A stretch of DNA of 64,000 nt from an uncultured delta proteobacterium (GTDB taxonomy: Bacteria; Desulfobacterota; Binatia; UBA9968), in contig CAVTUQ010000028.1 of NCBI GenBank assembly GCA_963737905.1, forward strand, positions 32,001 through 96,000, given 5' to 3'. Made by a program: the position numbers and the translations under genes. Numbering within the stretch: the first letter of the stretch is position 1; every line of letters starts with the position of its first letter. Of the stretch, positions 1 to 64,000 are shown one piece after another. Below the pieces are notes generated by a model, which was not told the DNA's origin, ran no database searches, and saw nothing but the letters and a program-made list of their open reading frames with translations.

Positions 1-749
1 ACCAAGCCGTGTTTGATATTCGACACGCTGCTCTCATTTAGGGAAAGCCAGGTAATGGAACCTATAGTGCTGGGTATAAATAGAAATCGGTACGAATAAC
101 GGAGCGAAGCCCGGCTCAGGTATTTAGCAAGGATTGTCGCAACTGCAATTCCTGAAAGGTTGTCGTTCGCAAGAGAGGGATGGCAGACGTGACAGGAAAT
201 CAACACCTCGTCCGAGATACCTCCCGGTAGCAAATACTCGCCGTACGTTAGAAAACCGGGCTCAAGTTTGCTGTCAATGTATACCTCGTACTCATCATCT
301 GTCAGCTTCATAAGTTGGTTGTAACTGAGGCAGAACCCCCAGTTCTCTTTATAGTACGTTGCGCGAAAGGGAATCCAATCAGGATATTCAGGCAACGTAT
401 AAAGATGTCTTTTCAGTTCTGCCAAAGGCATTCGCTTCTTAACGGGCACACTATAACCTACAACGTGCAGGTTCGAATTCGCAAAATCTATTACTTTCTC
501 GCCTCTTGGATTTTTTATATATGCATCCTTAACATTCCATTCCTTTGGAATGGTCCAGTCAAGTACTCCCGTGCCGCTTGGAATTTCCTGAATCTCGAGC
601 GGGATCTCCCTTCCGACGGTCCGCAATGTTTCACGCACTCCATCGCCAGTAATGCTTCGGCAAAAAGGGTAGAGCTCGCATACAAGGCCATAGATCTCAT
701 CCCCAATCCCAACCGATTCCAAGAGAACACCCAGTTCCGTTACGTTCAA
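1..749 (-). CDS. DUF4910 family (M28 peptidase-like) protein, 3' end outside window
   Basis: Not in the ORF track (no stop in window). Manual translation of the minus strand from TTG at 749 gives ELYPFCRSITGDGVRETL...DWTIPKEWNVKDAYI...NSNLHVVGYS...WGFC...CHVCHPSLANDNLSG, the motif set of this polysaccharide-locus family. Confidence 0.85.
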   Translation of the reverse strand, partial: MNVTELGVLLESVGIGDEIYGLVCELYPFCRSITGDGVRETLRTVGREIPLEIQEIPSGTGVLDWTIPKEWNVKDAYIKNPRGEKVIDFANSNLHVVGYSVPVKKRMPLAELKRHLYTLPEYPDWIPFRATYYKENWGFCLSYNQLMKLTDDEYEVYIDSKLEPGFLTYGEYLLPGGISDEVLISCHVCHPSLANDNLSGIAVATILAKYLSRASLRYSYRFLFIPSTIGSITWLSLNESSVSNIKHGL

Positions 750-840
750 GATCTTATACCTTATACTCTAGGACTCTCGGTCTTGCGTTCTTAGGTCGCC
801 GCTGGCTCATGTGAGTGAAGTTCCAAACAGACTCTTAACG

Positions 841-2076
841 TCAGGAATAGACCATTACTTCGGGGATGGGTACGACAAACTGCGCAGCCCACTCTCGTGT
901 ATATGCGAGCTGCGTCATAATTTCGGTCCTGAGATTCCAGGGAAAAATTAAGATATAATCCGGCCTTGTTTCCTTGATCTTGCCGGGATCGTAGATAGGT
1001 ATGTGAGTGCCTGGTGTATACTTTCCATGCTTGTAAGGATTGCGGTCCACGGTGTAGTCAATGAAGTCACTTCTAATACCGCAGTAGTTAAGCAGTGTAT
1101 TACCCTTTCCCGGCGCTCCGTAGCCCACAATAGATTTCTCTTCCCGTTTGGCTTTGATCAGAAAGTTTAGGAGGTTCCGCTTTGTTACCTCTACTTTTTT
1201 CGTGAAGCACAGGTAAGGTTGCAGACACATGAACCCAGCAGCCTGTTCTCTACCCTTAAGATCGAGCACACGCCGGCTTACCGGCCTGTCGCTATCTTCA
1301 CTATGACACGCGTAGATTCTCAAAGAGCCACCGTGAGTGGGCAGTTCTTCCACATCAAAGAGAGTCAGTCCGTGTGCAGCAAATACTTTTTCAACTGTAG
1401 TGAAGGAAAAGTAAGAGAAGTGCTCATGGTAAATCGTGTCGAACTGGTTCTCTTCCATGAGCTTCATGAGATGCGGGAATTCCATCGTGATCAAACCCTT
1501 CGGCTTCAGCATTATTTTCATTCCCGCAACGAAGTCATTGAGGTCCGGCACATGTGCTAGTACATTATTGCCAAGCAGTAAATCCGCTTTGCTTAGCTCG
1601 GCAGAGAGTTCCTGGGCAGTCGTCGTTCCAAAAAATTTCATTATGGTCGGGATACCTTTTTTTATAGCTGTCTGAGCAACGTTGACTGCCGGCTCGATCC
1701 CAAGGACCCGGATCCCCCTCTCTAAGAAATATTGAAGCAAGTAACCGTCGTTACTTGCGATCTCCACTACTTGACTATTGGCGTCAACGTTGAAGCGCTC
1801 GACCATCAAATCAGTATAGGATTTAGCGTGATGCAGCCACGAGTCAGAGTAGGAAGAAAAGTAGGCGTATTCTGTAAATATAGTCGCAGGCTGGACGTAT
1901 TTCTGAAGTTGGACCAGAAAACAACGTTCACAGACATAAGCATGAAGCGGATAGAACGGCTCCATTTGATTAAGCTGCTCCGCCGTCAAAAAACTCTCGC
2001 AAAGCGGTGACATTCCCAAATCAACAAAAGTATGAGTTAGGTTGCAGCCGCAAAATCGGCAGAAAGACATTGTCAT
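841..2076 (-). CDS. NDP-hexose C-methyltransferase-like class I SAM methyltransferase
   Basis: N-terminal CRFC...C..C zinc motif, EIASNDG SAM motif, NVLAHV, FDTIYHEH and C-terminal YGAPGKG domain. Confidence 0.9.
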   Translation of the reverse strand: MTMSFCRFCGCNLTHTFVDLGMSPLCESFLTAEQLNQMEPFYPLHAYVCERCFLVQLQKYVQPATIFTEYAYFSSYSDSWLHHAKSYTDLMVERFNVDANSQVVEIASNDGYLLQYFLERGIRVLGIEPAVNVAQTAIKKGIPTIMKFFGTTTAQELSAELSKADLLLGNNVLAHVPDLNDFVAGMKIMLKPKGLITMEFPHLMKLMEENQFDTIYHEHFSYFSFTTVEKVFAAHGLTLFDVEELPTHGGSLRIYACHSEDSDRPVSRRVLDLKGREQAAGFMCLQPYLCFTKKVEVTKRNLLNFLIKAKREEKSIVGYGAPGKGNTLLNYCGIRSDFIDYTVDRNPYKHGKYTPGTHIPIYDPGKIKETRPDYILIFPWNLRTEIMTQLAYTREWAAQFVVPIPEVMVYS

Positions 2077-2626
2077 ATTGTTTCAATAGGCACGGCTACT
2101 CCGAATCGAGAAGCCCCAGGTAACGGAGCGCGCTTCCGCCATTCCTGCATCGAGCGGTTACAAAATACGGCATAAACTCGCTATTTTTACCCCCAAAAAA
2201 AGGGGTATTTTGCTGCTGGATAAAGGACTTTTTGGTAACCCAAAAAGCCTCTCTGGCAAAAATGGCGGCTATCAATTGGACTATAGTGAAGACGGACAAA
2301 CTTGCCCGAAGAACCCCATTGATGCCATCTGTTTTTCCCTGGAAGAGCAAAAGGTATTCCAGCTCTTTCTGGCACCGAGGCTAGCTATTATGAATCAGAC
2401 TCCGATTTGGGCAGAGACGAGGTGAGTAAACTGTGGTCATGCAGGACAGTTATAAAAGACGACTCCTAGGGAGCTAGGGAGAAATCAGCAAGGGTAGAAA
2501 TGTAAGTTAAAGCGCGGCTATTACAAAACAGTTTCAGCAGGAAACCTTAAGACATGTGACCTAGGAGTTGCGATTTGGCTCAGTTTGGCGACAAGGTCTC
2601 CGCCAATGGCTGAGATCTTCGCGGGA

Positions 2627-3247
2627 TCAATGCTGCTTTGGGAGCAGAACGCCTGGCTCACGAAAAAGGACAATCTCGACCAACTCGCACAATATATGTT
2701 CAACGGCCAAGTGAGTCTCCTGAATATATTGGGTATCGGCGCTCGGCACAGCGATTACTATTTCCGATATCGCGGCCAGGCGACCACCGTTTCCCGTGAG
2801 GGCAATCGTGTGCATATTTCTTTTCTTTGCTGCGGCGACAGCGCGGATAACGTTCGGTGAGTTTCCGCTCGTGCTGATGCCGATGAGGAGATCACCGGGG
2901 CGTCCTAAAGCCTCGATTTGCCGCTCGAAGACTCCTTCGAAACCGCAGTCATTACCAAAAGCGGTCAAGAAGGAGGTATCGGTCGTCAACGCGATCGCAG
3001 GCAGAGCGTGGCGCTCTAAATCCTTTGAAAAACGACTGACGAACTCCGCCGCCATATGCTGACAGTCGGCTGCGCTTCCACCGTTGCCGCATAGCAGGAG
3101 CTTTCCGCCAGACAAAAACGCCTTTGCTATCAGGTCAGCCGCACTGGCAATTGTTCCAGCACAACTCGTCGCCGTTTGTCGCTTGATCTCGGCGCTTTGA
3201 AGGAGATGGGCTTCTATTTTCCGAAAATTGTCAGCGGTTAATGGCAT
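2627..3247 (-). CDS. gmhA: D-sedoheptulose 7-phosphate isomerase (SIS domain)
   Basis: CGNGGSAADCQH, GISTSGNS and IQETH motifs; start set to ATG 3247 behind an AGGAG RBS. Confidence 0.9.
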   Translation of the reverse strand: MPLTADNFRKIEAHLLQSAEIKRQTATSCAGTIASAADLIAKAFLSGGKLLLCGNGGSAADCQHMAAEFVSRFSKDLERHALPAIALTTDTSFLTAFGNDCGFEGVFERQIEALGRPGDLLIGISTSGNSPNVIRAVAAAKKRNMHTIALTGNGGRLAAISEIVIAVPSADTQYIQETHLAVEHILCELVEIVLFREPGVLLPKQH

Positions 3248-3267
3248 CCGTGGTTCTCCTTTGGTCG

Positions 3268-4200
3268 CTACACTTCCACTTTCAGACGCTGACCGTACAT
3301 TTCGGAGTAGTATTTTCGATATTCGCCGTTCTTGATTCGCTCCCACCAGTCTCTCTGACTTCGATACCAATCAATCGTACTTGACAACCCTTGCTCAAGA
3401 GAGATAGACGCCTGCCATCCGAGGTCACGTATTTTGGAGACACTTAAAGAATACCGGCGATCATGCCCTGAACGATCCTCAACTTGGCGAATGAGGTGAC
3501 GAGGCTTACCGATTTTGTCAAGAATCCGCTCTCCCATAAACTGATTCGTCTGTTCTCCATGAGCGCTGACATTATAAACGTCTCCCGGCACTCCGTGCTC
3601 TAATACGTGAAGCACCGCTCGCGCATGATCTTCGACATGTATCCAATCCCTTATTTGCCGACCGTCGCCATATAAAGGCAAGGGTTGATCGTCGAGCGCA
3701 TTGGTAATGAATAAAGGCAAAAGCTTTTCGGGAAATTGATAAGGGCCGTAGTTGTTTCCACATCGTGTGATCAATGTCGGAAGACCGTAGCTACGATCAT
3801 ACGCCCGAACCAATAGATCGGCGCCAGCTTTGCTCGCCGCATAGGGACTATTTGGGAGTAACTTGCTCCCTTCGGCAAAAGATGCTTCGCCCGGCCCAAG
3901 TGAACCATAAACCTCGTCGGTTGAAACCTGCAGAAATTTTTTGATCCCGCATTGGACCGCCACTTCAAGAAGCACGCGCACACCCTCAATAACCAAAGCA
4001 AAATCCGCAGTGTCCCCTCGGACGAACCGATAATGGGAGTCAATTGCCGTCAAGTTCAAATCGGCTAGATTATCTAAATTTCCCGCGTACGTCAGCAGGT
4101 CAATGTTAACGATGCGCCACTGAGGCTTCTCACGTCGCAGTAAACGGATGAAGTGACTTCCAATAAATCCGCAGCCGCCGGTAATCAGCAGAGCTTTCAA
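3268..4200 (-). CDS. rfbB: dTDP-glucose 4,6-dehydratase with apparent internal in-frame deletion
   Basis: GGCGFIG, VSTDEVYG, PYAASK, NNYGPYQFPEK and GHDRRY present; the usual AAESHVDRS segment is missing. Confidence 0.85.
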   Translation of the reverse strand: MKALLITGGCGFIGSHFIRLLRREKPQWRIVNIDLLTYAGNLDNLADLNLTAIDSHYRFVRGDTADFALVIEGVRVLLEVAVQCGIKKFLQVSTDEVYGSLGPGEASFAEGSKLLPNSPYAASKAGADLLVRAYDRSYGLPTLITRCGNNYGPYQFPEKLLPLFITNALDDQPLPLYGDGRQIRDWIHVEDHARAVLHVLEHGVPGDVYNVSAHGEQTNQFMGERILDKIGKPRHLIRQVEDRSGHDRRYSLSVSKIRDLGWQASISLEQGLSSTIDWYRSQRDWWERIKNGEYRKYYSEMYGQRLKVEV

Positions 4201-4293
4201 TTATTAATACCTTTCGCCTCTCTCAACTGTGTCGCAAGTCTGTTCATAGTTCGACAGGCTTGCACGAAAATGTCGTGACTCACTCGAAGTCCA

Positions 4294-5373
4294 TCAGACA
4301 AGAACCTCTGAATCGTCCCCAATCATCAACCGGTAAGCCTGATGATTTCCACGATTCTTGATAACGGACGAACCTTTACCAACCAGGCTGTCTTCCAAAC
4401 GATCAACGTGTTCGATCCGCGCGTTTTCCAAAAGGACACAATGCTCCACAACAGAAGAGAAAATGCGGCACCCATTGCCTATAGAGGTAAACGGCCCGAT
4501 GAAAGAATTCTCGATTTGAACGTTATCTCCGACGACCACTGGTCCTCGAATCGTGCTTCTCGTTACTCGACTGTTTTTTCCCAAGCGAACTCGCCCACTC
4601 ACTTGGCTTTCAGCGTCAACCTCTCCGACGAGTTGTCGCTTGACCCATTCGTCCAGCACAATGCTGTTGGCTGTTAAAAGGTCGTCCTTCTTACCAGTGT
4701 CAAGCCACCAACTATCCAGCTGGTGACTTAAAACACTGCATCCTTGCGCCAAAAGCTCCTGAATCGCATCTGTAATCTCCAGTTCTCCGCGCTCCGACGG
4801 CCGAATGCAATCGATTGCTTCATGAATTTTGGGTGAGAAAAAGTAAATCCCTACCAAAGCCAGGTCTGATCGAGGGTTTTTAGGCTTTTCGACGAGACGG
4901 CTTACTTGTCCTTCAGTGTTGACTTCGGCGATTCCAAAATTCGTCGGATTACCCACTTTTTTGAGCAAGATGCTCGCATCGGCATTGGATCTCTCGAAAG
5001 TTTCACGAAATCCGGCGACCCCCGACCCGATCAGATTATCGCCGAGATACATGATGAATGGATCCAGCCCCAAAAATGGCCGCGCAACTTTGACCGCATG
5101 GGCCAATCCGAGTGGCTCGTCCTGCAAGATATACTCGATCTTCATGCCCCAGGTATTGCCGTCGCCGACTGCTTCCTGAATCGCTCTACCGGTTTCGGGA
5201 GAGATGATGATTCCCACATCACGGATCCTAGCCTCAAGCAGGTTATCCAATACGTAGTACAAGATTGGCCGGTTGGCGATTGGCACGAGTTGCTTTGCTG
5301 CCGTATGAGTAAGAGGTCTAAGTCGACTTCCCTTTCCGCCGGATAGTACCAACCCTTTCAGCGCCCGGCTCAT
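4294..5373 (-). CDS. rfbA: Glucose-1-phosphate thymidylyltransferase, long form with C-terminal left-handed beta-helix
   Basis: LSGGKGSRLRPLT, KQLVPIAN, EKP, RGELEITD and WWLDTGK motifs, plus hexapeptide tail. Confidence 0.9.
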   Translation of the reverse strand: MSRALKGLVLSGGKGSRLRPLTHTAAKQLVPIANRPILYYVLDNLLEARIRDVGIIISPETGRAIQEAVGDGNTWGMKIEYILQDEPLGLAHAVKVARPFLGLDPFIMYLGDNLIGSGVAGFRETFERSNADASILLKKVGNPTNFGIAEVNTEGQVSRLVEKPKNPRSDLALVGIYFFSPKIHEAIDCIRPSERGELEITDAIQELLAQGCSVLSHQLDSWWLDTGKKDDLLTANSIVLDEWVKRQLVGEVDAESQVSGRVRLGKNSRVTRSTIRGPVVVGDNVQIENSFIGPFTSIGNGCRIFSSVVEHCVLLENARIEHVDRLEDSLVGKGSSVIKNRGNHQAYRLMIGDDSEVLV

Positions 5374-5989
5374 TGTTACCTTAATAGCACATTATTGGCG
5401 AAGTTTGTCCTCCAAACAAATTGATAGTGAAAGAAAATCTGGATCAAAACCGCGCTTCGCGCAAAGGCACAAAGCATGTCCTGAGCACCAAAGTCCAAGG
5501 TGCCTCCCAAGTTGGAAGAAGAAAGATTTTTCCTCGCCCTTCTTCGCGTCTTGGCAGCGATAGCGCTTTTGGCCACGAATCGCCAACGTATAATGTTTTA
5601 TCCCCAAAACCCGGGAGCAATCAAGTTCGGGCCAGCCTCCGGAGTAGCGACCGGGGGGCTCCAAACGGGTTAAACCTCGACCGCGCACGTAACTCTTAGC
5701 TTAACTAGCACGAGGAACGCATAGAGTGCTTCCACTGGTCAGCAAGCGATAGGAATACAAGTAGAGATGGAGTACGATTTCGAGGTTTTCTCTGTGATTT
5801 GACGCGGTTCAGGGGTTTTGTAGCAACTAATTTCTATAAGTACCCACACGAAAAGCGCGGCCCGCGGGTTTAGGGATGCCACGCGAAGCATGAAGCGGCG
5901 GATGAATACGTAGGTTTCAAAGGCAATGATCTTTTTTCGATCTCTATCTCTTCGATTTCTGTAGCTCAACTCGATCCAGCCGTTTAGAA

Positions 5990-6510
5990 GCTAAGGATAC
6001 GGTCGTTGGGCCACACCACCGATGTAGCGGCCGAGGTGATCGAGAACAGTTTGTGGGGAACGAAAAGGCTTTTGGGTATAGACCACCCAATTCTTTTTAA
6101 AGTAGTTCATTTAAGTTGTTGTGTTTGCTTAAAGTTTCGATTTTTCTTAGGTCGTAAGGCTGCTTTAACAGATCAAGACCCTTTGCACGAAAGACCCGGC
6201 TCAGGGCTTTGACTGGAAACAGAAAGTTTCGCCGTGCTCCAATCCAACGGCTGTGATCGAAGATAAGACAGTTAAATTACTGCGGTAAGGAGAAGACCAA
6301 AAAGAAGTAGCTTACCGGCAAAAGCTCAGAGCTAGTTTGTTTGTTAAGCCACGGTGCTTTGGCCAACGACTGGCACCTCGGGCCAACAATATCGCGTAGC
6401 CGTCTTGCTTTGTCTTGCCCCACCTTAACCATCATGCGTTCACTGTCGATGGCCCTGAGTTTAATCGCACCGGTTCGCTTATCCAAGTCCCGTCCTATGA
6501 GCAAGCCGCG
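5990..6510. mobile_element. Highly degraded mobile-element remnant (tyrosine-integrase-like fragment)
   Basis: Minus-strand fragment IKLRAIDSERMMVKVGQDKARR resembles the LKVxDIDSxRMxIRVEQGKGRKDR motif of integrases that accompany IS91-type transposases. Plus-strand DVAAEVIENSLWGTKRLLGIDHP resembles text often seen beside such elements (from memory). Confidence 0.35.
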
Positions 6511-6888
6511 ATCTCTTAGTTTGGTTGTACCAAACGCAAGCGTTCCGCTTCCTCTGCCCTAACACTTTCCGCCAATAACCAACTCCTTTTCGTCGGAGGA
6601 ATAAACAACTTTTGTTCATTCCAGCGCAGATCTGATAGGAAAAACTGAAGCCCGCGATCGCCGCGTTGCGCGAACTCGTTGGTAATCCTCGTTCCTCAAA
6701 CGATTCCTGTCCGACTTTAGCTGCTCCGGGGATCGACGATAGTGTTTAACCGTCCAATAACGGCTTGAGGTCCTTATTAAAAGTAAATGGCCGACTCAAG
6801 ATTCGACTCGAGTTTTACCTGGTCGAGGCTTCTGATGAAAAACAATGCTCGCAGGCTGGTAGCCCTATCCAGCGGCAACCAGCGATCG

Positions 6889-8088
6889 CTAGAGAGAAAA
6901 ATCATCGACCAAGACTTTAATGACTCGTTTCGCGGCATTGCCATCCCAGTAACGGGGAGACCGATCTAACTTCTGTTCGCCAAGAGATTGGCGGTTAAAT
7001 TCTCTGACAATCTTTTCCGGATCCGAGCCCACCAAGACGTTAGTGCCCTGCTCAACCGTGACCGGCCTCTCTGTGTTGTCCCGCAGGGTGATACACGGGA
7101 CCCCGAGGATTGTCGTTTCTTCTTGGATTCCACCCGAGTCGGTGAGAACGACCCTCGCTTTGGACATCAGACATAGAAAATCAAGATAGCCCAGAGGTGG
7201 AACCAATCGAATTCGCACCCGCGAATCCCACGGCTCCGGACCCTGAACAAAATGGTCAACGAAATAATCACCCAAATTCTCATCCTGAACTCGTTTTAAC
7301 GTCCGTGGATGCGCCGGAAAAATAACCGGCATATGCTTTGAAATATCGAGAAAAGCGTCCAACATGTGGCAGAAAACCCTCTGGTCATCAACATTAGCCG
7401 GCCTGTGGAGGGTTAGGATCGCATAGGCTTTCACTTGGGGTCCTTCTGCCAACTGCAAGTCCTGCAGGATTGTCGACTCCTGGGCTTTCGAGCGATGGCG
7501 AAGCAACGTATCGATCATTACGTTTCCGACGAAAAAAATGCGGTGCTTTGGAATACCTTCGCTGAGCAGATTCTGATTGGCGCTGTCCTCAGTAGTGAAG
7601 AGATAATCGGAAATAGAATCTGTGACGATGCGATTGATCTCCTCAGGCATAGTGCGGTCGAAGCTCCTTAATCCCGCTTCAACATGCGCAAGCTTAGGAA
7701 CAAAATCCTTTGCACCCCGGTCTCCCCGGCACCATGTCTTCTTGGCCACGAGCGCACACGCAGCCGTGGAGTTTACATCACCGACGACAAGCACCAGGTG
7801 AGGTCGCTCGTTCAGAACCACACTTTCAAACCGCTCCATGATTCGAGCGGTCTGAACCGAATGGGACGCCGAGCCCACGCCCAAACAAAGATCTGGCTTA
7901 GGAAGCTCTAAGTCGTTAAAAAACGAATCCGACATGTTACTATCGTAATGCTGCCCGGTATGAACCAGAACATGGTGGATTTGTTCTTCGGTCGCTTGGG
8001 TGTTAATCCCCTTTATCGCCTCGCAAATGGCCGCGATTTTCATGAAATTGGGCCTTGCACCAACCACCGATAAGATTTTCAGTACCAT
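6889..8088 (-). CDS. wecB: UDP-N-acetylglucosamine 2-epimerase (non-hydrolysing)
   Basis: VVGARPNFMK, HTGQHYD, HVEAGLRS, MPEEINR and TDSGGIQEE motifs. Confidence 0.95.
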   Translation of the reverse strand: MVLKILSVVGARPNFMKIAAICEAIKGINTQATEEQIHHVLVHTGQHYDSNMSDSFFNDLELPKPDLCLGVGSASHSVQTARIMERFESVVLNERPHLVLVVGDVNSTAACALVAKKTWCRGDRGAKDFVPKLAHVEAGLRSFDRTMPEEINRIVTDSISDYLFTTEDSANQNLLSEGIPKHRIFFVGNVMIDTLLRHRSKAQESTILQDLQLAEGPQVKAYAILTLHRPANVDDQRVFCHMLDAFLDISKHMPVIFPAHPRTLKRVQDENLGDYFVDHFVQGPEPWDSRVRIRLVPPLGYLDFLCLMSKARVVLTDSGGIQEETTILGVPCITLRDNTERPVTVEQGTNVLVGSDPEKIVREFNRQSLGEQKLDRSPRYWDGNAAKRVIKVLVDDFSL

Positions 8089-8101
8089 GATAGAGTTTTA
8101 A

Positions 8102-8962
8102 TTAGTAAGTACTAAGCGAGCTCTCGCCCAACACTTCTTCCATCGGTGCCCACGAAAAGTCATCCAGCAATTTGAGACATTTTTTTTCTGTTGAATCTAA
8201 GTTGTTGTAGTGCCGAAAGCGCGATAACCAGGAGGCGGAAATGCGCGGTTGGTCCGGATCTAGCTCCCACGGATGCAAGTAAACCATCGCCGGTTGCCGT
8301 TCATTCTTATTGAGATGATCTATAGCCCACGCCGTTACTCTGTAAGGGAAAAACCGCAGGTAGCCGCCGCCTGCAACCGGCATATTATTTCCGAAGATCC
8401 GAAGCGTCGACGGGGGAAACTCCCTAATCTGTCGCCCACATTTCAGCCGCTTAATGTAGGGAAAACGTGGCGCATCAGGGATGCCGTAATTGTCATGGAT
8501 GACAGGAAATATACTAGAGTCATATTCAAATCCTTCCTCACCGAGGATTTCAAAAGCCCAGGGGGTCTCGGCAGTAATCGAATAGCTTGGCGCACGGAAG
8601 CTGGTTACCCCTATTCCCGTGAGATCCTCTATGATTTGCCTCGCACGCCGCACGTCGTTACGAAAGTCCATTTCGTCGCCTTCGTAAATTAGCCGATGGG
8701 AGTATCCATGGCACCCGATGCGGTGCCCCGCCTTGCGGATCGCCTTAATCAGTCCTGGGGACCTTTCTGCTACCCATCCCAAGACAAAAAACGTCGCTCG
8801 AACCTGCCGGCCCGCAAGAATTTCCAGCATTCGAAGCGTATTTCGCTCGACTCGACTCGGATAGCGCTCCCAATCATTACGACTGATTACTCTAGCGAAC
8901 GCTTGGACGTGAAAATAATCTTCAACGTCAACGGTCAGCGCATTCAAAAAGTCCGCAGCCAC
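8102..8962 (-). CDS. Polysaccharide deacetylase, XrtA/PEP-CTERM locus type
   Basis: LTVDVEDYF, ATFFVLGW, HGYSH, FRAPSYS, GGGYLR and YLHPWELDPDQPR motifs. Confidence 0.9.
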   Translation of the reverse strand: MAADFLNALTVDVEDYFHVQAFARVISRNDWERYPSRVERNTLRMLEILAGRQVRATFFVLGWVAERSPGLIKAIRKAGHRIGCHGYSHRLIYEGDEMDFRNDVRRARQIIEDLTGIGVTSFRAPSYSITAETPWAFEILGEEGFEYDSSIFPVIHDNYGIPDAPRFPYIKRLKCGRQIREFPPSTLRIFGNNMPVAGGGYLRFFPYRVTAWAIDHLNKNERQPAMVYLHPWELDPDQPRISASWLSRFRHYNNLDSTEKKCLKLLDDFSWAPMEEVLGESSLSTY

Positions 8963-8964
8963 GC

Positions 8965-10362
8965 TTACCGGGCCCCTTTACCCAATAAAACAACTTTCAA
9001 GCTTTCAAATATGATCTGCAAATCGAACAGTAACGACATATTTTTCATGTAGTAGAGATCGTACTGCAGTTTCTCTATCGCATCCTCCTCACTGTCCCCG
9101 TACGAATAACAAATCTGAGCCCAGCCGGTGATTCCAGGCTTAATTGAATGGCGTAGAGAATAGTAAGGAATCTTCTTGGTCAACGTCTGGACGAAAAATG
9201 CCCTCTCAGGTCTGGGTCCGACCAAACTCATTTGGCCCTTTAAGACGTTGATCATCTGTGGAATCTCATCGATTCGCAGTTTTCGGATGAGTTTTCCGAC
9301 TCGGGTTACCCTCGGATCATCCTCTGCGGCCCAGACCGGGCCAAGGTTAGCTTCCGCGCTTTCAAACATTGAGCGAAATTTATAGATTGTAAACGTTTCA
9401 TCGTTCTGTCCCACTCTTTCCTGCCGATAGAATATGGGGCCCGGACTATCTAATTTAATCGCCAGCGAGGTTAGTAAGGTGATTGGGGCGCTCAACAACA
9501 ATCCAACCGCCGATACCCCTATATCGACTGCCCTTTTTGTGAACATGATCAACCGATCACGCCGAAACCCCTTACATCGGACAATCCACTCCGGAGAAAG
9601 GTCAGCAATCGCAATCTTGCTCACCAATCTCTCGTAAAAAGAGTGGCAGTCTTCCATCGCAACTCCGCGGGTACGTAATGTGACGAGTTCCTGACTGAGG
9701 ACATCACTGCAATCCTCCACCCCAGCAAGCAGAATGCGGTTAACGTTTTTTTTGTTGAACAAATCCATCAACGACGAGGGTTGATAGACCGGCAAGGATA
9801 CCCGGACGGGATTTCCGTAGGAAAGGGTCAGTTGGCCGGTAGACTGGCCAACAAACCCAACGACTTCCATACCCAGCTTCTTTTGCCTAAGTAGCTCTTC
9901 CGCGACCAACTTACCAATGGCCTGCAGCCCAACCACCAACACCCTACCGTGTATCCGCGCCCTTTCGATGACTCGCATCAACCCGACTCGCCAAGCGCAA
10001 AGGCTTATCACCATCAGGGTCATTTGACTGGCATAAAGCGTTTTACCGAATCGCGGTATTGGATAGCTGACGATAGCGATTAGAATACAGGCGATTCCGG
10101 CCCCACTCATCAAACGGAGAAATAGCTCCCGAACGGATAGGGTTTGGTCTATGGCATAAAGATCAGAATAATAGAACGACACGACCACAATAATAGTTAC
10201 CGCTACGGCTTGAGAAAACCAAAAACCCCATTCAGGATTGGGCGAAATTTCGAGCAAAGAAATTCCCGCACGAACAGCCACCGTCGCCAAAAAAATCACG
10301 ACGACGTCACCCAGGAGGAGAATGAGATCGTAAACGGAAAAGTACCGATTGAATACACGCAT
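8965..10362 (-). CDS. Priming polyprenyl-phosphate sugar transferase (PEP-CTERM/EPS type)
   Basis: N-terminal TM helices; C-terminal KFRSM, DDPRVTRVG, DEIPQ, GPRPER and KPGITGWAQ motifs. Confidence 0.92.
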   Translation of the reverse strand: MRVFNRYFSVYDLILLLGDVVVIFLATVAVRAGISLLEISPNPEWGFWFSQAVAVTIIVVVSFYYSDLYAIDQTLSVRELFLRLMSGAGIACILIAIVSYPIPRFGKTLYASQMTLMVISLCAWRVGLMRVIERARIHGRVLVVGLQAIGKLVAEELLRQKKLGMEVVGFVGQSTGQLTLSYGNPVRVSLPVYQPSSLMDLFNKKNVNRILLAGVEDCSDVLSQELVTLRTRGVAMEDCHSFYERLVSKIAIADLSPEWIVRCKGFRRDRLIMFTKRAVDIGVSAVGLLLSAPITLLTSLAIKLDSPGPIFYRQERVGQNDETFTIYKFRSMFESAEANLGPVWAAEDDPRVTRVGKLIRKLRIDEIPQMINVLKGQMSLVGPRPERAFFVQTLTKKIPYYSLRHSIKPGITGWAQICYSYGDSEEDAIEKLQYDLYYMKNMSLLFDLQIIFESLKVVLLGKGAR

Positions 10363-10368
10363 CGGTGA

Positions 10369-11319
10369 TTAGGAGTCGTTGGTCGAGTAATAGTAATACT
10401 TTGAAGAGATGCCGAGGTCCGCTCCGTTCAACACGACGCCCATAACTTTGTTGGAATTTAGAGACTGCAGCGCTTTCGTCAAATAATCACGGGGCGTTTT
10501 GCCCGCTCGCATCACCAACAAAACCCCATCGACATAACGGGCGATCACCAACGGGTCAGGCGTCGATAGTATCGGAGGGCTATCGATAATGATGTGATAG
10601 CCAGGGAACTCGGCCTGAGCTTCTTCCATGACCTGCCTCATTCTTTCTTTAGCTAAAAGTTCGGACGCGAGGCGCGATGGTTTCCCTGAAGGCAAAATGC
10701 TTAACCCCGGGACAAAGGTCTCCTGTACCATATCCTTGAGCTTCATTTTCGAGTTGGCGGCAAGATAATCGGCGAGTCCCGGTGATGCGAGCACATTAAA
10801 ATATCGATGGATACTCGGAGCCCGAAGGTCACCATCGATAAGAAGAACCTTCTCCTCATAATCCAAGGATAGGGCGGCTGCCAAATTGACGGCGACGGTT
10901 GTCTTGCCATCTCTCTTAATTGGGCTGCTTACGGAAAAACTCCTAATCCCGGATTCGGCACGCAATCGTTTGACTTGCTCGCGCAGCATTTTATATTGTT
11001 CCGACGCTGGAGATTCCGTTTCTAAAGCGACGATCGGATAACTGCTATAGCGTTGCAGGTTCCATCCAAGAAGCCACTGTTCAATTCTCTCGTGCCACGA
11101 TTTGTCAGTGTTCGTGACCGCCGGATATAATTCATGAGTGTCACGGAAGGCACCGTTGGTCTTACTGATCGTACCGTTTGAGTATGGTTCGCGGGTTGAT
11201 CCTTTTTCTTCGATGAGCATCTCCCCAGTGACATTGCTTTCGACCTTTTCCATCGGCCGTTGGACCTGCCCGTGCTTTTCTTCACCCGCTCTTGCCAATG
11301 CTTCGAACACTCTACTCAT
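10369..11319 (-). CDS. CpsD/CapB-family tyrosine autokinase (Wzc C-terminal module)
   Basis: DGKTT Walker A, LLIDGDLR, IIIDSPP and C-terminal YYYY cluster. Confidence 0.92.
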   Translation of the reverse strand: MSRVFEALARAGEEKHGQVQRPMEKVESNVTGEMLIEEKGSTREPYSNGTISKTNGAFRDTHELYPAVTNTDKSWHERIEQWLLGWNLQRYSSYPIVALETESPASEQYKMLREQVKRLRAESGIRSFSVSSPIKRDGKTTVAVNLAAALSLDYEEKVLLIDGDLRAPSIHRYFNVLASPGLADYLAANSKMKLKDMVQETFVPGLSILPSGKPSRLASELLAKERMRQVMEEAQAEFPGYHIIIDSPPILSTPDPLVIARYVDGVLLVMRAGKTPRDYLTKALQSLNSNKVMGVVLNGADLGISSKYYYYSTNDS

Positions 11320-11360
11320 GCTTTAATCACTCCTAAAAAAGGCGCTGAAACTTTGTTTGT

Positions 11361-11448
11361 CTGCTTAAAAAGATCTCAGAGGCGAGGCGCATCAAAACTC
11401 GATGAACGGAGGCGTGCTTAACCGATACGTTGTAGCGAGGCGATTGAG
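11361..11448 (+). repeat. Left half of a short intergenic repeat (MITE/REP-like) split by the IS
   Basis: CTGCTTAAAAAGATCTCAGAGGCGAGGCGC...AGCGAGGCGATTGAG. Its start is imperfectly complementary to the end of the right half (TCTCTTTCAGCA, about 12873-12884). Confidence 0.65.
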
Positions 11449-11529
11449 ACTTGTATGATGGATGTCGGTCCTCACGCGAGTGCTCTGGTACAATGGTTCA
11501 AATAATAGCGTTGTCGAAGAGGCACTTAG

Positions 11530-12676
11530 ATGAGAGACAAGACGTTTATAAGGATTATGGTGTGTTTGCGGATTGGATGTAGATAAGAAGAGTATCGCGG
11601 AACGTTTACAGTCAGCAAGGATTCATCGGTGTTGCAAATGCGTATGGAGTGGATCATTTGCTGAATCATGTGCGCAAGCACTTTGCGGATCAGAAGATTG
11701 CTTTGTCTATGAGGCTGGACCCACGGGGTACGGGTTGTATGATGGGCTTGCGGCTGAAGGTTATAGGTGCTTGATCGCCGCTCCATCGATGATTCCAGAG
11801 CTCCAGGACAGAGAGTGAAAACCAATCGACTCGACAGTCGAGCGTTGTCGGAGAGTTTGCGTGGGGGACAGCTCAAAAGCATTCATGTTCCCTCCCAATT
11901 TATCGCGAGCTTCGCCACCTCACTCAACTGCGCGACACGACGGTACGCCAGGCGGCCGCTCACAAGCAGCGCATCAAAGCCCTGTTGTTGCTCGAAGGCA
12001 TCGACTTTCCCCCAGCTCCTGCTGGCAGACAGTGGACATTGAGGGTGAAGGCTCAGTTGAGAAAGCTTCAGTGTTCTCATACGTGCGTTTTAAGCTCGAT
12101 CAGTTGCTCGACAATTTGGAATTTTGTGAAAAGCAGGTGGTGAGCAGTACGAAAGAGATTCGCCGCTTTTGTAAAGAGGATGCGGAACTGTTGCAGTCCA
12201 TTGAGTACCTGATGAGCATCTCGGGTATCGGCTGGATTGTGGCGAGCCAGCTTCTGGCGCGCATTGGAGACTGGCGGCAAATCGACAATGTCCGACAACT
12301 GGGTAGCTTTCTGGGTTTGGTGCCTACCGAGAACTCCACGGGTGATACGGTCGATCGAGGATCGATTACCCGTGTGGGAGACGGCCGGCTTCGAAGCAAG
12401 ATGATTCAGGCGGCATGGTCGGCGATCCGCCAAGACGCAGAGCTTAGAGAGTTTTATCGTTCGGTTTGCCAGAGAAACCCACGCGGCAAAGGCCCGCGGA
12501 TCGCGATCGTGGCGGTGGCGCGAAAACTGAGTACACGGGTTTATGCGGTATTGAAACATCAAAGACCGTACATCGTTCGAGAACAGGTTCATTCGGCTCC
12601 TTTGACCCAAGAGGAGACATCGCCCCAGGGAACGACTCGACGTTGCGCAGAACCGGGAGAGATTAACAACTCCTGA
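11530..12676 (+). pseudogene. IS110-family transposase, frameshifted into several pieces
   Basis: LDVDKK, YEAGPTG, KTNRLDS, SISGIG, LGLVPTENSTG and AVARKL spread over ORFs 11573-11818, 11767-12042 and 11861-12676. The shifts may be read errors. Confidence 0.85.
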
Positions 12677-12830
12677 AGGTTCGCGATTTGAGACAGAGAA
12701 CCCGGGGCCTTGTGCCTTAGAGAGGGCGTATTGCAAAAAAGTGTGACGGCCTGGGTGCTGTGCCACGTATAGCAGCAAGTGTCTCTTTGGTCGGGGAGTA
12801 AAAGAGTATAAGAAAAAGAGGACTCGTATG
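12620..12830 (+). ncRNA. Predicted seekRNA/bridge RNA of the IS1111-type element
   Basis: Two stem-flanked internal loops with short matches to the target flanks (12641-12648, 12683-12692) and to the predicted donor junction (12776-12780, 12808-12813). Boundaries are approximate. Confidence 0.7.
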
Positions 12831-12852
12831 TTTGCGACTTGACATCCACATA

Positions 12853-12890
12853 AGCGCAACGAAGCATATGAGTCTCTTTCAGCATCCTGT
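12853..12890 (+). repeat. Right half of the IS-interrupted intergenic repeat
   Basis: AGCGCAACGAAGCATATGAGTCTCTTTCAGCATCCTG joins the left half to give GCGATTGAGCGCAAC. Confidence 0.65.
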
Positions 12891-12894
12891 TAGT

Positions 12895-14133
12895 TTAGGA
12901 GGCTTGCAGTGTCCTGATTTCTTCAAGCATCTGGTGCCGGAAATACGCACGCATTCCTTCGTCTAAGATCTCGCGGCTTACCGATTCAAGAAGCATATCG
13001 ACCTTTGCGTGCGGGAACCGCTCAAAGGATTCGCCCAGGGTTTTGATTTGATCGCGCAGCACGATCTTGGCCATCGGACCCATAGCGTCTGTGAGAGCTA
13101 CAGCCAAAGCATTTAAGAAACTGGCTGGTACAAACACTGTGGAAGGAATAGTCCTGGGAACCGGTTTCGCGTTGGGCGGTTTTGGCTCTAACCGCGCTAT
13201 CCCTGGTCGGGCTTCTGCTGCTGATGCCACGCTAGATCCCTGCACCGCGCCAACACCTTTCGGGTTGTTAATGACTTGGCGAATCGGCCTCAGGCGCATC
13301 TCGACGTTGCTTGTTATATTCAGATCCTCTGCCACTTCCCGTATGATCCCGGTGTCAATTTCCTTCTTCCCTAACGCATAACCCGTCAGCAATGCGTTGT
13401 CGCACAGCACGTTCACGATGCGGGGGATTCCATTGGAATAGGAGTGAATACTTTCTAAGGCGTTGGGCGTAAAAATAGGTCGGTCTCCACCAGCAACCTT
13501 TAGGCGACTGGACACGTACTCACAGCACTCCGGTAGCGATAAAGTCCGTAAATGATGACGCAACATCACTCGTTGTTTGAGTTGGCGCAATTCAGGCGAG
13601 TTAAGACGTACCGCTAACTCAGGCTGCCCAACCAATAGTATTTGCAACAGCTTATCCTTGGAAGTCTCAAAGTTAGATAATAGCCGGATACTTTCTAAAA
13701 CCTCGGCCGAAAGGTTCTGTGACTCATCGATAATGAGCGCGCAATTCTCCCCTTTTCGATAACTTTCAAGAAGAAATTCATTTAAAGAAACTAGGTAATC
13801 ATGGATCTCTAAAGGAGGGCGTTTCGGTTCTATGAGGCCGAACTCTTCACAGACGGACCGAAGCAGGTCCGCAGGGCTAACGATGGTGCTAAAGAGAAGC
13901 GCTGTTTGAGCGCTTCCGTTAAGATCGTTCAACAACGCGTGAATCAGCGTGGTTTTCCCTGTTCCCACTTCTCCAGTCAGAACCACAAAACCCTTCCTGG
14001 CTCTAATTCCGTACGAAAGCTGCGCTAACCCCTCGCGGTGACTCGCGCTAAGGTACAGAAAGCTCGGATCAGGCGTGATATTAAAAGGGGCCTGAGTGAG
14101 CCCAAAATGCGTTTGATATAATAGATGATCCAT
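12895..14133 (-). CDS. ExeA/GspA-family AAA ATPase (PEP-CTERM locus type) with extra C-terminal helical domain
   Basis: PFNITPDP, GEVGTGKT, IIDESQNL, LVGQPEL, QLKQR and GIPRIVN motifs; start taken at MDHLLY. Confidence 0.9.
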   Translation of the reverse strand: MDHLLYQTHFGLTQAPFNITPDPSFLYLSASHREGLAQLSYGIRARKGFVVLTGEVGTGKTTLIHALLNDLNGSAQTALLFSTIVSPADLLRSVCEEFGLIEPKRPPLEIHDYLVSLNEFLLESYRKGENCALIIDESQNLSAEVLESIRLLSNFETSKDKLLQILLVGQPELAVRLNSPELRQLKQRVMLRHHLRTLSLPECCEYVSSRLKVAGGDRPIFTPNALESIHSYSNGIPRIVNVLCDNALLTGYALGKKEIDTGIIREVAEDLNITSNVEMRLRPIRQVINNPKGVGAVQGSSVASAAEARPGIARLEPKPPNAKPVPRTIPSTVFVPASFLNALAVALTDAMGPMAKIVLRDQIKTLGESFERFPHAKVDMLLESVSREILDEGMRAYFRHQMLEEIRTLQAS

Positions 14134-14150
14134 TGGTTTTGCTATCTTTC

Positions 14151-15677
14151 TTAAAAAGAAATGGGACCCAAAATTCGGATACAAATGACTCCGACAGCCA
14201 GTGTTGCGATGGAAGCCAGCACAAGGAGACCATGAGCCCGCCGTTGTTCCAAGACACTGCCCCGCGTTACTAGCGCAGGAATCGTCGCGAGCAAGGGCAC
14301 ATCGACATAGGTATTGATTTCCTCACTCCTTCGAAAAGACGAGTCCATGCTATCCCACAAAATAGCCGACCCAATCCCTCCAGCCAAACCTGCTATAAAT
14401 CCCATCAAAACAATCAAAAGGCGGTTCGGTCGAGTGGGGTTAACTGGGAAATTTGCGGGATCGAGAATCTGGAACTGCTCACCTTTTTGTTTCTTTTCCA
14501 TATTCTCCGCCAGCTCAGATTCAAGACCTTTAGCTAATAAATCCTGATATTTTTTTAGCGTTATGTCGTAGCCGCGGCTAATTTTGGAAAGTTCTAAGGC
14601 ACGAACAGGAGTACTATCAACACGAGCCTGTAGCAGGCTGATCTGACTCCGAATCCCCTCGCTCTGGGCATGAAGAGCTTTGATCTCGGAATCAATGTCT
14701 GTGATTTGCGTCTGCAAAACCCGCTTGACAGGATTAATCTGAGAGACTTTTGACGGATTGGGTTGACTCGAGATTGTATCGTAGCTGTCATTTTCTAGTG
14801 CTTGGATTTCCTTCTTCGCTCTAATCACATCCGGATGCTTGTTGCTATATCTTTGCAGCAGGGACTCTAGTTCCTTTTTCTTCATTTCAAGCTGAACACT
14901 TTGGGGCACGGTATTTACAGCAATGGAGAGCGGACCACCGGTCGAATCTAACTTCACAATGTCGGCTTCTACGTTTTGTTTTTGCAGGACAGCTCGACGT
15001 TCCTGAAGGGCCGATAGCCGCTGGCTATTGCCCTCCAGCGCACGTCGAAGTTGCTCCAAACTCCGCAGGTTTGTATCAAGTTGATCCGGTAACTCGTAAC
15101 CATGAGCGGCCTTGTATCTTGTTACCACCGCCTCTTGCGCTTCCAATTCCTTTCGCAGCCTCTCAGTCTCCGCATTGATGAAAGACTTGGTTCCCTGTGC
15201 CTGCTGTTCCCTGGCGTTTAGATTTTGTTCGATAAATAACGATCCGAGCCGACTTGTCACCTGCTTCGCCTTTTCAGGGTCTTCAGATTCGAACGATAAC
15301 TGAAATACATTGTTTCGGCGGGACTCGATCCGGATGGATTTGCGCAGGAGATTGATTCGAGCTTCTAAAGTAACTACCTTTTGATAGAGATTAAACTCTT
15401 GAATGATTTTTTCCAGTTGAGTTCTGCTCATTATCTCCTGAGTAATGGACTGCATGCGTTCGCGAAGATCAATGGTTACTGTGGAAGCGACAAAAGAGGT
15501 GGGCACGCGCTGCGGGGTAACAAGGATAAGTGCACTTGACTGATAGACGTTCGGCAGGACGCTTGCCAGATATCCGGCTAACGATGATACTACAACGAAG
15601 ACGGATATGATCAATCCTTTCCTTCGATTAAGGGTATTTAGTATTTTGGAAATATCAAAATCCGCAACTACGTTCAT
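14151..15677 (-). CDS. Polysaccharide chain-length determinant (Wzz/GumC-like Wzc membrane module)
   Basis: N-terminal TM, long coiled coil, YSNKHPDV, FQILDPA and C-terminal TM helices. Confidence 0.9.
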   Translation of the reverse strand: MNVVADFDISKILNTLNRRKGLIISVFVVVSSLAGYLASVLPNVYQSSALILVTPQRVPTSFVASTVTIDLRERMQSITQEIMSRTQLEKIIQEFNLYQKVVTLEARINLLRKSIRIESRRNNVFQLSFESEDPEKAKQVTSRLGSLFIEQNLNAREQQAQGTKSFINAETERLRKELEAQEAVVTRYKAAHGYELPDQLDTNLRSLEQLRRALEGNSQRLSALQERRAVLQKQNVEADIVKLDSTGGPLSIAVNTVPQSVQLEMKKKELESLLQRYSNKHPDVIRAKKEIQALENDSYDTISSQPNPSKVSQINPVKRVLQTQITDIDSEIKALHAQSEGIRSQISLLQARVDSTPVRALELSKISRGYDITLKKYQDLLAKGLESELAENMEKKQKGEQFQILDPANFPVNPTRPNRLLIVLMGFIAGLAGGIGSAILWDSMDSSFRRSEEINTYVDVPLLATIPALVTRGSVLEQRRAHGLLVLASIATLAVGVICIRILGPISF

Positions 15678-15728
15678 ACAGATCCTCTAATTTCAGTCGT
15701 ATCTTAAATAAAGAAAAACACTCGACAT

Positions 15729-16337
15729 CTACGGCACAATAATTCGATCCCCTGGTCTTAGCAAAATGTCTTGCTTCAAATCGCCTTTGATAATTCCGTC
15801 ATAGTCGGCGATATACTCGGTCACCTTGTCCCCTTCACGGCGCACGACGCGGATGTTACTGCGGTCGGCGAAAATGGTTAACCCGCCCGCGCGGGTCAAA
15901 ATCTGAAGTAACGTCTCGTTTCCGTTGAGTGGAAAGGCTGCGGGGCGATTCACCTGGCCAACCAAAAACACCTCACTCGAAGCAATCGCCTCGAGTCGAA
16001 CCGTCACGAATGGATCAACGGTGAATTCCCTATACTTAGTTTCGAGCAGTTTTCTCAGCTGCGTGGTGGTCATACCTACGACCTGAATGTCATTGACTAG
16101 TGGCACCGTTACAAATCCGTCGGGACGCACCTTAACTGTGCCCGAGAGACTCGGCTCCTTCCAAACATTGATACTGAGCACGTCCCCTGCACCTATAACA
16201 TAAAACTCTTCGGGAGGTTTCCCCGGATCCGGAGTACCCGCTGCCACGCGGAATTCTTGGACTCGCAGTTCTTTTGTAGCACACGATTCAGCGCCAATTA
16301 TCAACAAAAACAACAACGGAACTATTTGTTTTCTCAT
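15729..16337 (-). CDS. Polysaccharide export lipoprotein (Wza family)
   Basis: YVIGAGDVL, VRPDG, SLBB domain and LRPGDRIIVP; lipobox-like AESC; start at MRKQ. Confidence 0.9.
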   Translation of the reverse strand: MRKQIVPLLFLLIIGAESCATKELRVQEFRVAAGTPDPGKPPEEFYVIGAGDVLSINVWKEPSLSGTVKVRPDGFVTVPLVNDIQVVGMTTTQLRKLLETKYREFTVDPFVTVRLEAIASSEVFLVGQVNRPAAFPLNGNETLLQILTRAGGLTIFADRSNIRVVRREGDKVTEYIADYDGIIKGDLKQDILLRPGDRIIVP

Positions 16338-16422
16338 ATATCTGCCTGCGATCGATTGTCTATTACTTTGGCTAAATCTGCCCCGTCCTTGTATCAGCAT
16401 CCCAGAAACAAGTGGCGGTAAA

Positions 16423-16439
16423 CGCAACTATCATACCAA
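16423..16439 (-). promoter_or_regulatory. Putative sigma54 (-24/-12) promoter upstream of wza
   Basis: Minus strand TTGGTATGATAGTTGCG with GG and GC exactly 12 bp apart. Confidence 0.6.
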
Positions 16440-16627
16440 GTGTGCTCAAGAGCCATGCGCCCAAAGGAAACCCAGAACGACGACCAAAAGCGATTACTGA
16501 CAAGCTTCGCAATTCATTTAGAAATTGCCCTAATCAAATAACCCCTGAATATAGAAGGCAGGTTTGACCGGAATCGAGTCTAGGATAGGTCAATCCCTTT
16601 GTCAAAACAACGAATCTAGAGTTTGGC

Positions 16628-18016
16628 CTAAGGAGCTGATTTTGTTGTGGGGGCAGCTTGTGGGAAGGGGGTTGTTACTAAAGGCGTTGGCGCGGTCATG
16701 CTTCTGCTCAAACCGATATTGGGCCAAAGGTCGAAATTAGCTGTTAGTGACAAGTATGCAGCGTTAGCGCGAACCAGTCCCGGCTGGAGGAGATCGGACC
16801 GGGCTGCTGAGTTACTACTATCCGTCCATCGGTAGGCATAGAAAAAGTTAGAGGCCAGCCAGGGAGTGAACTGGTATCGCGCCCCGGCGGAGGCCTGAAA
16901 GGTTTGGAAATTGCCATCATCCGTGTCGTAGAAGGAAAAATTCACCCCAGCTATTGTCGATAATTTTTCCGTTACTTGGTAATTGAATTGACCATTCACA
17001 CTGGTTGTATTCGAAATTCCACCAACACCATAGCTCGACGTGAGGCCGTGCTGAACTCCACCACTGAGAGTTGCCGTTTCCCATATTTTTGTAACGGTTA
17101 TATTGGTGTTGTTGGCTACAGGCGGGCCGTCGTTACCGGCGTTCAAGGATATGCCGGTGCTCGCTGTCAGGGTCAAGGTAGGCGACAAGTTGATCTGGTA
17201 CCTGCTAAAATAATCATCGCCCAAATCAAAATTAAACACGACATTATTGTTATTTCGGTTGTTGGCGTTGCTTCTGTTTCGATCGTTGAATACGTTAATG
17301 TAGAATCCCGCATGGAGGTTGTGCTCTTGCCGCCAGTTATAGACACCCCGAAAGTAGATGCTGTGGGATATGTCCGACCCACCCTGGTCAATATTATTAA
17401 TGTAATTGTTTGAATAGCCGCCTGTAAAGCTGACATCCGGTCTATAAAGATATGTTCCCTGAAGGCTGAAATTATTCCAAAACTGCGAAAAGGTTCCTGA
17501 AGTGAAATTGGAAAGGTTTTGATCACCTTGTCCCGGGAGAGTCCCGCCAACGGGCGGCGGAGAAGTCGGCGCACTAGGCAACTGAAAGGCACCCTGAGTT
17601 ACCGGGCCAAGGCGATATTCACCCTGACGTCCAAGAACGTCTGAGACGTGAAAATTCAACAGCGGAGAATACTGGTAAGTATATGCACCGTTTGCTGCCC
17701 AGTTATCACCAAAGTTGGTTAATTCACTGTGGCGCGCAAAGATCAACCCACTCGGGCTGATACTAAGATTTAAGATGGGTACGGTTTGGCCCTCGGGCGC
17801 ATATAAGATCGACAGCGTCGGGGTTATGCTGGTCACAAAATCGGCTTCTTTGTTCCTGGTATAAAATATGTTGTCCGTGTAAAGCTCTCCGAGCGTGGGG
17901 GCCAAGCTAATTGCGAACCTGGCCTCGGCAAGGTTGGCGGAAAACAAATAAACAACACCACCGACCAGCAATAACCAACTACCCAAAATCCTTGAATGAT
18001 TCCTTATGCAGACCAT
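16628..18016 (-). CDS. Outer-membrane beta-barrel protein of EPS locus
   Basis: Signal peptide, YTDNIF motif, alternating aromatic beta strands and position beside wza. Start is uncertain. Confidence 0.7.
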   Translation of the reverse strand: MVCIRNHSRILGSWLLLVGGVVYLFSANLAEARFAISLAPTLGELYTDNIFYTRNKEADFVTSITPTLSILYAPEGQTVPILNLSISPSGLIFARHSELTNFGDNWAANGAYTYQYSPLLNFHVSDVLGRQGEYRLGPVTQGAFQLPSAPTSPPPVGGTLPGQGDQNLSNFTSGTFSQFWNNFSLQGTYLYRPDVSFTGGYSNNYINNIDQGGSDISHSIYFRGVYNWRQEHNLHAGFYINVFNDRNRSNANNRNNNNVVFNFDLGDDYFSRYQINLSPTLTLTASTGISLNAGNDGPPVANNTNITVTKIWETATLSGGVQHGLTSSYGVGGISNTTSVNGQFNYQVTEKLSTIAGVNFSFYDTDDGNFQTFQASAGARYQFTPWLASNFFYAYRWTDSSNSAARSDLLQPGLVRANAAYLSLTANFDLWPNIGLSRSMTAPTPLVTTPFPQAAPTTKSAP

Positions 18017-19361
18017 GCCGCCTCATTTTTCTGTAGAGCGTTTTGTTGTCTACCTTGGCCTCTTTTGCGGTCAACGAGATGCTACCCTTGTATTTAATCA
18101 ACAGACTTCGCATATAGTCTTTTTCGCTATTTGACAGCCATTGTTTCAGGGAGATCTCTCTATCACCGTTCCCCGCGTACCATAGGTCGATAATACGCTG
18201 TGGGGGAGTCGGCAAATCGACATTTTCGATGAGGTCACCGCGGGACTTAACTATCGCTCGCTCCAGAATATTCTCCAATTCTCGTATGTTTCCAGGCCAA
18301 TGATAGGCCAACATTTGATCCAAAACTTTCGGCGCCACCTCTCGAATTTTTCTTTCTATTGCCACTGGATGGCGGCTCAAAATGTGATCCAGGAGCAATG
18401 GTAAATCTTCCAGTCGCTCACGCAGCGGTGGGAGCTGGATGGGAATCACATTGACGCGATAGTAAAAGTCTTCACGCAGAGTTCCACGGGCTAGGCACAG
18501 GGAGAGGTCTACATTCGTTGCCGCGATAACACGCATATCGATTTTAACTTTGCGATTACCTCCCAGACGTTCTACTTCCCGCTCCTGAAGAACTCGTAGC
18601 AGCTTGACTTGCATCGGTGCGGCCATGGCTTCGATCTCGTCCAAAAAAAGCGTTCCGCCGTCTGCAAGTTCGATCTTCCCCCCCCGGCTCTGTACTGCGC
18701 CCGTGAAAGCGCCCTTCTCATATCCAAAAAGCTCGCTCTCGAGGAGTGTATCCGGAAAAGCGCCACAGTTGATCGCAACGAATTGTCTACTTCTCCTCCG
18801 ACTCAAATTATGTATGGCACGGGCGACTAACTCCTTTCCGGTCCCCGTCTCGCCGGTAATCATGACTCCAGAATCTGTTTCGGCAAGAGATCGAATCAAA
18901 TCAAAGACTTTTAGCATCTTGGGGCTTTTGCTCAGAATGTTTTCGAGATTGTGCTCCTCTTGAACTCTTTGCCTTAATTCCCTGACTTCTTCCAGAAGAC
19001 GCCTTCTTTCGATGAGTTTCTCGCTTACGAGACGAATGGCCTCTGGTTGAAACGGTTTAGTGATATAATCGCTTGCTCCGAGTTTCATCGCTTCAACTGC
19101 TTGTTTGATGTTGCCAAACGCAGTGATCAGGATTATATCGGTGTCAGGATATTTCTCCCTCACATGGCGGGCTAGCTGAAACCCATCAATCCCCGGCATC
19201 TTCACGTCCGAGACTACGATCGCAAACTTTTCGTGTGAAAGTTTTTCAATTCCCTCCTCGCCACAGTTAGCCGTCGTAACTTTGAAGCCCTCCTGTTCGT
19301 AGAACTGGCCTAGTTGTTCCCTAAGGCGATCGTGGTCTTCGACAATGAGTACGCTATACAT
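17979..19361 (-). CDS. Sigma54-dependent response regulator (NtrC/AtoC family)
   Basis: REC domain, GETGTGKE, GAFTGA, FLDEI, WPGNIREL and C-terminal Fis-type HTH. Confidence 0.95.
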   Translation of the reverse strand: MYSVLIVEDHDRLREQLGQFYEQEGFKVTTANCGEEGIEKLSHEKFAIVVSDVKMPGIDGFQLARHVREKYPDTDIILITAFGNIKQAVEAMKLGASDYITKPFQPEAIRLVSEKLIERRRLLEEVRELRQRVQEEHNLENILSKSPKMLKVFDLIRSLAETDSGVMITGETGTGKELVARAIHNLSRRRSRQFVAINCGAFPDTLLESELFGYEKGAFTGAVQSRGGKIELADGGTLFLDEIEAMAAPMQVKLLRVLQEREVERLGGNRKVKIDMRVIAATNVDLSLCLARGTLREDFYYRVNVIPIQLPPLRERLEDLPLLLDHILSRHPVAIERKIREVAPKVLDQMLAYHWPGNIRELENILERAIVKSRGDLIENVDLPTPPQRIIDLWYAGNGDREISLKQWLSNSEKDYMRSLLIKYKGSISLTAKEAKVDNKTLYRKMRRHGLHKESFKDFG

Positions 19362-19412
19362 GCTGGTTTTACCGAGCTGGCACTTCTTGGTTTCAGGCTA
19401 GAGAAAATGTGT

Positions 19413-20615
19413 TTAGAAGAGGGACGATTGCTGCTCGCTTTCCATGGGGAGCGTTATTTCCACCTCGGTACCTTTTCCCTGCACGCTTGCAATCCGTAAA
19501 ATACCGCCATGTATCTCGATGAATCGAGATGCCATGCTCAACCCTAAACCGTCATGGTTCTTCTTGGAACTAAAGAATGGAACAACTACGTTTGTCAGAG
19601 CAGTTGCATCAATCCCGCATCCGGAATCTATCACCCCTATGGTTGCTACAGAAACGCCATCGTCATAACACTTTACTTTTGCTTTAAGCGTTACTTGGCC
19701 GCCCGCTTCTGTAGCTTCCAGAGCGTTTTGAAGAACATGTTCGATCGCTAACTCCAACAAATACGGATCAGCTTGAATGACGGCGCCGTCTACCGACGCA
19801 TGGATTTGACTGCAGAAAGCAATTCCTTTTTTATCGAATAAGGATCGCCGCGTCATGGCGGCGCCCTGGAGTATTTCCATTAACTCAACCCGAGACAAAC
19901 AGGTGGGAATCTGATTGAAGTCCGAAAACCCACGGGTGAGATCGATGGCCTTTTCCAATGCTTCTTGCAGCATTAGAGTTTCTCTGGATTCCGGAATTGT
20001 TCTTTTGAGGGAATTGACAACTAGGTTTAGTAACTGAAAATGGTTACCAATCTTGTGCACAAACCGCGAAATAACAGCGTGTTCCGCACCATTCAGCCGA
20101 CTGTTGCCATCCATTGGGACGATACAGCCTCGAACCACAGTCGTATCGTTTGAACGGGTTTTCCAAAGACTATGTGCAACCCAGACTGGTAAACCGCGTC
20201 CATCCTGTATGCGATGTATCAGCGAAGTCCTCCGATTGAGATGCTCCAGCTCGGCCAATCTCTTGGATAGCAAAAGAAGGTCTTCAGCAGGAATTCTTTG
20301 GTTTGAAAGCAGCCGGTTGCCGATAAGCTCTTTCGACTCTAGACCAAGCAGCTCAGAAATACTTTCCGAGACATAACTAAACTCAAGAGCGGCATTGCAT
20401 TCGTACAGCACACAGGGCAAAGATTCACCAAAAGCCTGTGAATGTTCGCACACGGATTGGCTAGATTGGATCATGGAATCTGATGCGGTGAACAACGGAT
20501 TCGCAGTCTCCGATAGTGACGACCGCTGGGACGTTAACTTAGCTTGTGGTCCAGGCACAGGAATAACTTTTCGATTTCCGTAAGCATTCGTATTTGGGTT
20601 AAGGCAAGGTGCCAC
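19413..20615 (-). CDS. Cytoplasmic PAS-domain sensor histidine kinase
   Basis: PAS-like region, atypical H-box FVHKIGNH, N-box NALEA, DSGCGI and GLGL. Start is uncertain. Confidence 0.8.
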   Translation of the reverse strand: MAPCLNPNTNAYGNRKVIPVPGPQAKLTSQRSSLSETANPLFTASDSMIQSSQSVCEHSQAFGESLPCVLYECNAALEFSYVSESISELLGLESKELIGNRLLSNQRIPAEDLLLLSKRLAELEHLNRRTSLIHRIQDGRGLPVWVAHSLWKTRSNDTTVVRGCIVPMDGNSRLNGAEHAVISRFVHKIGNHFQLLNLVVNSLKRTIPESRETLMLQEALEKAIDLTRGFSDFNQIPTCLSRVELMEILQGAAMTRRSLFDKKGIAFCSQIHASVDGAVIQADPYLLELAIEHVLQNALEATEAGGQVTLKAKVKCYDDGVSVATIGVIDSGCGIDATALTNVVVPFFSSKKNHDGLGLSMASRFIEIHGGILRIASVQGKGTEVEITLPMESEQQSSLF

Positions 20616-20869
20616 AACACCAATGGTCAGTCAAGGAAAAATGTTATGAAACTTTACAGTTAGACTAGTGTCAGCAAACCATGGCGCGTTGTCCACTAAT
20701 TTATAATTAGCAGTCTTTCCGCTGGAGTTCCCAGGGACTCTTCTTAGTGCTTTAAATATCTCCAAAAGGCAGTTCCAATCAGCTTTCCACTCGTTTTGTA
20801 CTTTAGAACAGCATCCTTTCAACCCCGGGTATAGAGACGCAAATGGTCGGCCTTATCCGCACAGAAGCG

Positions 20870-20950
20870 CTAGCCGGCAGCTAAAAATCCGACGCTCTGC
20901 CGCGCTCGATCGCCTCGCTATGACTTGTCGCCGCACGATATACGTATATT
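20870..20950 (-). repeat. Degenerate, uninterrupted relative of the repeat targeted by the IS
   Basis: 20902-20919 GCGCTCGATCGCCTCGCT matches the reverse complement of the rejoined target AGCGAGGCGATTGAGCGC at 17/18 positions. Confidence 0.55.
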
Positions 20951-21626
20951 GTTCGAGAGATGATCCGTGAAGCCAAATGGCGAATTAAGTTTTGCCGAAG
21001 TTTTCCCAAGCCGGAAGGCGAGTGAATTCAAATGAACATCAATACAATATAGAATTGACGGAGCTGTTCCTTGGTCACTTGTCTACGCACCGGACTGAAG
21101 TTGACATCGACAATACGAAATATCTGAGCGGACCAAAAGCAACTCGAGATCGGTCTTGGGAAGAATCATCGACTTCGATCACAGTTTTGCCTTTTACTCA
21201 AAACCGACAATATGATTCGGGAGGCCATGCCCGGCAAGATAACTCTTGAATAACGGCTAACTTGCATGGTTTCCCCAGGGACAGAAAGCGAAGTTTGTTG
21301 CAAAGTTGATCTGATTGTTGGTCCGACCTAACCAACGGGTCTGTACCCGTGGCACCGAGCATAGAACTCAAGGAAAACGGTGTAACCGAACAGATTTGCA
21401 AAATGACTGAAATAGGCTCAGTAACCCAAAGCGTTTTAGACGAGTTTTCTAGAGTGAAAAATGGAGTTACCTGGGTCCTTTGGGCATTCCTCAAACTCCT
21501 ACCATAAAGGTAGGACTTTGAGGAACCCCATTTACTCTCGGAAAATGGATCAATCATAGACGTGATTCAAGAACCATCTTGTAACCGTTCCATTACTTTA
21601 GCTTCCATGGTGGAAACTGATGACAG

Positions 21627-21642
21627 TGGCATTGTATTTGCT
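21627..21642 (+). promoter_or_regulatory. Putative sigma54 (-24/-12) promoter
   Basis: TGGCATTGTATTTGCT, close to the TGGCAC-N5-TTGC consensus, upstream of the PrsR-like gene. Confidence 0.7.
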
Positions 21643-21801
21643 CCCGGCTCTGGGACTTAATCCGAGGGTTTTAGAAAAATTGTCTCACTTTCGGTCGGAA
21701 AACACATTGGAAAACGATGGAAGGTTTCGACTGGAAGTAAAGTGCGGAATGAATATTTCACTACTCAAGCTCACGGAAACCAAGGAAAGGAACTGACATC
21801 G

Positions 21802-23202
21802 GTGAAAGCAAAAGTTCTGCTGGTGGATGACGAGGAGAGCATTCTTTGGCAAATGCGCTCGGCCCTTGAAGCCGAGTATGACGTTTTTATCGCGTCCAAC
21901 GAGAGCGAAGCACTAACAACATTTGAGCGTGAACGGACCGCGGTGGTCACATTGGATCTCTCTCTGAATCCAGGAAATCCGGAAGATTTAGGTGGCCTCG
22001 GGTTACTGGAACGCATCTTAGTTAAGGAACCATCTACCAGGGTGATCGTCGTCACGGGTAACCATGATCAGACCACCGCCTTGCGGGCGGTTCGTTTGGG
22101 AGCTTTCGACTACTATTCCAAACCAGTACGTTTGGAAGATCTGAAAGTCATGATCCAGCGGGCCTGCCACATATACCGAATCTACCAACGGCTAGACTAC
22201 AATTACACGGGCTCCAAGAATGAGTTTCATGGGATTATCGGCAGTTCGAAGGGCATGCAAGACATCTTCCGTTTTATTGAGCGAGTTGCCCTTTCCGATA
22301 TCTCGGTGCTGATAGGAGGCGAGAGCGGCACCGGCAAAGAACTCGTCGCCCATGCTATCCATCGACAAAGCCAGCGGAAGAATAACCCGTTCGTTGTTGT
22401 CAATTGCGGCGCCATTCCAGAGAATCTGCTTGAGAGCGAACTCTTTGGACACGAGAAAGGCGCTTTCACCGGTGCTTACACACAAAAAAAAGGCAAATTT
22501 GAGCTAGCGCACACAGGCACCTTGTTCTTGGACGAAATTGGGGAATTGGTTCCTACTCTCCAAGTTAAGCTTCTGCGCTTTTTACAGGACCGCAAGATAG
22601 AAAGAGTCGGTGGCAATCAACCTGTTGAGGTCGATGTCAGAATTATCGCCGCCACCAACCGAGACCTCAAGCAAGACATTGAGAATCGGCTGTTTCGTGA
22701 AGATCTGTACTATCGGCTCAAAGTCGTGCCGTTGGAAATCCCAGCGCTCCGTGAAAGGAGGGATGACATCGTTTCATTGACACAGTATTTCTTGAGAAAA
22801 TATTGTCGGGAAAATCATAAACCGCTTATCAGCTTGTCATCGGAAGCGGAAGCAGCACTCCTGGTGCATCCCTGGCCGGGCAACGTTCGAGAGCTCGAGA
22901 ATGTGATCAACCGGGCGGTTGTCCTCAGCTCTTATCCGGTCTTGAAGCCCGGAGATCTAGGACTCCAATTGGAGCGGGGGCCATCAGACGTTAATCTGAA
23001 GTTTGCAAAAACGGCGATGGAAATAGATTATATCAAGAGAGCGCTTTCGCGAAACAAAGGTGTGGTGAGTCGGGCAGCAAAAGACCTCGGCATTAGTCGA
23101 GTGAATCTCTACGAACTCATCGACAAATACAAAATACATATTCAAGAATTCAAACCGACGCGCCCAGCCCGGCAACAAAACATGACTCGGGAGGTCTCCT
23201 AG
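21802..23202 (+). CDS. prsR: PEP-CTERM-box-type sigma54 response regulator (PrsR-like)
   Basis: REC with VTLDLSL...GAFDYYSKP, GESGTGKE, GAFTGA and HTH. GTG 21802 follows GGAAAGGA; 21742 is an alternative start. Confidence 0.75.
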   Translation: MKAKVLLVDDEESILWQMRSALEAEYDVFIASNESEALTTFERERTAVVTLDLSLNPGNPEDLGGLGLLERILVKEPSTRVIVVTGNHDQTTALRAVRLGAFDYYSKPVRLEDLKVMIQRACHIYRIYQRLDYNYTGSKNEFHGIIGSSKGMQDIFRFIERVALSDISVLIGGESGTGKELVAHAIHRQSQRKNNPFVVVNCGAIPENLLESELFGHEKGAFTGAYTQKKGKFELAHTGTLFLDEIGELVPTLQVKLLRFLQDRKIERVGGNQPVEVDVRIIAATNRDLKQDIENRLFREDLYYRLKVVPLEIPALRERRDDIVSLTQYFLRKYCRENHKPLISLSSEAEAALLVHPWPGNVRELENVINRAVVLSSYPVLKPGDLGLQLERGPSDVNLKFAKTAMEIDYIKRALSRNKGVVSRAAKDLGISRVNLYELIDKYKIHIQEFKPTRPARQQNMTREVS

Positions 23203-23203
23203 T

Positions 23204-24610
23204 TTGGAAACTCTAAGAGCGAAGTTACAAGAGCGCAACGCCACCGCCGCGGTGATCGGCTTAGGTTATGTGGGCCTGCCTTTGGCTCTAGAGATCGCTT
23301 CAGCCGGCTTCAAGGTCGTGGGTATCGATCTCGATCAGAATAAGATTGCGGCGCTGAACGCAGGGAAATCTTATATTGGGGACGCGTCCGATAAAGCCGT
23401 CATCGCAGCAGTCGAAAGCGGGCGGTTCTTGCCTACCTTGGATTTTGCAGCGTTGGGTGATGTCGATACGGTCAGCATCTGCGTTCCCACGCCATTGAGC
23501 AAAAGCCGCGATCCGGACATTTCTTTCATACTGGCCGCAACCGAACAGATTCGGAAGACCTTGCACACGGGCCAGCTCATTGTGTTGGAAAGCACGACCT
23601 ATCCTGGCACAACAGACGAACTGATACTTCCGGAGCTCGAAAGCTCCGGATTGCGAGTCGGAAAAGACTTCTTTCTTGCCTTTTCACCGGAGAGAATCGA
23701 CCCTGGTAATGATTTGTTCAATACCCGCAACACTCCAAAGATCGTCGGCGGCATCACGGAAGCGTGCACGGAAATTGCGCGCATTTTCTATTCTCAATTC
23801 ATTGAGCGGGTCATTGCGGTCTCGAGCACCAAGTGCGCCGAGATGGTCAAACTTCTCGAAAACACGTTCCGCAGTGTCAACATTGGGATGGTCAACGAGC
23901 TGGCGCTGATGTGCGATGTTCTGGGGGTGGATGTCTACGAGGTCATCGATGCGGCGGCAACGAAACCCTTCGGTTTCATTCCCTTTTATCCAGGCCCGGG
24001 ACTGGGAGGACACTGCATCCCCATCGATCCTCACTACCTGGCCTGGAAGCTCAAGGCGCTGAATTTTCAGGCGCGATTTATCGGTTTGGCAGCCGAAATC
24101 AACGGCATGATGCCCTCGGTGGTCACGACCCTGGTGGGTGAGGGACTCAACCGGTTTTCCAAGAGTATTCGGGGCTCGAAGGTCTTGGTTCTTGGCGTTG
24201 CCTACAAGAAAAACGTCAGCGACTGCCGGGAATCTCCGGCCCTCGACGTGATGCGGATGCTAAGCGAAAAGGGCGCTATCCTGTCATATAACGATCCGTT
24301 CGTTGCCAGTTTAAGAATGAATGGTAACACTTTGAAGTCGGTGGAATTAACCTCGGCCAATATCGCAAGCCAGGATTGCATCATCATTCTCACGGATCAT
24401 GGTGCCTATGATTTTCGGAGCATCATAGCCGGAGCCAAGTTGGTGGTCGACACCAGAAACGCCACGAAGGATCTGCAACAATTCAAAGATAAGATAATCA
24501 AGCTGGGAGCAGGGAATAATGTGGCGTCGGCTCCTAACTACGAAGACGAACACGAGAGCGTAGCGGCAAATCTGGCAACGCACCAAAGCGAAACACCATT
24601 CAATTCTTGA
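23204..24610 (+). CDS. UDP-N-acetyl-hexosamine 6-dehydrogenase (WbpA/WecC family)
   Basis: GLGYVGLP, CVPTP, ESTTYPGTT, FSPERIDPGN, GGHCIPIDP and RESP motifs. Confidence 0.92.
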   Translation: METLRAKLQERNATAAVIGLGYVGLPLALEIASAGFKVVGIDLDQNKIAALNAGKSYIGDASDKAVIAAVESGRFLPTLDFAALGDVDTVSICVPTPLSKSRDPDISFILAATEQIRKTLHTGQLIVLESTTYPGTTDELILPELESSGLRVGKDFFLAFSPERIDPGNDLFNTRNTPKIVGGITEACTEIARIFYSQFIERVIAVSSTKCAEMVKLLENTFRSVNIGMVNELALMCDVLGVDVYEVIDAAATKPFGFIPFYPGPGLGGHCIPIDPHYLAWKLKALNFQARFIGLAAEINGMMPSVVTTLVGEGLNRFSKSIRGSKVLVLGVAYKKNVSDCRESPALDVMRMLSEKGAILSYNDPFVASLRMNGNTLKSVELTSANIASQDCIIILTDHGAYDFRSIIAGAKLVVDTRNATKDLQQFKDKIIKLGAGNNVASAPNYEDEHESVAANLATHQSETPFNS

Positions 24611-24668
24611 CGCCTGGGAAGGCTATCGTAGCCATCGCCAGTTGCGATAGGCTGTCAGGGCGGGGCGT

Positions 24669-27600
24669 TCACTTACCGCAGCACCGCTTAAATTTCTTGC
24701 CACTGCCGCACGGGCAAGGATCGTTTCTTCCTACTTTCTCGCCTTGCCGTCTCGCCTGCGAAACGGGAGCCGATTGGACGCCCTCGGTACCGCGACTTAG
24801 TACCACACGTTGCGGACGTGGCTGCTGCATCTCCACCTGTTGGGCGACACTCTCCCTGGCGATTTCTACGGTAAAGAGTTTCTGCACGACGTCTTCCTGG
24901 ACACGGTGAATCATCTCCTCGAACATCTCGAAGCCTTCTTTCTGGTATTCCTGGAGGGGGTTCTTTTGCCCGTAGCCACGCAACCCAATTCCTTCCTTGA
25001 GATGGTCCATATTAAGAAGATGATCCTTCCACAAGCTATCGATGGTCTGGAGCATGATGATTTTCTCCAGTTGCCGCAACATAGGCGTACCGAATCGTCT
25101 CTCTTTGTCCTCATAAGCTTCGGTGACTGTTTGGCTTGCCAATTCCGTCAGGCCGTCCACTGTTAAGTTATCCAATTCATCTGCTTTGAAGTCGACCCGC
25201 AGGTTAAACTGGTGGTGCAGCCCTTCACGCAAGCCAGGCAAATCCCAATCCGCGGGGTGAAGCTCTTTGTCGCCGTATCGCTCCAGGACCTCATCGGCAA
25301 GGTCATGAGCCATGGTTAGCACGTCTTGTTTCAAGTCCTCGCCCTTCAGCACCTCTCTCCTCTGGTTGTAAATCACCTCTCGCTGTTTATTCATGACATC
25401 ATCATACTCCAAGAGGTGTTTACGAATATCGAAATTGTGGGCTTCTACCTTTTTCTGCGCGTTTTCAATCGCCCGGGTCACAAGACCGTGCTCGATGGGA
25501 ACACCTTCTTCCATCCCCAACCGACTCATGATGCCCTGAATTCGATCGGCGCCGAAGATGCGCATCAAATCGTCTTCCAGCGACAAATAAAAACGCGACG
25601 ACCCGGGATCCCCTTGCCGTCCCGCCCTTCCGCGCAACTGATTGTCGATGCGCCGGCTCTCGTGACGTTCCGTACCTAGAATATGGAGTCCCCCCGCGGC
25701 GATGACCCGTTCCCGTTCATCGGCGCAGACTAGGTTGTACCCGGCTAACACTTCATCGAAGCGGTGGCGATATTCGTCGGGCGCTTTGTCCAACTGCTCG
25801 CGAATTTCCTCGACCACCCGCAGATATTCCTGGCGCTTGGTTTCATAATTGCGCTGTGCCTCTTGAATAGCCTGTTCGTAAGGCTGCCGGATCTCTTCGC
25901 ATTGGGCCTCCGCTGCCTCGTAGGCCTGGTAAACCCTATCATACTCGGCCACCAGCGAGGCATGATCTCCCCGTCCCAGCACCAAAAGGGCCCGATCGAA
26001 CTCGAAATCATTGGCCCGTTGCTCGTAGTTTCGCCGTTTTTCATCTAACGGCTCGAGTAACTCTTGCCGCTCGCCGTTTTTTTGTTGCCAGCGATTGATG
26101 CAATCGCTGAAATCCTGTCGTGCCTCTTCAAAAACTTCGTTCGTATTCCCATCGTCTCCATCCCGGGCTTGCAGAAGCGAAGCCTCGAGATCTTGCTTCG
26201 CTTGGAGGTAGCTTTCCGGAATCGGTCTCATGCCGTGCAGCGCTTCTATGAGCTCCGTAGCGGACAGATCTTCGTATCGTTCCCGCTTATCACGGAAAGG
26301 CGAAAGCTCTCTGATTTGCCGTTGAATTTCAGTGGAACGTTTCAGGGCGTCGCTCCGCTGCTGCTGGTACAGCTCGCCGTCTTTTACATAACGCTTTTCG
26401 GCCTTTTGGACCTCTTCGTCGTATTTCTCACGCAGCTCTCTCAACGCATCTTCGTAACGTCCCGCCCCTCCAACCGGCAGCTTAGCCGCCCGGCTGATCC
26501 ATTCGTTTTCCATATCCGAGCGGGCCAAGAAGTCCGGGTTGCCGCCGAGCAAAATGTCAGTGCCGCGCCCCGCCATGTTGGTCGCAATTGTGACCGCGCC
26601 TAATCGGCCGGCCTGGGCAATGATCGTCGCCTCCGCCTCGTGGTTGACGGCATTGAGAACATTGTGTTTGATGTTCCTTTTCTTGAGCATCCGGGAGAGA
26701 CGCTCAGACTTCGCAACGGAAGTCGTGCCCACCAAGATGGGTTGTCCCTGCTTGTGACGTTCTTCAATCTCTTGAACCACTGCATCGAATTTCTCATTTT
26801 CCGTTCGATAAACTACATCTGGATTATCGATGCGAATCATGTTGCGATGGGTCGGAATCACGACCACATCGAGTTTATAAATCTTTGTGAATTCCGTCGC
26901 TTCCGTATCGGCGGTGCCCGTCATACCCGCAAGTTTCTTATACATGCGAAAGTAGTTCTGGATCGTGATCGTCGCAAGTGTTTGGTTCTCTTCGCGAATG
27001 TGTACCCGTTCCTTAGCTTCCACCGCTTGGTGAAGCCCGTCGGACCAGCGTCGACCTGGCATCAATCGACCGGTGAATTCGTCAACGATGATCACTTCAC
27101 CATCTTTCACGACGTAATCAACGTCACGCTTAAAAATGGCGTGGGCTTTCAGCGCCTGTTGCACGTGGTGCAACGTGTCGATCTGCCGCGGATCGTAGAG
27201 ATTGTGCACGCCCAACAAACGTTCCACTTTGGCAACACCGGTTTCCGTCAAGGTCACCGAGCGGCTCTTTTCATCCACCGTGTAGTCGCCCTTGGCTTCA
27301 ATTGCGGCGCGATCCTCTTGCGATGGATCGCCTTGAATCACGGCACCTCGCTGCAGCTTGGGAATGATTCGGTCGATGATATAGTACTTGTCCGTGGACT
27401 CTTCCGCCGGGCCGGAGATGATCAGTGGAGTTCTGGCCTCGTCGATCAAAATATTATCCACTTCATCGACTACAACAAAGTTAAGCTCTCTTTGGACATA
27501 CTCCTCCAGAGAGAATTTCATGTTGTCCCGCAAGTAATCGAACCCGAACTCGTTATTCGTTCCGTAGGTGATATCTGCGCGGTAAGCTTCTTGGCGTGTG

Positions 27601-28268
27601 ATCGCCCGCAGGTTGAGGTAGCGGTAATCCTTGGTCAAATAGCTAGGATCGAACAGATAGCTGGCTTCGTGAACGATGGAGGCCACCGACAGGCCAAGCT
27701 TGTGATAAATCGGTCCCATCCATTGGACGTCGCGACGCGCCAAGTAATCATTGACCGTAATGAGGTGAGCCCCTCGGCCGGTGAGTGCGTTTAGGTACAA
27801 CGGCAACGTCGCAACTAGCGTCTTTCCCTCGCCGGTCTTCATCTCGGCGATCTTACCTTCGTGCAGGACCACTCCACCGATCAGTTGAACGTCAAAATGC
27901 CTGAGCCCGATGGTACGCCGGGAGGCTTCACGAACCGCCGCGAAGGCTTCAGGGATGAGCTCTTCAAGAACCTCAGCTTCCGCCTGGCGCAATTCTTTGT
28001 CTGATTCCTCCACCCTGCCTTTTAATTCCTCGCGCTCCTCAGTATTGGCAGTGAGCGCCTCCTTCTGGACCTCTTCGAGAGCGCTCCGCAACAGATCAGT
28101 TGCCTCATGGACCCGCTTCTTAAACTGTTCTGTCTTATCGCGCAGCTCGGCGTCGGTAAGGTTTTGAAATTCGGCTTCTAGTTCGTTGATTTCCCTTACG
28201 TACGGACGAATGCGCTTGACCTCGCGGTCATTCTTGGTTCCGACAATCTTTTTAATCAGACTCAACAT
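24669..28268 (-). CDS. secA: Preprotein translocase ATPase SecA (1199 aa, with large insertion)
   Basis: [42 protein letters not shown] and C-terminal [17 protein letters not shown]. Confidence 0.98.
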
Positions 28269-28334
28269 TACAAAAGCCTGACACTCAAAGTATTCCTAAC
28301 CTCGTTTCGCACAAGCAAGCCGCTAAAAACCTTC

Positions 28335-28420
28335 GGTCATCCCTTCGACAGGCAGCCCAGGGCGAACGGGGGGAGGGCTTCAAAACATTCAACAATTGCG
28401 GTTCCAGCTGAGCTCGGCAT
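28335..28420 (+). repeat. Degenerate REP-like palindromic unit(s)
   Basis: CCCTTCGACAGGCAGCCCAGGGCGAACGG resembles the CCCTTCGACAGGCTCAGGGCGAACGG REP-like family (recalled). A related GTTCGACAGGCT occurs at about 4249. Confidence 0.45.
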
Positions 28421-28497
28421 CTTGCTAGGGCTATCGATAAAATACACGATTGTTACCGCCGGTTACAACCCGTTGTTAAATACGGCATTGAAACCGT

Positions 28498-29298
28498 TCA
28501 GCGTTCGATGCGCACTGCTGATTCCACTTTCTCACCCAGGAAACGGCGGCCGACCTTAATGAATCGATCCGGGGCGTCGGTGACAAAGAAACTGTGGACG
28601 GCCTTGCTCTTTTTTCTGGTTAACGCGCCCTTCTTAAGCACCGATTCCACCTCCTTCGCCGTCTCTTCAGCGGAATCTACCAACCGAACGCCGCTTCCCA
28701 TGAATTTGTGAATTGCTTTTTTGAGCAACGGATAGTGTGTGCAACCCAAAATCAACGTGTCGATGCCGCTTTGCTTGAGACTGCCCAGATAAGCCTTGAC
28801 CGTCATCTCTACCACTTCGTTATCGGTCCATCCCTCCTCGACCAAGGGCACCAAGAGAGGACAGGCTCGACTGTAGACCTCAACCCTTCTATCGGTTTCT
28901 TTCAACGCACGCGTGTAGGCGCCGCTTTGGATAGTCGCCTCGGTGCCGATCACGCCAACCTTATTATTCCTTGTACTCTTGATCGCCCTCCGCACGCCGG
29001 GCTCGATAACTCCGACTACGGGGATCGAAAGGCTATCTCTCAGCGGCGTCAGGGCTATCGCAGTCGATGTATTGCACGCCACGACAACTGCTTTGACTCC
29101 TTTTTGAACCAGAAATTCAGTATTCTCAAATGAATATCGAAGTACCGTCTCGACCGACTTGGTCCCGTAAGGGGCACGCGCGGTGTCGCCTAGATAAACA
29201 GTATTTTCTTTCGGCAATGTCTCAATAATCTTCTGAAGAACTGTGAGTCCCCCTATACCAGAGTCGAATACTCCGACCGCACTTTCTTTATTTGGCAT
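28498..29298 (-). CDS. murI: Glutamate racemase
   Basis: FDSGIGGL, PYGTKS, ACNTST and LGCTHYP motifs; start at MPNKES. Confidence 0.96.
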   Translation of the reverse strand: MPNKESAVGVFDSGIGGLTVLQKIIETLPKENTVYLGDTARAPYGTKSVETVLRYSFENTEFLVQKGVKAVVVACNTSTAIALTPLRDSLSIPVVGVIEPGVRRAIKSTRNNKVGVIGTEATIQSGAYTRALKETDRRVEVYSRACPLLVPLVEEGWTDNEVVEMTVKAYLGSLKQSGIDTLILGCTHYPLLKKAIHKFMGSGVRLVDSAEETAKEVESVLKKGALTRKKSKAVHSFFVTDAPDRFIKVGRRFLGEKVESAVRIER

Positions 29299-29305
29299 CA
29301 GATGA

Positions 29306-30400
29306 TTAAAGGGAAGGCGCCAGTTGATTGCCAAGCTCCCTTTCGCAGGTTGGCGCGAAGCCGAAGACCTGCTGCCATACTTCTTTGGATTCCATGCAGA
29401 GATAGACTTTGACCGTGGGTGCGGCTCGGCGGATCCAGCGAAGCATCTTGCGGTAGATGTCAACGCGCATGGGTTGAAAATAACGCAGCTTCCCATCCGG
29501 GCAAAGCACTTGCTCGCCCGTCAGAAGCCGCGTCCCGGGAAAGCGATCCCTGATTATCCGTTTCAAGTTCGGTGTACTCCGCAGGACGCCCATACTCAAC
29601 CAAGCAATTTTGCGCCAATCGACACTGCTAAAAGTCTGGTTGAGCGTCTCTTCATAATCCCTCTCCCAATTCGGGTATTCGACTATCGGATCAAAGTGAA
29701 AACCCAATCGATAACCGGCATTCTGGCAGCGACGAGCGGCCAGTAAACGCTCGCTCAGAGAGGCGGTTCCATGTTCATCCCGATCGATGACCCGCTGTGG
29801 ATTCATCGACCATGACACCACCACCCGATCCTTGGGATCTAAAACGAGTAACCCTTCGACGCAGTCGCTTTTTGTCTTGAGTTCGAGGATCACGTTGGGC
29901 TGCTCGGCGAAGAAGGGAACGACTTCACGGGCAAAACCAATGTAGGGATCCAGTGCGAGACTATCCGTGATCTCCCCCGTGCCGATCCGGAAAAAAAATC
30001 GCCGATGCTTGCTCAAGAGTTCATCGGCCTCAGTCACGAGGTCGCCGACATTGCTAAAAACCTTGAGCGCAGGATTTTGGGCGAGGTATTCCTGCAAATA
30101 ACAGTAGCTGCAGTCCATGGGGCAATTGCTAGCGAAGTTGATAACGAAATAATTGCAGCAAACCTGCCCGTCGCTGCCGGGACATTTCTTGAGGAATTCT
30201 CCTTTGTGTCGCGTCAGAAAAAGTGTCTTTTTAGCCGCACCAAAAGTAAGCGCAGAGGAATCTGTCCTCCCGTTTTCAGTTGACACCGCATCCGCGATTC
30301 TAAAAGGAATATGCGGCAACGCGTTGCGCAAGTTCCGGTAGATCGGACTCGCTTCGGAGCCCCGCTCGACGATGACCTCTTGAGGTTGAAAGAGTTGCAT
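29306..30400 (-). CDS. Spore photoproduct lyase-like radical SAM protein
   Basis: CPMDCSYC radical SAM motif, GEITDSL, ELKTK, SWSMNP, GFHFDP and YLCME. Confidence 0.8.
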   Translation of the reverse strand: MQLFQPQEVIVERGSEASPIYRNLRNALPHIPFRIADAVSTENGRTDSSALTFGAAKKTLFLTRHKGEFLKKCPGSDGQVCCNYFVINFASNCPMDCSYCYLQEYLAQNPALKVFSNVGDLVTEADELLSKHRRFFFRIGTGEITDSLALDPYIGFAREVVPFFAEQPNVILELKTKSDCVEGLLVLDPKDRVVVSWSMNPQRVIDRDEHGTASLSERLLAARRCQNAGYRLGFHFDPIVEYPNWERDYEETLNQTFSSVDWRKIAWLSMGVLRSTPNLKRIIRDRFPGTRLLTGEQVLCPDGKLRYFQPMRVDIYRKMLRWIRRAAPTVKVYLCMESKEVWQQVFGFAPTCERELGNQLAPSL

Positions 30401-30421
30401 CTCGGCTACTGGAAACCTGAT

Positions 30422-30976
30422 CTACCCTTGTGGTCGACTCTCCCCTGCCTCGCCCGTCAGGAGGGCAAAGATCTCCCGCACGCTGTATTTATCCAAGGCT
30501 TCGGCAAGTTTGACGGCCAACCCTTTAAGTTCCTCGGCGCTCGAGGCGCTCAATTCTACCGAGAGCTTTCCTCCTTCCAACCCTGGAGGCACGGTAAGGC
30601 GGATCTGAGGGTGAAGTTTCAGTTCTTGAATTCGCAGCCGGATGGAATCCTCAGTCTGAGCCAGTCGAGGGAAGCGCAGCCTTCTTAACTCTTCCTTTAC
30701 TCGTTTAAGCTTGTCGGCTCGCCCCAATCGGGGATCGGATTCGATGTCGGTGATCGACCTCCGTGCTAGGATTTCCCCGATCGTTAATTGATCGCGCAGT
30801 GCGATCTCCTCGAGCCAGTCCATGAGATCGCGTAGATGGTTCTCTCCGACCTTGAGACCCACGGCGAGTCGTAGTAAGGCGTCTCTAGCCGGCTGATCCC
30901 AACCCAACCACCGCTGCAGCGTTTGCGGATGGAATCCCTTGCCCTTCGCATATTGGTGAATCTCGGTCTCCGACAT
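30422..30976 (-). CDS. Hypothetical helical protein
   Basis: ATG behind AGGAG, between the GT2 and SPL-like genes on the same strand; LRRLRFPRL motif. Confidence 0.7.
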   Translation of the reverse strand: MSETEIHQYAKGKGFHPQTLQRWLGWDQPARDALLRLAVGLKVGENHLRDLMDWLEEIALRDQLTIGEILARRSITDIESDPRLGRADKLKRVKEELRRLRFPRLAQTEDSIRLRIQELKLHPQIRLTVPPGLEGGKLSVELSASSAEELKGLAVKLAEALDKYSVREIFALLTGEAGESRPQG

Positions 30977-31808
30977 TTAGCCGCTCCTGGAGTAAGTCCG
31001 ACAGAATCGCCTCGTAGCTATTGGCTTCATGCTCTTTTCCTCTTTTTCTCGCGCCTTGGCACAGAACGAAAATTTTACGCTTCAATACCTCCAGCACCCA
31101 CTGTCGTTTTTCGCCGCTAAGTCCATTGGCCAAAAGGTTCCGCAAAGATTGTACCCGATAGCGATCCATTCCCCAGATGGAATGGGACAACTGGTCACTG
31201 TGGCCTCCTCGCTTGACAACCAGGGGCAGAGGGATCAATGGGACCAAGTGGTCGATCCCGATTCGCAGCCAGAGATCGTAGTCTTCACACACCGGGAAAT
31301 TTTCGTCGAACCCACCCAGTCGACTCAACAGTTCCTTCGTCATCATGACTGCGGACGGACTCACCAAGCAGAGATCGAGACTCCGCCGGAAAATATCGCC
31401 GGAAGGCTTCGCGTGTTTGCTCTTGGGATTCACCCTCACCCCGCGGCGAACCCAGATCTCCTCGGTCTGGCAGACTTGAACTTCATTGTGTTGCTCCATG
31501 AACCCCGTCTGGATTTCAAGTTTTTTGGCCAGCCAAAGGTCGTCCGAGTCCAAAAACGCTACATACCGTCCCGTTGCCATACCGAAACCATTATTGCGCG
31601 CGGCCGCCACGCCGCTTCTTTGCTGTACGACAAGTCGGATACTGGAACCGTACTGCGCCAAATGCTCAGCGGTCCCGTCGTTCGAGCCGTCATCGACGAC
31701 AATAAGCTCCCAAGCGTTATAGCTCTGCGCCAGCACCGATTCGATGGCCTGTCCGACCATGGGCCAGCGATTATAGGTGGGAATAATGACGCTTACGACC
31801 GGGAACAC
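30885..31808 (-). CDS. Glycosyltransferase family 2
   Basis: VSVIIPTYNR, VVDDGS, AARNNG, FLDSDD and CEDYDLW motifs. The 92-bp overlap with the next gene makes the 3' end doubtful. Confidence 0.9.
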   Translation of the reverse strand: MFPVVSVIIPTYNRWPMVGQAIESVLAQSYNAWELIVVDDGSNDGTAEHLAQYGSSIRLVVQQRSGVAAARNNGFGMATGRYVAFLDSDDLWLAKKLEIQTGFMEQHNEVQVCQTEEIWVRRGVRVNPKSKHAKPSGDIFRRSLDLCLVSPSAVMMTKELLSRLGGFDENFPVCEDYDLWLRIGIDHLVPLIPLPLVVKRGGHSDQLSHSIWGMDRYRVQSLRNLLANGLSGEKRQWVLEVLKRKIFVLCQGARKRGKEHEANSYEAILSDLLQERLNVGDRDSPICEGQGIPSANAAAVVGLGSAG

Positions 31809-31844
31809 GACGCTTCTCGAAGTAGTATCGTTTTGGCGAGCTTG

Positions 31845-32276
31845 TTAAATGAAACTTTCTATCTTCTTGAAAAACTGATCCAGCATCATCCTAGCTACGC
31901 CGTTCAGCATTCGCTGCCCGATACTGGCTATCAATCCCCCTACCTTCGCATCCGTGCTGTATTTGAGCACCGTCTGCCCGTCATTCTCCTCCAGGTCTAT
32001 GGACACGTCGCCTTGCATAAATCCCGGCCCGCCGGACCCCTCGCCGCTGAGAACGTAGTGAGAAGGCGCCTGCTTGTCCTTGATGGAAACCTTTCCTTTG
32101 TAAGTTCCCTTGACCGAAGCGACGCCAACCTTCATAGTCGCTTCGTATCGATCCGGCGCAATTTCGCTCATGTTCTCACATCCAGGCATACACTGGGCCA
32201 TGATCTTAGGATCGAGCAACACTTGCCAGACTTTCTCCCTCGGCGCGTTAAATGTATAGTTACCTGATATTTTCAA
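31845..32276 (-). CDS. CoxG/SRPBCC family protein
   Basis: APREKVWQVLLDP...CMPGC...VGGLIASIGQR motifs. Confidence 0.88.
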   Translation of the reverse strand: MKISGNYTFNAPREKVWQVLLDPKIMAQCMPGCENMSEIAPDRYEATMKVGVASVKGTYKGKVSIKDKQAPSHYVLSGEGSGGPGFMQGDVSIDLEENDGQTVLKYSTDAKVGGLIASIGQRMLNGVARMMLDQFFKKIESFI

Positions 32277-32464
32277 AGCGGCTGCCTCCGTTTACCAAGC
32301 GCTACGTGATGACCATCGACTCCGTTGCCGGCCTGTTGCCCGACCTGAGGATAGCGTCGTTAGAAAATAGCTTTCGTAGGCCTAAAAAACAATAGCAAAG
32401 CTTGATAAGACCTTGGCTTATTATTGATTCGACTGCCTACCTCCGCTAAACTTTCTGGAACGAG

Positions 32465-34513
32465 ATGATATCCAGAGCCAAATGCCTCCTGGTGATTTTC
32501 ATCCTTGCCGCCATCCCGTTTGTGAGCTTCGCCGAGGCGCCTAACCCCCGTGAGAACTTTGCGAAGGCTTATGCTTTGTATTCCAGCGGCAGCTTGGCGC
32601 CAGGCCAAAGAGTTATTCCAGCAAACTTTGGAGCCGGATTTCTCGCTGGCAGACTATAGCCTGTATTATCTGGCGTTAATCTCTTTCAAGGAAGGCAACT
32701 TCGACGCCGCAAAGCAGTTTCTTTCCCAGCTCAGGAGGCGCTATCCGCAAAGTATTTGGGTTTACCCGTCCGAGCTCCAGCGAGCAAAAATCGATCTGGC
32801 AGAGAAAAAATATACCCAGGCCAGCAACGCTCTGCGTTCGCTCCGCGCCGAGAGAGGCGTTAGACCAGAAATCGTTGATGAAGCGATTTTTCTTCAGGCG
32901 CAGGCACAAGAGGCGCTGGCAGATCTCAGTGAGGCGCATGAACTCTATTCAGAATTGAGAGCCCGGTTTCCCCGTTCGCGTTGGGCAGGGCCGGCACGTG
33001 CGGCTCTCCAGCGGCTGAGGGGAAAGTATCCGGACCAGTTCGGACTTAATACGAGTCAAGCGATTGCGGACGAGGCGGATCGGCTCGTGCGGGAAGGACA
33101 ACACGGTGAAGCAGAGGCTCTCTACAAGAAGCTCTTGGGTAACAATCCCGAGCCGGTCTTCCGTCTTCGGATATTGACGAAACTCACCGATTTCTATCTC
33201 TCGATTCGCAAGCGAAACGAAGCGATTCCCCTCCTGGAACAGATCGCTCGGGACTATCCAAAGAGCCCGGAGGCTCCCAAAGCGCTTTATCAAATCGGCC
33301 AGGTCCTGTGGAATCGACACGACAACGGACAGGCGCTCGATTATTTCAGACAGATCATGGAGCATTATCCGACCAGCCCCTACGTCGAAAGATCCCGCTA
33401 TGCCGCCGCGCGACATTTACGAGTCGTTCGGCCGACAAGCCAGAAGCGATCGCTCTGTATACGAGCATCATGAAAAACTTTCCCAACAGCCAGGTGCACG
33501 ATGACGCCGCTTCACGCCTCGCCTGGCTCTACTACCGCGACGGGGAATGGGGACAGGCCTATGCAACCTTTCAAATCCTGGCCACACAGGCCAGGGACAT
33601 CGGATTTCGAACAGCAGGATTGTATTGGCAGGGCCGCAGTGCCGAGAAGCTCGGTGAGACCGAGACCGCCGTCCGAATTTATCGACAGATCGTCGATGGC
33701 AGCGAAGAATCTTATTATCAGGCTCTGGCCTTAGGTGCCCTGGTTAGAGCGGGAATCGCACTTGAGCAACCCCAAATCAGCGCTTTGCCTCCCGTCGAGG
33801 AAGCCGATCCTCCGATAGGCGCTGAAATTGCTTACCACCTCTCCCGTGCACGGGAGCTTTCCGCTATTGCGCTTCACCGCTTGGCGGTGGCGGAGCTCAA
33901 TGAGGTCGATCGTCTTTCCAAAAACCAGTCTGGGCTACGCCCTTTACTGATGCACGAATATTTCAAAAACCACGCTTACGGCAGTAGCCTTGCCATTGCC
34001 AATCAACTTCCGAGTTCCCAAAGCGAGCGCAACCTCTATCGGTTTCCCCTGGCTTACTGGGAAATGATTCAACAGAAGGCCAAGGAGCGGGAGCTTGATC
34101 CTTATCTCATTCTCGCGTTGATTCGCCAGGAGAGCCTGTTCGACCCCCAGGCTCGCTCGCCGGCAGCGGCCCTAGGTTTGATGCAACTGTTGCCATCAAC
34201 GGCAGCGCGAGTCGCCAAACAAATCGGGGTCTCCCCGCCCTCCAACGAGCAATTGTTCCAACCGGAGATCAATCTCATTCTCGGCACTCAGTATTTGAGG
34301 GGTCTTCTGCAACGTTATTCAAATGACTGGTTCAAAGCCATCGCCGCCTACAATGCCGGCGAGGCCGCAGTGGATCGTTGGGAGAAAGAGATTCTGACCG
34401 ATGACGCGGAGGAATTCGTCGAGCGTATCCCCTACCTAGAAACCCGCAGTTACGTTAAACTAGTGATGCGCAACCACCGAATCTATAGTCGCCTATACGA
34501 CCAAAAAAAATGA
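32465..34513 (+). CDS. TPR-containing soluble lytic transglycosylase, two apparent frameshifts
   Basis: Signal peptide (32465), TPR repeats (32550-33473) and SLT domain IRQES, GLMQL, AYNAG, ETRSYV (33308-34513) in overlapping frames. Confidence 0.85.
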
Positions 34514-35280
34514 GCCGACCGAGCACGAGCCAGGCCCCGTTAATCGGCATTACCGCCGATCTGTCGGGGGCTGCGGCGAACGGCACTGACCCCGCGCAAG
34601 AACCCACCCTGTTTTTGCCCCGACGCTATTGCCGCACCATCCAGGAAGTGGGTGGAATTCCTCTTATCCTCCCGCCAATCGCTTCCCAGACCAGGCTTCG
34701 CAGGGTACTGCAGCGGCTAGACGGCGTCGTGATCAGCGGGGGAAATTTCGACATCCACCCAAGCTATTACGGTGAAAAGCCGATCCGTGCTTTAGGCGTG
34801 ATCAAAAAGGAAAGGACAGAGTTTGAGTTGGAATTGGTTGATTTGGCTTTGAACCAAGATCGACCGCTTCTGGGAGTCTGTGGCGGCGCGCAGGCAATCA
34901 ATGTGGCCTTGGGCGGGTCTCTTTACCAAGATATCGCAACCCAGCTTCCAAACGCCACCCGACACGATCAAGGTGCAATAAGAGACCAAGGCGGTCATCC
35001 AATCATAATTCATTCTGGGACGCAGCTCCGGCAGATCGTGCAACGGCAGAGCCTGGAGGTCAACACGACCCACCACCAAGCCGTCAGAAGAGTCGGCAGG
35101 GGGCTAGTCGTCAATGCCACCGCCGAAGATGGACTGATCGAAGGGCTTGAGAGCTCTAACCACAGTTTCGTTCTTGGAGTGCAATGGCACCCCGAGATTC
35201 TGGCGCGCAAAGATCCCCCCCAACGCAGGCTCTTCGCTTCCTTCATTTCTGCTTCAAAACGTCTCCATCGCGGGATTTGA
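34510..35280 (+). CDS. Gamma-glutamyl-gamma-aminobutyrate hydrolase family (peptidase C26)
   Basis: LGVCGG nucleophile elbow, HHQA and GVQWHPE motifs. Confidence 0.9.
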   Translation: MSRPSTSQAPLIGITADLSGAAANGTDPAQEPTLFLPRRYCRTIQEVGGIPLILPPIASQTRLRRVLQRLDGVVISGGNFDIHPSYYGEKPIRALGVIKKERTEFELELVDLALNQDRPLLGVCGGAQAINVALGGSLYQDIATQLPNATRHDQGAIRDQGGHPIIIHSGTQLRQIVQRQSLEVNTTHHQAVRRVGRGLVVNATAEDGLIEGLESSNHSFVLGVQWHPEILARKDPPQRRLFASFISASKRLHRGI

Positions 35281-35292
35281 AGCGAGAGACCC

Positions 35293-37635
35293 ATGCCCCC
35301 TGCGCTTTTTAACCTGGCTAACTATACTTTCAACCCATACGCGATACCGACCTTGGTTACCGGCATCGCGATCATTGCTTTGGGCTTTATCGTGCTCGTC
35401 GGGGAGCGCAACTCCCGTGTCGGTCTTTCTTTCTTTATCATGACCGTTACTGCTGCGATCTGGCTTTTCTGCTACTCTCTCATGTATTGCGCGGTGGCTG
35501 CGCCCGTGGCGAGCACGTGGGCTGTTACGGGACAATTGGGGGTCGTCTTTATTCCCGCGGCTGTATATCACTTCACCGTCGACACGTTAGAAATCTATTC
35601 ACGGCACAAGAGCCGCGTCCGGCTCGCTTGGCTCGTCTCCGGGGTTTTTTTTGTCACCGTTCCTTATGGCAACATCTTTATCAGCGGCGTCAATCGCTTT
35701 TGGTGGGGCTATTACGCTCGCTATGAATGGGCGAGTATACCTTTTCTTGGTTTTTTCTTCGGCTTAATGGCGTTGAGTCTACACCACTACTGGCAGGAAT
35801 ATCATGCGGCAGCGCCCGGCGCGGGAAAACAGAGAACGAAGGCATTGTTCTTCGCTTTCTGTATAGCGTATCTCGGCTCCTTTGATTATCTGGCTGCTTT
35901 TGGCGTTCCTCTCTACCCGTTCGGTCATCTCGCGGTGCTGGGTTTCATCGTCCTCACGGCACGGGCCGTGTGGCGCTTTAGGCTCGTCGACATTACCCCG
36001 GCCTTTGCCGCAACGGAGATCATCAACGCCATGGCAGACGCCCTTCTTGTTTTGGACAATGAGGGAACCGTTCGAGTAGCAAATCGAGCCGCCTGCCAGT
36101 TATTCAGGCGTCCCGAAAGCGTGCTGATCGGAAGCCGCATCCAGAACTTGACCTCCATCATTGCCCCTCCAGAATTTATTCTCGACCGCGTCATTTTGAG
36201 TGGTTCTATTCGCGACTACGAATTCCCGCTGATCGATGAACATGCGGGTCGCGCCACCCTGAGCGTTTCCTCCTTCGTTATGCGCGATGATCCAGCCATG
36301 GATCCTCTTGCCCTCGTCTGCATCGTTCGGGACGTGACGGAGCAGAGGCAAGCCCAGCTGGATATCCACCGCCATACAGAACGTCAGGTCGCGCTCTACG
36401 AAATTAACCTTGCCACAACCTCCACTCTGGAATTGCGCGTCGTGCTCAACATCCTTTTGGAAAAACTTACCACCCTGGTGCCGGAAACCGCGACGACGAT
36501 CATGTTGCTTGAAAAGAAAGGGGGGCGGCTTATTAAAGTCGCTGCGCGGGGTATAGACGAAGAGGCATGGAAAGCCCACAGCGCGGGCCACGGTGAGGGC
36601 ACACATCCTGCACTGCCGGCTAGAGAAACTATCCGAATTTCCAACATTCAGGTTTCTCGCAATGGCCTAGACTTAGACTTTTTTCGCGGGAGCGGGTTCG
36701 CTTCCTACCTCGGCGTGCCGTTGATAGCCCAGGATAAAGTGCTCGGCATTCTCTCTTTTTATTGCCGAAAAGAGCGCTATTTTAGCGATGAAGAAATCAA
36801 CTTCCTGCGCACCCTCGCCGGCCAGGCTGCCGGAGCGATCCAAAACTCCCAACTCTATGAGCAAACGAAACAACAGGCCATCGATCTTGAAAAAGCCAAC
36901 AAAGTTAAAGACGAATTTCTGGGTGTCATGTCCCACGAACTGCGTACCCCCCTGAATGTCATCGCTGGCTATACAAAAATTGTCCAAGACGGAGTCCTGG
37001 GCGAGGTTAATGCCGAACAGGTCAACGCGCTCGATAAAGTAACTCGCCACTCCAATGAACTGCTGGTGATGGTCAACAGCATCATGGATGCGACCAAGAT
37101 TGAGGCCGGGGCAGTCGTTGTGGAGTGCGACGAGCTAGCTCTGCCCGAATTTTTCGACGAGCTAAAGCTGCTTTATGAATATCCCCTGGGAAAGGATGTA
37201 AGCCTGCGTTGGGACTATGCCCCAAACCTCCCTATAATCCGCACGGACCGTGACAAACTCAAGCACATCTTGCAAAATCTGATCAACAACGCCCTGAAGT
37301 TTACGGAGGTCGGTCATGTCACTGTGTTTGCCCGTCACGTAGCGGGGTTGAACCGGGTCGAACTCAGTGTGGCTGATACCGGGATCGGCATTGCCCCCCG
37401 AGATTTACCACTAGTCTTCGCAAAATTTCTTCAACTCGACGCTTCTAGAACTCGATCCCAAGGCGGCGTCGGATTGGGGCTGCACATCGTCAAAACCTTT
37501 TCCCAGGTACTCGGGGGTACGGTCAACGTCACCAGCCAACCCGGAGAAGGAACTACTTTTACCGTGACGCTTCCGTGCGTCTACGAGGGAGTGGGTGCGG
37601 TCCGAACCTATACGCGCCGACTTCCCGAAGCCTAA
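35293..37635 (+). CDS. Membrane sensor histidine kinase (7TM-PAS-GAF-HisKA-HATPase)
   Basis: About seven hydrophobic helices, PAS (DALLVLD...RDVTE), GAF (YLGVPL), SHELRTPL, NALKFT and GLGL. Confidence 0.92.
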   Translation: MPPALFNLANYTFNPYAIPTLVTGIAIIALGFIVLVGERNSRVGLSFFIMTVTAAIWLFCYSLMYCAVAAPVASTWAVTGQLGVVFIPAAVYHFTVDTLEIYSRHKSRVRLAWLVSGVFFVTVPYGNIFISGVNRFWWGYYARYEWASIPFLGFFFGLMALSLHHYWQEYHAAAPGAGKQRTKALFFAFCIAYLGSFDYLAAFGVPLYPFGHLAVLGFIVLTARAVWRFRLVDITPAFAATEIINAMADALLVLDNEGTVRVANRAACQLFRRPESVLIGSRIQNLTSIIAPPEFILDRVILSGSIRDYEFPLIDEHAGRATLSVSSFVMRDDPAMDPLALVCIVRDVTEQRQAQLDIHRHTERQVALYEINLATTSTLELRVVLNILLEKLTTLVPETATTIMLLEKKGGRLIKVAARGIDEEAWKAHSAGHGEGTHPALPARETIRISNIQVSRNGLDLDFFRGSGFASYLGVPLIAQDKVLGILSFYCRKERYFSDEEINFLRTLAGQAAGAIQNSQLYEQTKQQAIDLEKANKVKDEFLGVMSHELRTPLNVIAGYTKIVQDGVLGEVNAEQVNALDKVTRHSNELLVMVNSIMDATKIEAGAVVVECDELALPEFFDELKLLYEYPLGKDVSLRWDYAPNLPIIRTDRDKLKHILQNLINNALKFTEVGHVTVFARHVAGLNRVELSVADTGIGIAPRDLPLVFAKFLQLDASRTRSQGGVGLGLHIVKTFSQVLGGTVNVTSQPGEGTTFTVTLPCVYEGVGAVRTYTRRLPEA

Positions 37636-37659
37636 CCCTAATCGTAGCCCTCGCTTCCA

Positions 37660-37960
37660 CTGCTTTGCTCCGCCGGATTCGGAGCGGGTGTCCAAGGCCG
37701 TGATCGATTATTTGATCACGCGGCCGGATGTCGATCCCGAACGGATCGGGCTTCACGGCTCCAGCATGGGCGGCTACTCCGGGCCACGTTGCGCCACCGT
37801 GGAAAAACGGATCAAAGCCGTAGCGGTTTGGAGCGGCGCCTGCAATCTGGTCGATGATATCATCGGCTATTATCCGCCCATTCAAGATCGCTTGAGATGG
37901 CTGATGGGGGCGCCAAGGACCTCAAAGAGGCCAGAGAAGGAATCAAAGAATTTTAACTGA
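37660..37960 (+). pseudogene. Internal fragment of an alpha/beta hydrolase
   Basis: AVIDYLITRPDVDPERIGLHGSSMGGY (GxSxG) with no N-terminus and no C-terminal catalytic His region. Confidence 0.65.
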
Positions 37961-38179
37961 CCCGGATTCCTATCTCTTCTCGAGCCCCTCTTGAGCAAAT
38001 CAGTCCAACTAAAGAGCGGAGGGGAGTTCTAGTGGGAAATGCTGCCAAACGGATCGAGCGAAAAATCAAAACGCCGTACTTTCGGTTGACAGGTTGGCAG
38101 CGATGCCTCACAATTTCACTTTCAGTGTTTAGATTTTGTCCTTTTTTCAATTCGCGAAGGTACCGGAAAGGAGAATGAA

Positions 38180-38749
38180 ATGATCGGTCTGGTTTGGAGC
38201 TTACTGGCCTCGTTTATACTAATTGGCTGTGGAGGAGCACAGGTTGCGCAGATGCAAGATCCGCAGTCCCCGCAATGGACGGTGGAGAACCCCAATGCAG
38301 CCGCCGGGAGGAACCTTGGATCTGAAGGCAAAAGGTTGACTTCAGCGCCCTCCAGCCTGGAAGCGTTACAGAGCGGTCAGAGTACCGCGACGCCTGCATC
38401 CAGCCCAGTCAAGGACGTTTATTTTGGGTTCGATCGTTACGATCTAACCGAAGAAGGGCGCTCGACTCTCAAAGCGAATGCGGAATGGCTTAAGAACAAC
38501 CCCACGTTGCGTATGCAAATCGAGGGACACTGTGACGAGCGGGGCACAGCCGATTATAACCTGGCGCTGGGCGCGAAGCGTGCACAAACAGCGAAGGACT
38601 ATCTCATGACTCTCGGTATCAGTGCCGCGCGGCTATCGACGATCAGTTACGGAGCGGAGATCCCAGTGTGCAAGGAGCATACCGAGGATTGCTGGGCGCA
38701 AAATCGGCGTGCTCGCTTCGTTATCGCCTCGGGCCAACCGACGTCGTGA
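38180..38749 (+). CDS. pal: Peptidoglycan-associated lipoprotein (OmpA-like domain)
   Basis: Lipobox LIGC, VYFGFD, IEGHCDERG, YNLALG, SYG and NRR; AGGAG RBS. Confidence 0.9.
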   Translation: MIGLVWSLLASFILIGCGGAQVAQMQDPQSPQWTVENPNAAAGRNLGSEGKRLTSAPSSLEALQSGQSTATPASSPVKDVYFGFDRYDLTEEGRSTLKANAEWLKNNPTLRMQIEGHCDERGTADYNLALGAKRAQTAKDYLMTLGISAARLSTISYGAEIPVCKEHTEDCWAQNRRARFVIASGQPTS

Positions 38750-38839
38750 CAAACCGGTCAATTTAATTTCGTCAGAATCCCGGGCCACGGCTAAACTCAC
38801 AAAGCCGCCATCCAGCAGCAACGCTGCAGAATATAGATT

Positions 38840-38880
38840 AAAAGGGCTCGATCTCTTAATGGGATCGGGCCCTTTTTTTT
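38840..38880 (+). terminator. Rho-independent terminator
   Basis: AAAGGGCTCGATC...GATCGGGCCC stem followed by T8. Confidence 0.85.
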
Positions 38881-38971
38881 GGAGTAGCCCTCGCAAACGG
38901 CAAGCCTAGTCTTGACTTTTGCGTTGGATCACGTTGGTAAATGACTAGTAAGATGTCGTACGCACATACCT

Positions 38972-40591
38972 ATGGATAAAACCCTTCAACAACTAATTGG
39001 TCTTGTCGAGAACGGATCGGTTGAACAGCGTTGCGCAGCGTTGCTGGTGTTGGCGGCACTTAAAGCGCAGAACTCTGAAGTCATAAAGTCAGTAGCTGCA
39101 GCATTGGATGATGCCAATCCGGTGCTCAAAGACTATGCCCTTCGTTACTTAGAACAAGTGCAAACCAAGTCATATGTTCCCTGGCTGCTCCGTTTTTTGG
39201 ACGATCCCGACAAGGAAACGCAAGAGCGAGTGATTCAATTACTGAGCGGCGCTGGTCAGTCGGCAGTCGACGTCCTGGTAAAGCAGACAACCCATGGATC
39301 GCGCGTATGGCAACTGAACGCCGCCCGCGTTTTCTGCGTGGTGCGCGGTAAAGTAGCCATCAAGGGTTTGCTCCAGCTCCTCATTTCCGGAACTGACGAA
39401 TTCAATAGAGCGGTGTGTGACTTGATGGTACCGGCGATTCGTGGGATGAAATCCAAAGAGCAGGAGTTGCTTTATAGCGCAGTTGAGGCTTTCGCTACGA
39501 AGCTCGACGCCAAGCAGCAGCGGCCCGCCGTGGTCTCCGCGCTACGCTTGTTAGGCCAAGGCGGTTTTCCACAAGCCCGCCGCTGGCTCCTCAAATTCAT
39601 TGGGCCTGAGCACCCTGCTATCCTTCGCTCTCATGCCTTGGTGGCGTTGCTCCACTGCCTCAGACAGCAGGACTTGAGAAAAGAAGAACATGCGAAACTT
39701 TTCGCTCTACTTGAAGAACCGGAGTTTTCCGAGGTCACACGTCTGGTTCTAGAACTGCTCGACGCCCACGAGCTGCCCGAGGACGCTCGACCCTTGCTTT
39801 CCCGTCTGATGCAAAGTCCCCACGGGGAGGTACAGAAGTTCGCGCTGCGTAAGATGGGAGCTTTCAGCACACCGGCAACCGTGCGCACCTTGGTCGAACA
39901 GCTGGGCGATCCGGACTATCGGCGACGCGACGTTGCTGCAAGCTCGCTGCGCAAGATTCCTGAAGCCCGCGCCACACTCATCAAGGAACTGGTAACTTGC
40001 GACGACGCCAGCAAAGCCTGGAGCATTGCCGAGCTACTACCTTCTTTCGAAGGCAAGTGGCGGCAGGATACGTTGGAATTGTTGTGGAAACGATTACAAG
40101 CGGCTTTGACCGCCGAAGAGCGGATTCACACAGCTTTTTTGCACGTGCTCAAGCTAGCGGATGCGGTTTACACTCGTGAGCAGCTCGCCGCCCACGGCGC
40201 GCGGCTCGTGAAGGCGAAAAAATACAAGGAAGCAGTGGCCTATCTCACCCCGCTCAAAGATTTTGCCGAAGTCGAGCCGGAGAACAAATTCCACCTCGCG
40301 GTGGCGCAGCTCAAATTGCATTCTCATACGCTGGCGGGCCATCGTCACCATCCGGCCGTGGAATTGCTCGCGGATCTCTATCGCAATTCGGCTTATCCGC
40401 TATTTGAAGCGCTCAGGAAAGAAAGAAGTCTGGCGCCCGAGGAAGTCTTCTCGCTTGGATTTAACTTCGTCGAGCGCCCGGGAGATGAGCGTAGCCTGGG
40501 CAAAGATCTCTTGGAACATATCGCCAGTAAATTCCCTCGCAACAAAATCGGCAAAAGCGCCAAAAACAAATTGAAGTTGCTCGCGCGGTAA
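38972..40591 (+). CDS. HEAT-repeat protein of unknown function
   Basis: Repeated LxDxDxxVRxxA-type helical units (LDDANPVLKDYAL, LDDPDKETQER, LGDPDYRRRDVAA) and TPR-like C-terminus. Confidence 0.75.
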   Translation: MDKTLQQLIGLVENGSVEQRCAALLVLAALKAQNSEVIKSVAAALDDANPVLKDYALRYLEQVQTKSYVPWLLRFLDDPDKETQERVIQLLSGAGQSAVDVLVKQTTHGSRVWQLNAARVFCVVRGKVAIKGLLQLLISGTDEFNRAVCDLMVPAIRGMKSKEQELLYSAVEAFATKLDAKQQRPAVVSALRLLGQGGFPQARRWLLKFIGPEHPAILRSHALVALLHCLRQQDLRKEEHAKLFALLEEPEFSEVTRLVLELLDAHELPEDARPLLSRLMQSPHGEVQKFALRKMGAFSTPATVRTLVEQLGDPDYRRRDVAASSLRKIPEARATLIKELVTCDDASKAWSIAELLPSFEGKWRQDTLELLWKRLQAALTAEERIHTAFLHVLKLADAVYTREQLAAHGARLVKAKKYKEAVAYLTPLKDFAEVEPENKFHLAVAQLKLHSHTLAGHRHHPAVELLADLYRNSAYPLFEALRKERSLAPEEVFSLGFNFVERPGDERSLGKDLLEHIASKFPRNKIGKSAKNKLKLLAR

Positions 40592-40621
40592 CAAGGAGTC
40601 CCTTCCATCCGCGTTCATGAG

Positions 40622-41593
40622 TTAGCTATCGCTCAAGAGCCCGAATGTTTCGGGAGCGAAGAGCTCGCTCATTTCGAGCCTTCGCTCCGTCAAGCCCTGC
40701 TCGTAGGCATATAAGATCGCCGCCTCCAACGTCGGAAGATTCAGTTTAACGCCGTAAGGATAAAGGTCCGCGCCCATGGCTTGCTGAGCGTATTCAAGAT
40801 CGAGATTCATCCAGGGCAGGGGTGAAAGGCGCTCCTCAAGCCGGTCGTAGGATTTTTGCTTGGCCTTTTGAAAAGCCATCACCAGAGCCGTTGCGATGGA
40901 AGGATTTTTCTCATAAATCGCGCGCCGTAGCACTACCGTGTGCATGATTGGAAAGATTTTAGTTCGCCGATAGTACTCGGCCTCGACCTCCCTCGCATCC
41001 GCGAAGAGACGCCGTACGAAGGGCGATCCGCTTGTAAAACTTCGCGGAGGTGATGTGACGGCCAGCGCATCCAGCTTCCCCTCTTCCAATAGACCGTCGA
41101 GAGTCTGATCCTTTTCAATGTTATCGATCCGCAGGGTCGCCGGCGCTTTGATGGACACATGCTCGGACCGGCGCCGGAACCAATGGATGTCCTCCGGTAA
41201 AACGTTGTACTCATGCTTGAGCATGCCGCGAACGAACAGTAGTGCGGTCATCGAATAATCCGCGATGCCGACCCGTTTACCGACTAGATCTCGCGGCTCC
41301 CGGATACCGGATTCAGCATGGACCCAAATATAAGAATGCCGAAACACGCGGGACGGGAAGACGGGAATCGCCATAAACCTCCGGTCCCCATGTGCGAGCG
41401 CGATCATATAATTCGAGAGCGACATTTCAGAAACGTCGAACTCTTCCTTATTGAGCATGCGTAGAAAAATCTGCGATGGGGGCGAAAGGGTCACTACCTT
41501 GAGATCGAAGCCCCCGACGGGAACGGCGCCGTCCAAGAGCGCACGAGTGTGATCATAATCCTGCAATGCGAGCGTTATCGTAGGTCCTGGCAT
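40622..41593 (-). CDS. 4,5-dihydroxyphthalate decarboxylase-like / solute-binding-fold protein
   Basis: YDHTRAL, FDVSEMS, IPVFPSRVFRH, IFPIMH and YPYG motifs. Confidence 0.85.
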   Translation of the reverse strand: MPGPTITLALQDYDHTRALLDGAVPVGGFDLKVVTLSPPSQIFLRMLNKEEFDVSEMSLSNYMIALAHGDRRFMAIPVFPSRVFRHSYIWVHAESGIREPRDLVGKRVGIADYSMTALLFVRGMLKHEYNVLPEDIHWFRRRSEHVSIKAPATLRIDNIEKDQTLDGLLEEGKLDALAVTSPPRSFTSGSPFVRRLFADAREVEAEYYRRTKIFPIMHTVVLRRAIYEKNPSIATALVMAFQKAKQKSYDRLEERLSPLPWMNLDLEYAQQAMGADLYPYGVKLNLPTLEAAILYAYEQGLTERRLEMSELFAPETFGLLSDS

Positions 41594-41797
41594 CTTATCC
41601 TCCGAGATAACTCTAAAATCGTGGAAACGCTCCCTCTGTTATCAAAAAAATCCTCGGCAAGATACCCCGGAGTAGAATGTGCTTGACAGGCGTCCTGCCA
41701 CCGCCCTAGTCTTCGTTAGGCTACTCTCGCTTTGGATTGCGCTCTGAGGCAGGTGGATCTCTAAGCTTTCGGACAAAAAACAATTGGGAGGATAAAA

Positions 41798-42313
41798 ATG
41801 CCGAGAATCGTGTTGGATCTAAATCAAGCCGACGATCTAAAAAAGGTAAAGGGACAGTGGCGGGTTGGACCCGGGCTGGTGCCGGGAGAGCCCAACGAGG
41901 GACTCAAGGCGCAGTTGCTGAACACTCCGGCGCGCCTCCCGGATTATGATGACTCCGGCTGGCAGATCTGCACTAACATTCGCAAGAGCCTCTCCGTAGG
42001 TTTTACTTTTGCTTGGTACCGCATCACCGTCGAATTACCCGGACAAGTTGATGGTAGGGCGCTAGCCGACTCCCGGGTGTTTTTCGAGACGAACGTCGAT
42101 AACTATGGCGAGATCTGGGTCGATGGCAAGATCGATCGGGCGGCGGGTGTCATCGCCGGCATCAATGCCCAGCAAAGGGTGGAGGTCAGCCCCAAAGCCC
42201 TGCCGGGAGCCAAGCATGTAATCGCCTGTCTGGTGGCGAACGGCCCGCTGGCCGAGCCGCGCGGCGGTATTTTTATGCGCTACGCCGCACTCGCGTTTGA
42301 ATCCCGCGACTAG
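41798..42313 (+). CDS. Hypothetical protein, galactose-binding-like beta-sandwich
   Basis: DYDDSGW, AWYR and VDNYGEIWVDG resemble glycoside-hydrolase sugar-binding domains; GGAGG RBS. Confidence 0.6.
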   Translation: MPRIVLDLNQADDLKKVKGQWRVGPGLVPGEPNEGLKAQLLNTPARLPDYDDSGWQICTNIRKSLSVGFTFAWYRITVELPGQVDGRALADSRVFFETNVDNYGEIWVDGKIDRAAGVIAGINAQQRVEVSPKALPGAKHVIACLVANGPLAEPRGGIFMRYAALAFESRD

Positions 42314-42545
42314 GGGCGACTGAGGGCTTAACGGGCACGAGGAAAACACCAATCAACGCGATGCTTGGCGGCTTCTTAGACTTGCAAGATGCCGTGCTGC
42401 GGAATAAAAGTAAACTCTCAGCTTCGAGCAACGAACCGGTGAATTGCTAAGGTGACGGAAAGTAGCATAAACCCAAACAGCGAGGAAACAAGACACATCG
42501 ATATCCAAACGAACACCTCCGAACTTGAGGTGCATGAGGTTAGCC

Positions 42546-43404
42546 ATGGGTGAATATTCTAATGAAGATGTTGGCAACATCGTCCTCCTGGAGCATGTAA
42601 ACGTTCAGGTTCCGGATCAATCTTTGGCGATGATGTTTTATATCGTCGGGATGGGGTTTACTCGGGATCCCTACTTGAATATCGGTCTTGGCAACATGTG
42701 GGCGAACGTTGGTGAACAGCAGTTTCACCTCCCTACGCGGCCAGCACAGGTCATTCATGGGCACATAGGCGTCGTTGTGCCTGATCTTGGCACCCTGAAG
42801 GACAGACTGGCATCCGTACAGGGAGGTCTGGCAGGTACACAGTTTAGTTGGTCCGTTGAGGCCGACCATATTGCAGTCACCTGTCCCTGGGGAAATCGGC
42901 TTTAAATGCTATCCCGCTGGTCCCGACTTTGGTGATATGGCGCTGGGGATTCCTTATGTGGAGTTCCTGGTCGCGCCGGGCCGCGCCGCAGGGATCGCTC
43001 GCTTTTACGACCAAGTTTTGGGCGCGCCATCGACAACCGAGTCCGGCAAACAGGGAGCCATCGGTCGAGTGCAGATAGGTCGGAATCAGTCGTTGGTTTT
43101 CCGGGAAACCCAAGAACCGCTAGGCGATTATGACGGACACCACATCGCCATCTATGTGGCAAATTTCTCCCGAGCCTATGGCTACCTGAAGGATCGCGGC
43201 CTGATTTCGGAAGATGTGCGCAACCATCAATATCGCTTTAAAGAAATTATCGATCCCGACGATGGTCGTTGCGTCTTTCTCGTCGAGCACGAAGTTCGAA
43301 GCTTACGCCACCCGATGTTTCGCCGATTTCTCGTCAACCGGGATCCGGCACAAACTCAACGCGGCTACCGCCGGGAAAGAGACGCGCTGATTCCGTATCA
43401 GTAA
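42546..43404 (+). CDS. VOC/glyoxalase-like protein, one apparent frameshift near 42900
   Basis: LEHVN, QFHLP, GHIG and CPWGN continue in the next frame with HHIAIY and EHEVRS. Confidence 0.7.
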
Positions 43405-43442
43405 CGGGTAGGTAGAACCGTCCTATAAGCCTGTCCAAAAAG

Positions 43443-44564
43443 TCACAGAATCTGCCGCGTCAGATCTAGGTTTGCCGTGAACCGGTCAGCGGGGGGAAGT
43501 TCCGACCTGGCGTTGTAGATCACCAGCGGTATGTCCGATTCATGCAGCGAACCGTGCGAACGATAACCGGGCTCGAGATCCTCCATTGGACTTGTGAGAT
43601 CACCAAAGACTGTATCGGCATCGCCAATAACGACCAACTCACCGATACGTTCCGGCATGAGATCAAATTGAGTTGCAGCTTCATGGCGAGAAAGTACGGC
43701 TTCCACGCCTTTCAACCCCGTTAGTGTCTGAGCGACTCTGGCTTCGTCCCGTGGCGATTTAAGCCACACCCAAGCGGCCCCACCAAAAGTTCGGTGATGC
43801 TTGATGTAGCGATCTTTTTCGGCGGAAAGAGCAAATCGCACCTCGGTTCCTAGCTCGCGGCAGGCTCTAAACAGATCCCAACAGCGCGTCTTATAGTTCA
43901 TCCCGTGGTCGGCGGTAATTAAGAAGGCGGCGTCGGGGGCAGCCTCCATGGCTTCACCCAAGAGACGATCCAGCTCGGCCAAATGCTCTTTCGACTCCGG
44001 TGCTTCCGGCGCCCAGGCATGCATCGGGTAATCCGTGGTGTGGACGTACAAGAGACCGATATCGGGACGGTGCTTGAGAATGTCGATGGCAACTTCCCAA
44101 AGCCAATAGTTTATCTCGCGGCTGTAAATGTTCGCCGGGTTGCCATAACGTTCCGCCCACTCCGGCGGCGGTGCCTCCGCGGCCACCGCAATCTCGGTGC
44201 CCCTTCCCAAGAGATGAATGGTTTTTACTTTGCACGTCAGCAGCGCCGACCTTACGCCGGCGCTGGCCGCCCGTTGAATGATTGTGGGGACCCGAATGAA
44301 ATCGGCGCTTTCCATGTAATCAGCCTCGCCGGTCTGCTCGTTGAAATACGAGTTCCCCGTGATGCCGTGTTCTTTAGGCCATGCGCCGCAACAAATGGAC
44401 GCGTTGTTGGCATTTGTCACGGTTGGAAAAACCGCATTCACTCGCTTGAAAAAACCCCGCTGCCCCATGAACTTGAGCGACGGCAACGCGTTCGCTTCGA
44501 GGTAGTCCATGCCGAATCCATCGTACATGCCGATAACGATACGTTGCTTTCCAATAAGGGTCAT
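43443..44564 (-). CDS. Phosphonoacetate hydrolase-like protein (alkaline phosphatase superfamily)
   Basis: DG, FPTVTNANN, HGITGN, TTDYPMH, TADHGM and RSHG metal-ligand motifs. Confidence 0.8.
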   Translation of the reverse strand: MTLIGKQRIVIGMYDGFGMDYLEANALPSLKFMGQRGFFKRVNAVFPTVTNANNASICCGAWPKEHGITGNSYFNEQTGEADYMESADFIRVPTIIQRAASAGVRSALLTCKVKTIHLLGRGTEIAVAAEAPPPEWAERYGNPANIYSREINYWLWEVAIDILKHRPDIGLLYVHTTDYPMHAWAPEAPESKEHLAELDRLLGEAMEAAPDAAFLITADHGMNYKTRCWDLFRACRELGTEVRFALSAEKDRYIKHHRTFGGAAWVWLKSPRDEARVAQTLTGLKGVEAVLSRHEAATQFDLMPERIGELVVIGDADTVFGDLTSPMEDLEPGYRSHGSLHESDIPLVIYNARSELPPADRFTANLDLTRQIL

Positions 44565-44753
44565 AGAGCGATCAACTTTCCAGGATTGTAAAGTATTATC
44601 CTAGTTTATCCACTCGCATCAAGGCGCGCCCAGCATTCTTGCAGTGAGGCAACAAAGCGGTGGCTCCTGTGCTACACTGAAAGCGATCATGCCGACCGCC
44701 GCTGTTAACAAAACCCGACGTTTCTCAGATGCTCGTCGGAGGAAGGCTCTACG

Positions 44754-46313
44754 ATGAAGAACCGCGATCTGCAGGCCACGTGGGCTTATCATGATGAAAC
44801 CAAGCACTCTCATGAGAGCATTCGAACGAATCGCCATTATTTGGACTGGGAGAACCAGCCGATTCCCTTTAAAATCTATTCCAAGCTGGAGCCCATGGCT
44901 CTGCCCCAAGACCTATCCTCCTCGGGGATGACCGCGATCGAGGCGATTTCGAGTTTGGAAGGCCCGACAAACAATCAAGTCGTTCCCTCGATTCAAACCT
45001 TGGCGGAAATCCTCTATCTATCTGCAGGCATCACCAAACGCAGGAGCTATCCCGGAGGCGAGATCCTTTTTCGCGCAGCCGCTTGCACAGGAGCGCTGTA
45101 CCATATCGACTTGTATCTCATCTGCGGCGATCTGGGGGATTTGGAAGCGGGAGTCTATCATTTTGGCCCGCAGGACTTTGCTCTGCGGCGGCTGCGTGAT
45201 GGAGAACACCGTAATGCCCTGGTAGAGGCGAGCGGAAGAGAGCCTGCCATAGCCCACGCCCCGGCTATCATCGTCTGCGCTTCGACTTACTGGCGCAATG
45301 CCTGGAAGTACCAGTCGCGCGCCTATCGGCATTGCTACTGGGACACCGGCACAATCCTCGCTAATCTTTTAGCCGCCGCGGCCGCGCGTCGGATGCCGGC
45401 GCGAATCGTCCTCGGCTTCATCGACGGGACGGTGAGCCGACTTCTCGGTCTGGATGCAACGCGAGAGGGCGCTCTTGCTTTGGTGGCGCTGGGCGACTTA
45501 CCGTCTCAGGCGAATGGATCGTCTACGCCTGTCGATCTTTTAACGTTCGAAACCGCGCCCCTTTCTAAAACTGAAGTGGACTATCCCGATATCCGGGCGA
45601 TGCACGAAGCGTCGTCGCTGGAAGGTGCCGCTGAGGTCATCGACTGGCGTAGTCAAGTATCAGCGGATGTTTCGCCGGCAACTGAAAGTCTCACTCCCAC
45701 TTCAGATGATCGCTTGATCGCCCTTCAGCCACTCGGCGACTCCGAGATTCCTCGGGATAGTCTCGAAGAGGTCATCCAGCGGCGCGGCTCCACCCGGCAG
45801 TTCGCCCGCGAGTCGATCAGCTTTGGACAATTGTCCACCATGCTTGACCGGGCGACGCGCGGGCTTCCAACCGATTTTCTCCGTCCGGAGGAAGCGCCCA
45901 TCAACGATCTCTATCTAATTGTGCATGCCGTGGACGATCTCTCTCCCGGCGCCTATGTTTTTCACCATGACAGCCGCGCCCTGGAGCTCCTCAAGGAAGG
46001 AGATTTCCGCCGCGAGGGAGGCTACCTCGGACTGGGACAGGAGATTCCTGCCGATTGCAGTGTGGACGTGTTCTTCCTGACAGATCTAACTAGAGTCCTG
46101 GAGCGATGGGGCAATCGGGGTTATCGGGCGGCTCAACTGGAGGCAAGCATAATGGGCGGAAAGCTATATCTCGCGGCCTATGCTCAAGGCCTCGGCGCCT
46201 CGGGGCTGACTTTTTTTGATGACGACGTGACGGAATTTTTCTCGCCTCACGCCGCAGGCAAAAGCGTTATGTTCTTGCTCGCCTTAGGTAAATCCGTCAG
46301 GCGGAGGATCTGA
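44754..46313 (+). CDS. SagB/ThcOx-family protein with tandem nitroreductase domains
   Basis: RAAACTGALY, WKYQSRAYR, RRGSTRQF, NRGYR and GLTFFDD motifs. Confidence 0.88.
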   Translation: MKNRDLQATWAYHDETKHSHESIRTNRHYLDWENQPIPFKIYSKLEPMALPQDLSSSGMTAIEAISSLEGPTNNQVVPSIQTLAEILYLSAGITKRRSYPGGEILFRAAACTGALYHIDLYLICGDLGDLEAGVYHFGPQDFALRRLRDGEHRNALVEASGREPAIAHAPAIIVCASTYWRNAWKYQSRAYRHCYWDTGTILANLLAAAAARRMPARIVLGFIDGTVSRLLGLDATREGALALVALGDLPSQANGSSTPVDLLTFETAPLSKTEVDYPDIRAMHEASSLEGAAEVIDWRSQVSADVSPATESLTPTSDDRLIALQPLGDSEIPRDSLEEVIQRRGSTRQFARESISFGQLSTMLDRATRGLPTDFLRPEEAPINDLYLIVHAVDDLSPGAYVFHHDSRALELLKEGDFRREGGYLGLGQEIPADCSVDVFFLTDLTRVLERWGNRGYRAAQLEASIMGGKLYLAAYAQGLGASGLTFFDDDVTEFFSPHAAGKSVMFLLALGKSVRRRI

Positions 46314-46334
46314 TGTGTACAGGAGCTAAGGGTG

Positions 46335-47445
46335 CTACACGATACTGAGCATGCGCTCGATGGGAATACGCGCCCGGTCGGCAAGACCCGGATCGACGGT
46401 GATTTCATGAATCCCGTCGCGCAAAGAAAGGTGGAGCTTGCGGAAGGTGTTTTGTTTCATATAGGCGCAAACCGCTTCTGGGCTGGCCGGGACTATCGTC
46501 TTACCGGGCGCGGCTTTGGACAATGGATAGATGTTACCGACTTCGGTTGCCATGATCACAACCTTTTGCGGCGTCTCGCGCACGAACTGCGCCATGCCTT
46601 GGGTGGAACGAAACTGCATCATGATGCGCGGGAGCCGTGCCCTGCGCCATCTGGCGCATGCAAGCGCTCGTGCAACCGCACTCGGGATGGACCACCACCG
46701 CAGCGTCCGGGTAATTCCGTTTTTGCATTTCTACATGGTAGGGGCGAATACGGTCGTGCACGTGACAGGCGCCCATCATGAGCCATAATCTTTCCAAGGA
46801 CTGATTTTGCTGCTCCAAAAGCTTGGCCGCGTAAAAACCCAGATAAACATCGGGAAGAAAAAGAATAGGTTGACCGGGATCGGAATTGGCCAACACATGT
46901 AATATGACTTTTGCGGCATTCGCCGATGCGCAGCAATAATCGCTCTCCGCCTTCACATCCAAATAGGTATTGACGTAACTGATGACGATCCCTCCAGGGT
47001 GTTCTCTCTTCCACCGACGAATTTTCTCCGGGTCGGCGTGGGCCGCCAGCGAGCAGAGCGCGCCCAGGTCCGGCGCCAGAACGCGCTGGTGCGGCTTTTT
47101 CATAATCGCCAGGATCTGATTCATGAACAGCACCGAAGCTTCCAACAGAATGTCGGCGTCGGACTCAGCACCCTTTTGGGCGAGATAAAGGGAATCGCCG
47201 ACGGCATCCGCGACATCCTGAATATCGCTGGGCGCGTAATTGTGCGCCAGAATGTAAGCGTTGCGTTCTCTTTTTAGCCGCCTGATTTCAGACTCGAGCC
47301 AGCGATGCTCCTCTGCCGGCACGTTGTCGCGATAGGCATCCGGGGAAACCGGCGGGACTTCGATGGGAGGAGCCAGGTCGACCTCATCGATCATTCGAAT
47401 CGCGTCTATAGCGGGGAAAATATCTCCAGATACCGGTGGGTCCAT
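46335..47445 (-). CDS. nadA: Quinolinate synthase, one apparent frameshift near 46625
   Basis: LAHNY, GDSL, CSLA, YVNT, CHVH and HPEC, then STQGM, TEVG and CAYMK in the second frame. Confidence 0.9.
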
Positions 47446-47661
47446 GCCTTTAAATACTATCTTACTACTAAATTTCTTGGAGACAACTGAAGGTCATTAA
47501 ACTCATTCGGAGGCAAGAACTTATAACCCTTTGCCCAAGCCGGGAATAACGCGCAATTCAGTCGACTTTCCCGAATCGAGGTCGTCTTCAATCCGTCTGG
47601 ACAAAGCCGATTAGCTCGTGTACCAAATATAGCATAGGCGCACCGCGTTAGAGAGCACCGA

Positions 47662-48801
47662 GTGACCTTGCCTTTATTAAACCTTGTCACATTACTGTCC
47701 GCCCTCTTGCTGTCAGCATGTGCCGGACTGCCGGTACGCGGCAGCGTGGGCGGGCAGACGATTGAAACCCGGGTAGATTCGGAAGTAGCGAGCTACTACC
47801 TGGCAAACTATCTGGCGGGAAAGCACACTGATCCCGCACTCGATAAGCGTATCGATCGCGTTTACCAGAGCGCTGACGGTGACTTGCCCGATCGCGCCGA
47901 ATTGAAACGTTTGAGTGATGAGTTCTCAGTCGATTTTGCAGCCCTGTATTTCGCTGACCGAATCGACCGCGATCCCATCAACCGTCGCTTTCGAAACGAC
48001 TTCGATCAAATACGCGATTACGTCCGCGAAGCCTTTCGTGAAGGTCATGTGAAATTGCCCGCCGCGGCGTCTGGCTATGAAGTGCTGTTTGTACCCACCT
48101 ATCTCTACAAGCGCCTTTCCTTTACCGGTGCCGATATGGCTGCTCCGCGGGCGGCGTTGCAACGGGTGGGGTTCATCTGCCAATTTGTCGAAACCGATGA
48201 TGACGGACCGGTCGAGACGAATGCAGATCTCGTGATCGCCGCCATTCGGGCTCGCGCGAAGAGCGGCCGCCGGCTGATTATTGTGAGCGCCAGCAAGTCG
48301 GGTCCTGAAGTCGCCCTGGCACTGACGAAGCTGGGGCCTGCTGAAACCCGTCATGTCGCAGCCTGGATTAACACGGTAGGCGCATTGCAGGGCAGCCCCG
48401 TGGCCGATGAAAACCTTGCGCCGGAGTTAGAATTCATCGTCGGTAAAGTGGACCCGGCGGGCAGGGAAAGCATAACGACCGCACGCAGCCGGCAACGATT
48501 CGATTCGTTTCGCATCCCTGAACACGTTCTTGTGGTCAACTACTTTGGCATTCCGGTCAGCGGCAGTATTTCTTTTTTTGCCCGCAGGGGCTTTTTCCCC
48601 TTGCGCAAGTACGGACCCAATGATGGCCTTGTGCTGTTGTCCGACATGATTATTCCACGCGGCGTGACGCTCGCTGAGCTAGGCAGCGACCACTTTCTGA
48701 TTAACGAGCACCTTGATGTTAAGAGCGTGGCCTTGGCGATAACGGTGGTCCGCTGGCTGGAAAACCCTGACCACACAATGTCGTCCATTCCGCGGGGTTA
48801 G
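47662..48801 (+). CDS. Putative lipoprotein with alpha/beta-hydrolase-like C-terminal domain
   Basis: Lipobox LSAC, SASKSG nucleophile-like elbow, NDG and DH motifs. Confidence 0.6.
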   Translation: MTLPLLNLVTLLSALLLSACAGLPVRGSVGGQTIETRVDSEVASYYLANYLAGKHTDPALDKRIDRVYQSADGDLPDRAELKRLSDEFSVDFAALYFADRIDRDPINRRFRNDFDQIRDYVREAFREGHVKLPAAASGYEVLFVPTYLYKRLSFTGADMAAPRAALQRVGFICQFVETDDDGPVETNADLVIAAIRARAKSGRRLIIVSASKSGPEVALALTKLGPAETRHVAAWINTVGALQGSPVADENLAPELEFIVGKVDPAGRESITTARSRQRFDSFRIPEHVLVVNYFGIPVSGSISFFARRGFFPLRKYGPNDGLVLLSDMIIPRGVTLAELGSDHFLINEHLDVKSVALAITVVRWLENPDHTMSSIPRG

Positions 48802-48863
48802 TATTAGAACCCCTCCCGGCTCGAGTATCTTCTTACTGAAGAGCGGAATGTTGGAGGGCAAGT

Positions 48864-50036
48864 CTAGGTGATCATCAGACCGAGACTTCTGAGCGCGGTA
48901 ACGATCTCGTCGGGCAAAACGGAGGGAGTCTTTCCCAGCGCGTGGCAAGTGATCAGAGCGTCTGCCGTCCTCTCGATGATGAAGGTCATGTCGATGGTGT
49001 GACGCAGGTTCGGTCCGCCGACGATGAGGCCATGGTTCTGCATGATTACGGCGGGGGCGTCCTTGACAGCCGCGCCAACGATGTCGGCAAGCTCACTGGT
49101 TCCGGGCATGATGAACGGGACGCGGGGAATCTCGCCGATGAATGCGGCCTCTGTCGAAATCGGCAGGAACGGGAGGCCGGTGAGACCCAAGATTGTTGCC
49201 TTCGGCGCATGGGAGTGGATCACCGCACCCATCTTCGGGTTGTTCCGGTACACCGCACAGTGGAGCAAGCGCTCGCTCGAGGGTGCATAGGGAAAATTGC
49301 CGATCGGATTGCCCTCGAGATCGATCCGCACCAACATATCTGGGCGAAGCAACCCCTTGAAGGACGAATTCGGTGTGATCCACGCCTCGTCTTTGTCCGG
49401 GATACGCACACTCACGTTGCCGCCCGTCGAAGTGATAAGTCCGTGGGCGTACATTTCCTCGACGGTGCGAACGACCTCATCGCGAATATCGCCAACGAGG
49501 ACTCTCCCCGCCCTGGCCCCCTCGCCGCTTGGAGCGGCCGTAGCGAGCACCCCCGCAGGCGGCGCATCCATCTGCGGGAGTGCCTTTTCCGCGGCCCGTT
49601 CGAAAACCGCATCGAGATCGCTGACCTCGGCTCGGGCCTCAGTGTAGAGGCGATTGAGATCTTTCTGAATGCGCTGCAGCGACATCGCCTTGATGGTGTC
49701 GCCGATGAACGACAGCTTGCCACTCATCGCCGCCTTCGGACCGTTCTCCCGTCCGGTAAACAGCTTGTCGAGAATGTCGGCTTTCATCTTCAAGGTGACC
49801 TGCGGCTTTTCCGGCGAATTGCCCACTCCACAATGCACCGCGCCCTTGTCGAAGTTGGTAAAGAAGGAGAGGTTCACGTCGTTGAGCTCGTAGCGAACCG
49901 TTATCTGCCGTCCTTCGGCGAACGAAAGGATCTTCTCATCGCGGCTCAGGCGCTGGCCGAAAATGCCCAAGAGTTGTTCCATCTGCGCGCGCACTTCCTT
50001 CGATCCGTCCGAACCGCGTCCCGTTCTGGCGTCCAT
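48864..50036 (-). CDS. SCP2-like domain plus class II aldolase/adducin domain (probable C-terminal part of a fusion)
   Basis: KAAMSGKLSFIGD (SCP2-like), GGNVSVR, PSSE, HSH and QNHG zinc-site motifs. Confidence 0.8.
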   Translation of the reverse strand: MDARTGRGSDGSKEVRAQMEQLLGIFGQRLSRDEKILSFAEGRQITVRYELNDVNLSFFTNFDKGAVHCGVGNSPEKPQVTLKMKADILDKLFTGRENGPKAAMSGKLSFIGDTIKAMSLQRIQKDLNRLYTEARAEVSDLDAVFERAAEKALPQMDAPPAGVLATAAPSGEGARAGRVLVGDIRDEVVRTVEEMYAHGLITSTGGNVSVRIPDKDEAWITPNSSFKGLLRPDMLVRIDLEGNPIGNFPYAPSSERLLHCAVYRNNPKMGAVIHSHAPKATILGLTGLPFLPISTEAAFIGEIPRVPFIMPGTSELADIVGAAVKDAPAVIMQNHGLIVGGPNLRHTIDMTFIIERTADALITCHALGKTPSVLPDEIVTALRSLGLMIT

Positions 50037-52884
50037 CGGGCTGGTCGTTTCCCGGCTCGGCGCCTGACAGAGCAGTGGTCTCGACCATCCCTGATCGACG
50101 ACCTAGAAAAGCACTCCTGAGCCCGGAGAGTAGCCCCTCCTTCTTCCCTGCACGCGGTGCTTCGACGCGCAAAACCGGCGGCGCCTTAGACACCGGGGAA
50201 GCTTTCTCGCTATCGACGGGAAGGTCGGTCACCGATGGCCGCGAGTTCCGCCGCAGCCGCTCGAGAAGCTCGGGTGAAGGCACCGGCCGCGGCGTGGTCC
50301 AACTAAAATGCTCGAGGGTTTCGCGGTTGGCGACGTTGCGGGGCTGCCCGCCGCGCAGAAGCTCGGCCAGGTCCGCAGCCACGATGGCCCCCTGGTGGGA
50401 GAAAACTTCGAAGGTGTTGCCGCCGACGTGGGGCGTAGCGATCACATTCGCGAGCTGGAGCAGTGGATGATCCGAACCGGGCGGCTCAACGGGAAACACG
50501 TCGACCGCCGCGCCCGCAAGGCGCCCGTCCTTGAGCGCCGAGACCAGCGCCTCTTGATCGATAAGGGCCGCGCGCGCCGTGTTGATCAGATACGCGCCCG
50601 GCTTCATCCTCGCAATCTCTGCGGGCCCGAGCAATACCCGCGATTCGTCGGTCAGGGCCGCATGCAGGCTGACGAAATCGCCTTCGGCAAGGAGCTGTTC
50701 CAGCGAGACCGGATCGACGTCGAGGAGCACCGCTTTTTCGGGGGAAATGAATGGATCGTAGGCGATGACGCGCACGCCAAACGGCTGGAGGCGCTTGACC
50801 ACACGTTGCCCGACAGCCCCCAAACCGACGATGCCGATCGTTTTGTGCCACAACTCATGGCCCTTTAGCCCCTCGAAGGCCCGCCCCATACGACCGACAT
50901 CGCCTTCTTCGCCGGACTGATAGAGAAATTGCGTCGCCTGCGGTAACTTGCGGGCCAACATCAGCATGAAACAAACCGTGAGGTCGGCGACCGCGTCCGC
51001 GTTGCGTCCCGGCGTGGTGAGCACTAAAATTCCATGCGCCGTGCAAGCGTCGACGTCGAGATTGACTGCGTTCCCGCGGCAGGAAGCGACCACCCGAAGA
51101 TCCGGCACCTTGCTCAACACCTCGGCGTCGACCGCGTCTACTTCAGTGATCAACACCTGTACCCCGGCAAGCGCCTCGATGAGATCTTCGCCGGCGAGCA
51201 GCCGCAACTTTTCGCGAAAGCTCTCATAGCGTACTTCTCCAAGTTTGCGCAGCGTCGCCAATCCCTCATCGTCCATCGCCGCGGTTACCAGGATGTTCGG
51301 GCGTAGCATGGCAGGCTGGGATTCAACGCGATCACCGTTTTGGGCCGCTTTAGCCATGATCACCTGTACCGCGTTTGATTCGGCGATCTCGTCAGCCTTC
51401 TGACGTTCGGCTCGTACTTCCAGCCAGTGATCGTAGTGCGACTGGTACGCAAAGCGCCGCGCCGAATCAGGCGCAAAGCCGCGCACTTCGCTGGCAAAAC
51501 GCTTCGCCCCCTCGGCGACGTTGCCATACAGCTGCGCTCCGACGCCGGCGCAAATAGCAGCGCCCAGCGCCGAGCATTCCGGCAGCTGGGCAGCTTCAAC
51601 CGGCATGCCGAGCACATCCGAAAGAAGCTGTGCGAAGAATGCGCTTTTCGACATCCCGCCGGCCAATCGGATCGCTTGGGTCGATCCGTTCTGCGCCGCC
51701 TTTTGCAACAGCTCAATATTACTCCTCGCCGCAAAGGCCAAGCCTTCGACAACGGCTCGCGACACGTGGCAACGGCGCGACGGATCGTCGGCCAGCATCA
51801 TCGGCGACAATGTCAGATGCCCAACGGGCAGCCGCAGACGGCTGGCGTTGAATACCTCGGCTCCCAAGGTCGAGACGATCCCTTCGGCGCCCACGACACT
51901 TTGGGATGCTTCGGCAAACAGCACTGCCGCAGGATCGCCCCATCCTGCATAGATCACGCCGGCCAGCCAATCGATCATGTCGCCGCTTGGCCCGCCGTTG
52001 GATTCGAGCGTCCAGCGCCCCTGTATGACGTGGTGCGACGTCCACAGGCGGGCCTCCGGGTCGATAAACCCGCGCTCAAGCACCCGCTGCACCGGCATCG
52101 TCGAACCGGCAATGATAGCGATCTGGCCCGAGTCAACCACCCCGGCACCGAGCAGGCCACACTGCGTATCGCCGCCACCCGCGACCACTGGAATGCCAGG
52201 CTGAAGGCCCAGATTCAAAGCCGCATCTTTGCCGAGCGGACCAACCACGGTCCCCGAGGACACGACGTCCGGAAATAGGTGTCGCGGCAAACCAAGCGAG
52301 CGGATGAGATCATCCGCCCACCGCCTCGCGCCCACCTCGAACAGGCCGCTTTCGCTCGCCACCGACGGCTCAGCGACCAGATTTCCCGACAGCCGATACG
52401 CCAACCAATCGCTCAGTCCCAACACCGAGTGGGCCCGGCCGAGAAGCTCGGGCGCTGAGTTTGCCATCCACAACAGCCGCGAAGCCGTAAACAACGGAGC
52501 CGGAAAATGCCCCGTGCGCTCGTGAAACTCGCGTCCACGTTCGCCCGCCAGCTGAAGGCCGTGCATCGCTCCGCGCGCGTCTCGCGTCGGCGTCGCAAGC
52601 AGTACTTCTCCTCCCTCATCGACCACCACCGACCCGTGACGCATGCCCGTGGTGGAGACCCCCAAGACATCCCGCGGTCGTGCACCCACCTCCGCCATCG
52701 CGTCACGCGCGGCTTCACCGAAGCGGCGCCACACCTCGACCGTATCAAGGTCGTAACCGAATCCGAGGCTCATCCGGTGTTGCCACGGCCGACAGGTGCT
52801 CACCGCCCGGCCGGAAGCCACGTCAAGAAGCAAGCAGCGGCCCTTTTTGCCGCCGAGGTCGAGCCCCATCAAATACTGCGCCAC
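49936..52884 (-). CDS. FGGY-family sugar kinase fused to D-2-hydroxyacid (SerA-like) dehydrogenase
   Basis: GLDLG, GGGDTQC, GSTMP, AGGMSKS and ALGAA (FGGY), then TPGRNA, GLGAVG, INTAR, DVF...EP and TPHVG. Confidence 0.88.
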   Translation of the reverse strand: MAQYLMGLDLGGKKGRCLLLDVASGRAVSTCRPWQHRMSLGFGYDLDTVEVWRRFGEAARDAMAEVGARPRDVLGVSTTGMRHGSVVVDEGGEVLLATPTRDARGAMHGLQLAGERGREFHERTGHFPAPLFTASRLLWMANSAPELLGRAHSVLGLSDWLAYRLSGNLVAEPSVASESGLFEVGARRWADDLIRSLGLPRHLFPDVVSSGTVVGPLGKDAALNLGLQPGIPVVAGGGDTQCGLLGAGVVDSGQIAIIAGSTMPVQRVLERGFIDPEARLWTSHHVIQGRWTLESNGGPSGDMIDWLAGVIYAGWGDPAAVLFAEASQSVVGAEGIVSTLGAEVFNASRLRLPVGHLTLSPMMLADDPSRRCHVSRAVVEGLAFAARSNIELLQKAAQNGSTQAIRLAGGMSKSAFFAQLLSDVLGMPVEAAQLPECSALGAAICAGVGAQLYGNVAEGAKRFASEVRGFAPDSARRFAYQSHYDHWLEVRAERQKADEIAESNAVQVIMAKAAQNGDRVESQPAMLRPNILVTAAMDDEGLATLRKLGEVRYESFREKLRLLAGEDLIEALAGVQVLITEVDAVDAEVLSKVPDLRVVASCRGNAVNLDVDACTAHGILVLTTPGRNADAVADLTVCFMLMLARKLPQATQFLYQSGEEGDVGRMGRAFEGLKGHELWHKTIGIVGLGAVGQRVVKRLQPFGVRVIAYDPFISPEKAVLLDVDPVSLEQLLAEGDFVSLHAALTDESRVLLGPAEIARMKPGAYLINTARAALIDQEALVSALKDGRLAGAAVDVFPVEPPGSDHPLLQLANVIATPHVGGNTFEVFSHQGAIVAADLAELLRGGQPRNVANRETLEHFSWTTPRPVPSPELLERLRRNSRPSVTDLPVDSEKASPVSKAPPVLRVEAPRAGKKEGLLSGLRSAFLGRRSGMVETTALSGAEPGNDQPDGRQNGTRFGRIEGSARADGTTLGHFRPAPEPR

Positions 52885-53074
52885 TTATTTCCTTCCGGTA
52901 AGAAAAACCCAGCGAATTTAAGAGCCTCTTATCGCAATCAGGGCGTAGATGTCCAGCCTTGGGAGTAGTATGGCGACGGAAAATTGGCGATTGACACGGA
53001 ATTCCGGAGAGTCGCCTCTACGGCTCTCCGAAAATCCAGACATAGAAGGAGGGCGAGGAGCTTCTCGGCGCAAA

Positions 53075-53929
53075 TTACGGGGTGCCAGTCCGGCAGGCCG
53101 ATCCTGAGCTTTCTTCGAGAAAGGCAGTGGCCTTTTTTCTGACGTCTTCCGTCGGCAGACGATGCCCATTGTTGGGATAGAGAACGAAGCGGTAGGGTCT
53201 CTTAGCGGCCTCAAGCGAGTCGCGTAAGAGATTCGCTTGTTGGACGGGAACCAGAGAATCCTTTTCACCATGCAGCACCAGGGTCGGAGCGTGCCAGGTG
53301 GAGACCTCCGGCAGAATGCTGATGAGCTTCGGATGAGCTTCGCCGCTGGGATTCAACAGGGATCGAAACCAGGGTGCTTCTTGATAGAACAGATTCAGAT
53401 CATAGGCTCCTGACTGCAAGACTATCCCTTCGATTCCCTCTATCCGGTTTACGAGGAGCGAGGTGAAAAATGCGCCACGGGAGAAACCATAAAGGTAAAA
53501 TCGCTTAGACTCTATCCATGGAAGCTTCTCGACTAGAGAAACCGCGTCCAGGATCACGTTTAAGGTAATTTTTGGATCTGTCCCCGGCGCCACTTCTGTT
53601 GCACCATAGCCGGGAAGCGAAACGGCCAAGCCGGCGTAGCAAAGATCGCTGGCAAAAGCTTCCGCCTCCGGCACGATACTTGTGGCACCAATGGCTCCAA
53701 AAGTGTGGCCGTGGAGCAAGATCATAAGCGGGAACGGGCCGGGCCCTGCGGGTCTGATGAGATAGGCTTCGGCATTTGAACCGGAAGTCGGAAAGATAAA
53801 ACGCGTGGTGACACCTCTCGGAGTGTCAACCAGCGCGTCTAGGGATGTCGTCTTGGCGGCGTTACAGGCAACGAGCGAGAAAAGACAGAGAAAGGGGAAG
53901 AAATATTTTGGAAACTTTCGGTGTTCCAC
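53075..53929 (-). CDS. Alpha/beta hydrolase (S9 peptidase-like), probable lipoprotein
   Basis: LVAC lipobox, LLHG, GFSRG, LHGEKD and NGH triad motifs. Start is uncertain. Confidence 0.8.
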   Translation of the reverse strand: MEHRKFPKYFFPFLCLFSLVACNAAKTTSLDALVDTPRGVTTRFIFPTSGSNAEAYLIRPAGPGPFPLMILLHGHTFGAIGATSIVPEAEAFASDLCYAGLAVSLPGYGATEVAPGTDPKITLNVILDAVSLVEKLPWIESKRFYLYGFSRGAFFTSLLVNRIEGIEGIVLQSGAYDLNLFYQEAPWFRSLLNPSGEAHPKLISILPEVSTWHAPTLVLHGEKDSLVPVQQANLLRDSLEAAKRPYRFVLYPNNGHRLPTEDVRKKATAFLEESSGSACRTGTP

Positions 53930-54168
53930 AGGAAGAACACCGCCGAGCAATTGTTACGCCAACCGAACGGTTTGGGTATCTAGGCGAATGAGGGAACTTC
54001 TATCTCTCTAAAGTGCCGTTACGTGGACTTTGCGAGTTTGAAAATGTTCTGTTGACCGTAATTTTCTCGAAGAGCGTGTCTATCGGCTGGGCTCTCTTCT
54101 TGGGGAGCCCCGTCCCGCCGGACCTCCGAACAGGAAAAGGTGCTACAGGTGAAACGGATACTGAGATA

Positions 54169-55059
54169 TTAGCGCAGCACACGGCACAATGCCTTAGCGA
54201 TGGTCGGCACTAGGCGGGGCCGTACTAAGCGTGCATCGTAGCGATCTAACCGTCGAGCATTTTCTGTCAGGCACAGCTCGAGAAAGCGGCGTGGGGTAAT
54301 CCCCGTAGTGATCACCTGATGCGCTTTCATGGTAAAATTCTTGTTAGTGCGTGCCCCGAGCGCAATTTTTAGGCGCTTGTGTGCCTGCAAAACTCTTTCC
54401 AAGGCTCCGCGGCCCAGGCGACCTGGCCGTTGCCAGAGCGGACTTCGAACATGGCGGTAGGCTTCCCAATTGACAAAAAAAAGAACGTGACGCGCCTCCT
54501 CCTGTATGACCGGCTCAAACATCTCGACTAAGGGCCGCGGGACCAACCCAGAGTCCCTTGCAATGGCAAAAAGCGCACAGGTGAAAAAGGCATCGAAACA
54601 CTCGCTATAGCCGAAACGCAGGAATTCCCATTCGGCATCCACCGGGGGTTGTGGCGGCGGTAAATCAGGCAGCACAATCCCATAGCGCGTCGTTAGACCT
54701 TGGATAATCGCAGCATGCCGAGCTTCTTCCTGGGCTAGGAGCGTTACAGCCTCGCGTATCAAAGGATCGGTCTCCAGCGTCGCACAGCTCTGAATCGTGC
54801 ATGTCCCCATACATTCGGTCTCCATCGCTTCGGCCCATACGGGCAGGCTGTGGAGCAGTTTGAGGCTACCCTCATCGAGCTCGGGCCACTCGATAGCAGC
54901 AGGATCAAACCTGATATGCGTATCGATAAAAAATCGACAGAACAGTTCTTTGTGTTCCTGCGAACCAACTACGAGCGATCCCGGCCGGCTATTTTGATAG
55001 GCGAGTGTGTTTGTAACGCCGTCGTCGGCTCGCCCCTCTGTCTTCAGGTGGAAAGTCAT
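54169..55059 (-). CDS. Ferritin-like (diiron) domain protein
   Basis: Two QEEARH (ExxH) motifs plus ETE and SEC ligand positions. Confidence 0.8.
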   Translation of the reverse strand: MTFHLKTEGRADDGVTNTLAYQNSRPGSLVVGSQEHKELFCRFFIDTHIRFDPAAIEWPELDEGSLKLLHSLPVWAEAMETECMGTCTIQSCATLETDPLIREAVTLLAQEEARHAAIIQGLTTRYGIVLPDLPPPQPPVDAEWEFLRFGYSECFDAFFTCALFAIARDSGLVPRPLVEMFEPVIQEEARHVLFFVNWEAYRHVRSPLWQRPGRLGRGALERVLQAHKRLKIALGARTNKNFTMKAHQVITTGITPRRFLELCLTENARRLDRYDARLVRPRLVPTIAKALCRVLR

Positions 55060-55217
55060 AAACCGTCCTTTACACTTACGTCTCCAACAACGTCCCGCCC
55101 CTCTTCAACGACATCCTCCGACAGAAGAGACTATGACGGACGCATGCTCAGCGAGTCTATTTGAAGCCTCTTAACAAAATCGGGCCTTAGATGTCCAGCC
55201 CTATCAAACAAAAATGC

Positions 55218-57038
55218 TCAACGGTACCCTTGCGCTTGCAAGCTGAACAGGTGGCCGTAGATGCCTCCCTGGTTGAGGAGATCGTGGTGGCTGCCGATTT
55301 CCGCAATCCGACCCTCTTGGATGACGACGATCCGGTCAGCCATGCGCACGGTGGAAAACCGGTGCGAGATCAAGATCGCCATTTTGCCGACGGTGAGTTC
55401 TTGAAACCGACGGAAGATCTCATATTCAGTCTCGGCGTCCAGCGAAGCGGTAGGCTCATCCAAAACCAGTATGTCTGCATCTCTCATAAACGCTCGGGCC
55501 AGAGCAATCTTCTGCCATTGTCCGACGGAGAGCTCGTGGCCGCCATGAAACCAACGACCCAGCATGGTCTGATAGCCGTCCGGTAGTTTTTCTATGATAG
55601 CATGGGCGCCGCTCTTGCGCGCGGATTCAATGATTTGCTCCAGCCTATTCAATGCTTCGATTTGGCCAAAGCCCACGTTCTCGCTGGCGGGCAGGTGATA
55701 ACGGACGAAATCTTGAAAGATGACGCCGATTCTTTGCCGCAGGTCGAGTGGGTCCAGCTCCCGGATATCGATGCCTTCGATCAAGATCGTGCCCTCAGTC
55801 GGGTCGTAGAGGCGGGTAAGAAGTTTTATCAAAGTTGTTTTGCCGGCGCCGTTGGGTCCCACGAGCGCGATTTTCTCGCCGGGGCGGATCGTCAACTCGA
55901 TATCACGCAAAGCCCATTCTTCGCTTTCCGGATAGCGAAACCCGACGCCGCGAAATTCAATACCGCTACGAAGGGGAACCGGCAGTTCTCGATTTCGAGC
56001 GGCGACGTCCATCTGGGGTTTTAGCCCTAGAAAATCGAAAAGGTTGGCCATGAACAGATTGTTCTCGTAAATGCTGCCGACGGCCGCCAGGATGGCTTGA
56101 AAGGTGGATTGGCCCTGACGAAAAAGGGTCAAGTAAAGGGTCATATCGCCGAGTGAGATCTTCCCCTGCACCGTGTGCCAGACGATCCATGCATAGGAAC
56201 CGTAAAAACCCAGAGTGGCGATGAGACCCAAACCGAATCCCGCGACGGCCCGCCTGAATGCCAACGATTTGTCTTCTTGAAAAAATTTATCGAAAAGCGT
56301 CATGTAACGTGCGAGCAAAGTTTCGCCGAGGTTGAAGAGTTTAATCTCTTTGGCTGAGACGTCTTCCGTGAGCAGCCGCGAGAGGTAGTTGATCTGGCGG
56401 GTTTCCGGCGCCCGGCGGGTGAGGAGTCTAAAACCTTCTTCCGAGAAACGGGTCTCCGCAATGAAAGCGGGGATGCTTGTAACTAAGAGGATGACCACGA
56501 GCCAGGGACTAAAGCGTAGCAGAAGCACGGCGAACGATATCAGCGTGATCGTGTTCTGTACAATCAGGAACGTGTCGTTGATCAAATCTACGGGCTTGTA
56601 TCCCGACTCCCGGCGGGCATTCTGTAAGCGGTCGTAAAAATCGGGATGCTCGAAAAAAGCGAGATCCAAGCTCAGCGCCTTCTGGATAATCTGGCCCCGA
56701 ATGCGGTTGGCAAGTTGGAGCTGGATCAGTTGTTGGATGAGCCGCCGCGTGTGATTGAGCACAGTGCTGAACAAGAAAAGACTCAATTCCAGTATCAGGT
56801 AGACAAAAACCCTCCTGACCTGTTCGGGGTCTGCGCCTCGCTGGATGGATGCCACCACTCCGTCCACAATGAGCTTTCCTACCCAAGCCTGGGATGCTGG
56901 CAGGAGCGCGCCGCCCAAGGTGAGAAAACCCAGGCCCATGGTGGCCCAGCGGTTGGTATGCCATACGAGCTTGACAGCCCTCGGAGTGTGGGCGAAGGAG
57001 CGATGGAATTCCTTCCACCGTTGCGACAAAAGGACCAT
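55218..57038 (-). CDS. ABC transporter ATP-binding/permease protein
   Basis: TM domain plus GPNGAGKT, LSVGQWQ, LDEPT and ISHR motifs. Confidence 0.93.
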   Translation of the reverse strand: MVLLSQRWKEFHRSFAHTPRAVKLVWHTNRWATMGLGFLTLGGALLPASQAWVGKLIVDGVVASIQRGADPEQVRRVFVYLILELSLFLFSTVLNHTRRLIQQLIQLQLANRIRGQIIQKALSLDLAFFEHPDFYDRLQNARRESGYKPVDLINDTFLIVQNTITLISFAVLLLRFSPWLVVILLVTSIPAFIAETRFSEEGFRLLTRRAPETRQINYLSRLLTEDVSAKEIKLFNLGETLLARYMTLFDKFFQEDKSLAFRRAVAGFGLGLIATLGFYGSYAWIVWHTVQGKISLGDMTLYLTLFRQGQSTFQAILAAVGSIYENNLFMANLFDFLGLKPQMDVAARNRELPVPLRSGIEFRGVGFRYPESEEWALRDIELTIRPGEKIALVGPNGAGKTTLIKLLTRLYDPTEGTILIEGIDIRELDPLDLRQRIGVIFQDFVRYHLPASENVGFGQIEALNRLEQIIESARKSGAHAIIEKLPDGYQTMLGRWFHGGHELSVGQWQKIALARAFMRDADILVLDEPTASLDAETEYEIFRRFQELTVGKMAILISHRFSTVRMADRIVVIQEGRIAEIGSHHDLLNQGGIYGHLFSLQAQGYR

Positions 57039-57193
57039 AGAAACGCCTCCTATACGGAAATGGGCTCGTCAAGATAGTTGGAAGTCCGATCTACCAGTGA
57101 AGAACGACGGCGGTATTCAGAATAACACCGGTGCACTTCGAAGGGTCGTTAATTTGATTCAAAGATTAGACTGGCCCGTCATTCCGCAGGCAG

Positions 57194-58174
57194 CTACAAT
57201 CCCAATTCCTTTTGCGCCTGCCTGAGGTAACTCAAGTCCACGTAGCGTTCCGGTGAGGGTAAAGGCTCTCTGAGAACCCCGTCCCGGGCCTGCACCTCGA
57301 TATTCATCCTCAAGCCATCCAAGGTAACCGCGCCGTCGATAGGAAAGATTTTATTTTTGGTGAAATAATCAACACCCCTGCGAGCGTAGGGCGGCTTGAC
57401 ACCCATTTCTTGAGTGAAGAATTCCGCCGCTTGGTCGGGTTGTTCGTAAATCCAGCGCAGGCTGCGAATGTGGGCCTTGAGGAACCTTATGACGGTGGCG
57501 CGGTTCTTCTCCGACCAAGCGGGGTTGATGGTAACGGCGTTAAATTGATATGTGGGGATCAATTCCAATGTGTCGCCCAGCCGATTGAACCCTTGATCAA
57601 CGGCGATGTCAGAGTATGGGATGCCCAAAACTCCTCCGGCGATCGCACCGCTTTCAAGCGCGGTCAAGCGCGCCGACGTTCCCCCCGAAATCACCACCAT
57701 GGAGAAATCGCGGGGATGGAGGAGCCCTTTGCTCTTCAGATAGTCCAGAAGTATCGATGTCGCCCCCCCGCGCAGCGCCGACACGCCGATCCGCGCTCCT
57801 TTGAGATCATCGATTTTTTTGTAGGCCTTGCCGCCGACCAATACGTATGGAGCGGAATTGTCGACCCCGGCGATGACCTTGAGGTTTCCGCCCTTTTCAT
57901 TGATCACGATGGTCGCATCGGCATTCAAGCTGCCGATCTGAATTTCTCCCGCGAGCAGCGCCGCGAGCTGGACGTCGCTTCGTCCAATCAGGACGGGTTC
58001 AATCCTGATGTTCTCGGCCGCGTAAAAACCCTTCTTCTGGCCGACGTAGTAAGGCATAAAAAAAAGCGTTTTTGAGGTGATTCCTACTTTTACGGTTTGC
58101 GCGCTAACAGCCGGCACTCGAACCAGGCCGCCGAAGAAGAGCATCAGAAATCCGCTCACAATCCGAGCAATCAT
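57194..58174 (-). CDS. ABC substrate-binding protein, NMT1/SsuA family
   Basis: Signal peptide, KKGFY, DLKGARIG and ARLTALESG motifs. Confidence 0.85.
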   Translation of the reverse strand: MIARIVSGFLMLFFGGLVRVPAVSAQTVKVGITSKTLFFMPYYVGQKKGFYAAENIRIEPVLIGRSDVQLAALLAGEIQIGSLNADATIVINEKGGNLKVIAGVDNSAPYVLVGGKAYKKIDDLKGARIGVSALRGGATSILLDYLKSKGLLHPRDFSMVVISGGTSARLTALESGAIAGGVLGIPYSDIAVDQGFNRLGDTLELIPTYQFNAVTINPAWSEKNRATVIRFLKAHIRSLRWIYEQPDQAAEFFTQEMGVKPPYARRGVDYFTKNKIFPIDGAVTLDGLRMNIEVQARDGVLREPLPSPERYVDLSYLRQAQKELGL

Positions 58175-58402
58175 TGGCAGTCCTTCTTTCATGGTTGAAT
58201 AGAAGCGTATCTTATAATGGACGCCGCGACAGTGCCAAGAAGAAAAAAGCGTGAGAAAACGCGATCCTCTTCGTCTTAAATGTTCGGCCCGAGAAATGCA
58301 TAGATCCGATCACAGCGGCAGATTCGTAAGATATCAGAGACGTTAGATGTCATGTATCGCGACAGCCATGAAATCTACCGCTGCCGTTGGATGGGAAAAA
58401 TA

Positions 58403-58882
58403 ATGGAAACGGATGTCAACCGCAAACTTATCGGATGGATTTTGACCCTTGCCTTCGCCGTGAGTATTCTTTCGCATGTTCAATGGCCAACAGACATCGT
58501 CAACGCCCAACAGCGTAGTGCGGAAATCCGTGGGGGCTGCACGAATCAAGACAACGGCCGCCATTTCGCCAGAACTGAGCTTTTCTTCGGAAGAGCCAAA
58601 CCAAGCGGGGCCATGGTGACCGACGAGGAATTCCACAGCTTCCTCGATGAAATTGTCACGCCCCGATTTCCCAATGGATTGACGGCACTTTCTGGGACCG
58701 GGCAATTTCGCGGCTCGAGCGGAATGGTTACACGCGAAGGATCCGTGTTTGTGATATTGCTTTATCCCACTGACGACAAAAGCAGCAGCACGCGCATTGA
58801 AGAAATCCGAGAAACCTATCGGGAAGCCTTCCAGCAGGAATCGGTGCTGCGTGTCGATGGCGAGTCCTGTGTCTCCTTCTGA
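58403..58882 (+). CDS. DUF3574-family exported protein
   Basis: RTELFFG, FLDEIVTPRFPNGLT, GQFR and FQQESVLR motifs. Confidence 0.85.
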   Translation: METDVNRKLIGWILTLAFAVSILSHVQWPTDIVNAQQRSAEIRGGCTNQDNGRHFARTELFFGRAKPSGAMVTDEEFHSFLDEIVTPRFPNGLTALSGTGQFRGSSGMVTREGSVFVILLYPTDDKSSSTRIEEIRETYREAFQQESVLRVDGESCVSF

Positions 58883-58944
58883 TCGAGTCTATAAAAAAAT
58901 ATCCCCATATCCGCTCTCCTCAGTTCCTCCGAAGCACCAGGACC

Positions 58945-58995
58945 GATAAGGCCTTATCATATGGATTGACAAGTGAACTCAGACAGCGCTAGTTT
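58945..58995 (+). promoter_or_regulatory. Putative sigma70 promoter with upstream palindrome
   Basis: Perfect palindrome GATAAGGCCTTATC (58945-58958), TTGACA (58966-58971), 18-bp spacer and TAGTTT. Confidence 0.45.
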
Positions 58996-59030
58996 CGCCG
59001 TATATCGGTTTCAAACAAAGGAGGAATATT

Positions 59031-59402
59031 ATGGACTTCGTTAGTTTGGATCAAAAGATCGACGAGGCCGGCAGGGACAAAGTCAGAAACACTCATCTTT
59101 TCGAAGCGGGAAATTTTCGCTCGTGGATGCTTTACTTCGAGCCCGGGGACGGTACGCCGATGCACTTTCATCAGAACCCGGAGACCTTTTTGGTCCTCCA
59201 GGGAAAGTGCTCGGTCAAAGATATGAAAGGTGCGGAGCGAATTATCAACAAGAACGATATCGTTTTTTTCGCGGCCAAAGACTACTATCAACTTACCAAT
59301 GTCGGCAGCGATCCGCTGATTCTCTTTGGTAATCGTTCTGAACCCTTCGGCGTTCCCATCACGAGGGCAGGTGAAGAAGCATCCATAGGAAAAGGCGCTT
59401 GA
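59031..59402 (+). CDS. Cupin domain protein
   Basis: PMHFHQNPETF cupin motif; GGAGG RBS. Confidence 0.85.
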   Translation: MDFVSLDQKIDEAGRDKVRNTHLFEAGNFRSWMLYFEPGDGTPMHFHQNPETFLVLQGKCSVKDMKGAERIINKNDIVFFAAKDYYQLTNVGSDPLILFGNRSEPFGVPITRAGEEASIGKGA

Positions 59403-59453
59403 TCTAAAAATTGTGCCGTCTCGTGACGCTGCATATCGAAGGAGGAACCATCT

Positions 59454-59885
59454 ATGCCCGCTGAGTTTATCGATCTTTTAGGCCTGCCTGAATTGGAAAT
59501 CGGTCACAGTAAAAAAGTGTTGTTCACCTCGGATCATTTTCACACCTGGGTTCACGGCGACTACCCGGGAACCAAGGGGCCGATGCACAAGCATACTGCC
59601 GATCAGCAGTTTTATTGCGTTAAAGGAGAGTGCACCTTCCACTTTCCCGACGGCTCCTCGCGACGCCTCACACCTGGCATGCTGGTGACAATACCCGCTG
59701 GCCAACTCTATCAGCTCGACAATACCGGCGATGAATACATGATTCTTTTGGGCGCGCGGGCAGAGGCCGCGGCCAAGCCACGCTTTACCGGCGACGAGCA
59801 GGTCGTAACCGTCAGTGACTATGCGCTACGGAATCTCGATAAAATCAACGCGCCCGAGGAAAAGAAGGCTAGAGCCAGGGTTAGG
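59454..59885 (+). CDS. Cupin domain protein (true stop uncertain)
   Basis: PMHKH...DQQFY motif and GGAGG RBS. As assembled it reads through into the next gene's signal peptide. Confidence 0.75.
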
Positions 59886-59915
59886 CTCATGAGTCCACAG
59901 GAGAAAGAGACGCCA

Positions 59916-60913
59916 ATGAGAACCAGCTCAAGCTCTTTGCTGTTGCCCTTATTGACTTTTTTGGTTCTCGTCGTCTACGTCTGCGCGCGCTGCCACGCCC
60001 CTGACAAAAGTCGTGATGACGACCGGGTCCCTGAGTGAAAGAGAAGGCGCTCTATACGTTGCGCAAGATTATGGTTTCTTCCGTAAGTACGGCCTCGATG
60101 TGAACTTAGTCCAAGTTCGCAACGGTCCTGTAGGCATGTCTGCGCTGAGCTCGGGAGAGTCTTTGGCACATTGGGGATCGGTATCAGCCGCCAACCTGGG
60201 CGCGATCGCAGAAGGGGCGGATCTCGTTTTTGTCGCCGGCTTCATCAACAAACTAACGGGAACTTTCTTCGCCAATCCAAAGATCAAGACACCGGCGGAA
60301 TTGAAAGGCAAAGTTCTCGGCGTCAATAGTTTGAGCGGCGGCGCCTGGATTTTTACGATGCTGACCCTCGACCACTGGGGCCTTGTGCCGGAGCGAGACA
60401 AGATCCAGTTCAGGGCTCTGGGAGACAGTTCGGTTATCTCCCAAGCGCTTTTGGCGGGCAATGTCGATGCAGCCTATTTAGGATACACGTTCGGCAAGTT
60501 GGTGCAGAGCAAGGGATTCCGCATGCTCGCTGATTTAGAGAAGTTGCCTATTCCTTATCAGGGATCCGGCATTATATCGCGCCGCAGCGCTGATCGCTTC
60601 GTCACCCGTGGTTCTGGAAAACGTCTTGCGCGCATTGCTCGATAGCGTTGCTTTCATCCGTAATCCGGAAAATAAGTCTCAAGTGATCAAGAGCTTGACC
60701 AAAGGACTTCGCCTCAAGCGCGCCGAGGATGCCGAGGAGGGCTACCAGGTCATCGTAAACATTTACGAAAAGAAAATCTATCCGAGCGTCGACGGGATTC
60801 GTAATGTCATCCGTCTACTGGGCCCTAGCAACGAAAAAATTCGCCGTCTTAAGGCGGAAGAGCTGGTAGACGACAGTCTTGTAAGGAAATTGGAGAAGGA
60901 GGGTCGATTCTAG
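59916..60913 (+). CDS. ABC substrate-binding protein, NMT1/SsuA family, two apparent frameshifts
   Basis: Signal peptide from ATG 59916 (AGGAG upstream), YGFFRKYGLDV and ELKGKVLG (60013-60645), C-terminus LEKEGRF (60608-60913). Confidence 0.75.
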
Positions 60914-61041
60914 CTTCTTTCTTCAGCACGCGCGTTCGCCCAATCAATCCTCGTCGAACAGCAACCAGCTCTTAAAAACCCAACTCACCGAGGCATGCAC
61001 TACGAGAAACCAACATCCACTAAATAACTGAATCAAATCCC

Positions 61042-61925
61042 ATGGCGTCTCGGAAATCGAATCACAAGAAACGGAAAGTACAGGCGAAGGCGAGATCGGC
61101 CGGTAGACCCATTTGGAAGGGCGCTATCAATTTTGGTTTGGTCAATATTCCCGTCGCCCTCTATACAGCCGAAGCGGATAGTGGCATAGACTTCGACCTG
61201 CTCGATAAGCGGGACTTCTCTCGCGTTCGATACCGTCGAGTCAATGAAAAGACCGGGCGGGAGGTGCCTTGGGACGAAATCGTCAAGGGTTACCAATACA
61301 AAAAGGGAGAGTACGTCGCGCTGACCGATGACGATTTCATCAAAGCCAACGTTGAAGCAACACAATCCATCGACCTGCTTGACTTTGTCGATGCCGCGGA
61401 TATCAGCCCGATATACTTCGACAAGCCCTATTATTTGGCGCCGCTCAAAAACGGGCAGCGCGCCTATGCGCTGCTGCGTGAGGTCATGAAGCGAACCGGC
61501 AAAGTCGGGATTGCCCGGGTGGTCCTTCGAACCCGCCAGCATTTGGCGGCTTTGCTTGTAGACGGACCTTTGTTGATTTTGAACCTGTTGCGTTTTTTCC
61601 ATGAGTTGCGCAACCCTTCGGTGCTCGACGTCCCCGCCGCCGTCCGCACGGGTCCAGTCAAGAACTCAAGATGGCCGAACAATTAGTCGAAACCATGGCC
61701 GGCAAGTGGAATCCAAAAAAATATCGTGACGAATATCACCGGGATCTACTGCAGATGATCAACAAGAAGATCAAATCCGGTGAGACCAAAACCAGTGAGC
61801 GCGCCGAGGCCGTGCCACGGCCTAAACAGCAGGGCAAAATCATCGATATCATGCACTTGTTGCGGCAAAGTGTAGAGCACGGTCACAAGAAAACTGAGCC
61901 TTCGCGTCGCCGTAAAGCGAGCTAA
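61042..61925 (+). CDS. ku: Non-homologous end-joining protein Ku, one apparent frameshift near 61640
   Basis: IWKGAINFGLVNIPV, IVKGY and YFDKPYY, then YRDEY and IIDIMHLLRQS in the second frame. Confidence 0.92.
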
Positions 61926-61936
61926 GGCGTCTCAGT

Positions 61937-63894
61937 TTGGAAAGTGTAAAGCTGGAACCCAAAATTGCCAAGATTCAGACTTATCGGAATATCGCCGGAG
62001 CAAGAAAGTCCAAGCTGCCGACTTTCGTTCGACCTCAACTAGCGACACTGGTAGACTCCGTGCCCCAGGGCGATGAGTGGTTGCACGAAATCAAGTTCGA
62101 TGGTTACCGAATTCTATGCCGGATCGATAATAAGCGGGCAAAATTTTTGACCCGGGAAGCGCAAGATTGGACCGCCCGCTTGGGTGCGCTGGTTGAGGCC
62201 GCTCAAGGGTTGCCGGTACATCAGGCCTTTCTAGACGGCGAGGTCGTCGCGCTGGAATCAAACGGCACCACGAATTTCCAGCTTTTACAAAACTCGCTAA
62301 GGCAAAATAGCACCGCAACCCTTGTCTACTTCGTCTTCGATCTGCTCTATCTTGACGGCTGGGATTTCACTCGCTCTTCATTGCAGGACAGAAAAAAAAT
62401 TCTCGAAACGATTCTCAAGCCGAAGCGAGCGAAGAAAGCTCCGAACAGTCTGCGCCACAGCGAGCATTGGATCGGTCAAGGTGATGAACTATATCAAGAA
62501 AGCTGTCGTAAGGGTCTTGAGGGGATTATCTCGAAAAAAGCGGATCAGCCTTACCGTTCGGGGCGAAGTCGTGACTGGCTCAAGGTCAAATGCTCCAAGA
62601 ACCAGGAGTTTGTCATCGGCGGTTTCACGGAACCTGACCGGATCGCGGTCCGGCTTGGGAGCGCTCCTGGTGGGTGTACATGATGAACACGGTAAGTTGC
62701 GCTACGCGGGCAGGGTCGGAACCGGATTCACCCAAAAAAGCCTCCAGGAACTGCGCTCGCGGCTCAACGCACTGGAGCGGAAATCGCCCCCTTTCATCAA
62801 TCCCCCTGAAGGCGCAGATGCTAGAGGCGTTCACTGGGTAGAACCGAAGCTTGTCGGGCGCGGTTGCTTTCGCTGAGTGGACGACAGATAACTTATTACG
62901 CCATCCCTCCTTCCAGGGATTGCGTGAGGACAAACCGGCGGCGCAAGTCACCCGGGAAAACGTGAGTCAGCAAAAAAAATCATCTGCAACGCGCTCCCAA
63001 GGCAACATGGAGGTCGCCGGCATTAAGCTCACCCACCCCGATCGCGTTCTTTATCCCGGTCAGGGAATCACCAAACTTGAGCTAGCTCGATATTACGAGC
63101 AGGTTGCCGATTGGATGATCCCGCACGTCAAAGACCGGCCTCTGACCCTGGTCCGTTGCCCGGAAGGACATCGAAAGCAATGTTTCTACCAGCGGCACGT
63201 AACGGACTCCATTGGTGATCCCATCCGCAGCATCCGCGTCAAAGAAGGACGGTCCATCGCATCCTACATATCGGTTGATTCGACTCCCGGGCTCATCGCG
63301 TTGGTACAGATGGGAGTTCTGGAAATCCATACTTGGGGGTCGCGCCAAGATCATCTCGAGCAGCCGGATCGCCTTATCTTCGACCTCGACCCTGATCCTG
63401 CGCTGTCTTGGAAGCAAATCAGAGAAGCAGCTGAAACGCTCCGGCGGCAAATGTCAGGCTTGGGATTTACCGCCTTTGTAAAAACCACAGGCGGCAAAGG
63501 ACTGCATGTGGTTGTCCCCATCACTCCCAAGCAGGATTGGGACAGGGTGAAGGCTTTTACAAAACAAGTGGCGGAAGACCTGGTTCGCGAAGCGCCGCAG
63601 CTTTACACAGCCACGATGTCGAAGACCAAACGCAAAGGAAAAATTTTTATCGATTATCTGCGCAATGCCCGCACGGCCACGGCGGTCTCCGCTTATTCCA
63701 CGCGCGCTCGGGCCAGCGCGCCGGTATCGGTTCCCGTGCATTGGGAAGAATTGGCGACAGATGTTCGGGGAGAATTTTTTACGATTCGCAATGTCCCACA
63801 CCGGCTGGCGCGCCTCCGCAGGGACCCATGGGAGGGATATGAAAAAGCGCAACGCCCGATCACGAACGCCGTGTTGAAAAAACTGGCTACATAA
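61937..63894 (+). CDS. ligD: DNA ligase D (ligase plus polymerase domains), two apparent frameshifts
   Basis: EIKFDGYR, EGIISK, WLKVK, YAGRVGTG, LRHPSF, LTHPDR, DRLIFDLD, KTTGGKGLH and FIDYLRN motifs. Confidence 0.92.
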
Positions 63895-63930
63895 AACCTG
63901 TCTCAGGGCATAGAGAATTCCCGATCTATT

Positions 63931-64000
63931 ATGGTTGCTCTGTTGGTTTTCGCCGTGACCCTGCTGGTTGCGGTTTTTTTTTCCGAACTTGCCCGGCGCA
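63931..64000 (+). CDS. 5' fragment of a membrane protein, possibly a cation:proton antiporter
   Basis: MVALLVFAVTLLVAVFFSELARR, a hydrophobic start running off the window. Confidence 0.4.
   Translation, partial: MVALLVFAVTLLVAVFFSELARR

Follow-up and report, generated by a model that had tools for sequence, protein, structure and literature searches.

The locus raises a plain question: does the 3′ tail of a broken insertion sequence in the window (the whole 64,000-nucleotide stretch analysed here) still read as the gene of a guide RNA, and do the guides match the very site at which the element sits? A preliminary description of the letters had said as much, placing an IS1111-type seekRNA or bridge RNA downstream of the transposase. 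Every string on which it drew is in place, for example CAAGT at 12776-80, ATAAGA at 12808-13, and CTCTTT and AAAGAG at 12783-88 and 12801-06, and its central reading is supported by the sequence comparisons made here. From what could be observed directly, namely the borders of the element, the empty copies of its site, the matches between guides and flanks and their covariation across relatives, we conclude that the 3′ tail (about 12602-12787) is very probably the seekRNA or bridge RNA gene of a dead element of the IS1111 group, with guides that match its own insertion site.

A dead element in a host repeat

The element is a decayed IS1111-type insertion sequence, on the forward strand, whose borders were set by reading the sequence and comparing it with relatives. 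Its body occupies 11449-12852 (1404 bp, against 1424-1450 bp in the relatives) and is flanked at both ends by an AG core; the alignments of the relatives in DNA searches span 11445 (TGAG/ACTTGTATGATGG...) to 12852 (...GACTTGACATCCACATA). The left junction reads GCGATTGAG/ACTTG (11440-53) and the right one CACATA/AGCGCAACG (12847-61). A whole-element DNA search finds a single copy in its own genome. The stretch just to the left, 11375-11446, is the left half of a host repeat of about 100 bp and aligns with empty copies of that repeat elsewhere in the same genome; its terminal 7 nt (GCGATTG, 11440-46) are the left half of the target. The left copy of the AG lies at 11447-48, and comparison with empty sites places the right copy at 12853-54 and the right target half, CGCAACG, at 12855-61.

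The rejoined target that had been proposed, GCGATTG-AG-CGCAACG, exists as such: the same genome has 5 exact copies of the 16-mer, 8 that differ at one position and, with up to 3 mismatches allowed, 157 hits against 66 for a reversed control. When the empty loci were set against the flanks in the window, the right flank aligned in 9 of 10 and the entire 60-nt left flank in 7 of 10, each time around a single AG. Since empty sites hold one AG and occupied sites one on each side, the AG is the shared core. In a contig from an RNA library, likewise, 11446 runs directly into 12853, and two letters there fit on either side. The insertion sequence thus landed at the AG core inside a repeated intergenic element, in mid-repeat. 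The commonest site of its relatives is a different but similar repeat, entered in the loop of a palindrome (...CCTGAG/C..GTCGAAGG...), of which the five genomes searched hold 23, 128, 56, 74 and 7 empty copies; controls gave 0-2.

Inside the ends, the sequence reads as a pair of subterminal inverted repeats, TATGATGGATGTC at 11454-66 and its partner at 12841-52; 12 positions match between the first and the reverse complement of the second, and the left arm is one base longer. The first six bases of the left arm, TATGAT, form a −10-like hexamer, and the right arm is overlapped by a −35-like TTGACA (12839-44), so that this forward-strand feature as a whole covers 12839-12852. If the AG is counted on the left, the left terminal extension is 7 nt; the right one is 2 nt (GC) in the relatives and 0 in the window copy. 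Across the junction of a circularized element, the spacing from TTGACA to TATGAT would be 17 nt in the relatives and 15 nt in the window.

The transposase is a forward-strand pseudogene (11531-12676) in at least five pieces, with a visible frame path of 2>0>2>1>0>2. Only its C-terminal frame yields a domain in the window (PF02371, E 3.8e-23), the N-terminal part being frameshifted. The window frame and the relatives share GLVPTENSTG, which conforms to GL-P----S/TG, the C-terminal motif given for the IS1111 group in PMC11187229. Intact relatives encode proteins of 355-385 aa from the likely start codon, and one of them, L040, matches PF01548 (E 1.7e-14), PF02371 (E 1.5e-21) and the model of the IS110 family RNA-guided transposase, NF033542 (218 bits; cut-off 140). 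The transposases of ISCro4 and IS621 are solved relatives of this intact protein. An element of the window type on contig L144 has an open frame of 411 aa.

How far the window copy has decayed can be seen beside five relatives, to which it is 87-90% identical. Against them, 22 bases are missing in 14 events, with a bias towards C, and no additional ones are present; 9 of the 14 fall inside the ORF, and none of these is divisible by three. Other losses are the CA after 12807, inside a GTCATAAGA stretch, and the 2-bp GC at the right end. Of its 38 private substitutions, 19 are C>T or G>A; there is one G-G mismatch in the closing stem of the tail, and the donor stretch considered below reads CAAGTG in place of the consensus CAAGTC. 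The four ORFs that neighbour the element are intact, an observation that bears on assembly error as a cause of the frameshifts. The nine frameshifting deletions, the loss of 2 bp at the right end and the changes in the donor stretch mean that the copy is unable to move itself. A cognate transposase was not found in its own assembly (87% complete), where the nearest proteins are only 23-29% identical; four intact IS110-family genes of this genome were considered as partners for the RNA and rejected, at that same identity and without the scaffold. The predicted RNA gene of the window copy is a relic, whose putative guides still read the element's own insertion site.

Guides, flanks and the fold of the tail

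Downstream of the transposase, and partly overlapping the end of its ORF, lies a conserved tail (12602-12852). From about 12602 the conservation extends to third codon positions, with the coding DNA just upstream being variable, which argues for constraint on the nucleic acid and not on the protein. The stretch from 12602 to 12787 on the forward strand, nearly invariant in 20 relatives and with a consensus fold, is the candidate long seekRNA. Its predicted closing stem pairs 12609-18 with 12779-87, in both the consensus fold and the minimum free energy (MFE) fold of the window. Within it, an 87-nt module for target binding (12622-12708) is closed by an outer stem, GCCCCAGGG (12622-30) with CCCGGGGC (12701-08), and holds both guides in its internal loop, separated by a hairpin (12650-59/12670-82, including GAACC at 12650-54 and GGTTC at 12678-82). 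The outer stem and hairpin that had been noticed by eye are present in both folds, which also agree on two small hairpins and on a stretch left unpaired ahead of the closing stem. None of the 43 predicted pairs shows compensatory change, because both sides of the stems are nearly invariant; energy and conservation are thus what supports the fold, and the energy signal in the window is modest (z = −1.8, with 8 of 200 shuffles folding as well). Rfam 15 gave no match to 11300-13000 at E up to 10, and none at E up to 1 when the queries were two empty target loci and an intact relative.

The first of the two guides, here called the T guide (CGTTGCGC, 12641-48, forward strand), complements the top strand over the core G and the right flank (12854-61) at 8 of 8 positions. 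The second, the B guide (GCGATTTGAG, 12683-92, forward strand), has the sense of the left flank and core (11440-48) and matches it at 9 of 9 positions if one U is bulged. As had been proposed, the target loop overlaps the end of the transposase ORF: the frame runs through the T guide to 12676, and in the relatives the last residues or the stop are set by guide letters, to the point that in L040 the guide creates the stop codon.

Could such matches be fortuitous, with no guiding function behind them? In favour of coincidence, they are 8 and 9 nt long and were chosen by eye from a tail of 250 nt. When the 253-nt tail was shuffled 20000 times, the T match (an 8-nt reverse complement to the core plus 12 nt of right flank) arose in 236 cases and a 9-nt left match with one bulge in 195, but both together in only 1. 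This count and the covariation across relatives described next leave chance resemblance as an extremely improbable account of the locus.

Relatives were scarce in a search of genome contigs for related loci (2 loci); family-wide DNA searches were much richer: counting G000 in both cases, 14 of 61 related genomes matched the element, and 24 of 90 genomes from the same family matched the tail. The scaffold loci number at least 156, in 142 unique records, drawn from related genomes and at least 120 metagenome stretches. When their tails are aligned, an almost invariant scaffold is interrupted by two variable blocks, which fall exactly on the segments that the preliminary description had marked as guides. 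Of the 114 sites among the matches listed at which the T guide could be compared with its flank, 50 match at 8 of 8 positions and 35 at 7 of 8 (85 of 114 at 7 or better). The mean over these sites is 6.96 of 8, against a shuffle mean of 4.80 and a shuffle maximum of 5.2, so that none of 5000 shuffles reached it; since the relatives are kin, such shuffle counts overstate independence. The signal remains when each guide class counts once (6.73 against 4.63 over at least 37 classes, again with 0 of 5000 shuffles), when only the six variable letters are scored (4.81 against 2.94, among the matches listed), and when three unpublished genomes are left out. Not all insertions follow the rule: 29 of the 114 sites among the matches listed have T guides that match at 6 positions or fewer, and L127 and L017 are among the insertions that do not fit their own guides.

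The T guide uses two registers, starting either at the core G (0) or one base later (+1). A single fixed register was tried and fails in 15 of the 60 well-matched sites of an 83-site set; the T score is thus the better of the two registers, with the shuffles scored alike. For the B guide, the model with a bulge gives 6.48 of 9 against 5.68 for shuffles over 89 sites among the matches listed, a value reached by 0 of 5000 shuffles. Pairing without the bulge fits worse (5.26 of 9). The extra T that had been recorded in the left match is indeed there, and it is not a flaw in the match but a conserved one-base bulge. The four B letters next to the core co-vary between guide and flank (AGAG with AGAG in 5 cases, CGAG with CGAG in 2, GGAG with GGAG in 2, and GCAG with GCAG in 1). 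Moreover, between the window copy and its 90% relative L034 two guide positions differ, the same two differ in the flank, and the extra T is retained. In a first small set of 18 sites from the main repeat group, with the window type left out, 1520 of 20000 shuffles reached the observed B value, a weak signal that is explained by a left flank which hardly varies in that group. In all, the homologues carry different guides that follow their flanks; had they kept the same guides at other targets, the proposal would have failed by its own terms.

Single genomes give the same picture on a smaller scale: G086 holds 5 copies, and G065 has 5 matches, 4 of which are full copies whose T match is exact or nearly so. 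The combination of guides and target seen in the window was put forward as a new natural pair, and to the literature searched it is new; the identical pair also occurs on a metagenome contig, L133. Distinct variants, each read against real insertion sites, amount to at least 37 T guides and at least 33 B guides.

A subtler alternative is that the matching blocks act as DNA, with subterminal element DNA pairing with the target in the manner of the guide sequences of IS200/IS605 elements. All of the data are DNA sequence, and covariation by its nature does not separate RNA from single-stranded DNA, which gives this proposal its standing. We nevertheless regard it as very improbable. The transposase of the intact relatives is of the DEDD IS110 family, whose members co-purify with, and require, an RNA from the equivalent non-coding region in the accounts of PMC11187229 and PMC11208160. 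The guides, moreover, lie about 160-210 nt inside the element and not in terminal hairpins. Finally, G-U pairs in three stems fit the forward strand only (pair 54-74, GU 13 and AU 7; pair 113-130, UG 18; pair 117-126, UG 15). The favoured interpretation therefore stays with a guide that would act as RNA. In four metatranscriptome runs, Logan contigs of relatives cover parts of the transposase gene, 12579-12662 and 12730-12866, and empty target repeats as well; contigs of this kind reveal neither a transcript nor its strand or ends, the libraries may include DNA, and the uncovered parts carry no meaning.

The donor side and the mini-elements

How the element would recognize its own ends is less readily settled than how it would recognize its target. 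The preliminary description had proposed a second internal loop, with CAAGT and ATAAGA set around a CTCTTT/AAAGAG hairpin, as the reader of the circle junction; in its fullest form this has the 3′ stretch GUCAUAAGA as the second guide and keeps the T-then-B layout. The proposal has its attractions: the layout would mirror that of the target loop, a hairpin precedes GTCATAAGA in 49 of 102 relatives, and in the window CATA-AG-A is an exact match to the junction. Most of these points weaken once the relatives are considered. The junction CATA-AG-ACTTG, as the target of such a loop, exists only in the window copy, which is without the GC carried by 94 of 102 relatives; these end in CACATAGC-AG, to which CATAAG could pair only with a 2-nt bulge in the DNA, and the exact fit of the window arises from its own 2-bp deletion. 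GTCATA[AG]G is absent in 53 of 102 relatives, including the five-copy element of G086, and, being present in only 49, leaves ATAAGA (12808-12813, forward strand) unsupported as a 3′ donor guide. An arm of the AAAGAG type occurs in only 28 of 102 relatives, and in the consensus fold the CTCTCTT arm pairs instead with an invariant upstream AAGAGGAGAC. This form of the second loop is therefore, in our view, unlikely, and its matches are not confirmed to exceed coincidence. What endures of it is its 5′ half, in that CAAGT(C) is conserved and does complement the core G and ACTTG; the ATAAGA part and its stem are missing from the G086 element and from the mini-elements described below.

A more likely donor reader than the second hairpin loop is the multiloop itself. 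Here the candidate donor-binding stretch (12768-12781, forward strand) reads TATAGCAG, in the same sense as the right end and core, followed by CAAGTG (consensus CAAGTC) as the complement of the core G and ACTTG. In the RNA consensus, AUAGCAG stands directly 5′ of CAAGUC, is predicted to be unpaired, and has exactly the letters of the right end and core. AT[AG]GCAG is found in 97 of 102 relatives and is retained in the mini-elements, and its commonest variant is compatible with wobble pairing. In L023 the same letter has changed in both the RNA and the right end. Not all of the evidence points this way: three elements with GTAG ends retain GCAG in the RNA, a change left unpaired; the CAAG letters are kept in only 52 of 102 relatives; and the left-end variants ACCTG, ACTCG and ACTTA, which accompany changes in the CAAG letters, are not compensatory in the registers tried. 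The ends hardly vary among the relatives. A phylum-wide protein search, which found matches in 10 of 301 genomes (G000 included), was of no help on this side, as its best match outside the family is 37% identical and too distant to carry the scaffold. We put the chance that the donor ends are read by the conserved CAUAGCAG-CAAGUC stretch of the multiloop at about even.

The mini-elements are informative in this regard. At three different sites there are elements of 262-264 bp that have no transposase and yet carry the guide RNA itself; they are without both GTCATA[AG]G and the AAAGAG-type arm, that is, without the whole stretch on which the second loop depends. They can be seen as a natural deletion series that maps the dispensable parts of the tail. 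A broader proposal is that mini-elements of 262-316 bp, which consist of the ends and a guide RNA gene and sit each at a site matching its own guide, are self-targeting, non-autonomous and moved in trans; that the minimal RNA ends just after the closing stem, with the donor read through CAUAGCAG-CAAGUC; and that a fixed bulge and a sliding register belong to the pairing. We hold this composite proposal tentatively, as somewhat less probable than its negation.

By analogy with the family, which is the source for the guide acting as RNA, for how it is processed, for the junction promoter and for the catalysis, a live element might work as follows. Excision would yield a circle in which the TTGACA of the right end and the TATGAT of the left end are joined into a promoter, and this promoter would transcribe the transposase together with the tail. 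The tail would be excised from the transcript and then bound by the transposase. Its 5′ guide (12641-48) would pair with the top strand over the core G and right flank, and its 3′ guide (12683-92) with the bottom strand over the left flank and core, leaving one U bulged; the two guides would thereby select a matching site, and recombination would take place at the AG. Junction promoters, co-transcription of transposase and guide, processing and binding by the transposase are described for the family in the published texts of PMC11187229 and PMC12288879.

Relation to known systems

As far as its sequence can be read, the window element has every IS1111-group feature that was tested, save that the right extension is 2 nt and not 3. 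Of the features of a seekRNA, it shows two guide segments that complement opposite strands beside the core, and guides that co-vary with their targets on a fixed scaffold. In the account of Siddiquee et al. 2024 (PMC11187229), elements of this group have subterminal inverted repeats of 11-13 bp with extensions of 7 nt on the left and 3 on the right, and the element here shares the subterminal repeats and, with the AG on the left, the 7-nt left extension. The seekRNAs of ISEc11, ISKpn4, ISPa11 and ISPst6 in that account come, as here, from the non-coding region downstream of the transposase gene; they are short (82-96 nt, to be compared with the 87-nt module here), and they place the complement of the top strand 5′ of the match to the bottom strand, with the two matches overlapping at the insertion point, the same order and overlap as in our element. 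Further likenesses to that account are the absence of any duplication beyond the core and the natural reprogramming seen among relatives. Unlike the elements it describes, those studied here have as hosts soil metagenome-assembled genomes (one relative is labelled Pyrinomonadaceae), enter a host repeat, and have a right extension of 2 nt where 3 is usual. A conserved bulge in the B guide, two T registers and an ORF that runs through the T guide also set them apart, in a comparison made with the text of PMC11187229 and not fold by fold.

Bridge RNAs are predicted for 93% of catalogued IS1111 elements according to PMC11208160, and the same account (Durrant et al. 2024) places donor-binding letters in a multiloop in many IS1111 orthologues. 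IS621, a solved case (PMC11208160; 8wt6 and other structures), shares with the intact relatives a recombinase of the DEDD type whose C-terminal domain is Transposase_20 (phmmer E 2.7e-11 to 8wt6), and guides for both strands that flank a 2-nt core. It also offers a precedent for discontiguous pairing, with 9 RNA nt on 7 donor nt. As described there, IS621 belongs to the IS110 group, with an RNA in the left end upstream of the transposase that has two simple internal loops and its guides in the opposite order; the RNA of the window element, in contrast, lies in the right end and has its donor-like letters in a multiloop. A further parallel is with ISPpu9 and ISPpu10 of Pseudomonas putida (PMC12288879), IS110-family elements whose insertion sites are repetitive extragenic palindromes and whose recombination takes place at an invariant AG. 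By that account these are IS110-group elements with the bridge RNA upstream, and their separate ssr9 modules are not guide RNA, unlike the mini-elements here, which carry it.

The locus is a well-supported, if ordinary, further case of a mechanism first set out in 2024, and the element or its fold may already stand in ISfinder or among published folds (PMC11208160, Extended Data Fig. 10c). Within the literature searched at listing level, a modest degree of novelty attaches to the bulge, to the sliding register and to the mini-elements that bear guides. For the source genome the outcome is one of annotation only, a single dead insertion sequence in an intergenic repeat. For the family, the gain is a series of IS1111-type guide/target pairs that nature has reprogrammed, taken from soil bacteria, together with two tolerated departures from plain pairing, the fixed one-base bulge of the B guide and the one-base shift in T register. 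These departures, along with the map of the tail that the mini-elements provide, may serve as hints for those who engineer seekRNA or bridge recombinases.

Insertion site, neighbourhood and other IS110-family genes

The insertion target of the decayed IS1111-type element (11449-12852, plus strand) is an intergenic repeat family of its own genome, about 100 bp long, of which the copy here comprises 11375-11448 and 12853-12893, with other copies at loci L071-L078 and L080. The central 16-mer of the repeat occurs 13 times in the genome at no more than one mismatch, and an Rfam search with two of the repeat loci returned no match. Long intact minus-strand ORFs lie on both sides of the element (8965-11319 and 12895-15677). 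From the look of their translations, which include one sugar transferase-like ORF, one chain-length-determinant-like ORF and P-loop ATPase-like ORFs, we take the flanking genes to be a putative polysaccharide-export/synthesis cluster.

Elsewhere in the same genome (G000) there are four intact IS110-family transposase genes, at C33:30952-32049, C25:70423-71511, C37:85150-86238 and C10:17216-18370, two of which have equal scores, and two broken ones, on contigs C26 and C19. All six are only distant kin of the element in the window.

Lesions private to the window copy

Private lesions across 11449-12852 were scored against five relatives' copies (L133, L144, L146, L163 and L034), and they are biased. 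Ten of the 13 privately deleted bases are plus-strand Cs, frequently the leading C in a CCG triplet; the 38 private substitutions include 11 C>T and 8 G>A; and no private insertions were found against these five copies. Such a bias may come from genuine decay or from an artefact of assembly at a repeat.

Guide register and transposase-less relatives

The T guide, the 5′ guide block of the RNA tail (12641-12648 in the window), is complementary to the top strand of the core G and right flank, and its pairing register follows its last base (alignment A1, columns 40-47). In the set of 83 guide/flank sites, guides with a terminal C pair from the core G (register 0; 45 sites) and those with a terminal G pair from the first base past the core (register +1; 11 sites), with 4 exceptions to the rule.

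Among the collected relative loci are mini-elements that consist of a left end, the guide-RNA tail and a right end, without a transposase. Three are 262-264 bp long (L046, L192 and L225), L116 is 316 bp and L023 is 314 bp, while L068, L197, L207 and L214 are cut by contig ends. A separate arrangement, a partial duplication in tandem, is seen at L061 (G065:C27, about 131988-132362, in a related genome), where the 3′ half of the tail recurs as a partial second copy behind one full copy, together with another right end. The mini-elements have internal deletion junctions in common, and their insertion sites differ. L046, L116 and L192 carry the T guide CGAGAGCC, which matches the adjoining flank (...AG|GCTCTCG) at 8 of 8 positions; the L225 guide matches its flank at 7 of 8, as does that of L023, which is unlike the others, in register +1. 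The mini-elements look like non-autonomous elements, each bearing its own guide.
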